In this document: positions 1 to 24,703 of the stretch, piece by piece
How the letters are laid out: every line of letters starts with the position of its first letter
Numbering within the stretch: position 1 is the stretch's first letter
Origin: a virus
Taxonomy: Duplodnaviria > Heunggongvirae > Uroviricota > Caudoviricetes
Virus record (IMG/VR): IMGVR_UViG_2778261164_000008
DNA length: 24,703 bases
Direction: 5' to 3' (one strand)
The notes under the pieces: generated by a model
Databases searched by the model: none
What the model saw: the letters and a program-made list of their open reading frames with translations, nothing else
What the model was told of the DNA's origin: nothing
Translations under genes and position numbers: made by a program

Positions 1-1053
1 TTACGGGGTAATGCCAACCGCTGCCGCCACTTTGTCGCCACTTGGCAGCGTTGCCAGAGGATTGAAACGGAGCGCCGTTTCTAGATGATCCGGTGCCAGA
101 TGTGCGTAACGCATAGTCATTTTTATATCGTGGTGTCCGAGAATTTTTTGTAAGGCCAGAATGTTTCCACCCGACATCATGAAGTGCGCCGCAAACGTAT
201 GGCGCAGAACGTGTGTGAGTTGACCGCGAGGGAGCACGATAGACGTTTTTTCCATCACGGATAAAAATTGAAAATAGCAGTCTGTGAAGAAATTGAACCC
301 ATCAAGCGCCATGATCTCTTCGTAAAGCTCTTTACTGATAGGGATGCTTCTGTTTTTCTTCCCCTTCGTTCTGACAAAGGTAATTCGGTATTTGGTCACC
401 TGTGAGCGGGTAAGATTTACGGCTTCACGCCAGCGTGCGCCTGTGCTTAAGCATATCTTAACTACCAGTGCCAGAATTGGGTCCTGACGTTTGCAATCAG
501 CCAGCAATTCAACAATCTGCTCATGGGTAAGCCATGCCATCTCTTTTTCTGCGATGGTGAATTTTCGCATGTTCTCCAGTGGGTTCGGATACGACCATTC
601 GCCCAGACGGGATAGTTCGCTAAAAACACTACTTAGATAGCTTTGCTCTAGGTTAATGGTGACCGGGCTTGCTCCTTTCTTCCATTTCTCGCTGAAGTAG
701 ATCTCGCCTGTCAGGCGTTTATCTCGATAGTGGGCAAACATTTTAGAGGTGAGATCGGTTGCAAGAGGATTGCCCAGAGCGTCAACCATCAACAGCAATT
801 TGTCATAGACATGCTGCCCAGCTGTCAGAGATTTACCATGTAGTTTGAACCATAGCTCAACCACGTCTTTCAGTGTTCGACGATCCACTGATTCACCCAG
901 CCAGGGCTTTGCTTCGGTTTCTTCCATCGTGTGGCGCTCAAAAGCCAGTGCTTCGCCTTTGGTAGCGAATTGTTTACGCACACGACGCCCACTTCGTCCG
1001 GCGGGGTAACATTCGCAAAGCCATTTCCCTGTGGTTAGTTTTCGTACTGCCAT
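1..1053 (-). CDS. int: Phage integrase, tyrosine recombinase (P2/186 Int family)
   Basis: 350-aa ORF with ATG at 1051-1053 and stop at 1-3. N-terminus MAVRKL...KQFATKGEALAFE and C-terminal LTHVLRHTFAAHFMMSGGNILALQKILGH...MTMRYAHLAP match the 186/P2 integrase pattern as I recall it (R..H..R..Y catalytic region). Confidence 0.9.
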   Translation of the reverse strand: MAVRKLTTGKWLCECYPAGRSGRRVRKQFATKGEALAFERHTMEETEAKPWLGESVDRRTLKDVVELWFKLHGKSLTAGQHVYDKLLLMVDALGNPLATDLTSKMFAHYRDKRLTGEIYFSEKWKKGASPVTINLEQSYLSSVFSELSRLGEWSYPNPLENMRKFTIAEKEMAWLTHEQIVELLADCKRQDPILALVVKICLSTGARWREAVNLTRSQVTKYRITFVRTKGKKNRSIPISKELYEEIMALDGFNFFTDCYFQFLSVMEKTSIVLPRGQLTHVLRHTFAAHFMMSGGNILALQKILGHHDIKMTMRYAHLAPDHLETALRFNPLATLPSGDKVAAAVGITP

Positions 1054-1077
1054 AAAAAGCCCTCATATCAGAGGGCT
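1054..1077 (-). terminator. Possible intrinsic terminator hairpin after the cargo gene (minus strand)
   Basis: Minus strand reads agccctc-tgatat-gagggct followed by TTTTT, lying about 60 nt after the stop of the 1136..2812 gene and immediately before the int ATG. Confidence 0.35.
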
Positions 1078-1135
1078 AAATTTAACTGTATATGTAACCA
1101 GTAATCAATGTGTGATTACTATGAAACATACATTG

Positions 1136-2812
1136 CTAAGCAACATGTAGTTCATCGTTGGCGGAAGTGGCTGCTTTGCGCTCCTGCTCAATAGCTAGAG
1201 ACTCTCTATATTCTTTCGCCTCTGCAAACATTGTCCAGTGGGCGTTGATGTTCATGTCTTCAATAACTGATTTGATTTCTTTTAAATTTACGTTAAAAAA
1301 CTCTTTTCGTGAGTTAATTTTATTGACCTGCTTTTCGTTGAAAACTTTATGCAGATGGTTTTCTAATGATGGTGCATCATCACTATAAATCATCGCATGA
1401 ACATCGAACGAAAAAGGAACACTAGCATCTCCGAGTTCACGAACACGATCAAGTGGTTCAAGGCGGCGTGTCATTCCAATTTTATATACATCTTCGCCAA
1501 ATGAACCAATATTACTAATGATATAGACGTGGCCTGATCTGGTTTGTTGAGCCATAGAAATAGCTCGTTGATTTTTAGCTTCAGCTTCTTCATATTTTAA
1601 CTGTAGTTCAGCTATTTTTTGCTCTAAAGCTAAGCGTTGTTCTTCATTTGCAAGCATAAGTTCTTTCGTTGCTTTATTTATAGCTTGCTGAATAGCTTTT
1701 TCTTCTTTTTCAGCTTCTTTTATCGCTTTTTCATATTCCCTACGAGCTCTTTCCTCTTCACGAAGCTGTTCTTTAATCCTTCTTTGCTCTTCTTTTTCTT
1801 CGAGCATAATTTCATTAACTGCTACACCCCATTTTAGCTCGTTGAGTCTTGCCTGAAGATAGATGTCACTTATTTTTGCGGATCTAAAGGCAGAGCCATT
1901 GTAATTTACTAGTTGAAATGCATCTTTTATTTCTTGGGAAAGTTTTCCAAAATTGTTGTGTTTGACTTTTGATAAAATACTGTCAACTCTTCCATTGAAG
2001 GCATCCAAAACAAAGTTTATGGCAGTATTACGCCTGTTTTGCTCAACATAATCACACGAAGCAGCTTTATTAGTTTTTATTAATGATTTGGTTAACTCTC
2101 TGGCTTTTTGTAATTCCTTGCCTGCATCTGTAAATTCATAATTTTCTGCCAGCTCATCAAGTACACTACGGTTAGGGATGATCCATTCATCACCATAACC
2201 TTCAATTTTATTTTTCATTGATTTTGCAACTGCTTCATATTTTTCTGCAAACTCTTTAGCTTCATATGCTGAACCAGCAATCTCCTTTGCTCTTTCTTCT
2301 GCATCAGAAATAATTTTTACTGCATTGTCATTAGCATTTGAGATTAGCTCATTTGCTTTATTATTAGCATTATCAAGACGTTCTTTGGCTTTCAGGCGTG
2401 CATCGCGAGCGTCTTTGGTGATTGCTATAGCTTCGCTATTAGCGTTGCTTATTGTCATCTGAGCTTGATAATTTGCTTCGTTTACTGTTTTAGCCGCCTT
2501 AATTTGGGCTTCATCTATTTTTTGCTTGGCTATTGAGTCCGCATTTTTTATCTTATTCTCTGCATCCATTACTGCGCTGTGCAATTCTTCGTATTGCCAC
2601 AATGGTGCTGCTCGCCCTTCAAGCTCTGATAATTCTCGTACGGTCTGTGCTAGTTTTTCTTGATTTTCAATCAGTTGGTTAGAAAGGGCTATGTTGTTAG
2701 CTGTCAGGTTATCTATAGCCGCTTTGTGTTTTTTACTTTGTTTAAATAATATTACAGCTAGAACAGGGGCGAGAAATGCTAATAAGAGTATAACGATGGC
2801 AAATGAATTCAT
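1136..2812 (-). CDS. Membrane-anchored coiled-coil protein with C-terminal T5orf172/GIY-YIG-like domain (DUF4041-like architecture); cargo gene
   Basis: 558-aa ORF, ATG at 2810-2812 with an AAGGA Shine-Dalgarno about 8 nt upstream on the minus strand. Hydrophobic N-terminus (MNSFAIVILLLAFLAPVLAVILF), long K/E/A-rich coiled-coil-like middle, C-terminal GHVYIISN...YKIGMTRRLEPLDRVRELG resembling the T5orf172/MUG113 GIY-YIG-like motif. Visibly AT-rich relative to flanking phage genes. Confidence 0.8.
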   Translation of the reverse strand: MNSFAIVILLLAFLAPVLAVILFKQSKKHKAAIDNLTANNIALSNQLIENQEKLAQTVRELSELEGRAAPLWQYEELHSAVMDAENKIKNADSIAKQKIDEAQIKAAKTVNEANYQAQMTISNANSEAIAITKDARDARLKAKERLDNANNKANELISNANDNAVKIISDAEERAKEIAGSAYEAKEFAEKYEAVAKSMKNKIEGYGDEWIIPNRSVLDELAENYEFTDAGKELQKARELTKSLIKTNKAASCDYVEQNRRNTAINFVLDAFNGRVDSILSKVKHNNFGKLSQEIKDAFQLVNYNGSAFRSAKISDIYLQARLNELKWGVAVNEIMLEEKEEQRRIKEQLREEERARREYEKAIKEAEKEEKAIQQAINKATKELMLANEEQRLALEQKIAELQLKYEEAEAKNQRAISMAQQTRSGHVYIISNIGSFGEDVYKIGMTRRLEPLDRVRELGDASVPFSFDVHAMIYSDDAPSLENHLHKVFNEKQVNKINSRKEFFNVNLKEIKSVIEDMNINAHWTMFAEAKEYRESLAIEQERKAATSANDELHVA

Positions 2813-2832
2813 TTTAAAATCCTTTTACTATA

Positions 2833-3429
2833 TTAATTCGAGACTATTGTACTTCTTATACAAGCAACCACTTCAATATCAGAAAATGCACATTCAAAGC
2901 TATTCTCTGCTGTTGTAATTTTAATCATTCCTTTAGGAAGCCTTGTGATTTTTCGAATGGAATAGGTTCCGTCGATATTGATTAACCAGTTTCCATCAAG
3001 TACTTCAGAAAATTTTTGATCACAAATGTATGTGACGAGTCCATCCTGAACAACAATTGGTGATGAAAGGTTTGCAGGAAGAAATGATGAATCGAAGACA
3101 TATGAACCGTCTTCAATCATTTTGCCTGCGGCAAGGCGAAACTTAACAAGCTCTTCTGTAGCTGCTGTCAGCGAGCTTTGCTTAAGGCCTTGTCCGGTAG
3201 TTAACCATTTGAGGGAGGTTCCTGTTTCAAGAGCACATTGGATTATCCAGTCAGCAGGAAATGTATCCCGCAAATACCTGTTCGCTAGTGTGCTTTTTGA
3301 TACTTCCAAGTGATCAGCTAAAGCCTGTCGTGTCGTAAAGCCATAGGCTTCGACTAATCGCTCAATCGCAGCCTTACCACCTTTATTGGGATTTATTTTG
3401 ATCTCACTTGGGTACTTTGATGTTGACAT
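2833..3429 (-). CDS. cI: Phage immunity repressor CI (186-type)
   Basis: 198 aa, ATG at 3427-3429. N-terminal segment ...VEAYGFTTRQALADHLEVSKSTLANRYLRD...CALETGTSLKWLTTGQG resembles the 186 CI HTH region as I recall it; C-terminal FECAFSDI also similar. Divergent from apl/cII as in the 186 switch. Confidence 0.8.
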   Translation of the reverse strand: MSTSKYPSEIKINPNKGGKAAIERLVEAYGFTTRQALADHLEVSKSTLANRYLRDTFPADWIIQCALETGTSLKWLTTGQGLKQSSLTAATEELVKFRLAAGKMIEDGSYVFDSSFLPANLSSPIVVQDGLVTYICDQKFSEVLDGNWLINIDGTYSIRKITRLPKGMIKITTAENSFECAFSDIEVVACIRSTIVSN

Positions 3430-3451
3430 ATCTCTTTTGCGATCCTAGTAT
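3423..3451 (+). promoter_or_regulatory. Candidate rightward lytic promoter pR (sigma70-like)
   Basis: TTGACA at 3423-3428, 17-bp spacer, TAGTAT at 3446-3451, directed toward apl/cII and overlapping the cI start codon. Confidence 0.5.
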
Positions 3452-3458
3452 CAGTTTT

Positions 3459-3474
3459 GTACCCAATTGGGTAC
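3459..3474. promoter_or_regulatory. Perfect 16-bp palindrome, candidate CI operator
   Basis: GTACCCAATTGGGTAC at 3459-3474, immediately downstream of the candidate pR -10 element in the cI-apl intergenic region. Confidence 0.55.
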
Positions 3475-3524
3475 TTGTCACGATTACTACAGGCTCACCA
3501 CAAGCCAATAGGAGATGTTGCATC

Positions 3525-3746
3525 ATGACCCCTAACATTTCAATAACTCTGAATACGCCACACGTCACAATCGAGCGTTATAGCGAACTTACTGGTCTTT
3601 CAATCGACACAATCAACGATATGTTGGCGGATGGTCGCATTCCTCGGCATCGTCTTCGTAAAGACAAGAAAAGAGAAAAGGTAATGATCAACCTTGCTGC
3701 TCTTACCGTTGATGCACTTACTGATTGCAATGTTGTATTCAACTAG
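3525..3746 (+). CDS. apl: Apl/Cox-like excisionase and transcriptional switch protein (small HTH)
   Basis: ATG at 3525 with GGAG 10 nt upstream; 73 aa [42 protein letters not shown]...; first rightward gene opposite cI, as for 186 apl / P2 cox. The track ORF begins earlier (3408) but that extension overlaps the cI start and promoter region. Confidence 0.7.
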
Positions 3747-3778
3747 TTCCATTTTGGGATACATCAGAGGTGTCGACC

Positions 3779-4288
3779 ATGTTTGATTACCAAGTTTCCA
3801 AACATCCACATTTTGATGAAGCCTGTCGTGCATTCGCACTGCGCCACAATCTGGTGCAACTGGCAGAACGTGCGGGCATGAATGTGCAGATTCTGCGGAA
3901 CAAGCTGAACCCAGCTCAACCTCATTTATTAACCGCACCAGAAATCTGGCTGCTTACCGATCTGACTGAAGATTCAACGTTGGTAGATGGTTTTCTGGCA
4001 CAGATTCATTGTCTGCCATGTGTACCGATTAATGAGGTAGCAAAAGAGAAACTGCCGCATTACGTCATGAGCGCAACTGCAGAGATCGGGCGTGTTGCAG
4101 CAGGTGCGGTATCTGGTGATGTAAAAACTAGTGCCGGCCGTCGTGATGCTATCAGCAGCATTAACTCTGTAACACGACTGATGGCGCTGGCTGCTGTTTC
4201 ATTGCAAGCCCGTTTGCAGGCTAATCCTGCGATGGCGAGTGCAGTTGATACCATGACTGGCCTTGGTGCTTCATTCGGTTTGCTGTGA
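3779..4288 (+). CDS. cII: CII-like lysogeny establishment protein (186 CII family)
   Basis: ATG at 3779; [45 protein letters not shown]...[23 protein letters not shown] closely resembles 186 CII as I recall it. Confidence 0.8.
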
Positions 4289-4295
4289 GGTGTTT

Positions 4296-4592
4296 ATGCT
4301 GACGAAAGAACCATCATTTGCATCGCTGCTGGTAAAACAAAGCCCGGCAATGCACTACGGTCACGGCTGGATCACGGGTGAGGATGGAAAACGCTGGCAT
4401 CCATGTCATTCACAAGATGAATTGCTGTCTGAATTGACCACGAGGAAACGGAGAAAGTCCAAATGTATGCGGCAGAAAGTGAAGTGGTTTATCAGTTTCG
4501 TTACAGAGGGGAGAGTTATTCAGTACCTGAAGATGATTTGCTCTGTTGCTATCCGTCATTGTCGGGCGATGGCAGTTACTTTTTCACGTTAA
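4296..4592 (+). CDS. Hypothetical small early protein (3' extent uncertain)
   Basis: ATG at 4296 just after the cII stop. N-terminal ~55 aa look protein-like; the 3' third overlaps the next ORF in another frame and looks like read-through. Confidence 0.4.
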   Translation: MLTKEPSFASLLVKQSPAMHYGHGWITGEDGKRWHPCHSQDELLSELTTRKRRKSKCMRQKVKWFISFVTEGRVIQYLKMICSVAIRHCRAMAVTFSR

Positions 4593-4687
4593 AGGATGGG
4601 ACGTTTTTACGGGGAGAGCAGGTTAAAGAGACGATACGAAAAAATGTATCTCCTCTTGAGCGTTACCGTAAGAACAAAGAACGATAG
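4463..4687 (+). CDS. Hypothetical small early protein
   Basis: ATG at 4463 preceded by GGAGAAAG; 74-aa ORF MYAAESEVVYQFRYRGESYSVPEDD... in the early rightward operon. Confidence 0.5.
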   Translation: MYAAESEVVYQFRYRGESYSVPEDDLLCCYPSLSGDGSYFFTLKDGTFLRGEQVKETIRKNVSPLERYRKNKER

Positions 4688-4709
4688 CTGCGTTTGGGGG
4701 ATATGAAGT

Positions 4710-5051
4710 ATGGCAATTAATGGCGCTGCAGCAACTGTTCCATTAAGCCCCGGTGAACGCCTGAATGGACTTAATCACATTGCGGAGTTAAGGGCGAAAG
4801 TTTTTGGCCTGAATATTGAGTCAGAGCTTGAGCGGTTTATTAAAGATATGCGTGATCCACGGGATATCAATAATGAACAAAATAAACGGGCACTGGCTGC
4901 CATATTCTTTATGGCAAAAATTCCAGCTGAACGTCATAGCATCAGCATTAATGAGCTGACCACTGACGAAAAGCGGGAGCTGATTAAAGCAATGAATCAT
5001 TTTCGTGCAGTGGTGAGCTTATTTCCCAGACGGCTAACCATGCCGAATTAA
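4710..5051 (+). CDS. Hypothetical phage early protein
   Basis: 113-aa ORF, ATG at 4710 with a G-rich RBS 9 nt upstream; same orientation and spacing as the early operon. Confidence 0.6.
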   Translation: MAINGAAATVPLSPGERLNGLNHIAELRAKVFGLNIESELERFIKDMRDPRDINNEQNKRALAAIFFMAKIPAERHSISINELTTDEKRELIKAMNHFRAVVSLFPRRLTMPN

Positions 5052-5118
5052 CCAACTAATGAAATTAATGGCGTAAACCCGCCGGGCATCCCTTTATCTA
5101 AATTCAGGAGAATTGATT

Positions 5119-5352
5119 ATGCGTAATATTGAAACCCACACGACTAAAACCGGACCGGATGACGCAGGGCTTAATATTTTACTGACAGAGGCTCGTCTGG
5201 AAGAACGCCGGGCAAGGGCTGAAGCAATGGCTGCTCGCCTTGATAGCCTGGCGTGTCATATCTCATCCCGCCAGCTAAACCACGTGGAAGCGGCAGAACT
5301 GCTGCGCGTGACTGCTGAAGCAATCCAGAACGAAGCGCAGGAGATCCACTAA
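5119..5352 (+). CDS. Small phage early protein (function unknown)
   Basis: ATG at 5119 with AGGAG at 5106-5110; 77 aa; its stop overlaps the next start as TAATG. Confidence 0.6.
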   Translation: MRNIETHTTKTGPDDAGLNILLTEARLEERRARAEAMAARLDSLACHISSRQLNHVEAAELLRVTAEAIQNEAQEIH

Positions 5353-5579
5353 TGGCTGATGCAATGGATCTCGTACAGCAGCGCGTTGAAGAAGAACGCC
5401 AGCGCCATATCCGTGCAGCCCGTGCCAAATCACCGGGCGTGTCACGCGTACTTTGCATTGAATGTGAAGCGCCAATTCCGCCAGCACGACGCCGCGCCAT
5501 TCCGGGAGTGCAGCTTTGCATTACCTGTCAGGAAATCGCAGAACTGAAAGGCAAACATTACAACGGAGGTGCTGTATGA
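5352..5579 (+). CDS. TraR/DksA-family C4 zinc-finger protein
   Basis: 75 aa with CIECEAPIPPARRRAIPGVQLCITCQ (CxxC-N17-CxxC), typical of phage TraR-like proteins found upstream of the replication genes in P2-like phages. Confidence 0.8.
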   Translation: MADAMDLVQQRVEEERQRHIRAARAKSPGVSRVLCIECEAPIPPARRRAIPGVQLCITCQEIAELKGKHYNGGAV

Positions 5580-6433
5580 GCACCATCCTGAAATGGGCGG
5601 GAAATAAAACCGCCATTATGCCAGAACTGAAAAAATACCTTCCTGCTGGCCCGCGACTGGTTGAACCTTTCGCGGGTTCCTGTGCTGTGATGATGGAAAC
5701 GGATTATCCCAGCTATCTGGTTGCGGATATTAATCCTGATTTAATCAACCTCTATAAAAAGGTTGCCGCTGATTGTGAATCGTTTATATCTCGCGCCAGA
5801 GTTTTATTTGAGATCGCAAACAGGGAGGTGGCTTATTACAACATAAGGCAGGAGTTTAACTGCTCAACTGAAATTACTGATTTCATGAAAGCGGTATATT
5901 TCCTGTATCTCAATCGTCACGGTTACCGTGGTTTATGTCGCTATAACAAGAGCGGGCATTTCAACATTCCCTACGGTAATTATAAAAATCCGTATTTCCC
6001 TGAAAAAGAACTTCGCACATTTGCAGAAAAAGCCCAGCGAGCAACGTTTATCTGCGCCAGCTTTGATGAAACGCTGGCGATGTTGAAGGCGGGAGATGTG
6101 GTGTATTGCGATCCGCCATATGACGGTACGTTTTCCGGCTATCACACTGATGGTTTCACTGAAGATGACCAGTATCACCTGGCATCCGTTCTTGAACATC
6201 GGTCATCAGAAGGACATCCGGTCATTGTTTCTAACAGTGACACATCCCTGATCCGTTCGCTGTATCGCAATTTTACTCACCACTATATCAAGGTAAAACG
6301 CAGCATCGGTGTGGCAGCTGGCGAGGGTAAATCAGCAACAGAAATCATTGCTGTTTCCGGGCCGCGCTGCTGGATGGGATTTGATTATTCGCGTGGCGTG
6401 GATAGTTCTGCCGTGTACGGAGTACGTGCATGA
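5576..6433 (+). CDS. dam: DNA adenine methyltransferase (Dam-like, GATC-type N6-adenine MTase)
   Basis: ATG at 5576 with GGAGGT RBS at 5565-5570. N-terminal LKWAGNK...EPFAGS (AdoMet-binding motif) and catalytic DPPY at CDPPYDGTF. Stop overlaps the gene A start (ATGA). Confidence 0.9.
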
Positions 6434-8844
6434 GTCATGCCGATATGAACAACTGCTGCGGCTTTAACGAGGCTGCCGCAGCATTCTCATGGAACAGCCC
6501 GAAAAAGGCCATTAACCCTTATCTGGACCCGGCGGAAGTTGCGCCGGTTTCTACGCTTTCAAACCTGATCACTCTGTACGCTGCCGATAACGAGCAGGAA
6601 CAGTTGCGCCGCGAGGCACTGAGTGATCAGGTCTGGGAGCGTTATTTCTTTAATGAATCACGTGATCCTGTCCAGCGCGAAATGGAGCAGGATAAGCTCA
6701 TTAGCCGGGCAAAGCTGGCGCATGAGCAGCAGCGTTTTAATTCAGACATGGTCATTCTGGCGGACGTCAACGCCCAGCCTTCCCATATCAGCAAGCCGCT
6801 GATGCAACGTATTGAATACTTCAGCAGCCTGGGCAGGCCAAAGGCTTATTCCCGCTATTTACGTGAGACGATTAAGCCATGTCTGGAACGACTGGAGCAT
6901 GTACGCGACAGTCAGCTATCTGCATCTTTTCGCTTTATGGCAAGCCATGAAGGGCTGGACGGCCTGCTGATCCTGCCTGAAATGAGTCAGGATCAGGTGA
7001 AACGCCTGTCCACCCTGGTAGCTGCGCATATGAGTATGTGCCTTGATGCAGCTTGTGGTGATTTGTATGCCACCGATGACGTTAAGCCAGAAGAAATCCG
7101 CAAGACATGGGAAAAGGTGGCAGCGGAAACCCTGCGTCTGGATGTCATCCCACCTGCGTTTGAGCAACTCCGTCGGAAAAGAAACCGCCGTAAACCCGTG
7201 CCCTATGAACTCATTCCGGGTTCGCTGGCGCGTATGTTGTGCGCCGACTGGTGGTATCGGAAATTATGGAAGATGCGTTGCGAATGGCGGGAAGAGCAGT
7301 TGCGCGCTGTTTGCCTGGTCAGCAAAAAAGCATCTCCTTATGTCAGCTATGAAGCCGTGATGCATAAACGTGAGCAGCGCCGTAAGTCGCTGGAGTTTTT
7401 CCGTTCTCATGAACTGGTGAACGAAGACGGCGACACGCTGGACATGGAGGATGTGGTAAACGCCAGCAGCAGCAACCCTGCGCATCGCCGCAATGAGATG
7501 ATGGCCTGTGTTAAAGGTCTGGAGCTTATCGCGGAAATGCGCGGTGACTGCGCCGTTTTCTACACTATCACCTGTCCGTCGCGTTTCCATTCCACGCTAA
7601 ATAACGGCAGACCAAACCCGACCTGGACAAACGCGACGGTAAGACAAAGCAGCGATTATCTGGTCGGCATGTTTGCTGCATTTCGTAAGGCGATGCACAA
7701 AGCCGGGTTGCGCTGGTATGGCGTGCGGGTGGCTGAGCCGCATCATGATGGCACAGTTCACTGGCACCTGTTGTGTTTCATGCGCAAAAAAGACCGCCGT
7801 GCCATCACTGCATTACTGCGTAAGTTTGCCATCCGTGAAGACCGCGAGGAGCTGGGCAATAACACTGGGCCGCGCTTTAAGTCTGAGTTGATTAACCCGC
7901 GCAAAGGAACGCCGACAAGCTACATCGCGAAATATATCAGTAAGAACATTGACGGTCGTGGTCTGGCTGGCGAGATCAGCAAGGAAACGGGTAAATCTCT
8001 GCGTGATAACGCTGAATACGTGAATGCCTGGGCGTCTCTGCATCGTGTTCAGCAATTCCGCTTCTTTGGTATTCCGGGGCGTCAGGCTTACCGTGAACTT
8101 CGCTTGCTGGCTGGTCAGGCGGCAAGGCAACAGGGTGACAAAAAAGCAGGTGCGCCGGTACTGGATAACCCGCGTCTTGATGCCATTCTGGCTGCTGCTG
8201 ATGCTGGTTGTTTTGCCACCTACATCATGAAGCAGGGCGGCGTACTGGTTCCCCGTAAATATCACCTCATCAGAACCGCTTATGAAATCAACGAAGAGCC
8301 GACCGCCTATGGCGATCACGGCATTCGTATTTATGGCATCTGGTCACCCATTGCAGAGGGCAAGATCTGCACTCATGCAGTGAAGTGGAAAATGGTTCGT
8401 AAAGCCGTTGACGTTCAGGAGGCGGCAGCCGACCAGGGCGCTTGCGCCCCTTGGACTCGTGGCAATAACTGTCCCCTTGCTGAAAATTTGAACCAACAGG
8501 AGAAAGATAAATCAGCTGATGGGGACCCCAGAACGGACATTACCAGCATGGATGACAAGGAGTTGCACGATTACCTGCACAGTATGAACAAAAAAGAGCG
8601 CCGGGAACTGGCTGCAAGGTTACGCCTGGTGAAACCGAAACGGCGTAAAGACTACAAACAGCGAATTACAGACCATCAGCGACTGCAGCTCGTGTATGAG
8701 CTGAAGTCCAGAGGATTTGATGGCAGCGAGAAAGAGGTCGATTTACTCCTTCGCGGAGGCAGTATTCCGTCAGGAGCAGGCCTGCGTATCTTCTATCGGA
8801 ACCAGCGTTTGCAAGAAGATGATCAGTGGCGGAACCTGTATTAA
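6430..8844 (+). CDS. A: Replication initiation endonuclease gpA (rolling-circle, P2 A family)
   Basis: 804 aa; contains [10 protein letters not shown] (HxH metal-binding motif of the rolling-circle initiator) and a YIAKYISK tyrosine region; size and position match P2/186 gene A. Confidence 0.9.
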
Positions 8845-8936
8845 TTACGCGGGTTAACAATTCGTGCTCTTAATAATACCAGGCATATCAGGCTGATGAA
8901 CGTAAAAAAACGTTTTACATCAGTAAGATTATTATA

Positions 8937-8956
8937 TACTGTAAATATAAACAGTG
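8937..8956. promoter_or_regulatory. LexA (SOS) box
   Basis: TACTGTAAATATAAACAGTG contains CTGT-N8-ACAG with an AT-rich spacer, about 40 bp upstream of the 8998 start codon. Confidence 0.75.
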
Positions 8957-8997
8957 GTTATACGTACAGTATTGCGTGTGGTGTCATAGGAGGAAAG

Positions 8998-9186
8998 ATG
9001 CAGGACTATTTTTTGGAGTCTTTGAAGCTCCAGCGCATTGATTTTTTTCTTAAGCTTGTAGCGGCTAGTGAGTGTAGTGATGAAGAGAAGGGGCTGGCTC
9101 TGCAGTGGGTTTCTGAATTGACTGATGAACTCATGGCAAAAATCAGAACCCACGAATACAACCGCTCAATGGATGTCATCAGCTGA
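8998..9186 (+). CDS. Small SOS-regulated protein (possibly Tum-like antirepressor N-terminal part)
   Basis: ATG at 8998 preceded by GGAGGAAAG; 62 aa; directly downstream of the LexA box, in the position of the 186 tum operon. Confidence 0.5.
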   Translation: MQDYFLESLKLQRIDFFLKLVAASECSDEEKGLALQWVSELTDELMAKIRTHEYNRSMDVIS

Positions 9187-9196
9187 GGTGACTTTT

Positions 9197-9430
9197 ATGC
9201 GCATTGAAATAATGATCGATAAAGAGCAGAAGATTAGCCAGTCTACCCTGGACGCCCTTGAATCCGAGCTTTACCGCAATCTGCGCCCCCTGTATCCCAA
9301 AACGGTAATTCGCATTCGCAAAGGTAGCTCTAACGGTGTGGAACTAACCGGACTGCAACTGGACGAAGAAAGAAAACAAGTGATGAAAATTATGCAGAAG
9401 GTGTGGGAAGACGACAGCTGGCTGCATTAA
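9197..9430 (+). CDS. DinI-like protein
   Basis: ATG at 9197 with GAGGTG RBS; 77 aa MRIEIMIDKEQ...LDALESELYRNL...KVWEDDSW resembles E. coli DinI in length and pattern (MRIEV...ETWE..W). Confidence 0.8.
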   Translation: MRIEIMIDKEQKISQSTLDALESELYRNLRPLYPKTVIRIRKGSSNGVELTGLQLDEERKQVMKIMQKVWEDDSWLH

Positions 9431-9565
9431 GAAACGTTGCTGGCGCCTGAACTTGCTTCTGGCGTCAGCAAGGTTGAACAACGAGCCCTTGCGAGGCGTT
9501 AGCTCTGTAGTGCATGTCTATGCCGCATGAGATCGCATGATCGTTTGAGGATCGTTTTTGCTAAG

Positions 9566-9590
9566 GCCCGCCAGAACTGGCGGGCTTTTG
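9566..9590 (+). terminator. Rho-independent terminator
   Basis: GCCCGCCAG-aa-CTGGCGGGC perfect 9-bp stem followed by TTTT, downstream of the DinI-like gene. Confidence 0.7.
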
Positions 9591-9634
9591 CGTAGATCAT
9601 GCAGGTGCATGAAAACCACTACATAAAGCGGGCA

Positions 9635-9653
9635 GGCGTGGCGGGGATACGAG
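9635..9653. other. Candidate cos (cohesive end) site of the P2/186 type
   Basis: GGCGTGGCGGGGATACGAG; the first 13 nt match the 186 cohesive end as I remember it (GGCGTGGCGGGGA...) and a GCGCGCT block follows, as in the P2 left end. Recalled, not searched. Confidence 0.4.
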
Positions 9654-9692
9654 CGCGCGCTACCGCTTTTAGGATTATGCTGTTCAAAAACA

Positions 9693-9721
9693 TTGACTGC
9701 TATGCTAATTTAAGATTAATC
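9693..9721 (+). promoter_or_regulatory. Weak candidate promoter for the two-gene cargo cassette
   Basis: TTGACT at 9693-9698 followed 16-17 bp later by ATTAAT/TTAATC, upstream of the 9758 start. Confidence 0.3.
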
Positions 9722-9757
9722 CCAAAATGGAAGCAATTATTTTCGTAAGGAAAGAAA

Positions 9758-10576
9758 ATGCGAGTTAATTACGATGTTATTATCAAAAGCGGCGATGATG
9801 AAGTAGATATGGAATACGGTCTCGACACGCTTGCAGGAACTGCAGAGGTTACTTGCTTGTTGGCGGAGGCTATACTTAGGAAAGTAATAATAAAGCGCCG
9901 CTCTCATGTAAATCCTGCAAGGGCTGTACTCAAGAGGAATTTCACCGGTTCTTATGGTCAAAATTTTGACTTGGTTATTAATGATGCTGAACTGGTATCA
10001 GAACTTCGCAAAATATCTAAACCAGTATTTAATGAAGTGATGAGTTTCTTTATTTCGCAATCATTATATTTAGAGAGTCGCGAACTTTCCAATGAAGCGG
10101 AAGAAGTAGTTAAAGGTTTATCGGATATTGAGGATGAGTTGATAGGTCGTATTCGAGCTCCTCTAAAAAGAATGCATGAAATTAATCTCAAAAAAAACTA
10201 TAATATCGAGTTAAACTTTAAACAGCGTGCCCATGATAAGAAAAAAGTAATTGAATTAGATACATCTACTGCAACAAATTTATTCACATCACGTGTTTTA
10301 AAAAAGACTGAAGTAATCAGGGCTTATATTACAAGATTTAATGCTCGCACTGGCAATGGTAGGCTTGTTCTTGAGGGCGAAAATGATACGGTGGCATTTG
10401 GGTTTTATAGCCCCTTACGTGTCATCATTCCAGCTCAAAAAAGAATGATTTCGGCTAACTTACATGTAAATAATCCGCCTTCCACTGCTGGCTATATTTA
10501 TCTTGAACTGACTGTAAGTCGGGTAATAATTAACAGTGGGGAAACTGTGAAATATTTAGTGCATACGGTGCAGTAA
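9758..10576 (+). CDS. Hypothetical soluble protein, gene 1 of AT-rich two-gene cargo cassette
   Basis: 272-aa ORF, ATG at 9758 with AAGGAAAG RBS; AT-rich; no family recognised by eye. Confidence 0.7.
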   Translation: MRVNYDVIIKSGDDEVDMEYGLDTLAGTAEVTCLLAEAILRKVIIKRRSHVNPARAVLKRNFTGSYGQNFDLVINDAELVSELRKISKPVFNEVMSFFISQSLYLESRELSNEAEEVVKGLSDIEDELIGRIRAPLKRMHEINLKKNYNIELNFKQRAHDKKKVIELDTSTATNLFTSRVLKKTEVIRAYITRFNARTGNGRLVLEGENDTVAFGFYSPLRVIIPAQKRMISANLHVNNPPSTAGYIYLELTVSRVIINSGETVKYLVHTVQ

Positions 10577-10577
10577 G

Positions 10578-11324
10578 ATGTTAAAAATAATTTGTTTAGC
10601 TCTCATAATAATAGTTTTGGGGGTTTATTGTATTAAGTTTGGCCCCTGGTACTTAAGTACTCAAGATGCTGATGTTTGGGGGCAATTTGGGGACTTCATG
10701 GGTGGGGTCCTGAATCCTATACTAAGTTTTATCTCGATTTGCCTGCTGATTCGCTCTGTAACTTTACAAGTGCAGTCTAACTCAACATTGAAACAAGAGA
10801 TAAAAAGACAAGAGTTACTTGAAGATTACAAAAAATTTGAAGTGAGGTTTTTCTGTCTAATTGAATCTCAAGATTCTAATTATAATAAATTGCGTATTGT
10901 AATCGGTAATGGAGCAGATAATGATGATGAAAGTAAAGGGGGGGGGACCAAAGAACCTACACTTATTGAGTATAGATCTAATAATGCTATAACTTTCATT
11001 GATGATAACTTGAGCATCTTGGTTAGAGCTGGAATAGAAAAGAAAAGAATCATTGCATGGTTGGAAAGTTTAGATGTTGATGATCATTTTTTCTCTTTGG
11101 TAAGAAGATTTTATCTTTTGGTGAAGTTGATAGATGATAAAGTTGAAAGTGAAAAAAAAGCTGAGCAATATGAGCTGTTAATAAATATGACTGATGAAAA
11201 GCTTTTGACTATGATTGTTATTCTTTGTGAGTATTTTGATTGGGCAAATGTTTTGTATATTAAAAATAGTGGAATCATAGAGCAGGCTAAAATGGATGAC
11301 TATATTTCTAATTATAGAAACTAA
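10578..11324 (+). CDS. Hypothetical membrane protein (2 predicted N-terminal TM helices), gene 2 of cargo cassette
   Basis: ATG at 10578, 1 nt after the upstream stop (translational coupling). N-terminal hydrophobic segments LKIICLALIIIVLGVYCIKF and GGVLNPILSFISICLLI; the rest is charged and soluble-looking. Confidence 0.7.
   Translation: MLKIICLALIIIVLGVYCIKFGPWYLSTQDADVWGQFGDFMGGVLNPILSFISICLLIRSVTLQVQSNSTLKQEIKRQELLEDYKKFEVRFFCLIESQDSNYNKLRIVIGNGADNDDESKGGGTKEPTLIEYRSNNAITFIDDNLSILVRAGIEKKRIIAWLESLDVDDHFFSLVRRFYLLVKLIDDKVESEKKAEQYELLINMTDEKLLTMIVILCEYFDWANVLYIKNSGIIEQAKMDDYISNYRN
10938..10946 (+). repeat. G9 homopolymer tract inside the membrane-protein gene
   Basis: ggggggggg at 10938-10946 (encodes KGGG) inside an otherwise AT-rich gene. 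Confidence 0.9.
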
Positions 11325-11375
11325 ATAACCTCAAACACTTTTTCAATGTTTAAGGTTTACCGGGTTTGTTGTTAT

Positions 11376-12407
11376 TTAATTATCTAAAGTGTATTGGGTG
11401 AATGAAATAATTTTTTCGCCCACCCAAGAATTAACTTCTTTTAATCGCCCTTGTAGATAAATTAATTCATTACGTACAAATACCAGACTGGCCTTCTCCA
11501 CATCTCCAAACCCACCTACATTGCTCGGCATAATCCCCATCATTTGCGGCGGCACACGGTGTGCAGCCATCATGTCGTCCCGGCTCACGTTCTTGATGTT
11601 CAGAAATTCATCCTTCGCTGCGACTTCTGACAGCGGGATGATCTGAAGCCCGTCCTTTTTGCCGTTAGGCGAGTACATAAACAGGTTGCGGAAGTTGCCT
11701 GGACCTTTGGCGCTTTTCATCGCGTTGCGGAGGTTGTTCACATCTTCCTGGTTCTGCGCGGCGTCGGTCATATACATGATGAAGCCAGCATGACTGCCGT
11801 TAATGTAATACTTTCGACGGAACAGCGTGGCGGACTCATTGAGCAGGGCGGACGGAATGGCAGAAAGATAGCCGGGCAAGCCGTAGATCTCCTGGTTAAT
11901 GTCCGGTTCCATCAGATGAAAAATGCTGCCTTTCGTGAACTGATATGGCTGGGTTGTCATACCGTATTGCACAAACCAGTAGGTATCCAGGTCTAACCCG
12001 CGTCGGGTGTATTTTGCCAGCGCAGGCTCAAGGGCGATAACTTCACCGAAGCGGTTCGTGCGTTTCTCCAGGTAGGCGTTACCAAAAACCAGATAGTCCT
12101 GCACAAAACGCGAAAAAGCCTGCTGGCTGAGCAGCGGGTGAGGGATGTAGGTGCTGGTCAAAATGTTGCATTTCACCGCAATCGGTGAGCTGTGATGCAC
12201 GGCGGCGCGGAAGGTTCGTGCCAGTCCGTCAAAGCTGACGGGCGGCTCATACCAGCGATCCATCTGTACGCATTCCACATAGTCCAGCAGTTCGCGGCGG
12301 TCCAGAACAGGAACGGGATCACCGAAGCTGAATGCTTCGGCTGAAGTCTGGCTTTTATGCTGGTTCTGGTTCGTCGACGCAGCGCGGTTCTTCTTACTCT
12401 TTCCCAT
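11376..12407 (-). CDS. Q: Portal protein gpQ
   Basis: 343 aa from ATG at 12405-12407, which overlaps the P stop (TGATG); the track ORF starts one codon earlier at a TTG. Size matches P2 Q (~344 aa); position downstream of terminase P on the leftward strand. Confidence 0.9.
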   Translation of the reverse strand: MGKSKKNRAASTNQNQHKSQTSAEAFSFGDPVPVLDRRELLDYVECVQMDRWYEPPVSFDGLARTFRAAVHHSSPIAVKCNILTSTYIPHPLLSQQAFSRFVQDYLVFGNAYLEKRTNRFGEVIALEPALAKYTRRGLDLDTYWFVQYGMTTQPYQFTKGSIFHLMEPDINQEIYGLPGYLSAIPSALLNESATLFRRKYYINGSHAGFIMYMTDAAQNQEDVNNLRNAMKSAKGPGNFRNLFMYSPNGKKDGLQIIPLSEVAAKDEFLNIKNVSRDDMMAAHRVPPQMMGIMPSNVGGFGDVEKASLVFVRNELIYLQGRLKEVNSWVGEKIISFTQYTLDN

Positions 12408-14173
12408 CAAAAAATCTCCACAATATTGCTGGCATTGGCGGACTCGCCCTGCAGCGGTTCGTTAAACAGTGCGTGCATTGTTGCCCAGGCCAGATCGGCA
12501 TGGCTGGCTTCTTCGCTGCGGCTGGCTTCATAGGTCGGGCGGTTGCCGCTGGCGGTGGTGGCGCGACGGATTGCCATGAATGACTGCGCAATGTCGGTGT
12601 GTCCGGCGTCAAATTCCAGGCGGCGGTGACTGATAATGTCGTAGGCCTTGAGTACCAGGGCGTTTTTAACGTTGGGGTTGTAGACAAACTCCCGGACGGC
12701 AGGAAAAAACGCTTTCACGTTCTCGTAAACCCCGTGACCGACGCCGGTCGAGTCGATGCCGATATAGGTCACGTTATACTGTTCGGTCAGTTTTTTGATG
12801 GCGTCAGCCTGGGCGCGGAAGTCCATTCCGCGCCACTGGTGACGCTCAAGAATGCGGAACTTACCGCCCGGCACGACTGGCGGTGCCACCACCACGCATC
12901 CGGCGCTGTCGCCGTTCTGCGTACCTTTTGCCGGGTCATAACCGATCCACACTTCGCGCCAGCCAAACGGGCGCAGGGCCAGTGCATGAAAGTCGGTCCA
13001 GACTTCCCAACTGTCCACCATGCACGCCTGCAGCTCGCTGAGCGGGAACACGGACGCGAGATCGTCCACGAACTCACACATCAGCAGGTTCTGGTATTCG
13101 TCCGGGCTGTATTCCATGCGCAACTGGTCAAGGTCGAACAGGTTACAGCCGCCGCGCACCGCATCTTCTACGGTGACTATCTGGCGGTATTGCCCGTCTG
13201 CGCACAGCAGGCCGGGGGCCAGATTGCTGTGGGACAGGTCGATGTCCACCTTGTCGGCTTTGTTGCGTCCACGGTTGAACAGCGCACCGGACCAGAACGG
13301 ATAAGCACTGTGGGTCAGGCTGGATGGCGTGGAAAAATAGGTTTGTCGCCATTTTTTGTGAATAGCCATACCGGAAGCCACTTTGCGCAGCTCCTGGAAT
13401 TTCGGTATCCAGAAATATTCATCCAGATACAGGTTGCCGTGGTAACTCTGGGCAGTGCGAGCATTGGTGCCGAGGAAATACAGTGTGGCCCCGTTGGGAA
13501 GCACCATCGGATCGCCTTTCAGCTCCACTTCCACTTCTTTGGCGAAGTCGATGATGTACTGCTTAAAGACGTGCGCCTGTGCCTTACTGGCAGAAAGGAA
13601 AATCTGGTTACGTCCGGTTAGCAGGGCGTCAATCAGGGCTTCACGGGCAAAATAGAAGGTCGCGCCGATCTGGCGTGACTTCAGCAGGTTGCGGATGCGG
13701 TTGGTTTTTCCGGCTTCCCACCAGTGACGCTGGTAGTTGAACATGGAGGAATGGAAGATTTCTTCCAGCTTCTCAATCTGTTCATCGGTGAAAACATTCT
13801 TTTCAGGCTGACGGCGCGGGCCTTTGTTGCGGTTGGCGACGTTAGGGTTTAAATCGGCTTCGTTGCCGCCATTGTTAAACTTGCCGATCCGCGCGTGGCG
13901 CTCCGACTGGCGCGCCAGCAGATCAATTTCTTTGAAATCTTTCCCTTCTTTGTGCTCCTTCATAATGAGCTGGCAGTAACGTGCGGCGGTGGTGAGCTGC
14001 ATCTGATCCAGCGGCCCATAGTCACCCCACTTGTCGCGTTTTTTCCAGCTGTGAACGGTTGCAACTTTCTCGCCCAGCATTTCAGCAATGCGGGCGACGC
14101 GGTATCCCTGAAAGTACAGCAGCATGGCCTGCCGACGGGGATCGAGATCTGCGGGTGTCAGTGTGGTGTTCAT
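12407..14173 (-). CDS. P: Terminase large (ATPase) subunit gpP
   Basis: 588 aa, ATG at 14171-14173; size and synteny with Q, O, N, M match P2 gpP (~590 aa). Confidence 0.9.
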   Translation of the reverse strand: MNTTLTPADLDPRRQAMLLYFQGYRVARIAEMLGEKVATVHSWKKRDKWGDYGPLDQMQLTTAARYCQLIMKEHKEGKDFKEIDLLARQSERHARIGKFNNGGNEADLNPNVANRNKGPRRQPEKNVFTDEQIEKLEEIFHSSMFNYQRHWWEAGKTNRIRNLLKSRQIGATFYFAREALIDALLTGRNQIFLSASKAQAHVFKQYIIDFAKEVEVELKGDPMVLPNGATLYFLGTNARTAQSYHGNLYLDEYFWIPKFQELRKVASGMAIHKKWRQTYFSTPSSLTHSAYPFWSGALFNRGRNKADKVDIDLSHSNLAPGLLCADGQYRQIVTVEDAVRGGCNLFDLDQLRMEYSPDEYQNLLMCEFVDDLASVFPLSELQACMVDSWEVWTDFHALALRPFGWREVWIGYDPAKGTQNGDSAGCVVVAPPVVPGGKFRILERHQWRGMDFRAQADAIKKLTEQYNVTYIGIDSTGVGHGVYENVKAFFPAVREFVYNPNVKNALVLKAYDIISHRRLEFDAGHTDIAQSFMAIRRATTASGNRPTYEASRSEEASHADLAWATMHALFNEPLQGESANASNIVEIF

Positions 14174-14219
14174 GGCACAAACCTACAGCCTTGAATGAAG
14201 GCTTTCCCCGCCTGCGGTT

Positions 14220-14237
14220 TGTGTGGTTGTCGGTACA
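14220..14237. promoter_or_regulatory. Ogr/Delta-type late activator box (TGT-N12-ACA) in the divergent P/O promoter region
   Basis: TGTGTGGTTGTCGGTACA between the divergent P (start 14173) and O (start 14316) genes, about 80 bp upstream of O. Confidence 0.55.
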
Positions 14238-14315
14238 AATACCGCGCATTGTTTCACTGCCCCTATCACCGCAACCATAAGGCTCCAGTAAGTTTTTTCT
14301 AACGGAGCACGGCTC

Positions 14316-15149
14316 ATGACAGTGAAAGCAAAGCGTTTTCGCATCGGGGTGGAAGGTGCCACCACCGACGGACGCGAAATCCAGCGTGAATGGCTGGAAC
14401 AGATGGCAGCCAGCTACAACCCGGCGGTGTATACCGCGCTGATTAACCTTGAGCACATCAAGTCTTATCTGCCGGACAGCACCTTTAACCGCTACGGCAA
14501 GGTGACGGCGCTGTTTGCTGAAGAAATCACGGAAGGTCCGCTGGCAGGCAAGATGGCGCTGTATGCCGACGTTGAGCCAACGGAGTCCCTGGTGGAACTG
14601 GTGAAAAAAGGCCAGAAATTATTCACCTCTATGGAAGTCAGCCCGAAGTTCGCTGATACGGGCAAAGCCTATCTGGTCGGCCTGGCTGCCACTGATGATC
14701 CCGCCAGTCTGGGTACGGAAATGCTGACATTCAGCGCCAGTGCAGCCCATAACCCGCTGGCAAACCGCAAGCAGAATCCCGCCAATCTTTTTACCGCTGC
14801 AGAGGAAACGGTGATCGAACTGGAAGAAGTCCAGGACGACAAACCGTCCCTGTTTGCCCGCGTCACGGCGCTGTTTACCAAAAAAGAGCAGTCCGATGAC
14901 GCCCGGTTCTCTGATGTGCATAAGGCCGTGGAGCTGGTCGCCACTGAGCAGCAGAACCTGAGCGCACGCACCGAAAAATCCCTGTCTGAGCAGGAAGAAC
15001 GCCTGTCTGAGCTGGAGACTGCCCTGCAGGCACAGCAGACCGCCTTTAACGAACTGGTGGACAAGCTGAGTCATGAAGACAGCCGCCAGGACTACCGCCA
15101 GCGTGCAACAGGCGGTAACGCCCCCGCTGACACTCTGACCAATTGCTGA
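14316..15149 (+). CDS. O: Capsid scaffolding protein gpO
   Basis: 277 aa, ATG at 14316 with GGAG RBS; first gene of the rightward late operon, followed by the capsid gene; acidic, coiled-coil-like C-terminal half. Confidence 0.85.
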   Translation: MTVKAKRFRIGVEGATTDGREIQREWLEQMAASYNPAVYTALINLEHIKSYLPDSTFNRYGKVTALFAEEITEGPLAGKMALYADVEPTESLVELVKKGQKLFTSMEVSPKFADTGKAYLVGLAATDDPASLGTEMLTFSASAAHNPLANRKQNPANLFTAAEETVIELEEVQDDKPSLFARVTALFTKKEQSDDARFSDVHKAVELVATEQQNLSARTEKSLSEQEERLSELETALQAQQTAFNELVDKLSHEDSRQDYRQRATGGNAPADTLTNC

Positions 15150-15165
15150 TGGAGCACAAAACCTG

Positions 15166-16224
15166 ATGAAGAAGAATACCCGCTTTGCTTTTAACGCTTA
15201 CCTGCAGCAACTGGCACGTCTGAACGGTGTGGCAGTTGAAGAACTGTCCAGCAAGTTCACTGTAGAGCCGTCTGTGCAGCAGACGCTGGAAGACCAGATC
15301 CAGCAGTCCGCCGCTTTCCTGACGCTGATTAACGTCACGCCAGTGCCTGAGCAGTCCGGTCAGCTGCTGGGGCTGGGTGTTGGCAGCACCATTGCCGGAA
15401 CCACTGACACCACCGCGAAAGAGCGTGAACCTGTCGATCCGACGCTGATGGTCGATGTGGAATACAAATGCGAACAGACCAACTTTGACACGGTGCTGAC
15501 CTACGCGAAGCTGGACCTGTGGGCGAAGTTTCAGGATTTCCAGGTGCGTATCCGTAACGCCATCGTGAAACGTCAGGCACTGGACCGCATCATGATTGGC
15601 TTTAACGGCGTGAAGCGTGCGAAAACCTCTAACCGTAGCGAAAACCCGCTGCTGCAGGATGTGAACAAAGGCTGGCTGCAGAAAATCCGTGAGGATGCAC
15701 CGGATCACGTCATGGGCAGCACCACCACGGGCGGTGAAACCACACCGGGTGCGGTGAAAGTCGGGAAAGGTGGCGAATATGCCAACCTGGACGCCGTGGT
15801 GATGGATGCCGTCAATGAGCTTATCGACGTGGTCTACCAGGACGATGACGATCTGGTGGTGATTTGCGGTCGTGAACTGCTGTCTGACAAGTATTTCCCG
15901 CTGGTCAACAAAGAGCAGGAAAACAGTGAAAAACTGGCTGCCGATATGATCATCAGTCAGAAACGCATGGGTGGCCTTCAGGCCGTGCGTGCGCCGTTCT
16001 TCCCGCCGAATGCGCTGCTGATCACCCGTCTGGATAACCTGTCCATCTACTGGCAGGAAGACACCCGCCGCCGTTCAGTTATCGACAACCCGAAACGTGA
16101 CCGGATTGAAAACTTTGAATCCGTTAACGAAGCCTATGTGGTTGAGGACTACCGCTGCGCCGCACTGGTGGAAAACATCCAGATTGGTGATTTCAGCGCC
16201 GCCGCAGCCGAAACCGGAGCGTAA
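15166..16224 (+). CDS. N: Major capsid protein gpN
   Basis: 352 aa; position and size match P2 gpN (~357 aa). Confidence 0.9.
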   Translation: MKKNTRFAFNAYLQQLARLNGVAVEELSSKFTVEPSVQQTLEDQIQQSAAFLTLINVTPVPEQSGQLLGLGVGSTIAGTTDTTAKEREPVDPTLMVDVEYKCEQTNFDTVLTYAKLDLWAKFQDFQVRIRNAIVKRQALDRIMIGFNGVKRAKTSNRSENPLLQDVNKGWLQKIREDAPDHVMGSTTTGGETTPGAVKVGKGGEYANLDAVVMDAVNELIDVVYQDDDDLVVICGRELLSDKYFPLVNKEQENSEKLAADMIISQKRMGGLQAVRAPFFPPNALLITRLDNLSIYWQEDTRRRSVIDNPKRDRIENFESVNEAYVVEDYRCAALVENIQIGDFSAAAAETGA

Positions 16225-16227
16225 TCC

Positions 16228-16878
16228 ATGAGCCTGAGTCCCGCACGGCAGCATCGCCTGCGCGTTCAGGCTGAACAGGCCGCCCGCGAGGGCGGCAGTG
16301 TTCGCCACGCATCGGGCTATGATCTGATGCTGCTGCAACTGGCGGAAGACCGCCGCCGTCTCAAGGGCGTTCAGTCCACGGTCAAAAAAGCGGAAATCAA
16401 GGTGGAGCTGCTGCCGAAGTACGCCGCCTGGGCAGAGGGTGTCCTGGCTGCCGGAGGCGCTCAACAGGATGACGTGCTGATGTACGTGATGCTGTGGCGC
16501 ATTGATGCCGGAGATTATGCCGGGGCGCTGGAGATCGGGCGTCATGCCCTGCGTCATGGCTGGGTGATGCCGCTGGGTAACCGCAACGTGCAGACCGTGC
16601 TGGCAGAGGAAATGGCAGACGCCGCACAGAGCGCAATGCTTGCCGCCACCGGCTTTGATGCCGATCTGTTGTTGCAGACGCTGGAGCTGACAGACGGTCT
16701 GGATATGCCGGACCAGTCACGGGCGCGTCTGCATAAAGCGATTGGCGCTGTCCTGAGTGAAAGCAATCCGGCTTCCGCCCTTAATCATCTCAACCATGCG
16801 TTACAGCTCGATCCCCGCTGTGGCGTGAAAAAAGACAAACAGCAGCTGGAGCGCAGACTGCGCAATGACAGCCGCTGA
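16228..16878 (+). CDS. M: Terminase small (endonuclease) subunit gpM
   Basis: 216 aa immediately after N; synteny with P2 gene M. Confidence 0.8.
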   Translation: MSLSPARQHRLRVQAEQAAREGGSVRHASGYDLMLLQLAEDRRRLKGVQSTVKKAEIKVELLPKYAAWAEGVLAAGGAQQDDVLMYVMLWRIDAGDYAGALEIGRHALRHGWVMPLGNRNVQTVLAEEMADAAQSAMLAATGFDADLLLQTLELTDGLDMPDQSRARLHKAIGAVLSESNPASALNHLNHALQLDPRCGVKKDKQQLERRLRNDSR

Positions 16879-16972
16879 CAGAACGTGCCCCGCGCACGGG
16901 CGGCACGGGGTGGCGAAAGGCACTGCCACATCAAAACCCCGTCCACCGCCCTCTATTTCAGGAGAAAGCAGC

Positions 16973-17437
16973 ATGAAGTTTGTTGCGCCAGAACAGGCAC
17001 CGGAACAGGCGGAAATCATCAGGAATACGCCGTTCTGGCCTGATGTGAACTTGTCGGAGTTTCGCAGTGTCATGCGTACTGACGGTACGGTGACGCAGCC
17101 GCGTTTAAAGCAGGTTGCGCTGTCGGCAATTTCGGAGGTCAACGCAGAGCTGTATGAGTTTCGCAGACGTCAGCAGATGCTGGGGTATGCGTCGCTGGCT
17201 GAGGTTCCGGCGGAACAGCTGGACGGCAAAAGTGAGCGCATTCAGCATTATTTCAACGCGGTTTACTGCTGGGCACGCGCCATGCTCAACGAACGTTACC
17301 AGGACTATGACGCCACGGCGTCCGGTGTGAAGCGGGGCGAGGAACTGGCGGAAGCAAGCGGTGATTTGTGGCGTGACGCCCGCTGGGCCATCAGCCGGGT
17401 GCAGGATGCGCCGCACTGCACAGTGGAGCTTATCTGA
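16973..17437 (+). CDS. L: Head completion/stabilisation protein gpL
   Basis: ATG at 16973 with GGAGAA RBS at 16961; 154 aa; stop overlaps the X start (ATGA). The track ORF extends upstream to 16865 but that part is Pro/Arg-rich and lacks an RBS. Confidence 0.8.
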   Translation: MKFVAPEQAPEQAEIIRNTPFWPDVNLSEFRSVMRTDGTVTQPRLKQVALSAISEVNAELYEFRRRQQMLGYASLAEVPAEQLDGKSERIQHYFNAVYCWARAMLNERYQDYDATASGVKRGEELAEASGDLWRDARWAISRVQDAPHCTVELI

Positions 17438-17640
17438 TGAAAGTGCGTGCGCATCAGTATGACACGGTGGACGCGCTTTGCTGGCGTCATTACGGGCGCA
17501 CGCAGGGTGTCACGGAGCAGGTACTGAAGGCAAATCCGGGGCTTGCCGAATACGGCCCCTTTTTACCTCACGGGCTGCAGGTGGAGCTGCCGGACATTCC
17601 GACCACCACCACCGTGCAGACCGTCCAGCTATGGGACTGA
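17437..17640 (+). CDS. X: Tail protein X (LysM-like)
   Basis: 67 aa MKVRAHQYDTVDALCWRHYGRT...; size and position match P2 gpX. Confidence 0.85.
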   Translation: MKVRAHQYDTVDALCWRHYGRTQGVTEQVLKANPGLAEYGPFLPHGLQVELPDIPTTTTVQTVQLWD

Positions 17641-17643
17641 ATT

Positions 17644-17859
17644 ATGACGCTTGAGCGAATCAGCGCCTTTATCACGTATTGCATCGCCGTCGTGCTGGCC
17701 TGGCTGGGCGATTTGTCCATCAAGGATGCCTCAACGCTGGGCGGCCTGATGATTGGTGTGCTGATGCTGGCTATCAACTGGTACTACAAACATAAAGCCT
17801 ACCAGCTTCTGCGCGACGGGCAGATCTCGCGGGAGGACTATGAATCCATCAATCGTTAA
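17644..17859 (+). CDS. Holin (small, pinholin-like)
   Basis: 71 aa with two hydrophobic segments (ISAFITYCIAVVLAWLG; LGGLMIGVLMLAINWYY) and a charged C-terminus; sits immediately upstream of the lysozyme and overlaps its start. Confidence 0.7.
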   Translation: MTLERISAFITYCIAVVLAWLGDLSIKDASTLGGLMIGVLMLAINWYYKHKAYQLLRDGQISREDYESINR

Positions 17860-18355
17860 ACGCTGCCTTGTCGGGGCCGTGCTGGCTATTGCAGCTACGT
17901 TGCCGGGTTTTCAGCAGCTTCACACCTCCGTGGAGGGGCTGAAACTAATTGCCGATTACGAAGGCTGCCGTCTGCAGCCGTATCAGTGCAGTGCAGGTGT
18001 CTGGACCGACGGCATTGGTAATACATCGGGCGTCATTCCCGGCAAAACAATCACGGAACGACAGGCAGCAGAAGGGCTGATTTCCAACGTGCTGCGTGTG
18101 GAGCGGGCGCTGGAAAGGTGTGTGAAGCAACAGCCGCCGCAGAAGGTATATGACGCTACGGTGTCGTTTGCCTTCAACGTGGGAACGGGCAATGCCTGCA
18201 GTTCCACACTGGTGAAATTACTCAATCAGCGGCGCTGGGCAGAAGCGTGCCGACAGTTGCCGCGCTGGGTTTATGTGAAAGGTGTGTTTAATCAGGGGCT
18301 GGATAACCGCCGTGCGCGGGAGATGGCCTGGTGCCTTAAAGGAGCTGGACTATGA
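17840..18355 (+). CDS. Endolysin, lysozyme family with N-terminal signal-anchor-release (SAR) segment
   Basis: ATG at 17840 with GGGAGG RBS. N-terminal hydrophobic stretch VGAVLAIAATLPGF followed by EGLKLIADYEGCRLQPYQCSAGVWTDGIGNT, typical of phage 21 R / P1 Lyz-like SAR lysozymes. Confidence 0.85.
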   Translation: MNPSIVKRCLVGAVLAIAATLPGFQQLHTSVEGLKLIADYEGCRLQPYQCSAGVWTDGIGNTSGVIPGKTITERQAAEGLISNVLRVERALERCVKQQPPQKVYDATVSFAFNVGTGNACSSTLVKLLNQRRWAEACRQLPRWVYVKGVFNQGLDNRRAREMAWCLKGAGL

Positions 18356-18780
18356 CGCGTGCGCTGGCGGTAGTGGCGGCGCTGGCACTCGTTGCGCTGG
18401 GCTGGCAGTCGTGGCGGCTTAACAGCGCCAGCCACACCATCGAAACGCAGCGCGCGGCGCTGAAAAGTAAAGCGCACGAACTAACGAAGAAAAATAGCCA
18501 GCTGATCAGTCTGTCCATTCTGGCTGAAACCAATAACCGGGAGCAGGCGCGGCTCTATGCCGAAGCAGAACAGACCAGCGCGCTGCTGAGACAACGACAA
18601 CACCGGATCGAGGAACTGAAACGTGAGAACGAGGATTTACGCCGCTGGGCTGATACTCCTTTGCCTGCTGACATTATCCGGTTGCGAAAACGTCCGGTAT
18701 TCACCGGAGGTGCAGCTTACCGTCAGTGGTTGTCCGCGAGTGACGCCGTGTCGGCTGGATCAGGCAACGCCGCGCACTAA
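18352..18780 (+). CDS. i-spanin (Rz/LysB-like)
   Basis: 142 aa; ATG overlaps the lysozyme stop (ATGA); N-terminal TM segment LAVVAALALVALGW then coiled-coil-like periplasmic region. Confidence 0.75.
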   Translation: MTRALAVVAALALVALGWQSWRLNSASHTIETQRAALKSKAHELTKKNSQLISLSILAETNNREQARLYAEAEQTSALLRQRQHRIEELKRENEDLRRWADTPLPADIIRLRKRPVFTGGAAYRQWLSASDAVSAGSGNAAH

Positions 18781-18913
18781 CGGTGATCTGAACGCGTTGC
18801 TGGATGAAACGGAGGCCGCCTGGGCGGTCTGTGCAGACAAAGTGGACATGATTATTGCGTGTCAGGAGCGAAACAGTGAACAAACCACAATCCCTGCGCC
18901 ACGCCCTCAATAA
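18623..18913 (+). CDS. o-spanin (Rz1/LysC-like outer-membrane lipoprotein)
   Basis: GTG start at 18623 in a different frame, beginning inside the i-spanin gene. Signal peptide with lipobox LTLSGC, then a Pro-rich mature part. Confidence 0.7.
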   Translation: MRTRIYAAGLILLCLLTLSGCENVRYSPEVQLTVSGCPRVTPCRLDQATPRTNGDLNALLDETEAAWAVCADKVDMIIACQERNSEQTTIPAPRPQ

Positions 18914-19307
18914 AGCAGTGCCTTATGTCCGCAATAACCCGGACAAACTGCATCTGTTTGTGGATAACGGTTCGCTGGTTGCCACGGGGGCCAGCTCCAT
19001 GTCATGGGAGTACCGCTATACCCTGAACGTGGTGATTGAGGATTTCAGCGGCGACCAGAATCTGCTGATGGCCCCGGTTTTGCTGTGGCTGCGGGATAAT
19101 CAGCCTGATGCCATCAATAACCCGGCGTTACGGAAAAAGTTATTCACCTTTGAGGTGGATATTCTGCGCAATGATGTCTGTGATATCAGCCTTAACCTGC
19201 AACTGACGGAGCGTGTGCTGGTCAGCACTGATGGCAGTGTGTCGAGTGTTGAAGCTGTAGCGGAACCCGATGAACCTGAAGAAATGTGGACGGTGAAACG
19301 TGGCTGA
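18876..19307 (+). CDS. R: Tail completion protein gpR
   Basis: Likely GTG start at 18876 with AGGAGCG RBS at 18863 (the track ORF begins at a TTG at 18855). ...SLRHALNKAVPYVRNNPDKLHLFVDNGSLVATG resembles P2 gpR. Confidence 0.8.
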   Translation: MNKPQSLRHALNKAVPYVRNNPDKLHLFVDNGSLVATGASSMSWEYRYTLNVVIEDFSGDQNLLMAPVLLWLRDNQPDAINNPALRKKLFTFEVDILRNDVCDISLNLQLTERVLVSTDGSVSSVEAVAEPDEPEEMWTVKRG

Positions 19308-19746
19308 ATTGCAGAAGGTGGACGACTGGTTGAGTGCCTTGCTGGCGAATCTGGAGCCAGCCGCAAGAAGCCGTATGATGCGCCAGCTGGCGCAAGAACT
19401 GCGCCGGACACAGCAGCAGAACATCAGGATGCAGCGCAATCCAGATGGCAGTAGTTATGAGCCGCGCAGAGTAACAGCACGCAGCAAAAAGGGGCGCATC
19501 AAACGTCAGATGTTTGCAAAGCTGCGCACCAAAAAATACCTGAAAACTGCCGCCAGCGCCGATTCTGCCAGCGTGCAGTTTGAAGGTAAGGTGCAGCGCA
19601 TTGCCCGCGTTCATCACTACGGCCTGCGTGATCGTGTTAGTCGTAAGGGGCCGGAGGTACGTTATGCTGAGCGGCGGCTATTGGGTTTCAACGATGAAGC
19701 TACTCTTCAAATTAAAACAATTTTATCTAGTTACTTAATGGGGTGA
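19300..19746 (+). CDS. S: Tail completion protein gpS
   Basis: 148 aa, GTG start at 19300 overlapping the R stop; size and synteny match P2 gpS (~150 aa). Confidence 0.85.
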   Translation: MAELQKVDDWLSALLANLEPAARSRMMRQLAQELRRTQQQNIRMQRNPDGSSYEPRRVTARSKKGRIKRQMFAKLRTKKYLKTAASADSASVQFEGKVQRIARVHHYGLRDRVSRKGPEVRYAERRLLGFNDEATLQIKTILSSYLMG

Positions 19747-19838
19747 AGATTCACGCTTTTGCTAGCTTCTACAAGGTTTTATGCTTCTAAACACTGTATG
19801 TTTAATTTGACATATAACTATTTGTACAAGCGGTGAGT

Positions 19839-21062
19839 ATGAAAAAGCAAGATGAGTCCCCCAAAGCTGATAAATCAAATTTAGATAAAAGTGAGTCTGA
19901 ACCACCAAAAGCGAACTCTATGGCAGATGCCATGGCCATAGCGGCAGAGGTTGCTACGACAGCAACGTCAGTTCAAACATCAACCTTTGCAATTATCGCG
20001 GATTTTCTACGTTCAGGTGGTATAGAAAAACTAACTTCAAATGCTATCAAAAATTTAGAAATAAAAGTAAAGGGCCATTCTCAAGCGACAAGAACTACGG
20101 TATTGAGGAACCTGAAGACCTCTTTCAAAGAGGAGAATTTAGTTCTTGTTTTAGGTGCTGGCATTTCTTTAGATTACAGCATACCAACATGGAGTGAATT
20201 ATTAAAGCGGCTATTGGCAAGAGCTTTGGATGATAAAAATGAAAATCAGAAAATGGTATCGGTTTTGTTTAATGAGGTTTTCGGTCCGAACGCACTCATA
20301 GCAGCCAGATATCTAAAACTACACTTTGATGGTATTAATACTCCCTTGGAAAAAGAAATTCAGCATGTTTTGTATGAATATTATCAGGAGGAAGAAAGCA
20401 GTACATTGAAAGCAATCAAGAAATTGTGCATATCGGCAGGCAAGTCACCAGGTCTAGATTCCGTTATTACATATAACTATGATGATATTTTGGAACAGAC
20501 ATTAACTAGAGCTGATGTTGGTATAAAGTATAAGGTGATTTCAAAGACGGGGCAGCATGCAAAAAATGATGAACTGCCGATCTACCATGTGCATGGCTAT
20601 CTCCCATTGCAGGGGAAAGTTGAACTCGATGACACGCTAGTCCTTTCTGATGAAAGCTATCATAGGCAATACATGGATTTATACCATTGGAGCAATATGG
20701 TTCAGTTGAATAAATTCAAAGATGGAAATTGCCTGTTTGTTGGTCATTCCTTTACAGATCCAAACCTCAGAAGGTTGATGGATACAGCCAAAAAACTTAG
20801 AGGGAATGATTCTAAACCTCATTATTTAATTAAGTGTAGACATTCGAAAGAAGATGTGATTGCTAATATTCAAAGAATTGTTAGTGACTCAAGAAATGGA
20901 TTTGATAATAAACTGAATATTAATGAGGATGCAATCGCGACCTCTCTTTTACAGACAGTGCATACTTTTGAAGAAATCGATGCTAATTCATTTGGCGTGA
21001 ATGTTATTTGGATCGACTCTTACGATGAGATTGCACCAATACTTAATGATCTAACACAATAA
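19839..21062 (+). CDS. SIR2-like (SIR2_2 family) protein, candidate NAD+-consuming defence effector; cargo gene
   Basis: ATG at 19839 (the track ORF begins two codons earlier at a GTG). After a ~100-aa Lys/Ser/Ala-rich N-terminus: LVLVLGAGISLDYSIPTWSELL (Rossmann GAG), LPIYHVHGY (candidate catalytic His) and CLFVGHSFTDPNLRRLM, all characteristic of prokaryotic SIR2-like domains. AT-rich; inserted between S and the V late promoter. Confidence 0.8.
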   Translation: MKKQDESPKADKSNLDKSESEPPKANSMADAMAIAAEVATTATSVQTSTFAIIADFLRSGGIEKLTSNAIKNLEIKVKGHSQATRTTVLRNLKTSFKEENLVLVLGAGISLDYSIPTWSELLKRLLARALDDKNENQKMVSVLFNEVFGPNALIAARYLKLHFDGINTPLEKEIQHVLYEYYQEEESSTLKAIKKLCISAGKSPGLDSVITYNYDDILEQTLTRADVGIKYKVISKTGQHAKNDELPIYHVHGYLPLQGKVELDDTLVLSDESYHRQYMDLYHWSNMVQLNKFKDGNCLFVGHSFTDPNLRRLMDTAKKLRGNDSKPHYLIKCRHSKEDVIANIQRIVSDSRNGFDNKLNINEDAIATSLLQTVHTFEEIDANSFGVNVIWIDSYDEIAPILNDLTQ

Positions 21063-21073
21063 TCTCCCTAAGT

Positions 21074-21091
21074 TGTGCCAGAAATGGCACA
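21074..21091. promoter_or_regulatory. Ogr/Delta-type late activator box (TGT-N12-ACA) for the V operon
   Basis: TGTGCCAGAAATGGCACA, a near-perfect palindrome, about 50-65 bp upstream of the V start. Confidence 0.6.
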
Positions 21092-21139
21092 GCTTTAAAT
21101 CCTATCCTAATGACGGCAGCATTTGGCAATCTAATTGCC

Positions 21140-21718
21140 ATGAACGCTCAACTAACAGAAATCATGCGCCTTATCACCAATCTGATCCGCACTGGTGTAG
21201 TCACCGAAGTGGACCGGGAAAACTGGCTTTGTCGGGTGAAAACGGGCGACCTTGAAACCAACTGGATTAACTGGCTGACACTGCGCGCGGGCAAATCGCG
21301 CACCTGGTGGAAACCGTCTGTGGGTGAGCAGGTTGTGCTGTTCAGCCTTGGCGGCAATCTGGAAACCGCGTTTGCCCTGCCTGCGGTCTACTCAAACCAG
21401 TTTCCGCCACCTTCAGACTCTGAGGACGGTAACGTGACGGAATACCCAGACGGTGGCTGGTTTGAATACGAACCCGCCACCGGGCGCTGGTATGTCAGGG
21501 GCATCAAATCCATGGTCATTGAGGCCACTGACAACATCACCCTGAAAACCAGTGAGTTTGTACTGGAGGCTGACCGCACGCGCATTAACAGCGAAGTGGT
21601 GATCAATGGTGGCGTTACCCAGGGCGGCGGTGCAATGAGTTCTAACGGAATCGTGGTTGATACGCATCAGCATACAGGCGTCCTGAAAGGCGGTGATACC
21701 ACCGGAGGCCCGGTATGA
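21140..21718 (+). CDS. V: Baseplate assembly/spike protein gpV
   Basis: Start taken as ATG 21140 (MNAQLTEIMRLITNLIRTG...); the ATG at 21110 is an alternative. WWKPSVGEQVVLFSLGGNLETAF and C-terminal HQHTG...GGDTTGGP match P2 gpV as I recall it. Confidence 0.85.
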   Translation: MNAQLTEIMRLITNLIRTGVVTEVDRENWLCRVKTGDLETNWINWLTLRAGKSRTWWKPSVGEQVVLFSLGGNLETAFALPAVYSNQFPPPSDSEDGNVTEYPDGGWFEYEPATGRWYVRGIKSMVIEATDNITLKTSEFVLEADRTRINSEVVINGGVTQGGGAMSSNGIVVDTHQHTGVLKGGDTTGGPV

Positions 21719-22074
21719 CGCTTTATAGCGGGATGAACAATACCAGCGGTAAAGCCATTACTGATATTGACCATCTGCGCCAGTCGGTGCGGGACATTTT
21801 GCTGACGCCGCAGGGTAGCCGCATTGCCCGTCGGGAATATGGCTCCCTGCTGTCGGCACTGATAGACCAGCCACAAAATCCGGCGTTACGCCTGCAGGTC
21901 ATGTCGGCAGTGTATGTGGCGCTGAGTCGCTGGGAGCCACGGCTGACGCTGGATTCCATCACCATCAACAGCAACTTTGACGGTTCAATGGTGGTGGAGC
22001 TGACCGGGCGGCGTAATAACGGTGTGCCTGTTTCCCTTTCCGTATCAACAGGAGCAGAGAATGGCAGTGATTGA
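21715..22074 (+). CDS. W: Baseplate assembly protein gpW (GPW/gp25 family)
   Basis: 119 aa; ATG overlaps the V stop; size and synteny match P2 gpW. Confidence 0.9.
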   Translation: MTLYSGMNNTSGKAITDIDHLRQSVRDILLTPQGSRIARREYGSLLSALIDQPQNPALRLQVMSAVYVALSRWEPRLTLDSITINSNFDGSMVVELTGRRNNGVPVSLSVSTGAENGSD

Positions 22075-22969
22075 CCTTTCGCAGTTGCCTGCGCCGCAGA
22101 TTGTGGATGTGCCCGACTTTGAGACGCTGCTTGCCGAACGCAAGGCAGAATTTGTGGCGCTTCATCCGAAAGATGAACAGGAGGCTGTGATGCGTACGCT
22201 GGAACTGGAATCTGAACCCGTCACCAAATTGTTGCAGGAGAACGCTTACCGTGAGTTGCTTCTGCGCCAGCGCATTAACGAAGCCGCGCAGGCTGTGATG
22301 GTGGCTTACGCTATGGGCAGCGATCTTGACCAGCTCGCTGCCAACTACAACGTGAAACGCCTGACGGTGACGCCTGCTGATAATGACGCTGTGCCGCCCG
22401 TTGCAGCTGTGATGGAAAGCGATGAAGCGTTACGCCTGCGTGTGCCTGCAGCCTTTGAAGGGCTTTCAGTTGCGGGGCCAACTGCAGCTTATGAATTTCA
22501 TGCCCGAAGCGCCGACGGTCGGGTGGCGGATGCCAGTGCAACCAGCCCGGCACCTGCAGAGGTGGTGCTGACTGTCCTTAGCCGCGAAGGCGATGGAACT
22601 GCAGAAAAAGATCTGCTGGACGTGGTGGAAAAAGCTCTGAACAGTGAGAACGTCCGCCCGGTGGCTGACCGTCTGACGGTTCGCAGCGCAGAAATCATCC
22701 CGTATCGCGTGGAAGCCACCATTTTTCTCTATCCGGGACCGGAAGCAGAGCCGGTAATGGCAGCGGCAAAAGCCAGCCTGCAGAAGTACATCGCCAGTCA
22801 GACGCGTCTTGGTCGGGATATTCGCCGTAGCGCCATCTTTGCCGCCCTGCATGTTGAGGGTGTGCAGCGTGTGGAGCTGGCTTCTCCTCTGGCGGATGTG
22901 GTCCTGAACAAAACACAGGCGGCATCATGTACGCAGTGGAGCGTAACCAACGGAGGAACGGATGAATAG
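22061..22969 (+). CDS. J: Baseplate assembly protein gpJ
   Basis: ATG at 22061 with GGAG RBS at 22051 (MAVIDLSQLPAPQIV...); 302 aa, matching P2 gpJ size. Confidence 0.9.
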   Translation: MAVIDLSQLPAPQIVDVPDFETLLAERKAEFVALHPKDEQEAVMRTLELESEPVTKLLQENAYRELLLRQRINEAAQAVMVAYAMGSDLDQLAANYNVKRLTVTPADNDAVPPVAAVMESDEALRLRVPAAFEGLSVAGPTAAYEFHARSADGRVADASATSPAPAEVVLTVLSREGDGTAEKDLLDVVEKALNSENVRPVADRLTVRSAEIIPYRVEATIFLYPGPEAEPVMAAAKASLQKYIASQTRLGRDIRRSAIFAALHVEGVQRVELASPLADVVLNKTQAASCTQWSVTNGGTDE

Positions 22970-23567
22970 TCTGCTGCCACCGGGTTCAACACCACTGGAG
23001 CGCCGACTGGCGCAAACCTGCAGCGGGATTTCTGATCTGCAGGTGCCGCTTCGTGACTTGTGGAATCCGGCAACCTGCCCGGTCAGTTTCCTGCCTTATC
23101 TCGCCTGGGCGTTCTCTGTGGATCGCTGGGACGAGGGCTGGACAGAAAGCGTCAAGCGCCAGGTGGTGAAGGATGCTTTTTATATTCATCAGCATAAAGG
23201 GACCACCAGTGCCGTGCGTCGGGTGGTGGAGCCGTTCGGCTTTCTGATCCGCATTATTGAGTGGTGGCAGACCGGAGAGACACCGGGCACGTTTCGTCTG
23301 GATATCGGCGTGCAGGAACAGGGCATCACTGAAGATACCTATCTGGAACTTGAGCGACTGATAAGCGATGCCAAACCATGTAGCCGTCACATGATCGGCA
23401 TGTCCATCAACCTGCAGACCAGCGGCCCGCATTGGGTGGGAGCCGCCAGCTATCTTGGCGAAGAAATCACGATCTATCCGTATATCAACGAAACAATTAT
23501 TTCCGGCGGCACCGCGCATGAAGGCGGGGCGGTCCATGTTATTGACACAATGAGAGTGAATCCATGA
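22962..23567 (+). CDS. I: Tail protein gpI
   Basis: 201 aa, ATG at 22962 with GGAGGAACGG RBS; synteny J-I-H. Confidence 0.85.
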   Translation: MNSLLPPGSTPLERRLAQTCSGISDLQVPLRDLWNPATCPVSFLPYLAWAFSVDRWDEGWTESVKRQVVKDAFYIHQHKGTTSAVRRVVEPFGFLIRIIEWWQTGETPGTFRLDIGVQEQGITEDTYLELERLISDAKPCSRHMIGMSINLQTSGPHWVGAASYLGEEITIYPYINETIISGGTAHEGGAVHVIDTMRVNP

Positions 23568-24703
23568 GCACAAAATTTTATACCCTGCTGACGGATATTG
23601 GCGCGGCGAAACTTGCCAGCGCCGCCGCGCTCGGTGTGCCTTTAAAAATTACCCATATGGCGGTCGGCGATGGCGGCGGAACATTGCCAACGCCGGACGC
23701 AAAGCAGACAGCATTAGTAAATGAGAAACGCCGGGCTGCGCTGAATATGCTCTATATCGACCCGCAGAACAGCAGCCAGATTATTGCTGAACAGGTGATC
23801 CCTGAAAACGAGGGCGGTTGGTGGATACGTGAAGTGGGCCTGTTTGATGAGTCCGGGGCATTGATTGCCGTGGGCAACTGCCCGGAAAGCTATAAGCCGC
23901 AACTGGCTGAAGGCAGCGGGCGTACCCAGACCGTGCGCATGGTGCTGATTACCAGCAGCACGGACAATATCACCCTGAAAATCGACCCTGCCGTAGTGCT
24001 GGCAACCCGCAAGTATGTGGATGACAAGGTACTGGAGCTGAAGGTGTACGTAGATGACCTGATGGCAAAACATCTTGCTGCACAGGACCCACATTCACAG
24101 TACGCGCCAAAAGCCAGCCCGACATTTACCGGAACCCCCAAAGCGCCAACGCCAGCGGCGGGGAATAATACCACGCAGGTTGCGACCACTGCGTTTGTAC
24201 AGGCGGCACTGACGGCCCTTATTAATGGTGCGCCAGCCACGCTGGACACGCTGAAAGAAATAGCCGCAGCCATTAACAATGATCCGAATTTCAGTACCAC
24301 CATTAACAATGCGCTGGCACTAAAAGCACCGTTGTCGAGTCCGGCACTCACCGGAACGCCAACAGCCCCCACGGCGGCGCAGTCGGTCAACAATACACAG
24401 ATTGCCACTACGGCTTTTGTGAAATCGGCGATTGCAGGAATGGTGGGTTCTGCACCTGCTGCACTGGATACACTGAACGAACTGGCGGCGGCACTGGGGA
24501 ATGATCCGAACTTTGCCACGACAATGCTTAATGCGCTGGCAGGTAAACAACCGTTGGACAATACGCTTACCAATTTGAGTGGAAAGGATGTGGCTGGTCT
24601 TCTCGCATACCTTGGTTTGGGAGAAGCGGCAAAACGGAATGTGGGCAACGGGGAAAACCAAATCCCTGATATGTCTTTCTGGACGGTTACTGGTGGCAAT
24701 GGA
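23564..24703 (+). CDS. H: Tail fibre protein gpH (5' part; continues beyond the window)
   Basis: ATG at 23564 overlapping the I stop (ATGA); open to the window end. Conserved N-terminus MSTKFYTLLTDIGAAKLASAAALGVPLKITHMAVGDGGG typical of P2-family tail fibres; Thr/Ala-rich repeats downstream. Confidence 0.85.
   Translation, partial: MSTKFYTLLTDIGAAKLASAAALGVPLKITHMAVGDGGGTLPTPDAKQTALVNEKRRAALNMLYIDPQNSSQIIAEQVIPENEGGWWIREVGLFDESGALIAVGNCPESYKPQLAEGSGRTQTVRMVLITSSTDNITLKIDPAVVLATRKYVDDKVLELKVYVDDLMAKHLAAQDPHSQYAPKASPTFTGTPKAPTPAAGNNTTQVATTAFVQAALTALINGAPATLDTLKEIAAAINNDPNFSTTINNALALKAPLSSPALTGTPTAPTAAQSVNNTQIATTAFVKSAIAGMVGSAPAALDTLNELAAALGNDPNFATTMLNALAGKQPLDNTLTNLSGKDVAGLLAYLGLGEAAKRNVGNGENQIPDMSFWTVTGGNG
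24115..24555 (+). repeat. Two diverged tandem repeat units (~216 bp, ~72 aa each) within the tail fibre gene
   Basis: Peptide units ...TGTPKAPTPAAGNNTTQVATTAFVQAAL...DTLKEIAAAINNDPNFSTTINNALALKAPL and ...TGTPTAPTAAQSVNNTQIATTAFVKSAI...DTLNELAAALGNDPNFATTMLNALAGKQPL repeat head-to-tail; boundaries approximate. Confidence 0.6.

Follow-up and report, generated by a model that had tools for sequence, protein, structure and literature searches.

A probable SNIPE (PD-Lambda-1) family defence nuclease gene carried between cI and int of a 186-like prophage

The analysed window is a stretch of 24,703 nt from a virus of the Caudoviricetes (IMG/VR record IMGVR_UViG_2778261164_000008), with positions counted from its first letter. 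It carries a 186-type repressor gene cI, an ORF encoding 558 residues and the integrase gene int, all on the minus strand (Table 1). The CI product matches PF07022 (8e-32) and PF16452 (3.5e-27) in a profile search, and shares 32% identity with the CI of phage 186. Inside the 3′ end of cI (2876-2846), TTGAAG and TACAAT can be seen by eye 19 nt apart, a spacing beyond that of a good sigma-70 promoter. The cI stop codon TAA (2835-2833) is separated from the ATG of the ORF (2812-2810) by exactly 20 nt, in which the AAGGA motif stands 7 nt ahead of the ATG. This spacer is too small for a promoter or a terminator, and an identical 20-nt spacing is found in Klebsiella and Citrobacter prophages. Downstream of the ORF, int follows after a gap of 82 bp. 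An earlier reading of the letters alone (hereafter the sequence-only reading) had placed the gene 20 bp after the cI stop and upstream of int on a common strand, which is exactly the layout found here. It had also stated that P2 and 186 have no gene at this position. Indeed, cI (22433-23011) and int (21423-22433) of 186 abut, and in P2 a gap of 115 bp, in which no gene is annotated, separates C from int.

Table 1. Features of the cI-int interval and of the encoded protein
Feature	Position	Strand	Details
Tyrosine integrase gene int	1..1053	-	350 aa; PF24624 and PF00589
Structured int leader, two stem-loops	1054..1135	-	terminator scan, folding
SNIPE/PD-Lambda-1 family gene	1136..2812	-	558 aa; ATG start; stop codon included
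GIY-YIG (T5orf172/MUG113) nuclease domain	1238..1537	-	aa 426-525
Long charged linker helix	1538..1837	-	aa 326-425; AF2 helices 316-387 and 390-421
DUF4041 domain (Pfam PF13250, now named SNIPE)	1838..2203	-	aa 204-325; Pfam match 267-322
Ala/Lys/Glu/Asn-rich helical stalk, variable N-terminal "adapter" region	2204..2743	-	aa 24-203
Single N-terminal transmembrane segment, FAIVILLLAFLAPVLAVILF	2744..2803	-	aa 4-23; predicted N-out, C-in
cI-to-gene spacer	2813..2832	-	20 nt; carries Shine-Dalgarno AAGGA (2824-2820)
186-type CI repressor gene	2833..3429	-	198 aa; opens the leftward lysogenic unit

The sequence-only reading had described the ORF product as an N-terminal membrane anchor, a very long coiled-coil-like region and a C-terminal T5orf172 (GIY-YIG-like) module. 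The anchor is borne out by a single predicted transmembrane (TM) segment, the sole strongly hydrophobic stretch of the protein, with a 19-residue Kyte-Doolittle (KD) mean of 3.16. Its short N-terminal flank (MNS, three residues) and basic C-terminal flank (KQSKKHK) fit the positive-inside rule, and the topology is therefore predicted as N-out and C-in. The segment is kept in the Klebsiella and Citrobacter orthologs. Moreover, a hydrophobic 19-mer (KD >= 1.6) lies within the first 120 residues in 118 of the 150 nearest cluster representatives, with a median start at residue 3.

An AlphaFold2 (AF2) model with a mean pLDDT of 79, computed from an alignment that left out the PhiR26_1 sequence, displays continuous helices at residues 2-203 (pLDDT about 70-90) and 316-421, between which the DUF4041 region folds into a helical globule (217-315). 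The wording coiled-coil-like is thus fair for these helices, but an oligomeric coiled coil would be putative. In the Pfam search the C-terminal module gave matches to MUG113 (3.7e-20, aa 443-520) and T5orf172 (3.2e-17, aa 427-520), and DUF4041 was matched at 3.1e-12 (46.6 bits against a cut-off of 27), all exceeding the Pfam cut-offs and in agreement with the module as first described. Matches to DivIVA/Wag31 (1e-4), V-ATPase E and SMC models of NCBIfam fell far under their cut-offs, and were read as helical composition rather than homology. Searching the PDB by sequence profile turned up no relative of solved structure; the matches obtained, to ATP synthase subunit b (6e-4) and BRIL fusions, were weak and reflected composition. 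The nuclease domain contains the GIY-YIG motifs GHVY (427-430) and YKIG (443-446), together with Arg449, Arg450, Glu484 and Asn497; residues Gly427, Tyr430, Gly446, Arg449, Arg450, Glu484 and Asn497 are invariant across 54 homologs. Comparison with the Klebsiella and Citrobacter orthologs indicated purifying selection (dN/dS <= about 0.1, with dS saturated), and the DUF4041 domain is 90-92% identical across genera.

Beyond single domains, the protein matches phrog_1847 at 6.6e-133 and the PADLOC model of PD-Lambda-1, PDLC03976, at 2.4e-120 (400.7 bits), with residues 106-550 aligned on profile positions 36-481 of 491. A second PADLOC model, PDLC03977, scores 7.9e-117, and the two together span residues 106-551; the prototype SNIPE reaches 658 bits on the former. 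PD-Lambda-1 of E. coli ECOR26 was reported earlier by Vassallo et al. 2022 (PMC9519451), and the PD-Lambda-1/SNIPE system is an experimentally proven anti-phage system with the same architecture as the present protein (PMC13190303). Profile-profile alignment of the family against ECOR26 SNIPE by hhalign yielded a probability of 100% and an E-value of 5e-80 (aa 194-546 on 113-477). BLASTP against the "PD-lambda-1" CDS of PhiR26_1 gave 50% identity over aa 265-555 (E 5e-77). The nine residues that the Nature paper on SNIPE names all agree with this CDS; it is therefore the characterized SNIPE or identical to it at all nine positions. Both proteins share the order of a single TM segment, a helical region, DUF4041, a linker helix and the GIY-YIG nuclease, with 50% identity over the C-terminal 293 residues. 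The linker (aa 326-425) aligns with SNIPE 255-355, the catalytic Glu414 of SNIPE corresponds to Glu484, and the other GIY-YIG residues are shared as well. Both are single-gene systems carried by prophages: no partner gene is conserved, the neighbors being cI and int in E. coli, Klebsiella and Citrobacter, and others in L018 and the lambdoid PhiR26_1. RefSeq names the product of this very gene "DUF4041 domain-containing protein" and, in newer records, "SNIPE associated domain-containing protein". Taken together, the ORF probably encodes a defence nuclease of the SNIPE (PD-Lambda-1) family that a 186-like (Peduoviridae) prophage carries as cargo between cI and int, an assignment that comes from sequence comparison. 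The earlier suggestion of a prophage-encoded defence or exclusion gene gains from the PADLOC and hhalign matches to a proven anti-phage family, and also fits the other defence genes, Old and PDC-S20, found in the cI-int slots of sister prophages.

T5orf172 was originally described as a phage DNA-binding domain, and an ortholog is annotated as "chromosome segregation ATPase" in two phage records. The protein might accordingly serve the life cycle of the prophage itself, as a homing or recombination GIY-YIG nuclease, a DNA-binding regulator or such an ATPase, rather than defence. We consider this extremely improbable: a membrane anchor is unexpected in a homing or regulatory nuclease, a Walker A motif is absent and no ATPase family is matched. 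In particular, an SMC-like ATPase was rejected, as the protein has no [AG]xxxxGK[ST] motif and scores 15.5 bits on SMC_prok_A against a cut-off of 729, a match of the coiled-coil type. Furthermore, the gene is missing from 186, P2 and most sister prophages with the same int, which marks it as dispensable cargo.

SNIPE is an inner-membrane nuclease that cuts phage DNA during injection, and it acts as a direct defence in which the infected cells survive (Saxton et al. 2026, Nature, PMC13190303). Its topology was mapped experimentally, and the predicted TM segment and basic cytoplasmic flank of the present protein agree with it (PMC13190303). By analogy, inner-membrane anchoring would hold the nuclease away from the chromosome (PMC13190303). 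Upon infection by another phage, DUF4041 would bind both the incoming DNA and the tape measure protein (TMP) complex where injection takes place, and the DNA would be cleaved by the GIY-YIG domain while it is entering. The infected cell would then survive, by direct defence rather than abortive infection, and the DNA of the resident prophage would be left untouched. Defence, membrane localization and nuclease activity are all extrapolated here from a homolog whose C-terminal half shows 50% identity. A different outcome, in which the nuclease is freed or activated on infection, degrades host and phage DNA alike and kills the cell, appears very unlikely. It would agree with the toxicity and chromosome cutting of SNIPE deprived of its TM segment (PMC13190303) and with the presence of GIY-YIG/T5orf172 domains in other candidate systems, such as PDC-S57 (4.5e-20, nuclease domain only). 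However, the full-length match is to PD-Lambda-1, for which direct defence with cell survival was shown, and the TM anchor is intact and conserved.

Direct defence as in SNIPE leaves the target range to be considered, as the two proteins differ in several respects. The present protein has 558 residues compared with 500 in ECOR26 SNIPE, and its first ~193 residues, which include a longer stalk, are unrelated in sequence by BLASTP and hhalign. Moreover, four positions of DUF4041 and the linker that tune TMP interaction are changed, namely Glu223 to Ser292, Trp257 to Lys327, Lys305 to Gln375 and Thr319 to Asn389. Given the unalignable residues 1-193 and the altered TMP-tuning positions, neither association with ManYZ nor siphovirus specificity can be assumed for this protein. 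It is conceivable, though on balance doubtful, that a member of the same family and fold has another specificity, its TM-plus-stalk N-terminus docking to an inner-membrane component other than ManYZ; the phages excluded would then be different ones, possibly non-siphoviruses or relatives of the host prophage. [quoted passage not shown] The N-terminal helix also evolves faster, with a dN 2-3 times that of the core domains. Nevertheless, wild-type SNIPE stops many siphoviruses independently of ManYZ via DUF4041 (PMC13190303), a domain that is conserved in the present protein. An altered specificity would refine the assignment to SNIPE-type direct defence more than contradict it.

The gene is clearly coupled to cI. 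A scan for consensus promoters on the minus strand from the cI start to the ORF start found none, nor was a terminator-like site found in the 20-nt spacer; such a scan could overlook a weak promoter inside the AT-rich 3′ end of cI. The 20-bp spacing, the conserved gene order and the failure to find any promoter-like site lead us to infer that the gene is co-transcribed with cI. It would be translated from its own Shine-Dalgarno sequence on the cI transcript of the lysogenic promoter and produced constitutively in lysogens, resembling the placement of rexAB downstream of cI in lambda. The lambda exclusion genes rexA-rexB are co-transcribed with cI from PRM, and the Rex system is abortive and membrane-depolarising. 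The likeness lies in a defence gene that immediately follows the immunity repressor gene and would hence be expressed in every lysogen; in contrast, the proteins and the mechanism are unrelated, and for the present gene co-transcription is deduced from the arrangement.

The relation to int is different. The int leader is strongly structured, with a minimum free energy of -32.1 kcal/mol and a z-score of -4.95. Its second stem-loop (1077-1058) is GC-rich and followed by U5, with the int AUG at the end of the U run. This hairpin is kept whatever cargo sits upstream, with one C-to-U change that preserves pairing. It is a candidate terminator, attenuator or element occluding the ribosome-binding site (RBS). 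In the proposed model, the conserved hairpin past the gene would probably terminate or attenuate transcription, or mask the RBS, before int. The gene and int may thus lie on separate transcripts. The lysogenic operon of 186 is annotated as pL to cI-int, and the sequence-only reading had likewise embedded the gene in a cI-int operon. Its coupling to cI stands, but a common transcript with int is less certain given the terminator-like hairpin in the 82-bp spacer, so that the term cI-int operon is possibly inaccurate for this clade.

Of 5426 complete E. coli genomes, 164 (about 3%) carry the cI-gene-int module, and in these the gene always occupies this locus; the module also occurs in prophages of Klebsiella and Citrobacter and in two records of Peduoviridae phages. 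The int/cI/cII backbone as such is shared by roughly 1300 E. coli genomes. The gene itself is spread across prophages of Enterobacteriaceae, including E. coli, Klebsiella, Citrobacter, Salmonella and Enterobacter. Comparison of the int-cI interval among related prophages, which the sequence-only reading had proposed as a check, revealed conserved flanks (int with its leader, the HTH region of cI, apl and cII) around variable contents that are often defence-related. Homology of the sister prophages from the int side extends up to window positions 1115-1135. Their slots hold Old, a PDC-S20 KAP NTPase with a 60-aa ORF, a 329-aa gene of unknown function or a 63-aa ORF in E. coli; the Old homolog of E. 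coli EcPF20 scores 777 bits in PADLOC, and L018 bears a 6-kb island in the slot. The region is AT-rich, as had been pointed out: the GC content of the ORF is 0.37 (GC3 0.27), compared with 0.51 in the remaining window and 0.49 in int, and cI is low too at 0.40 (GC3 0.32). The low-GC block as a recent insertion was rejected, since the module is collinear, with ~77-78% nucleotide identity and an equally low GC content, in the Klebsiella and Citrobacter prophages. The acquisition is therefore old.

Variable defence cargo between the repressor and integrase genes is also known from P2-related phages, where a cI-int hotspot was described in the K139-like Vibrio phages (Rousset et al. 2022, PMC9122126). 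For P2-like prophages, a minor "integrase-to-primase" hotspot was coarsely defined as int to gpA (PMC13586616). As presented in the relevant sections of these two accounts, the cI-int slot belongs to Vibrionaceae and the enterobacterial hotspot is given only as int-gpA; those sections do not mention a conserved int-leader hairpin bounding the slot. The prototype SNIPE is flanked by ren and rha in a lambdoid prophage, in contrast to the cI-int position of the present gene in a 186-like myovirus prophage. The P2 genes old, tin and fun(Z), classical defence genes of lysogenic conversion, are likewise AT-rich cargo of P2-family prophages that excludes other phages, but they occupy the gpA-portal and tail-region hotspots and encode unrelated proteins.

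In summary, the gene is not of a new kind. The family, its mechanism and the P2-related cI-int hotspot are already published, and the gene is recognized both by the usual defence annotation tools (PADLOC/DefenseFinder) and in present RefSeq names. With the family mechanism published in 2026, its modest value lies in the context and little in discovery. The locus also shows that enterobacterial 186-like prophages use the interval between cI and int as a defence slot, with the conserved, structured int leader as its boundary. We also put forward, tentatively and as an unlikely case, that the 558-aa enterobacterial subfamily is a functionally distinct SNIPE variant. Its adapter, made up of the TM segment and a stalk of ~180 residues (some 27 nm long as a single straight helix), would dock to another entry route than ManYZ and protect against phages that the prototype fails to stop, with expression tied to the repressor transcript and insulated from int by the hairpin. 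If so, the conserved terminator or RBS-masking hairpin would mark out a "plug-in" slot for defence genes that is general to 186-like prophages. Since the protein is a naturally occurring SNIPE variant whose N-terminal adapter differs, it could serve to test the published idea that the N-terminus sets phage specificity.

Judged by family profiles, the window ORF can be assigned to the SNIPE/PD-Lambda-1 family and lies within a known kind of prophage defence slot. Pfam placed DUF4041 at residues 267–322 of the window protein (3.1e-12), T5orf172 at residues 427–520 (3.2e-17) and MUG113 at residues 443–520 (3.7e-20). PADLOC matched PD-Lambda-1 over almost the full length (residues 106–550, 2.4e-120, 400.7 bits), and PHROGs placed the protein in phrog_1847 (6.6e-133), a group of unknown function. 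The T5orf172/GIY-YIG-like and DUF4041 domains expected by the sequence-only reading were thus both found, and its proposal of a defence gene gains support and is sharpened to SNIPE/PD-Lambda-1 by the family match. PD-lambda-1 was first found in the selection of Vassallo et al. (2022) in ECOR26 (PMC9519451); its 1503-nt gene encodes DUF4041 at residues 197–252 and T5orf172 at residues 357–448 (Vassallo supplement, PMC9519451). Saxton et al. (Nature 2026, PMC13190303) renamed it SNIPE; the protein crosses the inner membrane once, with its N-terminus in the periplasm. [quoted passage not shown] SNIPE without the TM segment is toxic to the chromosome, and induction of a resident prophage is unaffected by SNIPE (PMC13190303). 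It protects cells from lambda and from many siphoviruses but gives no protection from BASEL myoviruses or podoviruses, and its homologues are most variable in the N-terminal region, a proposed specificity adapter (PMC13190303).

The record of the lambdoid phage PhiR26_1 contains a 500-aa CDS labelled 'PD-lambda-1', which we took as the characterised SNIPE because it has, at the stated positions, each of the nine residues that the Nature paper names (E414, E223, W257, N250, L253, E264, K305, I308 and T319). The window protein shares 50% identity with this CDS across residues 265–555 (E 5e-77), and hhalign of a 54-homologue profile against it aligned residues 194–546 (probability 100%, E 5e-80). 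E414 of SNIPE corresponds to E484, which is invariant throughout the family alignment together with G427, Y430, G446, R449, R450 and N497. The window protein has all the sequence-testable defining features of the family. Residues 1 to ~193 gave no alignment to SNIPE, and positions that tune tape-measure recognition in SNIPE are altered (E223 to S292, W257 to K327, K305 to Q375 and T319 to N389).

The only hydrophobic segment of the window protein spans residues 4–23 (KD19 3.16), with three residues before it and the basic stretch KQSKKHK after it. It is the predicted N-terminal TM anchor, as had been proposed, and the predicted topology is N-out/C-in, as mapped for SNIPE. An AlphaFold2 model computed from a 54-sequence alignment (mean pLDDT 79.2, pTM 0.45) comprises an unbroken helix (2–203), a helical globular domain (217–315), two further helices (316–387 and 390–421), an alpha/beta domain (427–520) and a last helix (528–557); the first helix and the pair at 316–421 would account for the long coiled-coil-like region described earlier. 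In the wider family, 3368 clusters (50% identity) match at E ≤ 1e-3, and 118 of the 150 nearest representatives have a hydrophobic 19-mer in the first 120 residues. The label 'chromosome segregation ATPase' in ON470620.1 (vB_EcoM-813R9, L002:3932-5608) and OM835953.1 (Klebsiella phage KP12) is unsupported, since a search of the window protein found no Walker A motif; it is a misannotation due to coiled-coil-like composition.

The window starts at the left end of a 186-like (Peduoviridae) prophage, with cI, the window ORF and int all on the minus strand. As the sequence-only reading had stated, the gap from the cI stop TAA (2835-2833) to the ORF ATG (2812-2810) is exactly 20 nt, and P2 and 186 have no gene in this position: cI abuts int in 186, and 115 bp separate C from int in P2. 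The spacer contains AAGGA 7 nt 5' of the ATG, and no promoter-like or terminator-like sites were found on its minus strand. The described AT-richness is also evident, with GC 0.37 and GC3 0.27 in the ORF versus GC 0.49 in int and 0.51 in the remainder of the window; cI is likewise low (GC 0.40, GC3 0.32). All factual points of the sequence-only reading were thus borne out.

Features of the window and of related loci (L013–L015 and L017, sister E. coli prophages; L016, E. coli NCTC8623 locus; L018, more distant 186-like prophage)
Feature	Position	Strand	Remarks
int	1-1053	-	Int_N + Phage_integrase
Gene-int leader	1054-1135	-	82 nt
Window ORF	1136-2812	-	558 aa
cI	2833-3429	-	198 aa; Phage_CI_repr 8e-32, Phage_CI_C 3.5e-27
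TTGACA-17-TAGTAT	3423-3451	+	promoter-like; overlaps cI start
apl/cox-like gene, then cII, then fil		+	cII: CP76, 4e-42
Dam-like adenine methyltransferase, D12-class	5516-6433	+	PF02086, 2.7e-75; early operon, just 5' of gpA
gpA	6430-8844	+	
DinI-like ORF	9125-9430		just 5' of the ORF pair
272-aa ORF	9758-10576	+	gpA-portal interval
248-aa ORF	10578-11324	+	gpA-portal interval
Portal gene		+	farther along than gpA
P2 Old homologue (EcPF20)	L017:6127-7896		cI-int slot; PADLOC 777 bits
KAP-type NTPase + 60-aa ORF (PM4-5)	L015:1433-2764		cI-int slot; PDC-S20, 569 bits
329-aa protein, unknown function (strain 98201)	L014:1440-2429		cI-int slot; phrog_2628
63-aa ORF alone (S40)	L013:1542-1733		cI-int slot
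DUF4917/PDC-S21 (SIR2-like) gene	L016:436-1419		int-to-attachment-site interval
Region of the multi-gene island	L018:3533-11054		CI-int; 6 kb

Among 5426 complete E. coli genomes, 164 carry the window gene, single-copy and chromosomal every time, and the 4.3-kb int-gene-cI-cII locus was found in an equal number (coverage ≥ 80%). RefSeq names it 'DUF4041 domain-containing protein' or, more recently, 'SNIPE associated domain-containing protein'. Two Peduoviridae phages carry an orthologue: vB_EcoM-813R9 at 99.8% identity, whose record is an incomplete genome with adjoining E. coli genes, and Klebsiella phage KP12 at 97.8%. Further orthologues, 558 aa long and 83–87% identical, are present in Klebsiella, Citrobacter, Salmonella, Enterobacter, Raoultella and Lelliottia. 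The loci examined in Klebsiella and Citrobacter have the same order, cI (198 aa)-20 nt-gene-82 nt-int, and are collinear with the window over 4.3 kb at ~77–78% nucleotide identity. Among these orthologues dS has reached saturation, with dN/dS at ~0.1 or lower; the DUF4041, linker and nuclease domains evolve 2–3 times more slowly than the TM segment, N-helix and C-terminal helix. The gene is GC-poor there too (0.38–0.41 versus 0.51–0.56 in adjoining genes). Given the saturated dS, the low dN/dS and the low GC elsewhere, sequence comparison identifies the window gene as an old, selected component of the prophage lineage; a recent insertion is ruled out by the collinear loci, the saturated dS and the low GC across genera.

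About 1330 E. coli genomes have parts of the int/cI/cII backbone in common with the window. Comparing int-cI intervals, as had been suggested, revealed different contents in sister prophages that share the chromosomal site adjoining rcdA: Old, PDC-S20, the 329-aa protein or the 63-aa ORF. The L018 island includes a homologue of SNIPE with 53% identity to the window protein, besides a 57-aa ORF, a protein of 521 aa whose ZorA/MotA-like match is weak (5e-5), two ORFs of 260 and 44 aa and an M78 peptidase + HTH pair. A cI-int defence hotspot was earlier reported for K139-like P2-related phages (Rousset et al. 2022, PMC9122126), and a minor 'integrase-to-primase' hotspot is described as holding 8% of P2-borne defence systems (NAR 2026, PMC13586616). 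The NCTC8623 gene exemplifies an 'int-att' minor hotspot. Homology to sister prophages covers int and its leader up to window 1115-1135 and restarts at ~3177-3247, in the HTH half of cI. This half is ~81% identical to sister alleles; the C-terminal half (2833-3176) is below blastn detection against them and as GC-poor as the SNIPE gene (~0.33–0.37). Overall, the window cI shares 55% amino-acid identity with the S40 allele; where the slot carries Old or the 329-aa gene, CI is longer (312 aa). Joint exchange of the cargo and the C-terminal domain of the repressor is one possible explanation; simple high divergence of cI alleles in that half is another.

In the 186 annotation, the lysogenic promoter pL leads to cI-int; the window TTGACA-17-TAGTAT site has the same relative position as 186 pR. 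Given the 20-nt spacer, its own SD, the lack of a consensus promoter and the spacing conserved across genera, we infer that the window gene is transcribed as part of the cI transcript. Folding of the gene-int leader gives two stem-loops (MFE -32.1 kcal/mol, z -4.95). The second is a GC-rich, terminator-like hairpin with U5 after it; the int AUG closes that U-run, and the SD-like GAGGG of int is in the 3' arm of the hairpin. This hairpin is kept in all sister prophages regardless of the 5' cargo, and also in Klebsiella and Citrobacter; a C-to-U change within it keeps the pairing. In contrast, phage 186, in which cI and int abut, has no comparable hairpin. Because of the conserved GC-rich hairpin with U5 and the position of GAGGG, transcription may largely halt ahead of int, or the hairpin may mask translation of int. 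The earlier description of the gene as embedded in a cI-int operon thus holds for its probable coupling to cI but may not hold for a shared unit with int, which either role of the hairpin would place downstream under separate control. Just 5' of this structure lies a conserved TTGA(C/T)-N17-TTAAAT-like element that could be an int promoter.

Elsewhere in the window, the Dam-like gene is kept in some relatives and missing from others, such as a Klebsiella prophage; it is unannotated in the phage 186 record up to ~25.7 kb, a stretch that ends before 186 gpA. The gpA-portal interval, the classical P2 defence hotspot, contains the adjoining 272-aa and 248-aa ORFs, a possible uncharacterised defence system of two genes. 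Their matches, phrog_13337 and phrog_8999, are groups of unknown function; no Pfam domains were found in either, and the 248-aa ORF has a weak PADLOC ZorB/MotB match (3.3e-4, residues 28–80).

In summary, a SNIPE/PD-Lambda-1 gene in a prophage slot is already known rather than new, and the point of interest left in the window gene is its divergent putative N-terminal adapter.

What the first reader, a model, noticed from the sequence alone, without database searches (positions are those of the whole stretch)
8937..9430. SOS-controlled module: LexA box upstream of a small ORF and a DinI-like gene
A near-consensus LexA operator (CTGT-N8-ACAG) precedes two small genes, the second clearly DinI-like. 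This matches the 186 strategy of prophage induction through a LexA-repressed antirepressor (tum) operon, rather than the non-inducible P2 arrangement, and predicts that the prophage is UV/SOS-inducible. The two ORFs lie in different frames and overlap from 9125 to 9186 (the second frame is open from 9125). Their combined length (62 + 77 aa) is close to my recollection of 186 Tum (~146 aa), so they could be a split or frameshifted tum-like gene.
Basis: partly seen in the sequence, partly recalled or inferred. Interest (0 to 1): 0.5.

Follow-up and report, generated by a model that had tools for sequence, protein, structure and literature searches.

The report
SOS-controlled split Tum antirepressor operon
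This is the DNA-damage switch of a Fels-2/186-like prophage: a LexA-repressed promoter drives a small antirepressor gene and then a DinI-like gene, and the arrangement has already been described and tested genetically in nearly identical prophages.

Summary
A single LexA box, TACTGTAAATATAAACAGTG (8937-8956), lies 42 nt upstream of a 62-aa gene (8998-9186). A 77-aa DinI-family gene (9197-9430) follows after a 10-nt spacer.

The window is a P2-like prophage with 186-type immunity: its CI has no peptidase domain, and CII is present. The module is 97-99.6% identical to that of Salmonella phage Fels-2 and of the E. coli HS prophage DuoHS.

ORF1 shows no BLASTP similarity to 186 Tum. A profile of its diverse relatives nevertheless matches the N-terminal antirepressor half of Tum (E 2e-13; hhalign 96.8%). 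ORF2 matches the C-terminal DinI half (41% identity). So this is the "split tum" already described for Fels-2 and PSP3 (tumA/tumB).

It is not a frameshift or sequencing error. Each gene has its own ribosome-binding site, and the layout recurs in over 800 E. coli genomes. All 66 family representatives are stand-alone proteins, and some distant relatives have no DinI gene at all.

Published deletion primers for DuoHS "tum" match the borders of ORF1 exactly. That deletion, and lexA(Ind-), abolish mitomycin C induction.

Verdict: correct, ordinary and already known. One side observation is mildly interesting: an almost invariant antirepressor accompanies CI repressors that are only 41-55% identical.

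The parts
8914..8919 (+). Candidate -35 hexamer TTTACA of the SOS promoter (the analogue of 186 p95)
   Evidence: Read from the sequence. It lies 17 bp upstream of TACTGT (8937-8942) and 15 bp upstream of TATACT (8935-8940). The annotated 186 p95 has TTCACA, an 18-bp spacer, then TACTGT, and that -10 forms the first 6 bases of its LexA site. The consensus promoter scan did not call it, so the assignment is inferred.
8937..8956 (+). LexA operator (SOS box) TACTGTAAATATAAACAGTG, overlapping the candidate -10 and start region
   Evidence: It is the only CTGT-N8-ACAG in the window. It has 3 mismatches to the 20-mer consensus, and 0 of 100 shuffles matched as well. The box is identical in Fels-2 and DuoHS. 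A LexA box sits at the same place in 7 divergent loci although the flanking DNA is not conserved.
8988..8993 (+). Shine-Dalgarno sequence AGGAGG of ORF1
   Evidence: Read from the sequence. It ends 4 nt before the ATG at 8998.
8998..9186 (+). tum / tumA-like antirepressor gene (62 aa, acidic, predicted helical hairpin)
   Evidence: Family and homology:
- It matches phrog_698 at 3.6e-38, with cross-hits to the TumA/Tum-N families phrog_8554 and phrog_1993.
- A family profile scores 186 Tum residues 5-48 at 36.3 bits, E 2e-13, and hhalign gives 96.8%.

Orthologues:
- It is 61/62 identical to Fels-2 STM2728 and to DuoHS ECHS_RS04495.
- The DuoHS delta-tum primers match its exact borders.

Structure: the AF2 model has helices 2-23 and 28-61 at pLDDT 86.7.
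9185..9190 (+). Shine-Dalgarno sequence GAGGTG of ORF2, overlapping the ORF1 stop codon
   Evidence: Read from the sequence. It is invariant in Fels-2 and DuoHS.
9197..9430 (+). DinI-family gene (77 aa; tumB-like; equivalent to the C-terminal half of 186 Tum, also made separately there from an internal GTG start)
   Evidence: - Pfam DinI at 6.6e-23 and phrog_189 at 1.5e-29.
- 41% identity to 186 Tum residues 71-145, E 3e-24.
- 78% identity to PSP3 TumB, and 100% to the Fels-2 and DuoHS copies.
- E. coli DinI (PDB 1GHH) at E 2.7e-6, aligned from residue 1.
9433..9475 (+). G+C-rich hairpin just after the DinI-like gene, without a U-run (possible partial terminator or RNA-stabilising element)
   Evidence: RNA fold of 9425-9600: -71.2 kcal/mol, z = -3.9 against shuffles. 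Any function is inferred by analogy with 186 t95a.
9560..9596 (+). Probable intrinsic terminator of the SOS operon (GGCCCGCCAG-AACU-CUGGCGGGC followed by UUUUGCG)
   Evidence: Seen in the fold. The segment 9512-9660 is 96% identical to the region downstream of the orf97 homologue in Fels-2 and DuoHS. The simple terminator scan did not call it.
2833..3429 (-). 186-type CI immunity repressor, the presumed target of the antirepressor
   Evidence: - Pfam Phage_CI_repr at 8.2e-32 plus Phage_CI_C at 3.5e-27, with no peptidase S24 domain.
- 32% identity to 186 CI, E 3e-34.
- 55% identity to DuoHS CI.
- 100% identity to the CI of phage vB_EcoM-813R9.

Best explanation
The region is the SOS (induction) operon of a Fels-2-like member of the 186 branch of P2-like phages (Peduoviridae).

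Proposed mechanism:
1. In an undamaged lysogen, host LexA binds the single SOS box at 8937-8956. The box overlaps the -10/start region of a p95-like promoter, so the operon stays silent.
2. DNA damage activates RecA, LexA cleaves itself, and the promoter fires.
3. The first product is a 62-aa acidic helical-hairpin protein homologous to the N-terminal half of 186 Tum. It binds the prophage's 186-type CI repressor, which has no autocleavage domain, and prevents it from holding the lytic promoter. The prophage therefore switches to lytic growth.
4. The second product is a DinI homologue. It acts on RecA filaments and modulates the strength or duration of the SOS signal.
5. Transcription ends at the hairpin and terminator at 9433-9596.

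In 186 the two functions are fused in one 146-aa Tum, and the DinI half is also made separately from an internal start. Here, as in Fels-2, DuoHS and PSP3, they are two cistrons.

Basis of each step:
- Shown here: sequence anatomy, homologies and conservation.
- Shown by others on near-identical DNA: dependence of induction on tum and on cleavable LexA.
- Inferred: LexA occupancy of this box, physical TumA-CI binding for this particular CI, and the role of the DinI-like protein.
For: LexA box:
- It is a significant match and unique in the window.
- It is conserved upstream of the tum-like gene in 7 divergent loci whose flanks have diverged.
- The architecture is the same as the annotated 186 p95/LexA site.

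Homology of the two genes:
- An ORF1 family profile matches 186 Tum residues 5-48 at 36.3 bits, E 2e-13, whereas the best of 2000 shuffled controls scored 7.7 bits. hhalign gives 96.8%, E 3e-10. PHROG cross-hits run in both directions.
- ORF2 is DinI-like.

Context:
- CI is 186-type without an S24 domain, and CII is present.
- The gene sits immediately downstream of replication gene A, as in 186, PSP3 and Fels-2.
- The same CI-CII-Fil-A-LexA box-tum layout is found in distant relatives.

Experimental evidence from orthologues:
- The module is about 98% identical to DuoHS, with an identical LexA box.
- The delta-tum primers NHR24 and NHR28 equal window 8978-9000 and 9184-9206.
- Delta-tum and lexA(Ind-) abolish mitomycin C induction (PMC12055606).
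- Fels-2 and PSP3 are described as having tum split in two, with the upstream PSP3 gene carrying the antirepressor activity (PMC3121763).
- lexA-null survivors in Salmonella LT2 had all lost Fels-2 (Bunny 2002, as summarised in PMC12626290).
- 186 Tum inhibits CI after LexA derepression of p95 (PMC7708051).
Against: - There is no direct pairwise similarity between ORF1 and 186 Tum or PSP3 TumA. The profile score against PSP3 TumA is only marginal (E 0.0017).
- The window's CI is only 55% identical to DuoHS CI and 41.5-44% identical to Fels-2 CI. That this antirepressor neutralises this particular CI is therefore inferred.
- The consensus promoter scan found no sigma-70 promoter, so the exact -10 is uncertain (TACTGT or TATACT).
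- The window lacks the orf97 gene that belongs to the 186, Fels-2 and DuoHS operon.
- Nothing here tests whether the prophage as a whole is intact.
Confidence: 0.9

Rival explanations
1. The two ORFs are a broken 186-type tum. A single fused gene was interrupted by a frameshift, a stop mutation or a sequencing error, leaving a pseudogene and a non-inducible prophage.
For: - The combined length, 62 + 77 aa, approaches that of 186 Tum at 146 aa.
- The second frame is open back to 9125.
- The two halves are homologous to the two halves of Tum.
Against: - Each cistron has its own Shine-Dalgarno sequence and ATG, with a 10-nt spacer.
- The same arrangement is found in Fels-2, DuoHS, 813R9 and 49 phage records, and at full length in 828 E. 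coli genomes.
- All 66 representatives of the ORF1 family at 50% identity are short stand-alone proteins. None carries a DinI domain.
- Distant relatives have the tum-like gene with no DinI gene at all.
- Deleting only the 62-aa gene abolishes induction in DuoHS, so the gene is functional.
- The stretch 9125-9196 in the ORF2 frame has no counterpart in DinI homologues.
Confidence: 0.02
2. The operon is an SOS-regulated accessory (moron) locus. The DinI-like protein serves the host's SOS modulation, and ORF1 is an unrelated small protein. Induction of this prophage does not depend on the operon.
For: - ORF1 has no Pfam, PDB or PADLOC match and is annotated as hypothetical in RefSeq.
- Non-polar dinI deletions in Gifsy prophages had no effect on induction (PMC3121763).
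- The CI here differs from the CIs for which genetic data exist.
Against: - Profile homology to the Tum antirepressor half.
- Strict linkage with 186-type CI in all loci examined.
- The delta-tum phenotype in DuoHS, with a 61/62-identical protein.
Confidence: 0.05
3. The CTGT-N8-ACAG palindrome is a chance match in AT-rich intergenic DNA, and the genes are expressed by read-through from the early lytic operon (gene A), not under LexA control.
For: - The bare 16-mer pattern is expected 0.27 times per window by chance.
- No consensus promoter was called.
- The gene lies only 153 nt downstream of gene A on the same strand.
Against: - The 20-mer match was never reached in 100 shuffles.
- The box is the only conserved block upstream of tum-like genes in 7 loci with otherwise unrelated promoter DNA.
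- Exactly one match per tum-containing locus lies right upstream of the gene.
- The lexA(Ind-) phenotype in DuoHS, which has the identical box.
Confidence: 0.02

Closest known systems
E. coli HS prophage DuoHS tum (ECHS_RS04495) plus its DinI-like gene (ECHS_RS04500); Nat Microbiol 2025, PMC12055606
   Same: The promoter, LexA box, both genes and the spacer are about 98% identical in DNA. The two proteins are 61/62 and 77/77 identical. The genomic position after gene A is the same. Induction there was shown genetically to need tum and cleavable LexA.
   Different: CI is only 55% identical. DuoHS carries an orf97-like gene after the DinI gene that the window lacks. The downstream cargo also differs.
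Salmonella phage Fels-2 STM2728 + STM2726.1 (split tum; Bunny et al. 2002, Lemire et al. 2011)
   Same: 97% DNA identity. The proteins are 61/62 and 77/77 identical, and the LexA box is identical. The literature describes it as tum split into two halves.
   Different: CI is 41.5-44% identical. Fels-2 keeps the orf97 homologue STM2726.
Phage PSP3 tumA / tumB
   Same: The two-cistron layout is the same, behind a LexA box and after gene A. TumB is 78% identical to ORF2. The upstream gene is reported to carry the antirepressor activity.
   Different: TumA is only about 19% identical to ORF2's partner ORF1, with no BLASTP hit. It belongs to a different PHROG, 1993 rather than 698. In PSP3 the two genes are in the same frame, 3 nt apart. 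Here they are in different frames, 10 nt apart.
Coliphage 186 p95-tum-orf97 SOS operon (Tum antirepressor, 146 aa)
   Same: - A LexA box overlaps the -10 of a promoter after gene A.
- The N-half is homologous to ORF1 by profile.
- The C-half is 41% identical to ORF2.
- The cognate repressor is a 186-type CI.
- 186 also makes the DinI half separately from an internal start.
   Different: 186 has one fused gene, not two. ORF1 is about 19% identical to the Tum N-half. orf97 is absent from the window.
Gifsy-1/2/3 dinI-gfoA/gftA LexA-controlled antirepressor operons (Lemire et al. 2011)
   Same: The logic is the same: a LexA box, a DinI homologue and a small antirepressor that inactivates a non-cleavable repressor.
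   Different: The gene order is reversed, with dinI first. The phages are lambdoid with an unrelated repressor family, and no sequence relationship of the antirepressors to ORF1 was found.
E. coli chromosomal DinI (PDB 1GHH)
   Same: ORF2 aligns over its full length from residue 1 and shares the C-terminal acidic W-E-x-x-D-W end. Both are LexA-regulated.
   Different: The sequence similarity is low (E 2.7e-6). The window's gene is phage-borne and co-transcribed with an antirepressor.

Membership tests
Tum / TumA-type antirepressor of 186-like Peduoviridae | Sequence homology to the N-terminal (non-DinI) half of 186 Tum | tested here: met
   Pairwise BLASTP is negative. A profile of 31 diverse ORF1 relatives hits 186 Tum residues 5-48 at 36.3 bits, E 2e-13, against 7.7 bits for the best of 2000 shuffles. 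hhalign gives 96.8%, E 3e-10. PHROG cross-hits are reciprocal.
Tum / TumA-type antirepressor of 186-like Peduoviridae | Transcription from a LexA-repressed promoter (SOS box overlapping the promoter) | tested here: met
   The box at 8937-8956 is present and statistically significant. It is conserved across divergent loci. LexA binding itself was not testable. lexA(Ind-) blocks induction in DuoHS, which carries the identical box.
Tum / TumA-type antirepressor of 186-like Peduoviridae | Location directly downstream of replication gene A, at the end of the early region of a P2-like genome | tested here: met
   Gene A (Phage_GPA, 5.6e-128) ends at 8844 and ORF1 starts at 8998. The order is the same in 186, PSP3, Fels-2, DuoHS and L014-L016.
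Tum / TumA-type antirepressor of 186-like Peduoviridae | Cognate 186-type CI repressor that lacks a RecA-stimulated autocleavage (S24) domain | tested here: met
   The window CI matches PF07022 and PF16452 only. It is 32% identical to 186 CI.
Tum / TumA-type antirepressor of 186-like Peduoviridae | Binds CI and reversibly prevents operator binding; required for SOS induction | not testable with these tools
   Biochemistry is known for 186 Tum (Shearwin 1998, as cited in PMC3121763 and PMC7708051). The genetic requirement was shown for the 61/62-identical DuoHS protein.
DinI family (Pfam PF06183) | Match to the family model above the curated threshold over the whole domain | tested here: met
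   81.3 bits against a cut-off of 24.2, covering profile positions 1-63 of 63.
DinI family (Pfam PF06183) | Full-length collinearity with E. coli DinI, including the acidic C-terminal helix | tested here: met
   Residues 1-75 align to 1GHH residues 1-77, E 2.7e-6. The C-terminal end reads VWEDDSW against TWESADDW.
DinI family (Pfam PF06183) | Binds RecA filaments and modulates coprotease activity | not testable with these tools
   Known for E. coli DinI (references cited in PMC3121763). No data exist for the phage copy.
P2-type non-inducible immunity (C repressor / Cox, no SOS operon) | P2 C-type repressor and absence of a LexA-controlled antirepressor | tested here: not met
   The repressor is a 186-type CI and CII is present. 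A LexA box and a tum-like gene are present.

The most novel reading that the evidence does not exclude
The Fels-2-type TumA may act as a "master-key" antirepressor. Essentially one protein (98-100% identical) is carried by prophages whose CI repressors are only 41-55% identical overall. The CI N-terminal DNA-binding domains are 67-77% identical and the C-terminal domains 25-42%.

If the protein works on all of these CIs, it must recognise a conserved surface, most likely in the N-terminal domain. One SOS-induced TumA would then cross-induce co-resident heteroimmune Fels-2-like prophages.

This is supported only indirectly:
- The same protein is genetically required in DuoHS, and Fels-2 is LexA-controlled.
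- Across 7 phages, TumA identity tracks CI N-domain identity (rho 0.64) but not C-domain identity (rho 0.08). The pairs are not independent.

The alternative is plain mosaicism, meaning recent exchange of immunity regions.
Probability: 0.3. Interest if true: 0.4.

Novelty: already known. Interest (0 to 1): 0.1.

Why it matters
For annotation, the result shows that this prophage belongs to the SOS-inducible 186/Fels-2 branch and not to the non-inducible P2 type. DNA-damaging antibiotics should therefore induce it.

It also shows that the 62-aa "hypothetical protein" annotated in over a thousand E. coli genomes is the Tum-type antirepressor.

It adds no new biology. The split tum arrangement was described in the literature that Lemire et al. 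2011 cite (Bunny et al. 2002), and its function was tested genetically in 2025 on nearly identical DNA.

The only forward-looking point is the pairing of a near-invariant antirepressor with diverged repressors. This suggests testable cross-induction between heteroimmune prophages.

Tried and rejected
- **BLASTP.** ORF1 against 186 Tum and PSP3 TumA gave no alignment. A first hhalign with shallow alignments (Neff 1.5) gave only 15% probability. Homology became clear only after the diverse representatives were collected.
- **Family and structure libraries for ORF1.** Pfam, PDB sequences and PADLOC gave nothing.
- **AlphaFold2 and Foldseek.** The model is a confident helical hairpin. Foldseek against PDB returned only generic helical hairpins, with no hit at E <= 0.001, so this says nothing about mechanism.
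- **Consensus scans.** The promoter scan found no sigma-70 promoter. The terminator scan missed the 9560-9596 hairpin and called a weak one inside the ORF1/ORF2 junction, which I regard as chance.
- **Rfam** on 8700-9900 gave only a chance-level lncRNA hit at E 0.35.
- **A second LexA site.** The TACGTACAGTA stretch at 8962-8972 has no CTGT half-site, so it was rejected.
- **The 96-aa ORF** starting at 8896 was rejected. That start lies upstream of the promoter and LexA box, and the extension is absent from diverse homologues.
- **Minus-strand ORFs** 8932-9153 and 9006-9179 have no support.
- **Literature.** Bunny et al. 2002 (PMC151935) is not held in the library, so its content is cited only through PMC3121763 and PMC12626290. 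A literature search for TumA/TumB returned only noise.

Full report
**1. What is in the sequence**

The region lies immediately after the replication gene A of a P2-like prophage (6430-8844; Pfam Phage_GPA, E 5.6e-128). The intergenic DNA contains one CTGT-N8-ACAG motif, at 8939-8954, and it is the only one in the 24.7-kb window.

As a 20-mer, TACTGTAAATATAAACAGTG (8937-8956) differs from the enterobacterial SOS-box consensus at three non-core positions. No match of that quality appeared in 100 dinucleotide shuffles.

Two genes follow:

| Gene | Coordinates | Length | Ribosome-binding site |
|---|---|---|---|
| ORF1 | 8998-9186 | 62 aa | AGGAGG, 4 nt upstream of the ATG |
| ORF2 | 9197-9430 | 77 aa | GAGGTG, overlapping the ORF1 stop codon |

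A 10-nt spacer separates them and they are in different frames. However, DinI homologues all begin at the MRIE... of 9197, so the overlap is not real.

Downstream, the RNA folds into a G+C-rich hairpin (9433-9475) and a canonical stem plus U-run (9560-9596). The fold has z = -3.9 against shuffles.

**2. Identity of the two genes**

ORF2 is a DinI-family protein:
- Pfam PF06183, 81 bits.
- E. coli DinI structure 1GHH, E 2.7e-6, aligned from residue 1.
- 41% identity to residues 71-145 of 186 Tum.
- 78% identity to PSP3 TumB.

ORF1 has no Pfam, PDB or PADLOC match. It also has no BLASTP similarity to 186 Tum or PSP3 TumA.

PHROG profiles gave the first link. ORF1 belongs to phrog_698 and also touches phrog_8554 and phrog_1993. 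The N-half of 186 Tum hits all three, and PSP3 TumA defines phrog_1993.

I then collected 66 representatives of the ORF1 family at 50% identity and built a profile from 31 clean, diverse members. It shows the conserved motif M-x-D-L-F-x-E-S-x-x-L-Q-R-I-x-L-x-x-R-L-V-A-x3-C-x3-D-K-E-L-A-L-x-W-x-x-E-L-T. That profile scores 186 Tum at 36.3 bits (E 2e-13 for the single comparison), aligning residues 5-47 with 5-48. The best of 2000 shuffled Tum N-halves scored 7.7 bits. hhalign against a Tum-N family alignment gave 96.8% probability, E 3e-10.

ORF1 is therefore a diverged homologue of the antirepressor half of Tum, and ORF2 is a homologue of the DinI half. An AlphaFold2 model of ORF1 is a helical hairpin (helices 2-23 and 28-61, pLDDT 86.7) with the conserved Cys26 in the turn. 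The protein is acidic, with 12 D/E against 7 K/R. Foldseek found nothing specific.

**3. Context**

- The prophage has a 186-type immunity region. The repressor at 2833-3429 (-) matches Phage_CI_repr plus Phage_CI_C, has no S24 peptidase domain, and is 32% identical to 186 CI.
- A CII (CP76) homologue is present, and the integrase lies at 1-1053 (-).
- This is the regulatory background in which an antirepressor is needed for SOS induction.

**4. Relatives**

- The 801-bp segment is 99.6% identical to Escherichia phage vB_EcoM-813R9, 97% to Salmonella phage Fels-2 and 95-97% to many Klebsiella phages.
- It is present in 1281 of 5426 complete E. coli genomes, and in 828 of them at full length.
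- In Fels-2 the genes are STM2728 and STM2726.1. The latter is annotated as similar to PSP3 TumB.
- PSP3 annotates tumA ("similar to 5' end 186 tum; UV induction of prophage") and tumB.
- 186 annotates p95, its LexA site overlapping the -10 hexamer TACTGT, tum with internal starts, a partial terminator, orf97 and a final terminator.
- The window has the same design: TTTACA, a 17-bp spacer, then TACTGT, which forms the first six bases of the box. A TATACT hexamer two bases upstream is an alternative -10, and the consensus scan called neither.

In more distant homologues (35-55% identical TumA), the gene again directly follows gene A in prophages with a 186-type CI, CII and Fil. A LexA box is again the one conserved block in otherwise unrelated upstream DNA. 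This is a phylogenetic footprint for the operator. Three of these loci have no DinI gene at all, and all 66 family representatives are short stand-alone proteins. The antirepressor and DinI are thus separable modules. The fused 186 gene is one variant and not the norm.

**5. Experimental evidence in the literature**

As summarised in PMC12626290, rare lexA sulA survivors of Salmonella LT2 had all lost Fels-2.
- The most direct evidence comes from the Phollow study, which deleted "tum" in the E. coli HS prophage DuoHS. Delta-tum and lexA(Ind-) both abolish mitomycin C-induced lysis and virion foci (PMC12055606).
- Its deletion primers (supplement) read GTGGTGTCATAGGAGGAAAGATG + TGA and ATG + TGAGGTGACTTTTATGCGCATTG. 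These match window 8978-9000 and 9184-9206 without mismatch. The gene deleted there is thus exactly the orthologue of ORF1, and the DinI gene was left in place.
- DuoHS's module is about 98% identical to the window, with an identical LexA box. The proteins are 61/62 and 77/77 identical.
- For 186, induction by LexA derepression of p95 and Tum inhibition of CI is established (PMC7708051).

**6. Mechanism and what remains inferred**

The proposed sequence is:
1. LexA represses the promoter.
2. After DNA damage, the operon is transcribed.
3. The TumA-like protein inactivates the non-cleavable CI, and the prophage enters lytic growth.
4. The DinI-like protein modulates RecA and the SOS response.

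Three points are inferred and not shown:
- LexA binding to this site.
- The exact promoter elements.
- That this TumA neutralises this window's CI, which is 55% identical to DuoHS CI and 41.5-44% to Fels-2 CI.

**7. Rivals**

- A frameshifted or pseudogenised fused tum is contradicted by the conservation, the separate ribosome-binding sites, the stand-alone family members and the DuoHS genetics.
- A chance LexA-like palindrome is contradicted by the cross-locus conservation.
- An induction-irrelevant moron is contradicted by the homology, the linkage to 186-type CI and the delta-tum phenotype.

**8. Side observation**

The tum module is nearly invariant (95-99.6% in DNA) across phages whose CI is 41-55% identical to the window's. 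The CI N-terminal domains are 67-77% identical and the C-terminal domains 25-42%.

In seven phages, TumA identity correlates with CI N-domain identity (Spearman 0.64) but not with C-domain identity (0.08). This rests on non-independent pairs and a small sample. The pattern is compatible either with a TumA that recognises a conserved N-domain surface, which would allow cross-induction, or with recombinational mosaicism. It is not resolved here.

**9. Verdict**

The feature is a known, experimentally characterised kind of element, so interest is low.

Noticed in passing
window 8937-9430 versus 2833-3429, with phage records: The tum module is 95-99.6% identical in DNA across phages whose CI repressors are only 41-55% identical to the window's. 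The CI N-domains are 67-77% identical and the C-domains 25-42%. This suggests either an antirepressor that recognises a conserved CI surface, which would allow cross-induction of heteroimmune prophages, or recent mosaic exchange.
   Followed up: partly
window 1136-2812 (-): A 558-aa gene sits between the integrase and cI. It has DUF4041 and T5orf172/MUG113 domains and matches the PD-Lambda-1 anti-phage defence model at E 2.4e-120. It looks like defence cargo in the int-cI slot. The distant relative L014 carries an SMC_N/AAA_15 ATPase at the same position.
   Followed up: partly
window 9758-10576 and 10578-11324 (+): A two-gene cassette of unknown function (phrog_13337, phrog_8999; no Pfam family) lies between the SOS operon and the portal gene Q (11376-12410, -). 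This is the variable cargo slot of P2-like phages. The only PADLOC hit is a weak ZorB/MotB-like N-terminal match for the second protein, E 3.3e-4. Relatives carry other cargo here, for example GAPS4-like genes in L016.
   Followed up: partly
window 9431-9511: The window lacks the orf97 homologue that follows the DinI gene in 186, Fels-2 (STM2726) and DuoHS. Window 9512-9660 resumes homology with the DNA downstream of that gene. Phage vB_EcoM-813R9 shares the window's arrangement.
   Followed up: partly
loci L008/L014, L009, L013/L015: Distant TumA-like genes (35-45% identical) sit behind gene A with a LexA box but no DinI gene. The late activator ogr/delta gene follows on the opposite strand instead. 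The DinI partner is therefore dispensable for this operon type.
   Followed up: yes
window 8896-9186; database clusters P0005, P0007, P0008 and others: Many public gene calls extend ORF1 to 84-101 aa by starting at upstream ATGs that lie before the promoter and LexA box. RefSeq names the 62-aa protein "hypothetical protein", and one UniRef cluster calls it "Levan regulatory protein". The published function as the Tum antirepressor has not reached the annotation.
   Followed up: no
window 8957-8975: The window, Fels-2 and DuoHS have an extra stretch of about 15 nt (GGTTATACGTACAGTATT) between the LexA box and the ribosome-binding site. More distant loci lack it. It resembles a partial repeat of the right half of the box (TACAGTA) but has no CTGT partner.
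   Followed up: no

Follow-up and report, generated by a model that had tools for sequence, protein, structure and literature searches.

What does a cluster of GATC sites do next to a putative packaging site? The question is raised by a short region of a 24,703-nucleotide stretch of caudovirus DNA (IMG/VR record IMGVR_UViG_2778261164_000008; hereafter the window), in which GATC tetranucleotides, a hairpin, and a sequence resembling a phage cohesive end follow each other within little more than 100 bp. An earlier note on this DNA had proposed that the cluster could be a methylation-sensitive regulatory or packaging signal. We asked whether the region is a cos site, which of its GATC sites are conserved among relatives, and which function the conserved ones may have.

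A P2/186-type cos site between dinI and the portal gene

The region is placed as the cos site is in P2, between gpA and dinI on one side and divergent portal and terminase genes on the other. gpA (6430-8844) is followed by a DinI/Tum-like gene (9125-9430, + strand; Pfam DinI), the homologous position being occupied by tum in 186. Beyond the putative cos site and two cargo genes lie the portal gene, a P2 Q homologue (11376-12410, - strand; Pfam Phage_portal, relatives 60-94% identical), the large terminase gene (12407-14173, - strand), and the gene for the small terminase subunit, a homologue of P2 gpM and 186 gpR (16228-16878, + strand; phrog_74, E = 1e-88), so that terminase genes of the gpM/gpP type are present.

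The cohesive end similar to GGCGTGGCGGGGATACGAE that the earlier note had pointed out is found as the 19-nt P2/186-type sequence GGCGTGGCGGGGATACGAG at positions 9635-9653 (+ strand), and the alignment with the P2 and 186 cos regions proposed there revealed homology of the 19-mer as well as of both flanks. Counted from the aligned sequences, GGCGTGGCGGGGATACGAG matches the 186 cohesive end (GGCGTGGCGGGGAAAGCAT) in 15 of 19 positions, the first 13 bases being identical, and the P2 cohesive end (GGCGAGGCGGGGAAAGCAC) in 14 of 19. The flanks of the 19-mer align with P2, 186, and P4, and the entire core, i.e. TGCAT(G/T)AAAACC...AAAGCGGGCA, the 19-mer, and CGCGCGC, aligns with P2, 186, P4, and PSP3. 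The cos sites of P2, 186, and the satellite P4 share a conserved core of 55 bp (Ziermann and Calendar 1990, cited by PMC3931495, PMC9594776, and PMC5694545), and the columns of this core that flank the cut sites carry 1.5-2.0 bits across 56 species-level relatives.

Deposited genomes locate the ends at the same place. Cohesive ends are annotated at the homologous 19-mers in the P2 and 186 records, the records of four phage genomes (PSP3, SEN1, SEN8, and EtG) have their last base aligned to 9634, and the Smp131 record has its first base aligned to 9635; the SEN8 record labels the identical 19-mer 'putative cos site'. Nicks are predicted in the top strand at 9634/9635 and in the bottom strand directly following 9653, and by homology the virion DNA ends of the phage would be these nicks with 5' overhangs of 19 nt, GGCGTGGCGGGGATACGAG being the predicted cosN. 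On the basis of these comparisons the identification of the stretch as DNA-packaging (cos) site of a P2/186-family prophage is well supported.

With the cos sites of P2, 186, and P4 the region shares a 19-nt GC-rich end starting with GGCG(A/T)GGCGGGG, the flanks AAAGCGGGC(A/G) and (T/C)GCGCGC, a proximal TGCAT(T/G)AAAACC and three distal TGCAT repeats with a GC-rich palindrome between them, and the location between right-end accessory genes and the portal gene. It differs from P2 and 186 in the last six bases of the 19-mer (the ends read ATACGAG here, AAAGCAT in 186, and AAAGCAC in P2), and from all three in the proximal repeat (TGCATGAAAACC instead of TGCATTAAAACC), in the T-run that accompanies the palindrome, and in a conserved GATC-N7-GATC motif, whereas P2/186/P4-type sites are nearly free of GATC. 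The small terminase follows this division: in loci with cos sites of the present, Fels-2 type it shares only about 49% identity with P2 gpM and 48% with 186 gpR, and its identity tracks the cos type. A cos site of the P2/186 family is, as such, ordinary. Of 5426 complete E. coli genomes, 1277 contain homologous cos blocks, and for this very common type of prophage the assignment sets the predicted termini of the mature genome.

Borders of the cos block and the adjacent cargo

The complete conserved cos block extends from 9511 to 9660 (+ strand) or, counted from the top-strand nick, from -124 to +25. In the 56 species-level relatives the information profile goes up at 9511 and drops beyond 9660, and in E. 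coli genomes homology to many prophages begins at about 9509-9511 and stops at 9660-9663, with unrelated DNA on both sides. At its upstream border (9511-9539, + strand) the block contains three TGCATG-type repeats (9511-9516, 9525-9529, and 9535-9539; 1.3-1.6 bits), and triple TGCAT repeats are located at the same place in P2, 186, and P4. GCATG occurs 27 times in the 24.7-kb window, four copies being located within 9512-9607. We presume that the distal repeats are bound by the terminase as recognition repeats. The proximal repeats TCATGCA-NN-TGCATGAAAACC (9597-9617, + strand; 1.5-2.0 bits) are part of the conserved cos core of the family and align with GGTGCATTAAAACC of P2 and with CATGCAACTGCATTAAAACC of 186 and P4.

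The last conserved bases on the left-end side are CGCGCGC (9654-9660, + strand; 1.2-2.0 bits), after which conservation is lost and cargo DNA directly follows. [quoted passage not shown] No satellite markers were found in a set of 120 IMG/VR contigs with the exact Fels-2-type 19-mer.

The cargo is an AT-rich cassette of two genes on the + strand (9758-11324; open reading frames 9758-10576, 272 aa, and 10578-11324, 248 aa) with a GC content of 0.28-0.43 as compared to about 0.52 in the flanking phage DNA. Given the cos assignment, about 100 nt separate the left end from the start of the cargo, so the suggestion that the cargo occupies the extreme left end of the packaged DNA holds for the predicted mature genome, in which the DinI/Tum-like gene would be the last before the right end. 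Neither protein has a Pfam match, and searches of Pfam, PADLOC, NCBIfam, PHROGs, and PDB sequences gave no informative match for either; the proteins match phrog_13337 and phrog_8999, both of unknown function, and PADLOC 2.0 returned marginal hits for the second protein only (ZorB, E = 3e-4; PDC-M43A, E = 9e-3). The same cassette is present in E. coli 22F46.

The cassette takes the place of the cos-to-Q interval of cargo-free relatives, in which the terminator tQ is included. The AT-rich hairpin between the cargo end and the portal stop codon (11327-11357, - strand), identified in a terminator scan, likely takes the place of tQ, and cargo-free relatives have a different, GC-rich hairpin at this position. 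Across 60 or more loci the distance between cos and Q ranges from 186 to >3500 bp. A cos-adjacent hotspot for cargo and defence genes is known for P2-like phages (Dodd and Egan 1996 and Nakayama 1999, as cited in PMC5694545; Rousset 2022, PMC9122126; PMC13586616). The present locus conforms to it in that foreign AT-rich genes lie between cosL and the portal gene and their content is highly variable among syntenic relatives, and differs in that its two-gene cassette has no Pfam family. The cos block defines a sharp border, at +26, for this exchange of cargo.

Two phased GATC sites are conserved in Fels-2-type cos sites

The three GATC sites that had been noticed within 23 bp are present at 9531-9534, 9539-9542, and 9550-9553, and a fourth one is located at 9595-9598. 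Counting within the window does not argue for a signal: there are 87 GATC sites as compared to 84 ± 9 expected, and a cluster of three in 23 bp arises somewhere in the window in about 15% of random placements (P about 0.15). We thus discarded enrichment within the window as evidence; as the cluster is not significant on its own, significance comes from relatives only, and only for two of the three sites.

Comparison of 161 unique cos regions separates the sites clearly. The GATC at 9531 (position -104 relative to the nick) occurs in 27 of them and results from a lineage-specific change of A to G (51 of the 56 species-level relatives have A in this column); the GATC at 9595-9598 (-40) is likewise lineage-specific (26 of 161). 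The other two sites form a pair, GATC-N7-GATC (9539-9553), with 11 bp from centre to centre, which is found in Fels-2-type cos sites from many genera, in about 90% of the unique sequences (138 of 161). The first G of the pair is located at -96 in 134 regions, with the second GATC at -85, and 137 of the distances between successive GATC sites are 11 bp. The spacers comprise 33 different sequences, yet the N7 spacing is invariant. At each of the eight columns of the two GATCs the base is conserved in 50-54 of the 56 species-level sequences, and these columns carry 1.4-1.8 bits versus 0.2-0.8 bits in the spacer and 0.2-0.9 bits in the columns between and just after the sites. About 10% of the unique clade members lack one or both sites of the pair, and as related cos sequences are not independent these counts overstate the number of evolutionary events.

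The cluster as originally described hence shrinks to two of its three sites. Similarly, the direct repeat GATCGTTT exists in two copies (9539-9546 and 9550-9557), but it is not a conserved unit: one subclade has the direct-repeat context, whereas another has the inverted arrangement GATCC-AAAAA-GGATC, so that nothing but the two GATC tetranucleotides and the N7 distance between them is common to both. Furthermore, a locus with a 186-type cosN (L067) contains GATC-N7-GATC with an unrelated spacer, and in a separate, Aeromonas-type cos clade three RAAGGATC units replace the TGCAT repeats. Per 150 nt, GATC is found 2.28 times in Fels-2-type and 3.00 times in Aeromonas-type cos sites as compared to about 0.6 times in shuffled sequences and 0.07 times in P2/186/P4-type sites.

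These patterns suggest that the pair is a selected component of the recognition array rather than a chance cluster, which we consider probable as part of the overall interpretation given below. P2, 186, and P4 package efficiently without GATC in cos; the pair is thus not a requirement across the family. A full-text literature search yielded no description of GATC or Dam in P2-like cos sites.

The GATC pair is independent of the phage dam gene

The phage encodes a D12-class (Dam-like) N6-adenine methyltransferase (5516-6433, + strand; Pfam MethyltransfD12, E = 3e-75), and this gene had been the rationale for ascribing a function to the GATC cluster. We compared the presence of the pair with that of a phage dam gene, scored as adjoining gpA, across loci of relatives. 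Pair and dam are both present in 28 loci, the pair occurs without dam in 21, dam without the pair in two, and neither in two. As there is no association between the two, the rationale has to be rejected; the GATC pair is independent of the phage dam gene.

Possible roles of the GATC pair

The reading we prefer combines a complete Fels-2/186-like Peduoviridae cos site (9511-9660) and a selected GATC pair with gating of packaging by methylation and with a palindrome that may also act as terminator, and as a whole we regard it as probable. By homology, the terminase (gpM and gpP) would introduce staggered nicks that generate the 19-nt cohesive end. After cleavage, virion DNA would have the DinI/Tum-like gene at its right end and, starting about 100 nt from its left end, the AT-rich cargo. 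The putative recognition array upstream of the cut would consist of the three distal TGCATG repeats, GATC-N7-GATC, the palindrome (9565-9586), and the proximal TCATGCA-NN-TGCATGAAAACC, the small terminase presumably being the protein that reads it.

In this array the Dam sites at 9539 and 9550 are one helical turn apart, and their un-, hemi-, or fully methylated state after replication could be read out either directly by the small terminase or by SeqA occupying the hemimethylated pair. The methylation state might then gate recognition or cleavage of cos, as at the pac site of P1, for which host Dam would suffice, the phage Dam being optional. More specifically, the Fels-2-type clade and, independently, the Aeromonas-type clade may have built Dam sites into the cos array so that methylation, sensed by the small terminase or SeqA, gates binding or cleavage of cos and only fully replicated, remethylated circles are packaged, a proposal that we put forward tentatively, considering it possible but not favoured.

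Precedents exist in the literature. The pac site of P1 contains seven TGATCA/G hexamers, and their methylation promotes cleavage (PMC10028697 and the work by Sternberg cited there). As in P1 pac, Dam sites are located within the repeated part of the packaging site, for which a recognition role is presumed here, the first conserved site, TGATCG, fits the P1 hexamer, and the phage encodes its own D12-class methyltransferase. P1, however, uses headful packaging from pac, whereas the present site is a cos with defined cohesive ends; seven sites there contrast with two conserved GATCs here (three in the Aeromonas-type clade), the terminases are unrelated, and many clade members here lack a phage dam gene. 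A methylation-sensitive role of the pair similar to that in P1 pac is plausible by analogy. [quoted passage not shown] From its sequence the pair is a candidate SeqA target, although it lies in a packaging site with two sites only instead of a replication origin. Our literature search found no methylome or packaging data on a methylation dependence of cos, neither in the Photorhabdus methylome nor in the Salmonella work on Dam and prophages.

The conservation of the pair would be explained equally well if the small terminase recognised a sequence that merely contains GATC, methylation being irrelevant. A host protein that bends DNA, such as Fis, might also be the ligand: the pair would then be the outer part of its site, the bend would join distal and proximal repeats, and methylation would be incidental. 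The Fis consensus calls for G at -7 and Y at -4, then an A/T-rich centre, followed by R at +4 and C at +7, and by inspection GATC-N7-GATC satisfies it. Spacers such as CAAAAAG and GTTTGAG are rich in A/T, their two main types resemble one element in either orientation, as would suit a symmetric dimer, and a bend would be useful at the location between the distal repeats and the palindrome. However, the consensus leaves the inner A and T of the GATCs unspecified, yet they are just as conserved (50-52 of 56) as the outer G and C, the bases at -3 and +3 differ from the A and T that it favours, and the three GATC units of the Aeromonas-type clade, spaced by 19 and 12 bp, do not fit a single 15-bp site. 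We consider the Fis explanation unlikely.

A bend is part of the cosB region of phage lambda, where the terminase sites R3, R2, and R1 and an IHF site are arranged as R3-I1-R2-R1 on the left-end side of the nick. The present array resembles cosB as a multipartite region beside the nick with repeated putative sites for the small terminase and a spacer that could hold a site for a bending or accessory protein, but it is located on the future right-end side and its repeat sequences differ. We also looked for an IHF site at the pair and found by eye neither a WATCAANNNNTTR-like match nor an evident IHF consensus in 9540-9566; on this visual inspection IHF was rejected as the ligand.

It is less likely still that the GATC cluster has no function and is merely a passenger of a cos block that owes its spread to recombination and its conservation to something else. 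The random-placement frequency of the cluster, the lineage specificity of two of the four local GATCs, and the functional GATC-free cos sites of P2, 186, and P4 are all in line with this explanation, but it leaves unexplained why the GATC columns stand out from those between and after them, why the spacing persists through 33 spacer variants, why GATC arrays recur in a separate cos clade, and why GATC is roughly four times as frequent as in shuffled sequences.

The GC-rich palindrome as cos element and putative terminator

Downstream of the pair lies a GC-rich palindrome with a T-run (9565-9589, + strand), which had been described as a strong intrinsic terminator. It consists of GGCCCGCCAG-AA-CTGGCGGGCT at 9565-9586 and TTTT at 9586-9589, and in the RNA fold of 9520-9610 (-39.7 kcal/mol, z = -3.7) it is the dominant structure, a 10-pair stem followed by UUUU, 136 nt past the dinI stop codon. 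A simple consensus terminator scan did not list the hairpin at 9565-9589; in our reading, a G-T pair draws the first T into the stem, leaving a tail that fails the T criterion. Among 112 unique sequences, base pairing at the stem columns is retained in 80-109, and 78 have a T-run of at least four. As the pairs are mostly invariant, there is little covariation, which speaks neither for nor against an RNA structure. The core CCAG-NN-CTGG also occurs in the cos sites of 186, PSP3, Yersinia, and the Aeromonas type, which have no T-run, indicating that the palindrome is primarily a cos element. The hairpin with its T-run is thus real, but it belongs to the conserved cos block, and it may double as a terminator in this sublineage, where its U-tract would probably end the rightward dinI/tum-like transcript before cosN.

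That the hairpin is instead simply the intrinsic terminator of a dinI/tum operon and the GATC cluster a Dam-sensitive control of dinI or cargo transcription, unrelated to packaging, is improbable: the strong stem followed by UUUU, the frequent T-run, and the terminators t95a and t95b annotated downstream of tum in 186 would fit, but pair and hairpin remain in the 150-bp cos block irrespective of the neighbouring genes (dinI or other cargo on the left; any of many cargos, or no cargo, on the right), a consensus promoter scan found no promoter-like site within 9500-9660, an Rfam scan of 9300-9800 gave no match, and the stem is conserved in sequence rather than by covariation, its core recurring where the T-run is absent.

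Implications for P2-like phages

The conserved, phased GATC pair is the sole element of the stretch that is not routine. Sequence beyond the 55-bp cos core raises the transduction of P2 cosmids more than 10^4-fold (PMC9594776), and the pair would consequently matter for the design of cosmids and transducing particles of the Fels-2/P2 type if it is methylation-sensitive. In that case Dam-controlled packaging would extend from the single example of P1 pac to cos phages. If the proposed gating is true, the Fels-2-type cos site would be the cos-phage counterpart of the P1 pac methylation switch, which would be part of the reason for the orphan Dam in many of these phages and would give the orphan Dam of P2-like phages a testable function.

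The cos site

The window holds a P2/186-family prophage whose genes stand in prophage order, with the integrase (1-1053), a PD-Lambda-1 homologue (1136-2812) and a 186-type CI repressor (2833-3429), all on the minus strand, followed by a D12-class Dam-like methyltransferase (5516-6433), the replication protein gpA (6430-8844), a DinI/Tum-like gene (9125-9430) and then the region under study. Two genes without annotation (9758-10576 and 10578-11324) lie 3' of this region, and after them come the portal (11376-12410) and large terminase (12407-14173) genes, both on the minus strand, and the scaffold, capsid and small terminase (16228-16878) genes.

All elements listed in the earlier note were found where it had placed them, among them a sequence resembling the P2/186 cohesive end, which it proposed to check by alignment. 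The predicted 19-nt cohesive-end sequence, GGCGTGGCGGGGATACGAG, occupies 9635-9653; cohesive ends are annotated at GGCGAGGCGGGGAAAGCAC in the P2 record and at GGCGTGGCGGGGAAAGCAT in the 186 record, the first 13 bases of the window 19-mer are common to 186, and the flanks align on both sides (...TGCAT(G/T)AAAACC-N-AAAGCGGGCA, 19-mer, (C/T)GCGCGC). When phage records were compared by blastn, the last base of the PSP3, SEN1, SEN8 and EtG records aligned exactly to 9634 and the first base of the Smp131 record to 9635, and the 'putative cos site' annotated in SEN8 (Felsduovirus) is identical to the window 19-mer. The alignment, the record ends and the SEN8 annotation thus confirm the proposed similarity, and homology strongly supports 9511-9660 as a P2-family cos site with predicted virion ends.

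Many prophages share a homologous segment that runs from about 9510 to 9660-9663 and is bordered by unrelated DNA; of 5426 complete E. coli genomes, 1277 contain matching blocks. An information profile of 56 species-level relatives (one genome per species) placed the limits of the conserved block at -124 and +25 from the predicted top-strand nick between 9634 and 9635, i.e. at 9511-9660. Within it, conservation is concentrated in three distal TGCATG-type repeats (9511-9539), GATC (9539-9542) and AGGATC (9548-9553) separated by a poorly conserved 5-nt gap, a palindrome with T-run (9565-9589) that follows a poorly conserved T-rich stretch, TCATGCA-NN-TGCATGAAAACC (9597-9617), and a nearly invariant core from -16 to +25. 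P2, 186 and P4 have a similar layout of three distal TGCAT repeats, a spacer and a proximal TGCATTAAAACC, and in 186 and P4 a GC-rich palindrome lies between spacer and proximal TGCATTAAAACC, that of P4 being a different one at the same place. The cos core of the P2 family is given as 55 bp (PMC3931495, PMC5694545), and a functional distal array fits with the >10^4-fold increase in P2 cosmid transduction obtained with longer flanks (PMC9594776). TerS identity follows cos type: TerS of Fels-2-type loci, the window's own cos clade, is ~49% identical to P2 gpM and 48% to 186 gpR, and window TerS shares a median of 91% identity with other Fels-2-type members and ~41% with TerS of the Aeromonas-type clade.

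A phased GATC pair in the distal array

GATC occurs at 9531, 9539, 9550 and 9595, with GATCGTTT present twice, at 9539 and 9550. Within the window taken alone the cluster is statistically unremarkable, as the total of 87 GATC sites compares with 84 ± 9 expected and three sites within 23 bp arise somewhere in ~15% of random placements. The comparison covered 161 unique cos regions, collected from 80 loci found by their portal protein and 120 IMG/VR contigs with the exact 19-mer. GATC-N7-GATC is present in 138 of them, its first G at -96 in 134 of those. The 7-nt spacer takes 33 different forms, and of the distances counted between successive GATCs 137 are 11 bp. At each position of the two GATCs, 50-54 of the 56 species-level relatives keep the conserved base, the bases between carrying only 0.2-0.8 bits. 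The earlier note had described the sites as part of a short direct repeat; what the subclades have in common is limited to the tetranucleotides and their phasing, that of the window having the direct repeat GATCGTTTGAGGATCG and another the inverted repeat GATCCAAAAAGGATC. All three GATCs of its cluster exist, but only those at 9539 and 9550 are conserved; judged from the alignment, the GATCs at 9531 (27/161 regions; A at its G column in 51/56 relatives) and 9595 (26/161) are lineage-specific. Homology strongly supports the pair as a conserved, phased part of the cos distal array. One or both of its GATCs are missing from about 10% of the unique sequences of the clade. Much less probable readings of the pair are a Fis-like bending site and neutral hitch-hiking in the conserved block.

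The pair does not depend on phage-encoded Dam, to which the earlier note had tied the cluster: among loci with gpA inside the fetched flank, 28 have the pair with and 21 without a phage dam, and loci without the pair divide into two with and two without. The hosts of the clade in this sample all belong to the Enterobacterales, whose members generally carry dam on the chromosome. P2 itself encodes no methylase (PMC3091744).

GATC in other cos types

In L067, a locus with 186-type cosN, GATC-N7-GATC encloses an unrelated spacer, GCCTCAC. The Aeromonas-type clade (20 unique sequences, Aeromonas phage LPM4 among them) lacks the distal TGCAT repeats and has three RAAGGATC units instead, conserved at -126, -107 and -95 and separated by variable sequence; in L292 (LPM4) and about 20 IMG/VR loci such as L299, L345 and L335 a GGCCAG-NG-CTGGCGCGG palindrome follows downstream of the units. 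Upstream of the nick, Fels-2-type regions average 2.28 GATCs per 150 nt, Aeromonas-type 3.00 and P2/186/P4-type 0.07, against ~0.56-0.60 in shuffled sequence, dividing the cos lineages into GATC-rich and GATC-free ones. Because the sequences are related, these figures do not measure independent events. P2, 186 and P4 show that the GATCs are no general requirement of the family.

In a further subtype from IMG/VR (L327, L336, L344, L307 and relatives) one GATC directly follows the third distal repeat (-93) and a GATC-N6-GATC pair lies directly 3' of the palindrome (-50 and -40); one GATC stands at this post-palindrome position in PSP3 and in a Yersinia 186-like phage. In P4-like satellites (L210-L289, IMG/VR) all 65 unique cos regions are P2/186-type, with TGCATTAAAACC and without GATC, diverging immediately past the 19-mer and (T/C)GCGCGC. 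A Fels-2-type cos was seen in none of the satellites, although about a quarter of complete E. coli genomes contain such a block; the satellites may be confined to helpers with P2/186-type terminases.

The hairpin

The hairpin GGCCCGCCAG-AA-CTGGCGGGCT followed by TTTT (9565-9589) dominates the local fold and is not called by a simple terminator scan. Of 112 unique sequences, 80-109 allow pairing at the stem columns, mostly without variation and therefore with little covariation, and 78 have a T-run of at least four. The hairpin and TTTT that the earlier note had called a strong terminator are present. The core CCAG-NN-CTGGCG is kept without a T-run in the Aeromonas-type clade as well as in 186, PSP3 and a Yersinia 186-like phage. 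From this comparison we interpret the hairpin as a palindrome that belongs to cos and is conserved as DNA. In the window sublineage it may have the added role of terminating the rightward dinI/tum transcript; 186 has terminators downstream of tum. The promoter and Rfam scans found no promoter-like site and no Rfam family in the cos block. A purely transcriptional role of hairpin and GATC cluster is improbable.

Cargo beside cos

Conservation ends at +25, where an AT-rich cassette begins (GC 0.28-0.43 versus about 0.52) that stands in place of all sequence as far as the portal stop codon, the GC-rich tQ terminator of cargo-free relatives included, and has its own AT-rich, 13-pair hairpin (11327-11357, minus strand). 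This hairpin sits between the cargo end and the portal stop codon, the place of the tQ terminator in the cargo-free loci L014, L027 and L029. The same cassette is found in E. coli 22F46 (L088), where cos is flanked by different DNA on its far side. There, two extra genes (L088 2451-3508) separate dinI from cos at the right end, so that both sides of the 150-bp block accept cargo independently. SEN8 has two cargo genes ahead of its portal gene, and the cos-to-portal distance among relatives ranges from 186 bp to >3.5 kb. This hotspot was already known (Dodd and Egan 1996 and Nakayama 1999, as cited in PMC5694545) and is also described in PMC9122126 and PMC13586616; both the cos site and the position of the cargo are of kinds already described.

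The cargo proteins (272 and 248 aa) match solely PHROG 13337 and 8999, of unknown function, and sequence comparison with Pfam and PDB gave no relative for either; the second has a weak MotB/ZorB-like N-terminal match (PADLOC E = 3e-4). The two-gene cassette is a candidate for an uncharacterised defence or exclusion system. A second cargo position lies between integrase and CI repressor, where the PD-Lambda-1 defence-protein homologue (PADLOC E = 2e-120) has T5orf172/MUG113 and DUF4041 domains.

Possible role of the GATC pair

Full-text searching of a literature library found no description of the conserved GATC-N7-GATC element or of the GATC-rich versus GATC-free split of P2-family cos types, and no paper joining P2-like, GATC, cos and Dam. 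At P1 pac, methylation of TGATCA/G hexamers promotes cleavage (PMC10028697). By analogy with the P1 pacase, the small terminase could read methylation of the pair directly; SeqA occupancy of the hemimethylated pair would be another route. The pair would then be read in a methylation-dependent manner, and either route would tie cos use to finished replication and remethylation.

What the first reader, a model, noticed from the sequence alone, without database searches (positions are those of the whole stretch)
9690..11340. Unclassified AT-rich two-gene cassette (soluble 272 aa plus 2-TM 248 aa) between the cos-like site and the portal gene
In P2 the portal gene Q lies next to cos. Here a 1.6-kb AT-rich operon sits between them, with its own candidate promoter and the two genes separated by a single nucleotide (translational coupling). 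Gene 2 encodes a protein with two N-terminal transmembrane helices followed by a soluble domain, the kind of architecture used by membrane-disrupting abortive-infection effectors; gene 1 could be the sensor or regulator. I cannot assign either protein to a known family by eye, so this is the strongest candidate in the window for an undescribed accessory or defence system.
Basis: partly seen in the sequence, partly recalled or inferred. Interest (0 to 1): 0.8.

Follow-up and report, generated by a model that had tools for sequence, protein, structure and literature searches.

The report
AbiC/AbiP-like two-gene prophage defence candidate
The two AT-rich genes beside the packaging site of this P2/186-like prophage are swappable cargo in a known anti-phage hotspot: an untested pair of a distant relative of the lactococcal AbiC/AbiP membrane abortive-infection proteins and a soluble partner with a nucleic-acid-binding-type barrel.

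Summary
There are two coupled ORFs (9758..10576, 272 aa; 10578..11324, 248 aa; 1-nt spacer) at GC 0.30-0.35, against 0.52-0.60 in the flanks. They lie between a 186-type cos core (9635-9653) and the portal gene.

The claim that neither protein fits a known family is only half right.
- **Gene 2** is a divergent, full-length member of the AbiC/AbiP (Pfam putAbiC) superfamily. There is no direct HMM hit. However, its family profile retrieves proteins that are themselves putAbiC/AbiP/AbiC-positive, and hhalign gives 99.96 % probability (E 6e-39) over 228 columns.
- **Gene 1** is a remote DUF7946/DUF7947 protein. It is basic and ends in an OB/cold-shock-like barrel.

The pair is strictly conserved. 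Gene 2 follows gene 1 wherever the sequence continues: in 21 distinct loci and 21 of 23 IMG/VR contigs, with the stop-start distance measured at -23..+2 nt in 10 of them. Settings include P2-like prophages and non-phage islands.

The slot is the published gpA-gpQ defence hotspot. Near-identical backbones carry TIR, RelA/SpoT or Hypoth_Ymh cargo there instead. Rousset et al. 2022 already list the pair, unannotated and untested, as P2 system #77 and P4 system #31.

Most likely it is an abortive-infection-type system, with gene 1 as cytoplasmic sensor or regulator and gene 2 as membrane effector. I rate it a new two-gene variant of a known kind, of moderate interest.

The parts
9560..9591 (+). 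GC-rich hairpin followed by a T run (GCTAAGGCCCGCCAG..CTGGCGGGCTTTTGC). It is the likely terminator of the upstream DinI-like operon, so the cassette is probably not read through from gpA.
   Evidence: Inverted repeat I2; sequence read.
9635..9653 (.). cos-like core GGCGTGGCGGGGATACGAG (186/P4 type). It marks the left edge of the variable slot; conservation with other prophages ends about 10-25 nt further on (about 9664-9677).
   Evidence: Invariant block GGGCAGGCGTGGCGGGGA..GCGCGC in five P2-like loci. The same core appears in the P4 cos sequences printed in Rousset Table S2A. Flank matches in 1277 E. coli genomes end at query position 165-178.
9693..9720 (+). Weak candidate promoter: TTGACT, 16 nt, ATTAAT.
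   Evidence: Read by eye. It did not pass the consensus scan, and the -35 is not conserved in L002.
9758..10576 (+). Gene 1: a 272-aa soluble, basic (pI 9.0) protein. It is a remote DUF7946 + DUF7947 member, with an N-terminal alpha/beta domain (about 1-178) of unassigned fold and a C-terminal OB/cold-shock-like barrel (about 179-272). It is the proposed sensor or regulator.
10578..11324 (+). Gene 2: a 248-aa membrane protein with TM1 at about 2-21, a short acidic loop, and TM2 at about 40-58 carrying the invariant motif W34-GQFG-D39-xx-GG-x-L-N46-P47. A long helix and an acidic all-helical cytoplasmic domain follow. It is a divergent AbiC/AbiP (putAbiC) superfamily member and the proposed effector.
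11327..11357 (.). 13-pair hairpin between the convergent stop codons of gene 2 and portal gene Q. It is a likely bidirectional terminator and marks the right edge of the slot.
   Evidence: sequence.

Best explanation
The cassette is a self-contained, horizontally mobile two-gene anti-phage module in the cos-proximal (gpA-gpQ) defence hotspot of a 186/P2-like prophage.

Gene 2 is a membrane-anchored AbiC/AbiP-type abortive-infection protein. Predicted topology is N-in, two TM helices, and an acidic helical domain in the cytoplasm.

Gene 1 is a basic cytoplasmic partner whose C-terminal OB/cold-shock-like barrel probably binds a phage-derived ligand, most plausibly single-stranded nucleic acid or a nucleoprotein.

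Proposed mechanism:
1. The two proteins are made in fixed ratio by translational coupling.
2. In the uninfected lysogen, gene 1 holds gene 2 inactive or is simply idle.
3. On superinfection, gene 1 engages its ligand and switches on gene 2.
4. Gene 2 acts at the inner membrane through its invariant intramembrane motif (WGQFGD..GG.LNP) and aborts the infection.

Shown: the location, mobility and pairing of the genes, the homology of gene 2 to AbiC/AbiP, and the fold class of gene 1's C-terminal domain.

Inferred: anti-phage activity, which gene senses and which kills, the ligand, and the membrane action.
For: (1) Slot.
- The cassette lies between gpA and portal Q, directly after cos, which is the published P2 hotspot.
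- It is in 5 of 5426 complete E. coli genomes, against 1277 genomes with the flank.
- Near-identical backbones carry Hypoth_Ymh, hypothetical+TIR, or ParA+RelA/SpoT in the same slot.
- Backbones with 95-99 % identical gpA/terminase carry alleles of this same system that are only 41-48 % identical.

(2) Gene 2 homology.
- The family profile finds 7373 cluster representatives at E<=1e-3.
- Of 30 proteins scanned (gene 2 itself plus 29 distant hits at E 1e-22 to 1e-36), 16 match Pfam putAbiC (best 4e-27), 12 match PADLOC AbiP (1e-20) and 7 match PADLOC AbiC (1e-11).
- hhalign of the two groups gives 99.96 % probability, E 6.4e-39, over 228 columns that include both TM helices and the putAbiC region.
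- AbiC and AbiP are experimentally shown abortive-infection proteins, AbiC with two TM helices (PMC13064643).

(3) Pairing.
- Gene 2 follows gene 1 in all 21 loci L001-L017 and L027-L030 and in 21 of 23 IMG/VR contigs; in the other two the contig ends.
- The stop-start distance is -23..+2 nt in 10 distinct loci, and pairwise identities correlate at r = 0.88.
- Non-phage contexts include a Pseudomonas island with integrase and resolvase, Chromobacterium, Thiothrix and Denitrovibrio.
- The same family sits in P4-satellite hotspots (49 occurrences) and P2 hotspots (50 occurrences).

(4) Gene 1.
- The AF2 model is confident (pLDDT 90.4).
- The C-terminal barrel matches OB folds, SSBs, aaRS anticodon domains and cold-shock domains.
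- Family median pI is 9.0. The paired gene 2 cytoplasmic domain has pI 4.8 and net charge -10, against -3 in stand-alone putAbiC.

(5) Natural knock-outs fall mostly in gene 2 with gene 1 intact: IS1, two frameshifts, and IS insertions in Denitrovibrio. This fits gene 2 being the costly or toxic component.
Against: - There is no experimental phenotype for this pair. I found it in no tested list: Rousset Tables S2A/B, Moura de Sousa 2026, or the DefensePredictor 2026 supplements.
- Gene 2 itself gets no direct hit from Pfam putAbiC or from the PADLOC AbiC/AbiP models. The link is transitive.
- The mechanism of AbiC/AbiP is itself unknown, so the homology gives a phenotype class and not a mechanism.
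- The N-terminal domain of gene 1 has no assignable fold.
- The sensor and effector roles could be reversed, or the pair could be toxin-antitoxin-like.
- The 4:1 bias in knock-outs is not statistically significant.
Confidence: 0.6

Rival explanations
1. Toxin-antitoxin or addiction module. Gene 2 is a membrane toxin and gene 1 its protein antitoxin. The pair mainly stabilises the prophage or mobile element, and any phage defence is secondary.
For: - The upstream-neutraliser, downstream-toxin order and the tight coupling are typical of type II TA operons.
- Gene 2 is the gene repeatedly inactivated while gene 1 stays intact.
- The opposite charges of the two proteins suggest a complex.
- P2 hotspots also carry maintenance functions such as StbA/partition systems.
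Against: - Gene 1 is large (272 aa, two domains) and has no HTH/RHH or other antitoxin-type DNA-binding domain hit.
- One complete genome has gene 1 truncated at its 5' end with gene 2 intact, which a strictly required antitoxin would not tolerate. This is a single case and could be an assembly error.
- Stand-alone putAbiC relatives exist without any partner, so the fold is not inherently lethal.
- The high allele turnover in one slot is more typical of defence than of addiction.
Confidence: 0.15
2. Superinfection exclusion at the envelope. The membrane protein blocks DNA entry or receptor function of incoming phages without killing the cell, and gene 1 is a chaperone or regulator.
For: - Gene 2 is a prophage-encoded inner-membrane protein with a short periplasmic loop and a highly conserved motif at the periplasmic end of TM2.
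- Many prophage Sie proteins are small membrane proteins (general knowledge).
Against: - Sie proteins are normally single small genes, whereas here a 272-aa cytoplasmic OB-fold partner is strictly conserved.
- Most of gene 2 (about 190 aa) is predicted to be cytoplasmic.
- Its characterised relatives AbiC and AbiP act after DNA entry, on capsid protein production, replication and the transcription switch.
- The module also occurs outside prophages.
Confidence: 0.1
3. Non-defence accessory cargo, for example a membrane stress, transport or virulence-related function, or a modulator of the prophage's own lysis or induction.
For: - Not all hotspot cargo is defensive. Rousset et al. list partition systems and a cytolethal distending toxin.
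- Both proteins are annotated only as 'hypothetical'.
Against: - Gene 2 is homologous to a validated Abi superfamily.
- The module occurs in both P2 and P4 hotspots.
- About three quarters of unknown hotspot loci tested in P4 proved defensive: 6 of 8.
- The prophage has its own complete late/lysis block elsewhere in the window.
Confidence: 0.08
4. A Zorya-like or MotB-like proton-driven stator element. Gene 2's TM helix with its invariant Asp would be a ZorB/MotB homologue.
For: - There are weak PADLOC ZorB3 hits to residues 28-80: E 3e-4 for gene 2, and 15 of 33 homologues with best E 3e-5.
- D39 is invariant within a W..F.DFM-like context.
Against: - There is no MotA/ZorA-like partner; gene 1 has no TM segment.
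- There is no OmpA/peptidoglycan-binding domain.
- The family profile finds no MotB, ZorB, ExbD or TolR among PDB sequences even at E<=10.
- The predicted topology puts TM2 running out-to-in with Asp at the periplasmic end, opposite to MotB (inference).
- The same region aligns far better with putAbiC proteins.
Confidence: 0.02

Closest known systems
Lactococcal AbiC / AbiP ('AbiC/P group'; Pfam putAbiC PF16872; PADLOC AbiC, AbiP)
   Same: Gene 2 shares full-length profile homology with proteins that match these models: hhalign 99.96 %, 228 columns. The shared architecture is N-terminal TM helices (two, as in AbiC), the invariant WGQFGD..GG.LNP motif, and an all-helical cytoplasmic domain that contains the putAbiC region. 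The family is carried on mobile elements.
   Different: AbiC and AbiP work as single genes, and the stand-alone putAbiC loci examined lack any gene 1 homologue. Here a 272-aa partner is strictly conserved and translationally coupled. Gene 2 is shorter (about 245 against about 285-305 aa), more acidic in its cytoplasmic part, and too divergent for a direct hit from any of the family HMMs. Nucleic-acid binding, a property of AbiP itself, may here belong to the OB-fold partner; that is an inference.
Rousset et al. 2022 hotspot catalogue: P2 system #77 and P4 system #31 (unannotated two-gene systems)
   Same: This is the same two-protein family. Representative sequences carry WGQFGDY.GGV.NPIL and TRFN..TGNGRL / SYGQNF, and the comment '2 TM in protein 1'. 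It occupies the same cos-proximal hotspots. The window's own proteins, WP_040075599 and WP_040075596, are listed in Table S5A.
   Different: The catalogue gives no Pfam, no name and no test. The window carries a different allele from the catalogue representatives.
Lambda RexAB, and mycobacteriophage soluble-sensor plus membrane-protein prophage systems
   Same: These work alike on paper: a prophage-encoded pair of one soluble protein of about 270-280 aa and one membrane protein, expressed in the lysogen, and thought to abort superinfection at the membrane (general knowledge; RexAB-type paper listed).
Pfam DUF7946 / DUF7947
   Same: Nine of 38 gene 1 homologues match each model (best E 4e-6 and 6e-5). 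Gene 1 itself matches DUF7947 at residues 184-214 with E 0.012. DUF7947 corresponds to the OB-like barrel.
   Different: The matches fall below Pfam's gathering score (16.1 against 27 bits). The families have no known function, and I found no paper that mentions them.

Membership tests
AbiC/AbiP superfamily (Pfam putAbiC PF16872) | Direct match of the protein to the Pfam putAbiC HMM at or above the gathering score | tested here: not met
   No putAbiC hit for gene 2 or for 9 close or intermediate homologues, even at E<=10.
AbiC/AbiP superfamily (Pfam putAbiC PF16872) | Direct match to the PADLOC AbiC or AbiP models | tested here: not met
   None for gene 2. One of 33 homologues hits AbiP at E 0.0017.
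AbiC/AbiP superfamily (Pfam putAbiC PF16872) | Profile-level, full-length homology to proteins that do match putAbiC/AbiC/AbiP | tested here: met
   A profile search retrieves such proteins at E 1e-22 to 1e-36. Of 30 scanned (gene 2 plus 29 distant hits), 16 are putAbiC, 12 AbiP and 7 AbiC. hhalign gives 99.96 %, E 6.4e-39, over 228 columns spanning the TM region and the putAbiC region.
AbiC/AbiP superfamily (Pfam putAbiC PF16872) | N-terminal transmembrane anchor (two helices in AbiC, one in AbiP) with a cytoplasmic helical domain | tested here: met
   Two hydrophobic segments at about 2-21 and 40-58. The positive-inside rule places the C-terminal domain in the cytoplasm. AF2 gives helices 2-25 and 31-103 followed by a helical domain. 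The same pattern holds in the homologues and in putAbiC-positive proteins.
AbiC/AbiP superfamily (Pfam putAbiC PF16872) | Functions as a single-gene system | tested here: not met
   Gene 1 always precedes gene 2 in this clade. Stand-alone putAbiC loci lack gene 1.
AbiC/AbiP superfamily (Pfam putAbiC PF16872) | Abortive-infection or anti-phage phenotype | not testable with these tools
   This requires cloning and phage challenge. No published test was found.
P2-like cos-proximal defence hotspot cargo (Rousset et al. 2022) | Located between replication gene gpA and portal gene gpQ, adjacent to cos | tested here: met
   gpA is 6430..8844, cos is at 9635-9653, the cassette is 9758-11324, and the portal gene is 11376..12410.
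P2-like cos-proximal defence hotspot cargo (Rousset et al. 2022) | Variable gene content in otherwise conserved backbones | tested here: met
   5 genomes carry the cassette against 1277 with the flank. Alternative cargo sits in the same slot. Divergent alleles occur in 95-99 % identical backbones.
Pfam DUF7946 + DUF7947 (gene 1) | Match to both HMMs at or above the gathering score | tested here: not met
   Gene 1 matches DUF7947 at E 0.012, 16.1 bits against a 27-bit cut-off, and has no DUF7946 hit. Nine of 38 homologues hit each at E<=0.01. It is a remote relative and not a certified member.
OB fold / cold-shock domain (gene 1 C-terminus) | Five-stranded closed beta-barrel that superposes on OB/CSD structures | tested here: inconclusive
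Zorya ZorB / MotB stator | MotA/ZorA-type multi-TM partner and a C-terminal OmpA-like peptidoglycan-binding domain | tested here: not met
   The partner has no TM segment. There is no OmpA-family hit. No MotB or ZorB appears in the PDB profile search at E<=10. Only a weak TM-region hit exists.
Type II toxin-antitoxin | The upstream gene is required to neutralise the downstream toxin | tested here: inconclusive
   Natural variants show gene 2 broken with gene 1 intact four times, and gene 1 truncated at its 5' end with gene 2 intact once. The numbers are too small, and genetics are needed.

The most novel reading that the evidence does not exclude
The DUF7946/DUF7947 partner is a dedicated nucleic-acid (or nucleoprotein) sensor. 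It gates an AbiC/P-type membrane protein through that protein's invariant intramembrane WGQFGD..GG.LNP motif. In this two-gene clade, sensing and killing would sit in separate polypeptides. That would give the first tractable, E. coli-based handle on how the very large AbiC/AbiP superfamily works. The superfamily has more than 7000 clusters at 50 % identity, and its mechanism has been unknown since the early 1990s.
Probability: 0.25. Interest if true: 0.7.

Novelty: new variant of a known kind. Interest (0 to 1): 0.5.

Why it matters
AbiC and AbiP were among the first abortive-infection genes described, yet their mechanism is still unknown (2026 review). The putAbiC superfamily is very large, with 7373 cluster representatives at E<=1e-3.

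This cassette shows that a sub-clade of the superfamily has acquired an obligatory OB-fold partner. The clade circulates in the P2 and P4 hotspots of Enterobacteriaceae and in other mobile islands of Proteobacteria.

Current detection models miss it. PADLOC v2 and Pfam give no hit for either protein, so such loci are counted as 'no known defence'.

If it is active, it adds a named two-gene system to the E. coli defence repertoire. It would also provide a genetically convenient model in which the presumed sensor and effector are separate proteins.

If it is inactive, it is one more unannotated hotspot cargo.

Tried and rejected
- **Direct family scans.** Both proteins were scanned against PADLOC, Pfam, NCBIfam and PHROGs. 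Only PHROGs families of unknown function matched (phrog_13337, phrog_8999), plus sub-threshold noise such as RamB, arginyl-tRNA synthetase, IL10 and TatC.
- **ZorB3/MotB lead.** I followed the TM-region hit and rejected it: no MotA partner, no OmpA domain, opposite predicted topology, and no MotB in the PDB profile search.
- **PDB sequence searches** with both family profiles gave nothing meaningful.
- **Foldseek against PDB for gene 1** gave no hit at E<=0.001. The N-domain resemblance to M16 peptidase/IDE had probability <= 0.33 and was rejected.
- **afdb50 fold library** was not available.
- **The search for related loci with the 38-sequence alignment** failed for lack of a conserved stretch. 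I repeated it with a 15-sequence alignment.
- **The UniRef name 'Phage abortive infection protein'** could not be reproduced by a direct Pfam scan. It is explained only by the transitive profile link.
- **The exact P2 cos 19-mer** is not present. The 186/P4-type core was found instead.
- **Literature searches** for DUF7946/DUF7947, putAbiC and the WP accessions found no papers.
- **Rfam and repeat scans** of the locus found nothing.
- **A core structural or replication role** is rejected, given the rarity and replaceability of the cassette.
Full report
**1. Observation**

The window holds two same-strand ORFs at the stated place. ORF1 is 9758..10576 (272 aa) and ORF2 is 10578..11324 (248 aa). 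The junction reads TAA-g-ATG.

GC falls to 0.35, 0.35 and 0.30 in the three 500-nt bins from 10001 to 11500. The neighbouring portal/terminase block is at 0.52-0.60 and gpA at about 0.53.

Upstream lie the gpA replication endonuclease (6430..8844), small ORFs that include a DinI-like gene, and a GC-rich hairpin at 9560-9591. Downstream lie the portal gene (11376..12410, -) and the terminase gene (12407..14173, -).

The exact P2 cos 19-mer is absent. The 186/P4-type core GGCGTGGCGGGGATACGAG sits at 9635-9653. The block GGGCAGGCGTGGCGGGGA..GCGCGC is invariant about 100-115 nt upstream of gene 1 in five P2-like loci that carry different alleles. The cassette therefore does lie between cos and Q.

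Gene 2 has two hydrophobic segments, at 2-21 and 40-58. The loop between them is acidic and the stretch after TM2 is positively charged. Gene 1 has no hydrophobic segment.

The 'own promoter' is the weak point. The consensus scan finds nothing upstream of gene 1. The TTGACT-16 nt-ATTAAT match I see by eye has a poor -10 and is not conserved. A 13-pair hairpin at 11327-11357 separates the convergent gene 2 and Q.

**2. The cassette is swappable cargo in a known hotspot**

Megablast of 9500-11400 against 5426 complete E. coli genomes finds the cos flank in 1277 genomes. The cassette itself is in only 5.

In backbones with the same gpA-hyp-DinI-cos...Q order, the identical slot holds other cargo:
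- a Hypoth_Ymh-domain protein in phage vB_EcoM-813R9;
- a hypothetical protein plus a TIR protein in strain SC516;
- ParA plus a RelA/SpoT-domain protein in strain J31.

This is the cos-proximal gpA-gpQ hotspot described by Rousset et al. 2022 (PMC9122126). A 2026 preprint on 1511 P2 elements confirmed it.

**3. The two genes are a conserved unit**

Homologues of each protein are numerous.

Pairing:
- In the 21 fetched loci L001-L017 and L027-L030, gene 1 is immediately followed by a gene 2 homologue.
- The same holds in 21 of 23 IMG/VR contigs. In the other two the contig ends.
- In 10 distinct loci the stop-to-start distance is -23 to +2 nt.
- The pairwise identities of the two proteins correlate at r = 0.88 across those loci, which are not independent points.

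Contexts beyond P2-like phages:
- a Pseudomonas island with integrase and resolvase;
- a Chromobacterium chromosomal site next to valS;
- Thiothrix;
- Aeromonas;
- Denitrovibrio, where IS elements split gene 2.

Within enterobacterial P2/186-like prophages, at least three further alleles occupy the same slot, with gene 1 at 64 %, 54 % and 41-48 % identity. Two viral contigs have gpA 95-96 % and terminase 99 % identical to the window, yet gene 1 is only 48 % and 41 % identical. That is allele replacement within a fixed backbone.

The window's exact proteins occur on 451 and 329 contigs in several enterobacterial genera.

**4. Gene 2 is a remote AbiC/AbiP relative**

Direct scans are negative for Pfam putAbiC and for PADLOC AbiC/AbiP.

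An exhaustive profile search with the family alignment finds 7373 cluster representatives at E<=1e-3 and 100 at E<=1e-30. I scanned 30 proteins: gene 2 itself plus 29 of the more distant hits (E 1e-22 to 1e-36, 19-30 % identity). The results were:
- 16 match Pfam putAbiC, best 4e-27;
- 12 match PADLOC AbiP, best 1e-20;
- 7 match PADLOC AbiC, best 1e-11.

The Pfam domain (80 positions) lies at about 180-265 of these proteins of about 290 aa.

hhalign of the gene 2 family against the putAbiC-positive set gives 99.96 % probability and E 6.4e-39 over 228 columns. The alignment runs from TM1 through the putAbiC region. That set was selected by the gene 2 profile, so the independent evidence is its separate matches to the curated models.

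The motif W-GQFG-D-xx-GG-x-L-N-P-x-L-S-F at the start of TM2 is invariant or nearly so in both groups.

According to a 2026 review (PMC13064643):
- AbiC has two TM helices and AbiP has one.
- The two proteins superpose and are grouped as 'AbiC/P'.
- No mechanism is known for either.

This homology explains why UniRef and one submitter call gene 2 a 'Phage abortive infection protein'.

The weak ZorB3/MotB hit to the TM region is rejected as a membership claim, for four reasons:
- there is no MotA-like partner;
- there is no OmpA domain;
- the predicted topology is opposite to MotB's;
- no MotB-family protein appears in the PDB profile search.

**5. Gene 1**

Nine of 38 homologues match Pfam DUF7946 and nine match DUF7947. 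Gene 1 itself reaches only E 0.012 on DUF7947. No paper mentions these DUFs.

The AF2 model is confident, with pLDDT 90.4.

For the C-terminal 90-100 residues:
- Foldseek's only plausible hits are cold-shock domains, at probability 0.9-0.98 but E 0.03-0.1.
- A profile-to-CspA alignment puts ITRFNARTGNGRL on VKWFNADKGFGFI and TVAFGF on DVFVHF. This places the family's invariant residues (R193, N195, T198, G201, R202, F214, F216) on the strands that bind nucleic acid in cold-shock domains. The score is weak (P = 0.037), so I treat it as a lead only.

The N-terminal domain (about 1-178) has no assignable fold. Its invariant or near-invariant D17, S65-Y-G-Q and H140 are unexplained.

Charge properties:
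- The gene 1 family is basic, with median pI 9.0 overall and 9.15 for the barrel.
- The cytoplasmic part of paired gene 2 proteins is acidic, with median pI 4.8 and net charge -10.
- Stand-alone putAbiC proteins have a net charge of about -3.

**6. Stand-alone versus paired**

The putAbiC-positive proteins I could place on contigs have no gene 1 homologue nearby, in line with AbiC and AbiP being single-gene systems. The gene 1-associated proteins are shorter (about 235-255 aa) and make up the top roughly 100 representatives. The cassette is therefore a two-gene variant of the AbiC/P kind.

**7. Prior knowledge of this pair**

The window's proteins, WP_040075599 and WP_040075596, appear in Rousset's Table S5A as 'hypothetical + hypothetical'.

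The family is listed as P2 system #77 (50 occurrences, '2 TM in protein 1') and as P4 system #31 (49 occurrences). Neither entry has a Pfam annotation.

The family's diagnostic motifs do not occur in:
- the tables of tested systems, S2A/S2B, which print protein sequences;
- the supplements of the 2026 P2/P4 preprint;
- the supplements of the DefensePredictor paper.

In that 2026 preprint, 6 of 8 randomly chosen unknown P4 hotspot loci were protective. That sets a high prior for hotspot cargo.

**8. Natural knock-outs**

Gene 2 is disrupted while gene 1 stays intact in four cases:
- NZ_OW968288, by IS1;
- NZ_CP016182, split into 137 + 104 aa;
- NZ_CP058574, a frameshift in allele 3;
- Denitrovibrio, by IS elements.

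One genome, NZ_CP122880, has gene 1 shortened at its 5' end with gene 2 intact.

The 4:1 bias fits gene 2 being the costly component. The single reverse case argues weakly against gene 1 being an indispensable antitoxin. The numbers are too small to decide either way.

**9. Interpretation**

The most likely reading (confidence about 0.6) is a prophage-borne anti-phage system of the abortive-infection type. A basic OB-fold protein senses an infection cue or regulates its partner. An AbiC/P-type inner-membrane protein executes.

Shown:
- the location of the cassette;
- its replaceability;
- the pairing of the two genes;
- the homology of gene 2;
- the fold class of gene 1's barrel.

Inferred: the phenotype, the division of labour, the ligand, and the action at the membrane.

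Rivals:
- a TA/addiction module, 0.15;
- envelope-level superinfection exclusion, 0.10;
- non-defence cargo, 0.08;
- a MotB-like stator, 0.02.

A core phage role is excluded.

**10. Verdict**

The slot is a textbook hotspot, the pair is already catalogued (though untested), and gene 2 belongs to a known Abi superfamily.

What is new here is threefold: the AbiC/P assignment, the recognition of an obligatory DUF7946/7947 OB-fold partner, and the breadth of the paired clade.

Novelty: new variant of a known kind. Interest: 0.5.

Noticed in passing
window 19833..21062 (+): A second AT-rich cargo gene (GC about 0.36) lies inside the late/tail gene block. Its 409-aa product has a SIR2 domain, with phmmer hits to ThsA (6lhx, 5e-8) and the KomC SIR2 NADase (8zsf, 8.5e-7). 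It is probably a second defence gene, in the P2 late-gene hotspot.
   Followed up: partly
window 1136..2812 (-): A third AT-rich cargo gene (558 aa, GC about 0.35-0.39) lies between the integrase (1..1053, -) and a 186-type CI repressor (2833..3429, -; 2fjr at 7e-27). It has no PDB sequence relative. Related phages annotate it as 'chromosome segregation ATPase' (vB_EcoM-813R9 99.8 %, Klebsiella phage KP12 97.8 %), and there are about 53 % identical homologues in Synechococcus and Marinitoga viruses. The location matches the minor int-proximal hotspot.
   Followed up: partly
L025 (NZ_OW968288), L026 (NZ_CP016182), L031 (NZ_CP058574), L010 (Denitrovibrio CP001968), L032 (NZ_CP122880): These are natural knock-outs of the cassette. 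Gene 2 is interrupted by IS1, split into 137 + 104 aa, frameshifted, or split by two IS elements, each time with gene 1 intact. One genome has gene 1 shortened at its 5' end with gene 2 intact.
   Followed up: partly
L052 and L055 (IMG/VR contigs): These viral contigs have gpA 95-96 % and terminase 99 % identical to the window. In the same slot they carry alleles of the same two-gene system whose gene 1 is only 48 % and 41 % identical. That is allele replacement within a fixed backbone.
   Followed up: partly
L001 4951..6008 (E. coli 22F46), corresponding to an insertion just upstream of window about 9510: In the strain with the closest copy of the cassette, two extra hypothetical genes (216 and 843 bp) sit between DinI and cos. 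Cargo can therefore sit on both sides of cos in one prophage.
   Followed up: no
Rousset et al. 2022 Table S5B, system #86 (42 occurrences): [quoted passage not shown] Its putAbiC protein carries the same WGQFGDYIGGVLNP motif. AbiC/P-type membrane proteins therefore recur as modules of several multi-gene hotspot systems.
   Followed up: no
gene 2 residues 34-51 (window about 10677-10730) and the whole putAbiC superfamily: The motif W-GQFG-D-xx-GG-x-L-N-P-x-L-S-F at the periplasmic end of TM2 is invariant or nearly so, both in the paired clade and in stand-alone putAbiC proteins. That is far more conserved than a passive membrane anchor would need. Its function is unexplained.
   Followed up: partly
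gene 1 residues 17, 65-68, 140 (window about 9806, 9950-9961, 10175): The N-terminal domain has no recognisable fold but keeps D17 (>=90 %), S65 with Y-G-Q, and H140 across 38 homologues. This could be a ligand-binding or catalytic site.
   Followed up: no

Follow-up and report, generated by a model that had tools for sequence, protein, structure and literature searches.

The window analysed here, a stretch of 24,703 nucleotides that corresponds to a P2/186-like prophage, carries a run of nine G's in the second gene (gene B) of a two-gene cargo cassette, and we consider it reasonably likely that this run is an incidental, evolutionarily young and hypermutable tract, lying in a tolerant, disordered loop of an AbiC/AbiP-like protein. 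Features of this kind are, in themselves, well known.

The nine G's occupy exactly positions 10938-10946 of the + strand (AAAGTAAAGGGGGGGGGACC gives the local sequence, and GAAAGTAAAGGGGGGGGGACCAAAG the excerpt of the window around the run). The open reading frame of gene B (10578..11324) is in phase with position 10938, and the run covers codons 121-123, Gly121-Gly122-Gly123, in the protein context SKGGGT; the in-frame G9 encoding KGGG described in the initial annotation was thus confirmed from the sequence and from the phase of the ORF. The description of its surroundings as AT-rich also held, the GC content being 0.30-0.35 over 10001-11500, a region that includes gene B, and 0.52-0.60 in the phage genes on either side. 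GGG is the commonest glycine codon of gene B outside the run as well (4/10). In the 24.7-kb window this is the sole homopolymer of nine or more bases, the next longest being A8 tracts at 10190 and 11152. When the window was shuffled with preservation of dinucleotides, G9 or C9 runs appeared at a mean of 0.09 per shuffled window, and seven of the 100 shuffles contained at least one; a chance origin is unusual but not impossible. Since chance as the sole explanation survives these window-wide shuffles, our argument is built on comparative data and not on rarity.

A change of a single G has a clear outcome at the protein level. While the G9 tract gives a product of 248 aa, G8 gives 137 aa and G10, as a +1 change, 130 aa, and both shifted products terminate just past residue 123. 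The alternative frames beyond the run reach stop codons within 7-14 codons and encode nothing conserved. The predicted truncation after about 120 aa is therefore what a ±1 change would cause.

To place the run in its genomic setting, the prophage genes around the cassette are given here with their coordinates. The window opens with an integrase (1-1053, - strand), a homologue of PD-Lambda-1 (1136-2812, -) and a 186-type CI repressor (2833-3429, -), and the replication protein gpA lies at 6430-8844. A DinI-like gene (9125..9430, +) forms the left border of the cargo hotspot and the portal protein gene (gpQ-like, 11376..12410, -) its right border, with the terminase next to the latter (12407-14173, -). 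Between gpA/DinI and portal Q sits the AT-rich cassette of 1567 bp, in which gene A (9758..10576, +), encoding a 272-aa soluble partner, stops 1 nt before the start of gene B (10578..11324, +), encoding the 248-aa two-TM protein. An inverted repeat of 13 pairs, terminator-like in appearance, lies at 11327..11357, where gene B and the portal gene converge.

P2-like phages have a defence hotspot between gpA and the portal gene (Rousset et al. 2022, PMC9122126), and the cassette has both the position and the atypical composition of hotspot cargo. The content of the locus varies among close prophages: the region from the DinI-like gene to the cassette differs between relatives, and four different gene sets were found upstream of an identical cassette, which fits a hotspot where genes are swapped. 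Genes A and B are conserved together over a range that extends from Enterobacterales to Pseudomonas and Chromobacterium. The fold of the gene A product comprises a helical N-terminal half and a C-terminal half forming a beta-barrel that resembles OB folds. No publication naming this gene pair was found in searches by RefSeq protein accessions and by putAbiC/DUF7946/DUF7947, and megablast against the phage collection returned no match. We regard the cassette as an uncharacterised candidate anti-phage defence system, its function in defence being putative.

The assignment of gene B to a family comes from remote homology. Searches of Pfam, NCBIfam and PADLOC gave no direct family for either cassette protein, both of which fall in PHROG families of unknown function (phrog_8999 for gene B). 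The Pfam putAbiC model (PF16872) matched neither the window protein nor its 39 aligned relatives, even at E<=1, the PADLOC models of AbiC and AbiP did not match the gene B protein, and a PDB sequence search found no match. Two matches, one weak and ZorB3/MotB-like (E 3e-4) and one to PRK09040, covered the TM2 region only and were treated as unreliable. A profile built from 39 homologues of gene B matched 6612 representatives among 1.8 billion proteins; 8/10 of the distant profile matches carried Pfam putAbiC and several matched PADLOC AbiC/AbiP. Profile-profile comparison by hhalign aligned the gene B family with AbiC/AbiP-like proteins at 99.9% probability, with an E value of 6.6e-34 over 228 columns, so that the homology spans the TM module and the putAbiC domain, and the N-terminal transmembrane helices typical of the family are present in gene B. 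We accordingly classify gene B as a remote relative of the AbiC/AbiP-like superfamily and, because the direct test of Pfam membership fails, not as a Pfam member. Some database sources label the protein 'Phage abortive infection protein'. The suggestion that the run lies in an effector gene is therefore reasonable to this extent, that putAbiC homology makes gene B plausibly the membrane effector of an abortive-infection-type cassette.

Two hydrophobic segments (approximately residues 1-27 and 39-66 by hydropathy) bear out the earlier view of gene B as a 2-TM membrane protein. The AF2 model (pLDDT 85.6) comprises a helix at residues 2-21, a long stalk helix at 31-103, a beta hairpin with strands 106-110 and 129-133, and then a helical C-terminal domain, for which the positive-inside rule suggests a cytoplasmic location. 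According to this model, the residues encoded by the G9 run would form the loop of the hairpin, between the stalk helix and the C-terminal helical domain, and residues 113-124 are the sole segment with a pLDDT below 50. The same stretch is the most variable and indel-rich part of the family alignment, and in the hhalign comparison with the profile of the wider superfamily the loop is an insert state. Taken together, low pLDDT, variable alignment and insert state indicate that the loop should tolerate changes at the protein level. We also observed that 14 of the 15 invariant family residues would remain in the truncated product, and that many database proteins of 100-133 aa match the N-terminal module of gene B only.

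The comparison with relatives showed that the run is restricted to a single lineage. G9 is limited to a single clade (at least 99% identity); no homologue at <=79% identity has it, and the next relatives (75-79%) have unrelated sequence in its place. None of 22 full-length homologues from other species contains a G or C run of seven or more bases. One homologue (P0025) has the same KGGG at the same loop, encoded as GGT GGT GGT. The tract is thus not conserved across diverged alleles or homologues, as that of a contingency locus would be. Two observations had been named beforehand as speaking against a functional tract, an invariant length and its replacement by non-repetitive sequence in homologues; the second was found and the first was not.

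The length of the tract was inspected in related genomes, as had been proposed, and G8, G9 and G10 variants were all found, so that the tract is not invariant. The cassette is present in 5/5426 E. coli RefSeq genomes, at an identity of at least 99.6%, with G9 in two, in-frame G10 in two and G8 in one (EC590). In-frame G10 arises in the two genomes by an A->G change of the 3' flanking base (10947..10947, +), which replaces Thr124 by Ala (T124A) and extends the run while keeping the frame; this change is present in the loci L003, L005 and L015, and the corresponding proteins P0051 and P0315 occur on 14 and 16 contigs, respectively. The G8 of EC590 is a frameshift that splits gene B, and the annotation of that genome shows the same split ORFs as predicted for a frameshifted run. 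In one of the two G9 copies, gene B is interrupted by IS1. To obtain a sample that was not biased by the tract, contigs were retrieved through the exact gene A product, which gave ten distinct places among the 24 longest contigs: seven with G9 and one each with in-frame G10, G7TG and G8. In samples not picked by tract, frameshifted copies therefore numbered one in the five E. coli RefSeq genomes and one in the ten gene A places.

For a wider view, the allele products were looked up by exact sequence in a collection that comprises about 15 billion proteins. The G9 product was found on 329 contigs, the in-frame G10 alleles on 16, 14 and 4, the interrupted alleles KGGET, KGGVT and KGRGA on 12, 5 and 2, the -1 product (137 aa) on 10 and the +1 product (130 aa) on 4. 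Frameshifts at the run are present in about 14 of 404 contigs (3.5%), while approximately 390 (about 96%) are in frame; contig counts are not counts of independent isolates, and the data cover 40 of the 73 members of the cluster. The variants of the run seen among relatives are G8, G10 (+1), in-frame G10, G7TG, G7AG and an interruption that yields KGRGA. In the same collection, no G7 or G11 frameshift product was present, nor any in-frame ±3 product (G6/G12-type) in the three backgrounds that were looked up. A 5-bp deletion allele of gene B was found on five contigs. Scans of viral_contigs and metagenome_contigs for the tract-flanking DNA pattern, with any tract length, returned no loci.

To determine how often the frameshifts arose, copies were haplotyped at ten SNP positions of the cassette. 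Haplotype A comprises in-frame G9 copies (L004, L008, L010) and frameshifted G8 copies (EC590, CP016012 and a Logan contig), and haplotype B likewise has in-frame G9 (L002, L007, L013) and frameshifted G8 (L096, L101). Haplotype C has in-frame G10 (L005) and frameshifted G9+CC (L097, L102), and haplotype D in-frame G10 (L003, L015) and frameshifted G9+CC (L098). The -1 event thus occurs on four cassette haplotypes that all include in-frame copies too, and in at least four upstream hotspot contexts. On haplotype B, the +1 allele (G10+ACC) was seen in two protein backgrounds. The presence of the -1 event on four haplotypes, together with a separate +1 event, amounts to at least five independent slippage events. 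A single ancestral frameshift that spread clonally is ruled out by the four haplotypes with their in-frame copies, and general decay of the prophage is ruled out as the cause of the frameshifts, the portal and terminase genes being intact in most of the frameshifted copies.

Variation in the cassette is concentrated at the run. Three of the 13 true variable sites of the 1567-bp cassette (16 copies) fall within 10938-10947 (Poisson P about 9e-5), and in the 90% cluster nearly all protein variants differ solely at residues 122-124. Frameshifts depend on tract length, being more frequent in contigs with the longer in-frame G10 background (5/39) than in those with G9 (9/346; Fisher P 0.008, for contigs that are not independent). 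Transient misalignment is expected to cause changes of the type seen at the 3' flank of the run, A->G. In E. coli, the indel rate climbs exponentially as homopolymers become longer, and G:C runs of as little as 8 bp count as outliers in that genome (PMC8510543); a G9 hotspot is therefore expected without selection for switching. Taking into consideration that G8 and G10 alleles are found on several haplotypes and prophage backgrounds, the claim that the tract is prone to slippage is well founded.

We then asked how far these variants could be errors, as the initial annotation had allowed for. On this reading, which we find improbable, the run would be biologically stable, and every length variant would stem from errors made in sequencing or assembling a difficult homopolymer. 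Noise of this kind does exist: at a control run, the A8 of gene A (10190-10197), A7/A9 frameshift products were found on five contigs (~1%), all of them automated Logan assemblies, and one noisy Logan contig (P0013) has compensating frameshifts at the G run together with a frameshift at the A8 run, so that some of the homopolymer-length variation in these collections is noise. For the A8 run of gene B (11152), no A7/A9 products were present in the collection. Two of the G8 genomes are finished chromosomes, presumably of the kind often assembled from long reads, a point that would also favour error. Against this, G-run variants are about three times commoner than those at the A8 control, and, unlike the latter, they are found as well in assemblies that several projects deposited at NCBI (GCA_021277325.1, GCA_029447895.1, GCA_012050605.1 and GCA_032271405.1, plus two complete genomes). 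Some frameshift contigs were found in two samples, or with a second similar place, as would be the case for an inherited allele, and length miscalls cannot explain the base substitutions at the run, each of which is present on 5 to 16 contigs. Judged from the assemblies, the length variation is real in part, and probably for the most part; the suspicion of error stands for a share of the variants and probably does not account for them all.

It is also conceivable, if unlikely, that the run is an adaptive contingency switch, in which reversible slippage toggles the AbiC-like effector in a fraction of lysogens. Such a switch would hedge protection against phages versus the cost or toxicity of an abortive-infection membrane protein, by analogy with what the pglX G tract does for Pgl/BREX. 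A contingency locus has an in-ORF run of about 7-8 or more bases, and the G9 run is long enough, lies in frame and toggles the ORF between a full-length and a truncated product upon a ±1 change. Length polymorphism with independent OFF lengths was found, part of which may be assembly noise; the OFF alleles recur on at least four haplotypes, mostly in otherwise intact prophages, and the other knock-outs of gene B, by IS1 and by the 5-bp deletion, suggest that its loss is sometimes tolerated or favoured. A precedent is provided by pglX of Streptomyces coelicolor, which has an in-frame G8 tract: gain or loss of one G inactivates Pgl and offers a way out of toxicity, and switching was measured in either direction at 1e-2 to 1e-4 (PMC4365076). 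Given that true phase variation takes place at G8 of pglX, run length alone is compatible with a switch.

The distribution of alleles nevertheless argues against a switch. A contingency locus is expected to show broad, multi-step lengths with a substantial OFF fraction, whereas about 96% of the copies are in frame, OFF copies make up merely about 3.5%, multi-step and in-frame ±3 lengths are absent and the run is conserved in no homologue at <=79% identity. Interrupting alleles (G7TG, G7AG and KGRGA) coexist with extending ones, as they would under neutral drift of a loop, and the run is placed in the middle of the gene rather than near its 5' end. Moreover, the hosts are mismatch-repair-proficient Enterobacteriaceae, which repair 1-nt loops efficiently. 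With single steps only and a run confined to one clade, the proposal of a phase-variable on/off switch was not borne out. In-frame dominance is also expected of an ON-favoured phase-variable gene in isolates. We hold it to be slightly less likely again that the prophage carries a genuine stochastic switch of an AbiC/AbiP-like effector in a mismatch-repair-proficient host, with a small and reversible OFF subpopulation, and that OFF lysogens would thereby escape the cost or self-toxicity of the effector, or would make a truncated two-TM module with an activity of its own.

We give hardly any credence to the run as a recoding site, at which slippage of RNA polymerase or of the ribosome would yield a fixed truncated fraction or rescue the G8 and G10 alleles: the 14 retained invariant residues and the many proteins that match the N-terminal module alone would suit a truncated two-TM product, but the run is absent from homologues, the alternative frames end within 7-14 codons without anything conserved, and G runs, with their stable hybrid, are not known as slippage sites, the documented bacterial cases using A/T runs. 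Bacterial homopolymers of nine or more bases can cause transcriptional slippage (PMC1088944), but here the run is of G's, and programmed slippage would combine an A/T run of at least nine bases with a conserved, extended alternative frame, neither of which is found at this locus.

Returning to the explanation that we favour, an incidental hypermutable run, we infer the following mechanism from the pattern of alleles. During replication, the G9 run would occasionally misalign, and a 1-nt loop that escapes mismatch repair would give rise to G8 or G10; the protein would then end at 137 or 130 aa, keeping both TM helices and the stalk and losing the C-terminal putAbiC-like domain, and would presumably be inactive. 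Transient misalignment may generate base substitutions within and beside the run as well. The frameshift alleles, which arose repeatedly, stay rare and lie one step off an in-frame length, would on this explanation be short-lived loss-of-function alleles. As a rough argument, the frames should equilibrate over the divergence of the haplotypes if the OFF state were neutral; the strong excess of the ON state thus suggests purifying selection for an intact gene B, with OFF alleles that are recent and short-lived.

If the run is a mutational weak point, it explains why the annotation of some genomes breaks gene B into two fragments, and it implies that G8 and G10 calls at this position need confirmation at the read level. 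It would also illustrate how recurrent loss-of-function alleles of prophage cargo originate from a homopolymer that is young and lies in a tolerant loop. Were it a true switch, phase-variable abortive infection would be added to the repertoire of enterobacterial prophages and, in the case of a stochastic switch, so would bet-hedging of prophage-encoded immunity, by a mechanism for which most documented cases so far come from bacteria other than enterobacteria. The cassette itself, which pairs an AbiC/AbiP-like two-TM protein with an OB-fold-like partner and has no PADLOC match, is arguably more interesting than the run.

Compared with known systems, the cassette resembles the cargo of P2-like prophage hotspots (tin/old position) in being AT-rich, in being swapped among similar prophages and in encoding a transmembrane candidate effector; it differs from the cargo described so far in that the gene pair has no match to any PADLOC 2.0 system model. 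Among the defence genes of the P2 hotspot, pseudogenes are reported to be rare, genes being swapped rather than pseudogenised (PMC13586616), and the frameshifts, the IS1 insertion and the 5-bp deletion in gene B constitute a mild exception to this pattern. Like lactococcal AbiC and AbiP, the gene B protein has N-terminal TM segments and a helical C-terminal domain with an RRFY-type motif. AbiC and AbiP are single-gene systems, whereas gene B comes with a partner gene that looks obligate.

With regard to the run, the closest parallel is pglX of the Pgl (BREX-type) system, as in both cases an in-frame poly-G run lies inside a defence gene, here a candidate one. The two differ in that pglX is a chromosomal methyltransferase gene of another host, while gene B encodes an AbiC-like membrane protein in a prophage hotspot, and in that switching has been measured for pglX, while here the population data show rare, single-step OFF alleles. 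Poly-G/C contingency loci of Campylobacter, Neisseria and Haemophilus lie in surface and restriction-modification genes, and the run shares with them the in-ORF mononucleotide tract, the toggling by ±1 changes and the length polymorphism among strains. Classical contingency tracts are conserved at their locus and show broad length distributions and large OFF fractions, in hosts that lack full MutSLH repair; the G9 run, unlike them, has no ±3 alleles, is in frame in ~96% of its copies and belongs to one young clade.

Both A8 runs of the cassette, one in gene A, which encodes the soluble partner (10190-10197), and one in gene B, which encodes the two-TM AbiC/AbiP-like protein (11152-11159), provided a control, within the cassette itself, for noise in homopolymer length. 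At the gene A run, A7 and A9 frameshift products were found on five contigs, every one from the automated Logan assemblies; frameshift products of the gene B A8 run were looked for likewise and none was found.

Gene B is also interrupted by other means. In one E. coli genome (L004, NZ_OW968288.1) it is split by IS1A, at about 2921-3618 of that locus, corresponding to window position about 11105. Because the G run is intact there despite the split, the insertion is an independent way to knock out gene B. Direct GAAAA repeats lie in the same gene at about 11037-11047 (GAAAAGAAAAG), and a 165-aa product, P0053, occurs on five contigs. Judged from its protein sequence, P0053 fits a 5-bp deletion between these repeats, which would give gene B another hotspot for small indels, its second.

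The surroundings of the cassette were also compared among relatives. An identical cassette is preceded by differing genes in three sets of loci (L001/L008/L106, L005/L096/L097/L101 and L003/L015/L098), the upstream states being no extra gene, as in the window, a pair of genes for 71-aa and 280-aa proteins, a DUF8087 gene, or a ComF-like gene paired with one for a 185-aa protein. These four contexts before one cassette show that cargo is stacked in modules within the gpA-to-portal hotspot. Downstream, gene B and the convergent portal gene are separated by a 51-bp gap containing an inverted repeat of 13 pairs (11327-11357), probably a bidirectional terminator.

Two further islands look like the second and third cargo loci of the prophage, the former a cargo or defence locus. 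The first, AT-rich and flanked by the integrase and a 186-type CI repressor, holds a PD-Lambda-1-like gene on the minus strand (1136-2812; PADLOC PD-Lambda-1 match, E = 2e-120), whose 558-aa product carries DUF4041 and T5orf172/MUG113 domains. The other, a GC 0.36 island within the late/tail gene block, contains a plus-strand gene (19833-21062) whose 409-aa product has a SIR2_2 domain and gives weak PADLOC matches of ThsA/LmuA-like type.

Many proteins of 100-133 aa, represented by P0246, P0249, P0254, P0265, P0267, P0269 and P0287, align solely with the N-terminal two-TM-plus-stalk part of the gene B family profile. Such proteins may be either fragments or short forms that occur naturally, and they bear on whether a truncated gene B product of 130 or 137 aa might keep activity. 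The invariant family residues (W34, G38, D39, G42, G43, N46, P47, L49 and F51) are concentrated in and directly before TM2, in gene B at 10692-10730 (residues 39-51). ZorB3/MotB-like models (E = 3e-4) and NCBIfam PRK09040 match this part of the protein weakly. The conserved Asp at a TM helix is reminiscent of proton-channel stators, but so weak a match is not reliable.

Follow-up and report, generated by a model that had tools for sequence, protein, structure and literature searches.

SIR2 NADases often serve as effectors in bacterial immunity and, to our knowledge, every characterised one is paired with a sensor, be it the SLOG domain of ThsA, the C-terminal domains of the DSR proteins, HerA, a pAgo, a STAND NTPase or, in Kongming, the KomA and KomB proteins. 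Within the Pfam family SIR2_2, the characterised members ThsA, DSR1/2 and KomC are NADases, and activation that depends on filament formation is known for ThsA, Avs5 and FAM118B (PMC12700824). The SIRim clade as a whole is enriched near defence genes (bioRxiv 10.1101/2024.09.18.613514). The cargo regions of P2-like phages have also been described: orf30, the interval between S and V, is a variable locus in these phages (PMC3091744), and it is one of their three classical variable (moron) regions, together with tin/old and Z/fun (PMC3091744, PMC6823313). Here we describe a gene of the SIR2_2 family lying in the S-V interval of a P2/186-like E. coli prophage. The window analysed is the whole stretch of 24,703 nucleotides of the IMG/VR record IMGVR_UViG_2778261164_000008.

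The open reading frame ends at 21062 on the + strand and could start at 19833 (GTG) or 19839 (ATG). We preferred the ATG because the alleles share a conserved MKK... start and because RefSeq entry WP_050491431.1 ('SIR2 family protein'), which is identical to the product, agrees with it. The gene therefore spans 19839..21062 (+) and encodes 407 aa plus a stop codon. It is carried by an AT-rich module with a mean GC content of 0.37, against 0.50 in the remaining window; along the profile, values of 0.34-0.40 over 19700-21050 are flanked by values of 0.53-0.60. The original prediction, made from the sequence alone, was of a single SIR2-like gene in an AT-rich insert between S and V, and the reading frame, the composition and a SIR2_2 match bear this out. 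On the left lies the tail completion gene S (148 aa, 19300..19746, +; Phage_tail_S, E 2.4e-41), preceded by gpR (18855-19307, E 4e-47); gpS is 87-91% identical to the gpS of Wadgaonvirus/Klebsiella P2-like phages. On the right lies the baseplate spike gene V (192 aa, 21140..21718, +; Phage_base_V, E 8e-18, plus Apex), whose start codon was set from RefSeq and from an alignment with empty-site relatives.

The insert had been placed at 19750-21062. Its description as AT-rich cargo stands, but the module that is exchanged is slightly larger, about 19687-21139, since S contributes its final 19 codons and the P_V region is included in a version particular to the cargo. Residues 1-129 of gpS are near-invariant and residues 130-148 change with the type of cargo, and the fall in GC starts near 19650-19700; the AT-rich, cargo-linked 3' end of S (19687..19746, +) is thus the left recombination joint of the module. 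No direct or inverted repeats of the kind left by transposon-like insertion flank the SIR2 module.

Comparison with relatives places this module at a known site of exchange. Among 79 close relatives, 62 lack cargo at the S-V site, where the gap is 69-78 nt, and the other 17 carry PARIS AriA/AriB, PDC-S59, an ApeA-like HEPN protein or unknown AT-rich genes. That V comes almost immediately after S, as had been expected, is therefore correct for the 62, but not for P2 itself, which has orf30 there, nor for the other 17. Likewise, the idea of an unusual insertion at an otherwise tight junction had to be given up, since the site is the known orf30 variable locus and holds other defence systems in relatives. 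Like the SIR2 module, the orf30 locus of P2 lies between S and V, is AT-rich and non-essential, and is swapped for unrelated genes among phages. We conclude that the SIR2 module is horizontally acquired cargo in the P2-like orf30 variable locus. The SIR2 gene itself occurs in none of the 80 closest gpS loci among IMG/VR relatives. It differs from P2 Orf30 and from the 17 other cargos in sequence, to which it is unrelated, and in strand: all other cargo genes at the slot are on the minus strand, antisense to the late genes, whereas the SIR2 gene is in sense. P2 Orf30 gave no Pfam or PADLOC match. The cargo found at the slot in relatives includes several unknown membrane proteins. The prophage described here has a PD-Lambda-1 homologue as well.

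A Pfam search with the 407-aa protein returned SIR2_2 (PF13289) with an E-value of 3.2e-20 and 73.1 bits, well above the curated cut-off of 24.5 bits, and no other domain, so that the SIR2-like nature proposed from motifs alone is backed by a profile. The motifs themselves are present as read originally: GAGIS at residues 106-110, YHVHGY at 249-254 and FVGHSFTDP at 300-308. In the first (20154..20168, +), the NAD-binding glycine motif, all 40 homologues compared keep G106, G108 and S110, and the positions invariant across this set comprise GAGxS, N213/D215, H250/H252 and DPNLRR. The family profile aligned over the whole SIR2 domain of ThsA (ThsA residues 11-278). In that alignment Asn213, in TYNYDD (20475..20477, +), falls on ThsA N112 in TTNYD, and His252 (20592..20594, +) falls on ThsA H152 in YKMHG; both residues are family-invariant. 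The candidate catalytic histidine of YHVHGY is thus the second one, and from these alignments Asn213 and His252 are predicted to be the catalytic pair for NAD+ cleavage. A further sequence, FGPxxLIAARYL, marks a strongly conserved, family-specific helical subdomain.

The predicted structure leads to the same family. In the AF2 model (pTM 0.71), the SIR2 catalytic core (residues 86-407; 20094..21059, +) forms a Rossmann fold plus the helical subdomain, with pLDDT mostly 80-90, and runs to the C-terminus of the protein. Searched with Foldseek against the PDB, the top 50 matches listed were all KomC/KomBC, ThsA or DSR2, each with probability 1.0 and the best being KomC/KomBC (TMt 0.85); canonical sirtuins were absent from these 50. 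A NADase-type fold is therefore what the structural comparison shows, and by HMM, motifs and fold the protein is a member of the Pfam SIR2_2 or 'SIRim' defence-type sirtuins. An NAD-dependent protein deacylase or ADP-ribosyltransferase, with a specific macromolecular target in place of bulk NAD+, would also lie within SIR2 chemistry; RefSeq indeed calls one allele 'SIR2 family NAD-dependent protein deacylase', and the FGPxxLIAARYL subdomain could be a substrate-binding surface. However, the Pfam search gave no match to the canonical sirtuin family PF02146 at E <= 0.1, and the sequence contains just three Cys (197, 298 and 333), no CxxC motif and no zinc-binding Cys4 module. On the PF02146 and Cys4 results we rejected a canonical sirtuin deacylase of the CobB/Sir2 type. 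Given also that the top structural matches are all defence NADases, as are the characterised SIR2_2 members ThsA, DSR1/2 and KomC (PMC12700824), we regard a deacylase or ADP-ribosyltransferase as decidedly improbable.

By sequence, the best match among solved structures is ThsA of type I Thoeris (PDB 6LHX, 8BTO/8BTP, 7UXT, 8WC0). The catalytic Asn and His coincide and the folds match with probability 1.0; the two proteins probably share the same NAD+ glycohydrolase chemistry, and they may share activation by assembly. The similarity is nevertheless remote, with 44 bits against >250 bits within the family, and the alignment stops at residue 278 of the 476 of ThsA, which corresponds to the C-terminus of our protein. 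The C-terminal SLOG domain, which in ThsA binds gcADPR, is consequently absent, there is no ThsB/TIR gene nearby, and the 407-aa protein has a variable N-terminal tail instead.

By structure, the best match is KomC, the 264-aa SIR2-only NADase of Kongming (PDB 8ZSF, 9XVC; TMt 0.85, rmsd 2.8). KomC, too, consists of nothing but a SIR2 domain, without a fused sensor, and is active as a helical filament. Its activity depends on KomA, an adenosine deaminase, and KomB, a HAM1-like protein, which supply and sense dITP; both genes are absent here, and no gene of either type adjoins the SIR2 gene or those of its homologues whose neighbours were listed. The 407-aa protein is also about 140 residues longer than KomC, owing to the N-terminal tail and insertions, and only about 19-20% identical to it. 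DSR1 and DSR2, NADase defences too, resemble our gene in being single-gene SIR2 systems, and the model matches the SIR2 domain at the N-terminus of DSR2. At about 1000 aa, however, they have large C-terminal sensors that bind the phage tail-tube protein, and these are absent from the 407-aa protein; the Dsr1 NCBIfam model scored 29.6 bits against a cut-off of 1400, over profile positions 19-246 only.

A SIR2_2-type effector domain is likewise common to LmuA-SIR2 (Lamassu), SIR2-HerA, SPARSA (SIR2-APAZ/pAgo) and Avs5. The best PADLOC match was in fact the LmuA model (E 9e-21), over positions 4-236 of 433, that is, the SIR2 part only, while the PADLOC SIR2 models of SIR2-HerA (Nezha) and PD-T7-2 matched weakly (E 1e-5 to 1e-2) and the module has no HerA gene. 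As partner or fused module these systems require, respectively, LmuB/C SMC proteins, the HerA helicase, a short pAgo and a STAND NTPase; none of these is encoded here, nor do they recur beside members of the family. In all, PADLOC and NCBIfam returned the ThsA, LmuA-SIR2 and Dsr1 N-terminal matches that a SIR2-like protein was expected to give, with modest scores restricted to the SIR2 part, and the 407-aa protein matched no defined defence system. We therefore rejected membership of Thoeris, DSR, SIR2-HerA, Lamassu and Kongming, since in each case the defining domain or partner is missing.

What the protein has in addition to its core is an N-terminal region of 85 residues (19839..20093, +), hypervariable and of low complexity, which is a candidate regulatory or sensor tail. 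Modelled with pLDDT < 50 over residues 1-81, it is probably disordered. It varies in length and sequence across the family and, between enteric alleles, it is 26-46% identical while the core is 80-83% identical. No sensor domain could be identified in the 407-aa protein. In relatives, the same core (>250 bits) is found with LRR-Roc-COR, Mrr_N or TIR fused N-terminally, and because relatives bear sensor domains at this end, we consider the tail the likeliest site of regulatory input. In S. baltica a 151-aa ORF precedes the homologue; it was considered as a counterpart of the tail and rejected, as it is unrelated.

The prediction that the gene has no adjacent partner is supported well beyond this prophage. 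Its neighbours are gpS and gpV, from which it is separated by spacers of 92 nt and 77 nt. As neither spacer matched an Rfam family, and these are the only stretches left, we rejected a hidden partner in the flanks. No TIR/ThsB, HerA, LmuB/C or KomA/B gene lies beside the SIR2 gene. Among homologous loci from 80 species, no neighbour gene family within 3 kb was present in more than 5, and those that recur are generic. The Vibrio homologue, at 52% identity, makes up an integron cassette by itself, with an attC of its own right after the stop codon, and the cassettes downstream vary among strains. Prophages that carry the SIR2 gene differ in the cargo accompanying it, and the Priestia homologue adjoins GmrSD in an integrase island. 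A module of a single gene is thus well supported by the lack of a conserved partner and by mobility as a one-gene unit, and the protein may function autonomously.

An orphan effector could still depend on an unlinked partner, for instance a ThsB-like TIR protein encoded by the host or a different mobile element, so that the gene alone would be insufficient. This would fit the fact that its closest solved relative by sequence, ThsA, is the signal-activated effector of Thoeris, and there are traces of such a link in the family: in 3 of the 80 loci, all distant, a small TIR gene adjoins the SIR2 gene (immediately upstream of it in locus L167), and TIR-SIR2 fusions occur, as in P0212 (TIR_2, E 5e-13). 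Yet the other 77 loci have no TIR neighbour, and the annotated SC475 prophage, which bears an identical SIR2 gene, lacks any TIR gene. The protein, moreover, ends where its SIR2 domain ends, leaving no SLOG, Macro or other ligand-binding domain to receive a signal, and the gene travels alone, as the one-gene cassette and the varied co-cargo illustrate. We consider dependence on an unlinked partner unlikely.

The family is large and evidently maintained. A representative library yielded 928 clusters at E <= 1e-30, from many phyla, with most homologues outside phages, on chromosomes and genomic islands or as integron cassettes. Purifying selection on the core is strong (pN of 0.10-0.15 against a saturated pS of about 0.8). 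That the gene might be a non-functional hitchhiker, decaying AT-rich foreign DNA with no current role, could be argued from its rarity in E. coli (8 of 5426 complete genomes), from the promoter that we could not recognise (see below) and from E. coli EC05, where ISKpn26 interrupts a diverged copy (matched at 76% over 39% of the query). But the EC05 copy is the only one among the alleles examined whose reading frame is not intact, and the selection on the core, the catalytic residues invariant across phyla and the size of the family all weigh against decay, which we find hardly credible.

The transcription signals around the gene are less typical of a defence gene. The 92 nt that separate the stop codon of S from the SIR2 start (19747..19838, +) leave no room for another gene, and neither standard nor relaxed scans of the + strand recognised a sigma-70 promoter upstream of the SIR2 gene. 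An apparent TTGACA at 19807 was rejected for want of a usable -10 element, and an apparent 'TTTGA' box shared in the allele alignment was discarded because, in the other allele, it sits between the ATG and the RBS. No terminator follows S, either in a terminator scan or in RNA folding, which gave no hairpin followed by a U-tract. Downstream of the gene, a TGT-N12-ACA dyad (21074..21091, +) is, from its sequence and from the geometry of P_V in P2, the predicted Ogr/Delta-type late activator site of the V promoter. The V ATG follows 57 nt after its centre; the annotated site of P2 precedes the V transcription start by 55.5 nt. The dyad also forms an 11-bp hairpin just 3' of the SIR2 stop codon (-24.6 kcal/mol, z -3.45). 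Since there is no recognisable promoter and no terminator after S, the late operon may be the sole source of SIR2 transcripts, which would be atypical for a defence gene expressed in the lysogen.

This arrangement would suit a late gene that serves the lytic cycle of the prophage itself, by shutting down the host, timing lysis or interfering with satellites or NAD-dependent host functions, and not the protection of the lysogen. Besides the missing promoter and terminator, the SIR2 gene has the orientation of the late genes and sits directly upstream of the P_V activator site, in a slot where all other cargo is antisense to late transcription. Its distribution, on the other hand, is not that of a phage gene: homologues are mostly non-phage (integron cassettes, islands and chromosomes), tblastn against 50,697 phage records gave a single weak match (32% over 30% of the query), and BFVD gave no structural match at E <= 0.001. 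Nor does it follow the late genes, as it is intact in a decayed Enterobacter prophage where ogr, the tail genes and most of the head genes are gone, and 62 of the 79 close relatives do without any cargo at the site. A role in the prophage's own lytic cycle thus seems to us improbable.

We therefore lean, with a little better than even confidence, towards a minimal SIR2 NADase that acts alone as an abortive-infection cargo gene, and that would defend the lysogen by depleting NAD+. In outline, this minimal defence-type sirtuin would consist of a SIR2 core of roughly 320 residues behind the hypervariable tail of roughly 85. The enzyme would be held inactive in the uninfected lysogen and triggered by a competing phage, probably through induced self-assembly into oligomers or filaments like those of ThsA, KomC, Avs5 and FAM118B. 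Once active, it would hydrolyse NAD+ via Asn213 and His252, and phage replication would be halted. In this reading we infer NADase activity, an anti-phage phenotype, the trigger, self-assembly as the means of activation and synthesis in the lysogen. In a limited collection of publications, in which absence is not proof, we found no demonstration of NADase activity or phage resistance for the family of this gene, and no description of the family, of a validated SIR2-only defence, of SIR2 integron cassettes or of an S-V hotspot.

A bolder proposal, which we put forward only tentatively and think more doubtful than the first, is that this family could be the smallest autonomous NADase immune module, a bare SIR2 core able to detect infection with no dedicated sensor domain and no partner gene, that its input comes through the tail or through its wiring to the P2 late operon, and that orf30 is a third defence hotspot of P2-like phages. 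Were the tail the route, the fast-evolving and disordered segment might serve as bait or autoinhibitor, and its binding or removal by a phage factor would allow filaments to assemble. Were the late operon the route, an Ogr/Delta-type activator supplied by a superinfecting P2-like phage or P4 satellite would turn on synthesis of the enzyme. The two main surveys of P2 defence hotspots cover the tin/old and Z/fun loci (PMC9122126, PMC9519451): a term search of PMC9122126 returned no mention of gpS, gpV, orf30 or a third hotspot, and the hotspot passages of PMC9519451 name tin/old and Z/fun only.

If a near-bare SIR2 core of 407 residues defends on its own, it would show that restraint and triggering are possible without a separate sensor, and it would offer a very compact model of activation by assembly. 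The orf30 slot, which holds known defence systems together with several unknown AT-rich genes, is a cheap hunting ground for new ones. And as the family is large, widespread and apparently unstudied, a functional result on one member would annotate many genes.

The SIR2 open reading frame, on the plus strand, can start at a GTG (19833) or an ATG (19839) and ends at 21062. The ATG, which gives a protein of 407 residues, is preferred because it agrees with the conserved MKK beginning of related alleles and with the RefSeq model WP_050491431.1, already named 'SIR2 family protein'. The three motifs quoted in the original prediction are all found in the product, GAGIS at residues 106-110, YHVHGY at 249-254 and FVGHSFTDP at 300-308, and the neighbours are indeed S and V (gpR, 18855-19307; gpS, 19300-19746; gpV, 21140-21718). 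The AT-rich character of the insert also holds, with a GC content of 0.34-0.40 over 19700-21050 against 0.53-0.60 on either side, and a mean of 0.37 for the module against 0.50 for the remaining window. A TGT-N12-ACA dyad (21074-21091) follows immediately after the SIR2 stop codon, and 57 nt separate its centre from the V ATG downstream. For comparison, the activator site annotated at the V late promoter (P_V) of P2 precedes the start of V transcription by 55.5 nt. Since the last 19 codons of S (19687-19746) and the P_V region vary with the type of cargo, the exchanged module spans approximately 19687-21139. Alignment of gpS proteins shows residues 1-129 almost invariant and the final 19 specific to cargo type, placing the recombination joint inside S. 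With each cargo come a distinct C-terminus of S and a distinct form of the P_V activator site.

A Pfam search supports the proposed SIR2-like identity, with SIR2_2 as the single domain detected (E 3e-20). In PADLOC an LmuA model with a SIR2 effector scores best (E 9e-21), followed by ThsA (E 2e-20), and NCBIfam gives only a weak match, to the Dsr1 N-terminus (29.6 bits, cut-off 1400); all of these are confined to the SIR2 part of the models. A family profile built from 40 homologues aligns across the entire SIR2 domain of Bacillus cereus ThsA (6LHX, residues 11-278), pairing N213 with ThsA N112 and H252, the candidate catalytic histidine of YHVHGY, with ThsA H152. Across the family, N213, H252, the glycine motif and DPNLRR are all invariant. 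In the AlphaFold2 model (pTM 0.71) the core is mostly at pLDDT 80-90 and residues 1-81 fall below 50. Foldseek against the PDB returned KomC of Kongming (TMt 0.85), ThsA and DSR2 as best matches, all with probability 1.0, in line with the comparison originally proposed, and no canonical sirtuin among the top 50. The protein thus comprises a SIR2 core of the defence type ('SIRim'), about 320 residues long, behind an unstructured tail of some 85 residues, and nothing more; the original prediction likewise saw only an N-terminal extension. This fold makes a specific deacylase or ADP-ribosyltransferase quite unlikely, as does the absence of the sirtuin zinc module: there are just three cysteines, without CxxC, and no match to PF02146 in the Pfam search.

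Several independent lines show that the gene stands alone. The spacers to S and V, of only 92 and 77 nt, leave no room for a partner gene, and neither holds an Rfam match or repeats. In Vibrio, a homologue with 52% identity is a single-gene cassette of chromosomal super-integron arrays (L007, 5826-7384; L009, 4024-5395; VCR-type repeats of about 125 nt in the array). The stop codon of this homologue is directly followed by an attC-like site, nearly the same in two strains that carry different cassettes downstream. When we clustered all ORFs within 3 kb of the gene in 80 loci, one from each of 80 species across many phyla, no gene family recurred in more than 5 loci, and the recurrent neighbours were generic (two-component systems, ABC transporters, SDR, LysR). 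The predicted lack of an adjacent partner is therefore borne out by spacers, cassette and survey alike. Three of the 80 loci are an exception, with a small TIR protein beside the SIR2 gene (L152, 3739-4194, TIR_2 E 8e-31; L167, 1212-1679; L168, 1797-2999). The SIR2 proteins at these loci are SLOG-less, and 23 nt separate the end of the TIR gene from the SIR2 gene downstream in L167; such neighbours may form a Thoeris-like pair whose effector is without the usual ligand-binding domain.

Two further lines for a stand-alone gene come from the enteric prophages. The identical gene is present in four complete E. coli genomes, an allele of about 75% identity in four more, and further enteric relatives in Enterobacter, Citrobacter and Raoultella; every enteric allele whose context we examined sits between S and V. 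The window prophage also carries a PD-Lambda-1 homologue and an uncharacterised gene pair, and the prophage of E. coli SC475, whose SIR2 gene is identical, has retron Ec78 in their place and is free of TIR genes throughout, so that cargo of different slots assorts independently. The PD-Lambda-1 homologue, a second defence cargo of this prophage, is a 558-aa gene (1139-2812, minus strand; PADLOC E 2e-120; DUF4041 and T5orf172/MUG113 domains) flanked by the genes for the integrase (1-1053) and CI repressor (2833-3429). The AT-rich pair (9758-10576, 272 aa, and 10578-11324, 248 aa, both plus strand) occupies the classical hotspot tin/old, with replication gene A (6430-8844) on one side and the portal gene (11376-12410) on the other; apart from a marginal ZorB/MotB-like stretch (E 3e-4), neither Pfam nor PADLOC gives a match, and the pair is a candidate system. 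In SC475 the retron (L103, 14196-17445; RT, PtuA-like ATPase, PtuB HNH) occupies the A-Q hotspot, and the interval from int to CI holds two hypothetical genes.

A search of 1.84 billion representative proteins gave 928 clusters at E <= 1e-30, most of 340-515 aa. A large subgroup of 430-515 aa starts with a domain of 120-160 aa that Pfam does not recognise. A few larger proteins carry the same core C-terminally (> 250 bits to the family profile), fused to LRR-Roc-COR (ROCO/NLR-like; 923 and 1011 aa), Mrr_N or TIR_2 (E 5e-13) (P0121, P0236, P0261, P0212). These fusions argue that the core is an effector module accepting N-terminal sensor domains, and make the N-terminal tail of the minimal form a likely site of regulation. 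The TIR neighbours and TIR fusions, found in a minority of relatives, could indicate an orphan effector dependent on an unlinked partner; we consider this unlikely, as the protein has no ligand-binding domain and the gene moves alone.

The slot itself is informative. Among 79 IMG/VR prophages (L016-L095) with gpS 87-91% identical to that of the window, 62 have an empty site with a gap of 69-78 nt, as does Escherichia phage 500465-1. The expectation that V follows S almost directly is correct for these, but not for the other 17 or for P2, where the non-essential orf30 lies between the two on the minus strand. The filled gaps measure 749-2239 nt with a GC content of 0.31-0.35 (for example L029, 4438-6677; L079, 4447-5868; L081, 4438-6340; L050, 4438-5436; also L016, L018, L020 and L021). 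They hold PARIS (AriA E 6e-40, AriB E 3e-24), PDC-S59 (E 2e-197), an ApeA-like HEPN protein (E 1e-13), a 304-aa protein with an Rx4H-like motif and no database match, and four different predicted membrane proteins of 231-259 aa, likewise without a match. The slot is thus a hotspot for cargo, known defence systems included, and of the contextual arguments for a likewise defensive SIR2 gene this is the strongest. The orf30 slot is already known as a variable locus, one of three foreign-gene regions of P2-like phages with Z/fun and tin/old (PMC3091744; PMC6823313). The two main surveys of P2 hotspots (PMC9122126; PMC9519451) cover tin/old and Z/fun; a term search of the former for gpS, gpV, orf30 and 'third hotspot' gave nothing, and the passages on hotspots consulted in the latter name no further locus. 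We found no account of the slot's defence content, and no description or test of the SIR2-only family, in the limited literature collection searched.

Among enteric alleles, the core (residues 86-407) is 80-83% identical against 26-46% for the N-terminal 85 residues, a region whose length varies across the family. Core pN is 0.10-0.15, with synonymous sites saturated (pS about 0.8). Such purifying selection makes a non-functional hitchhiker scarcely tenable. In E. coli EC05 (L003, 4313-6718) a diverged copy in the slot is split by an ISKpn26-family insertion; that prophage has large internal deletions besides. An Enterobacter prophage remnant keeps the SIR2 gene intact after losing its tail genes and ogr, which argues that the gene benefits the host independently of the lytic cycle of the phage. 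This heavily decayed P2-like remnant (L012-L015, 1-7500), adjoining ybjL, also retains intact CI repressor, KAP NTPase, FRG-domain protein and gpS, with portal gene, gpA and gpV reduced to fragments, and looks like a prophage pared down to its cargo genes.

The cargo of all 17 filled relatives is on the minus strand, whereas the SIR2 gene has the orientation of the late operons, opposite to all other cargo seen in the slot. This wiring would fit a late gene in the service of the phage, a rather improbable reading given the non-phage distribution of homologues and the gene's retention in a decayed prophage. We recognised no sigma-70 promoter in the 200 nt upstream, and the promoter and terminator scan found no terminator after S. 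As a defence gene, it may be expressed from a weak AT-rich promoter or, more speculatively, only when the late promoters fire, including upon trans-activation by an incoming P2-like phage or P4 satellite.

Taken as a whole, the data show a solitary, intact SIR2 gene of defence type, under selection and with its catalytic residues present, in a slot for defence cargo. From ThsA, KomC, DSR2, Avs5 and FAM118B (PMC12700824 and PDB entries) we infer, by analogy, that the protein would be inactive before infection, would assemble upon infection and, once assembled, would hydrolyse NAD+ and abort the infection. An immune role has been predicted for the entire SIRim clade (bioRxiv 10.1101/2024.09.18.613514), and the SIR2 gene is a plausible, tractable and widespread member whose product would be an effector of an expected type.
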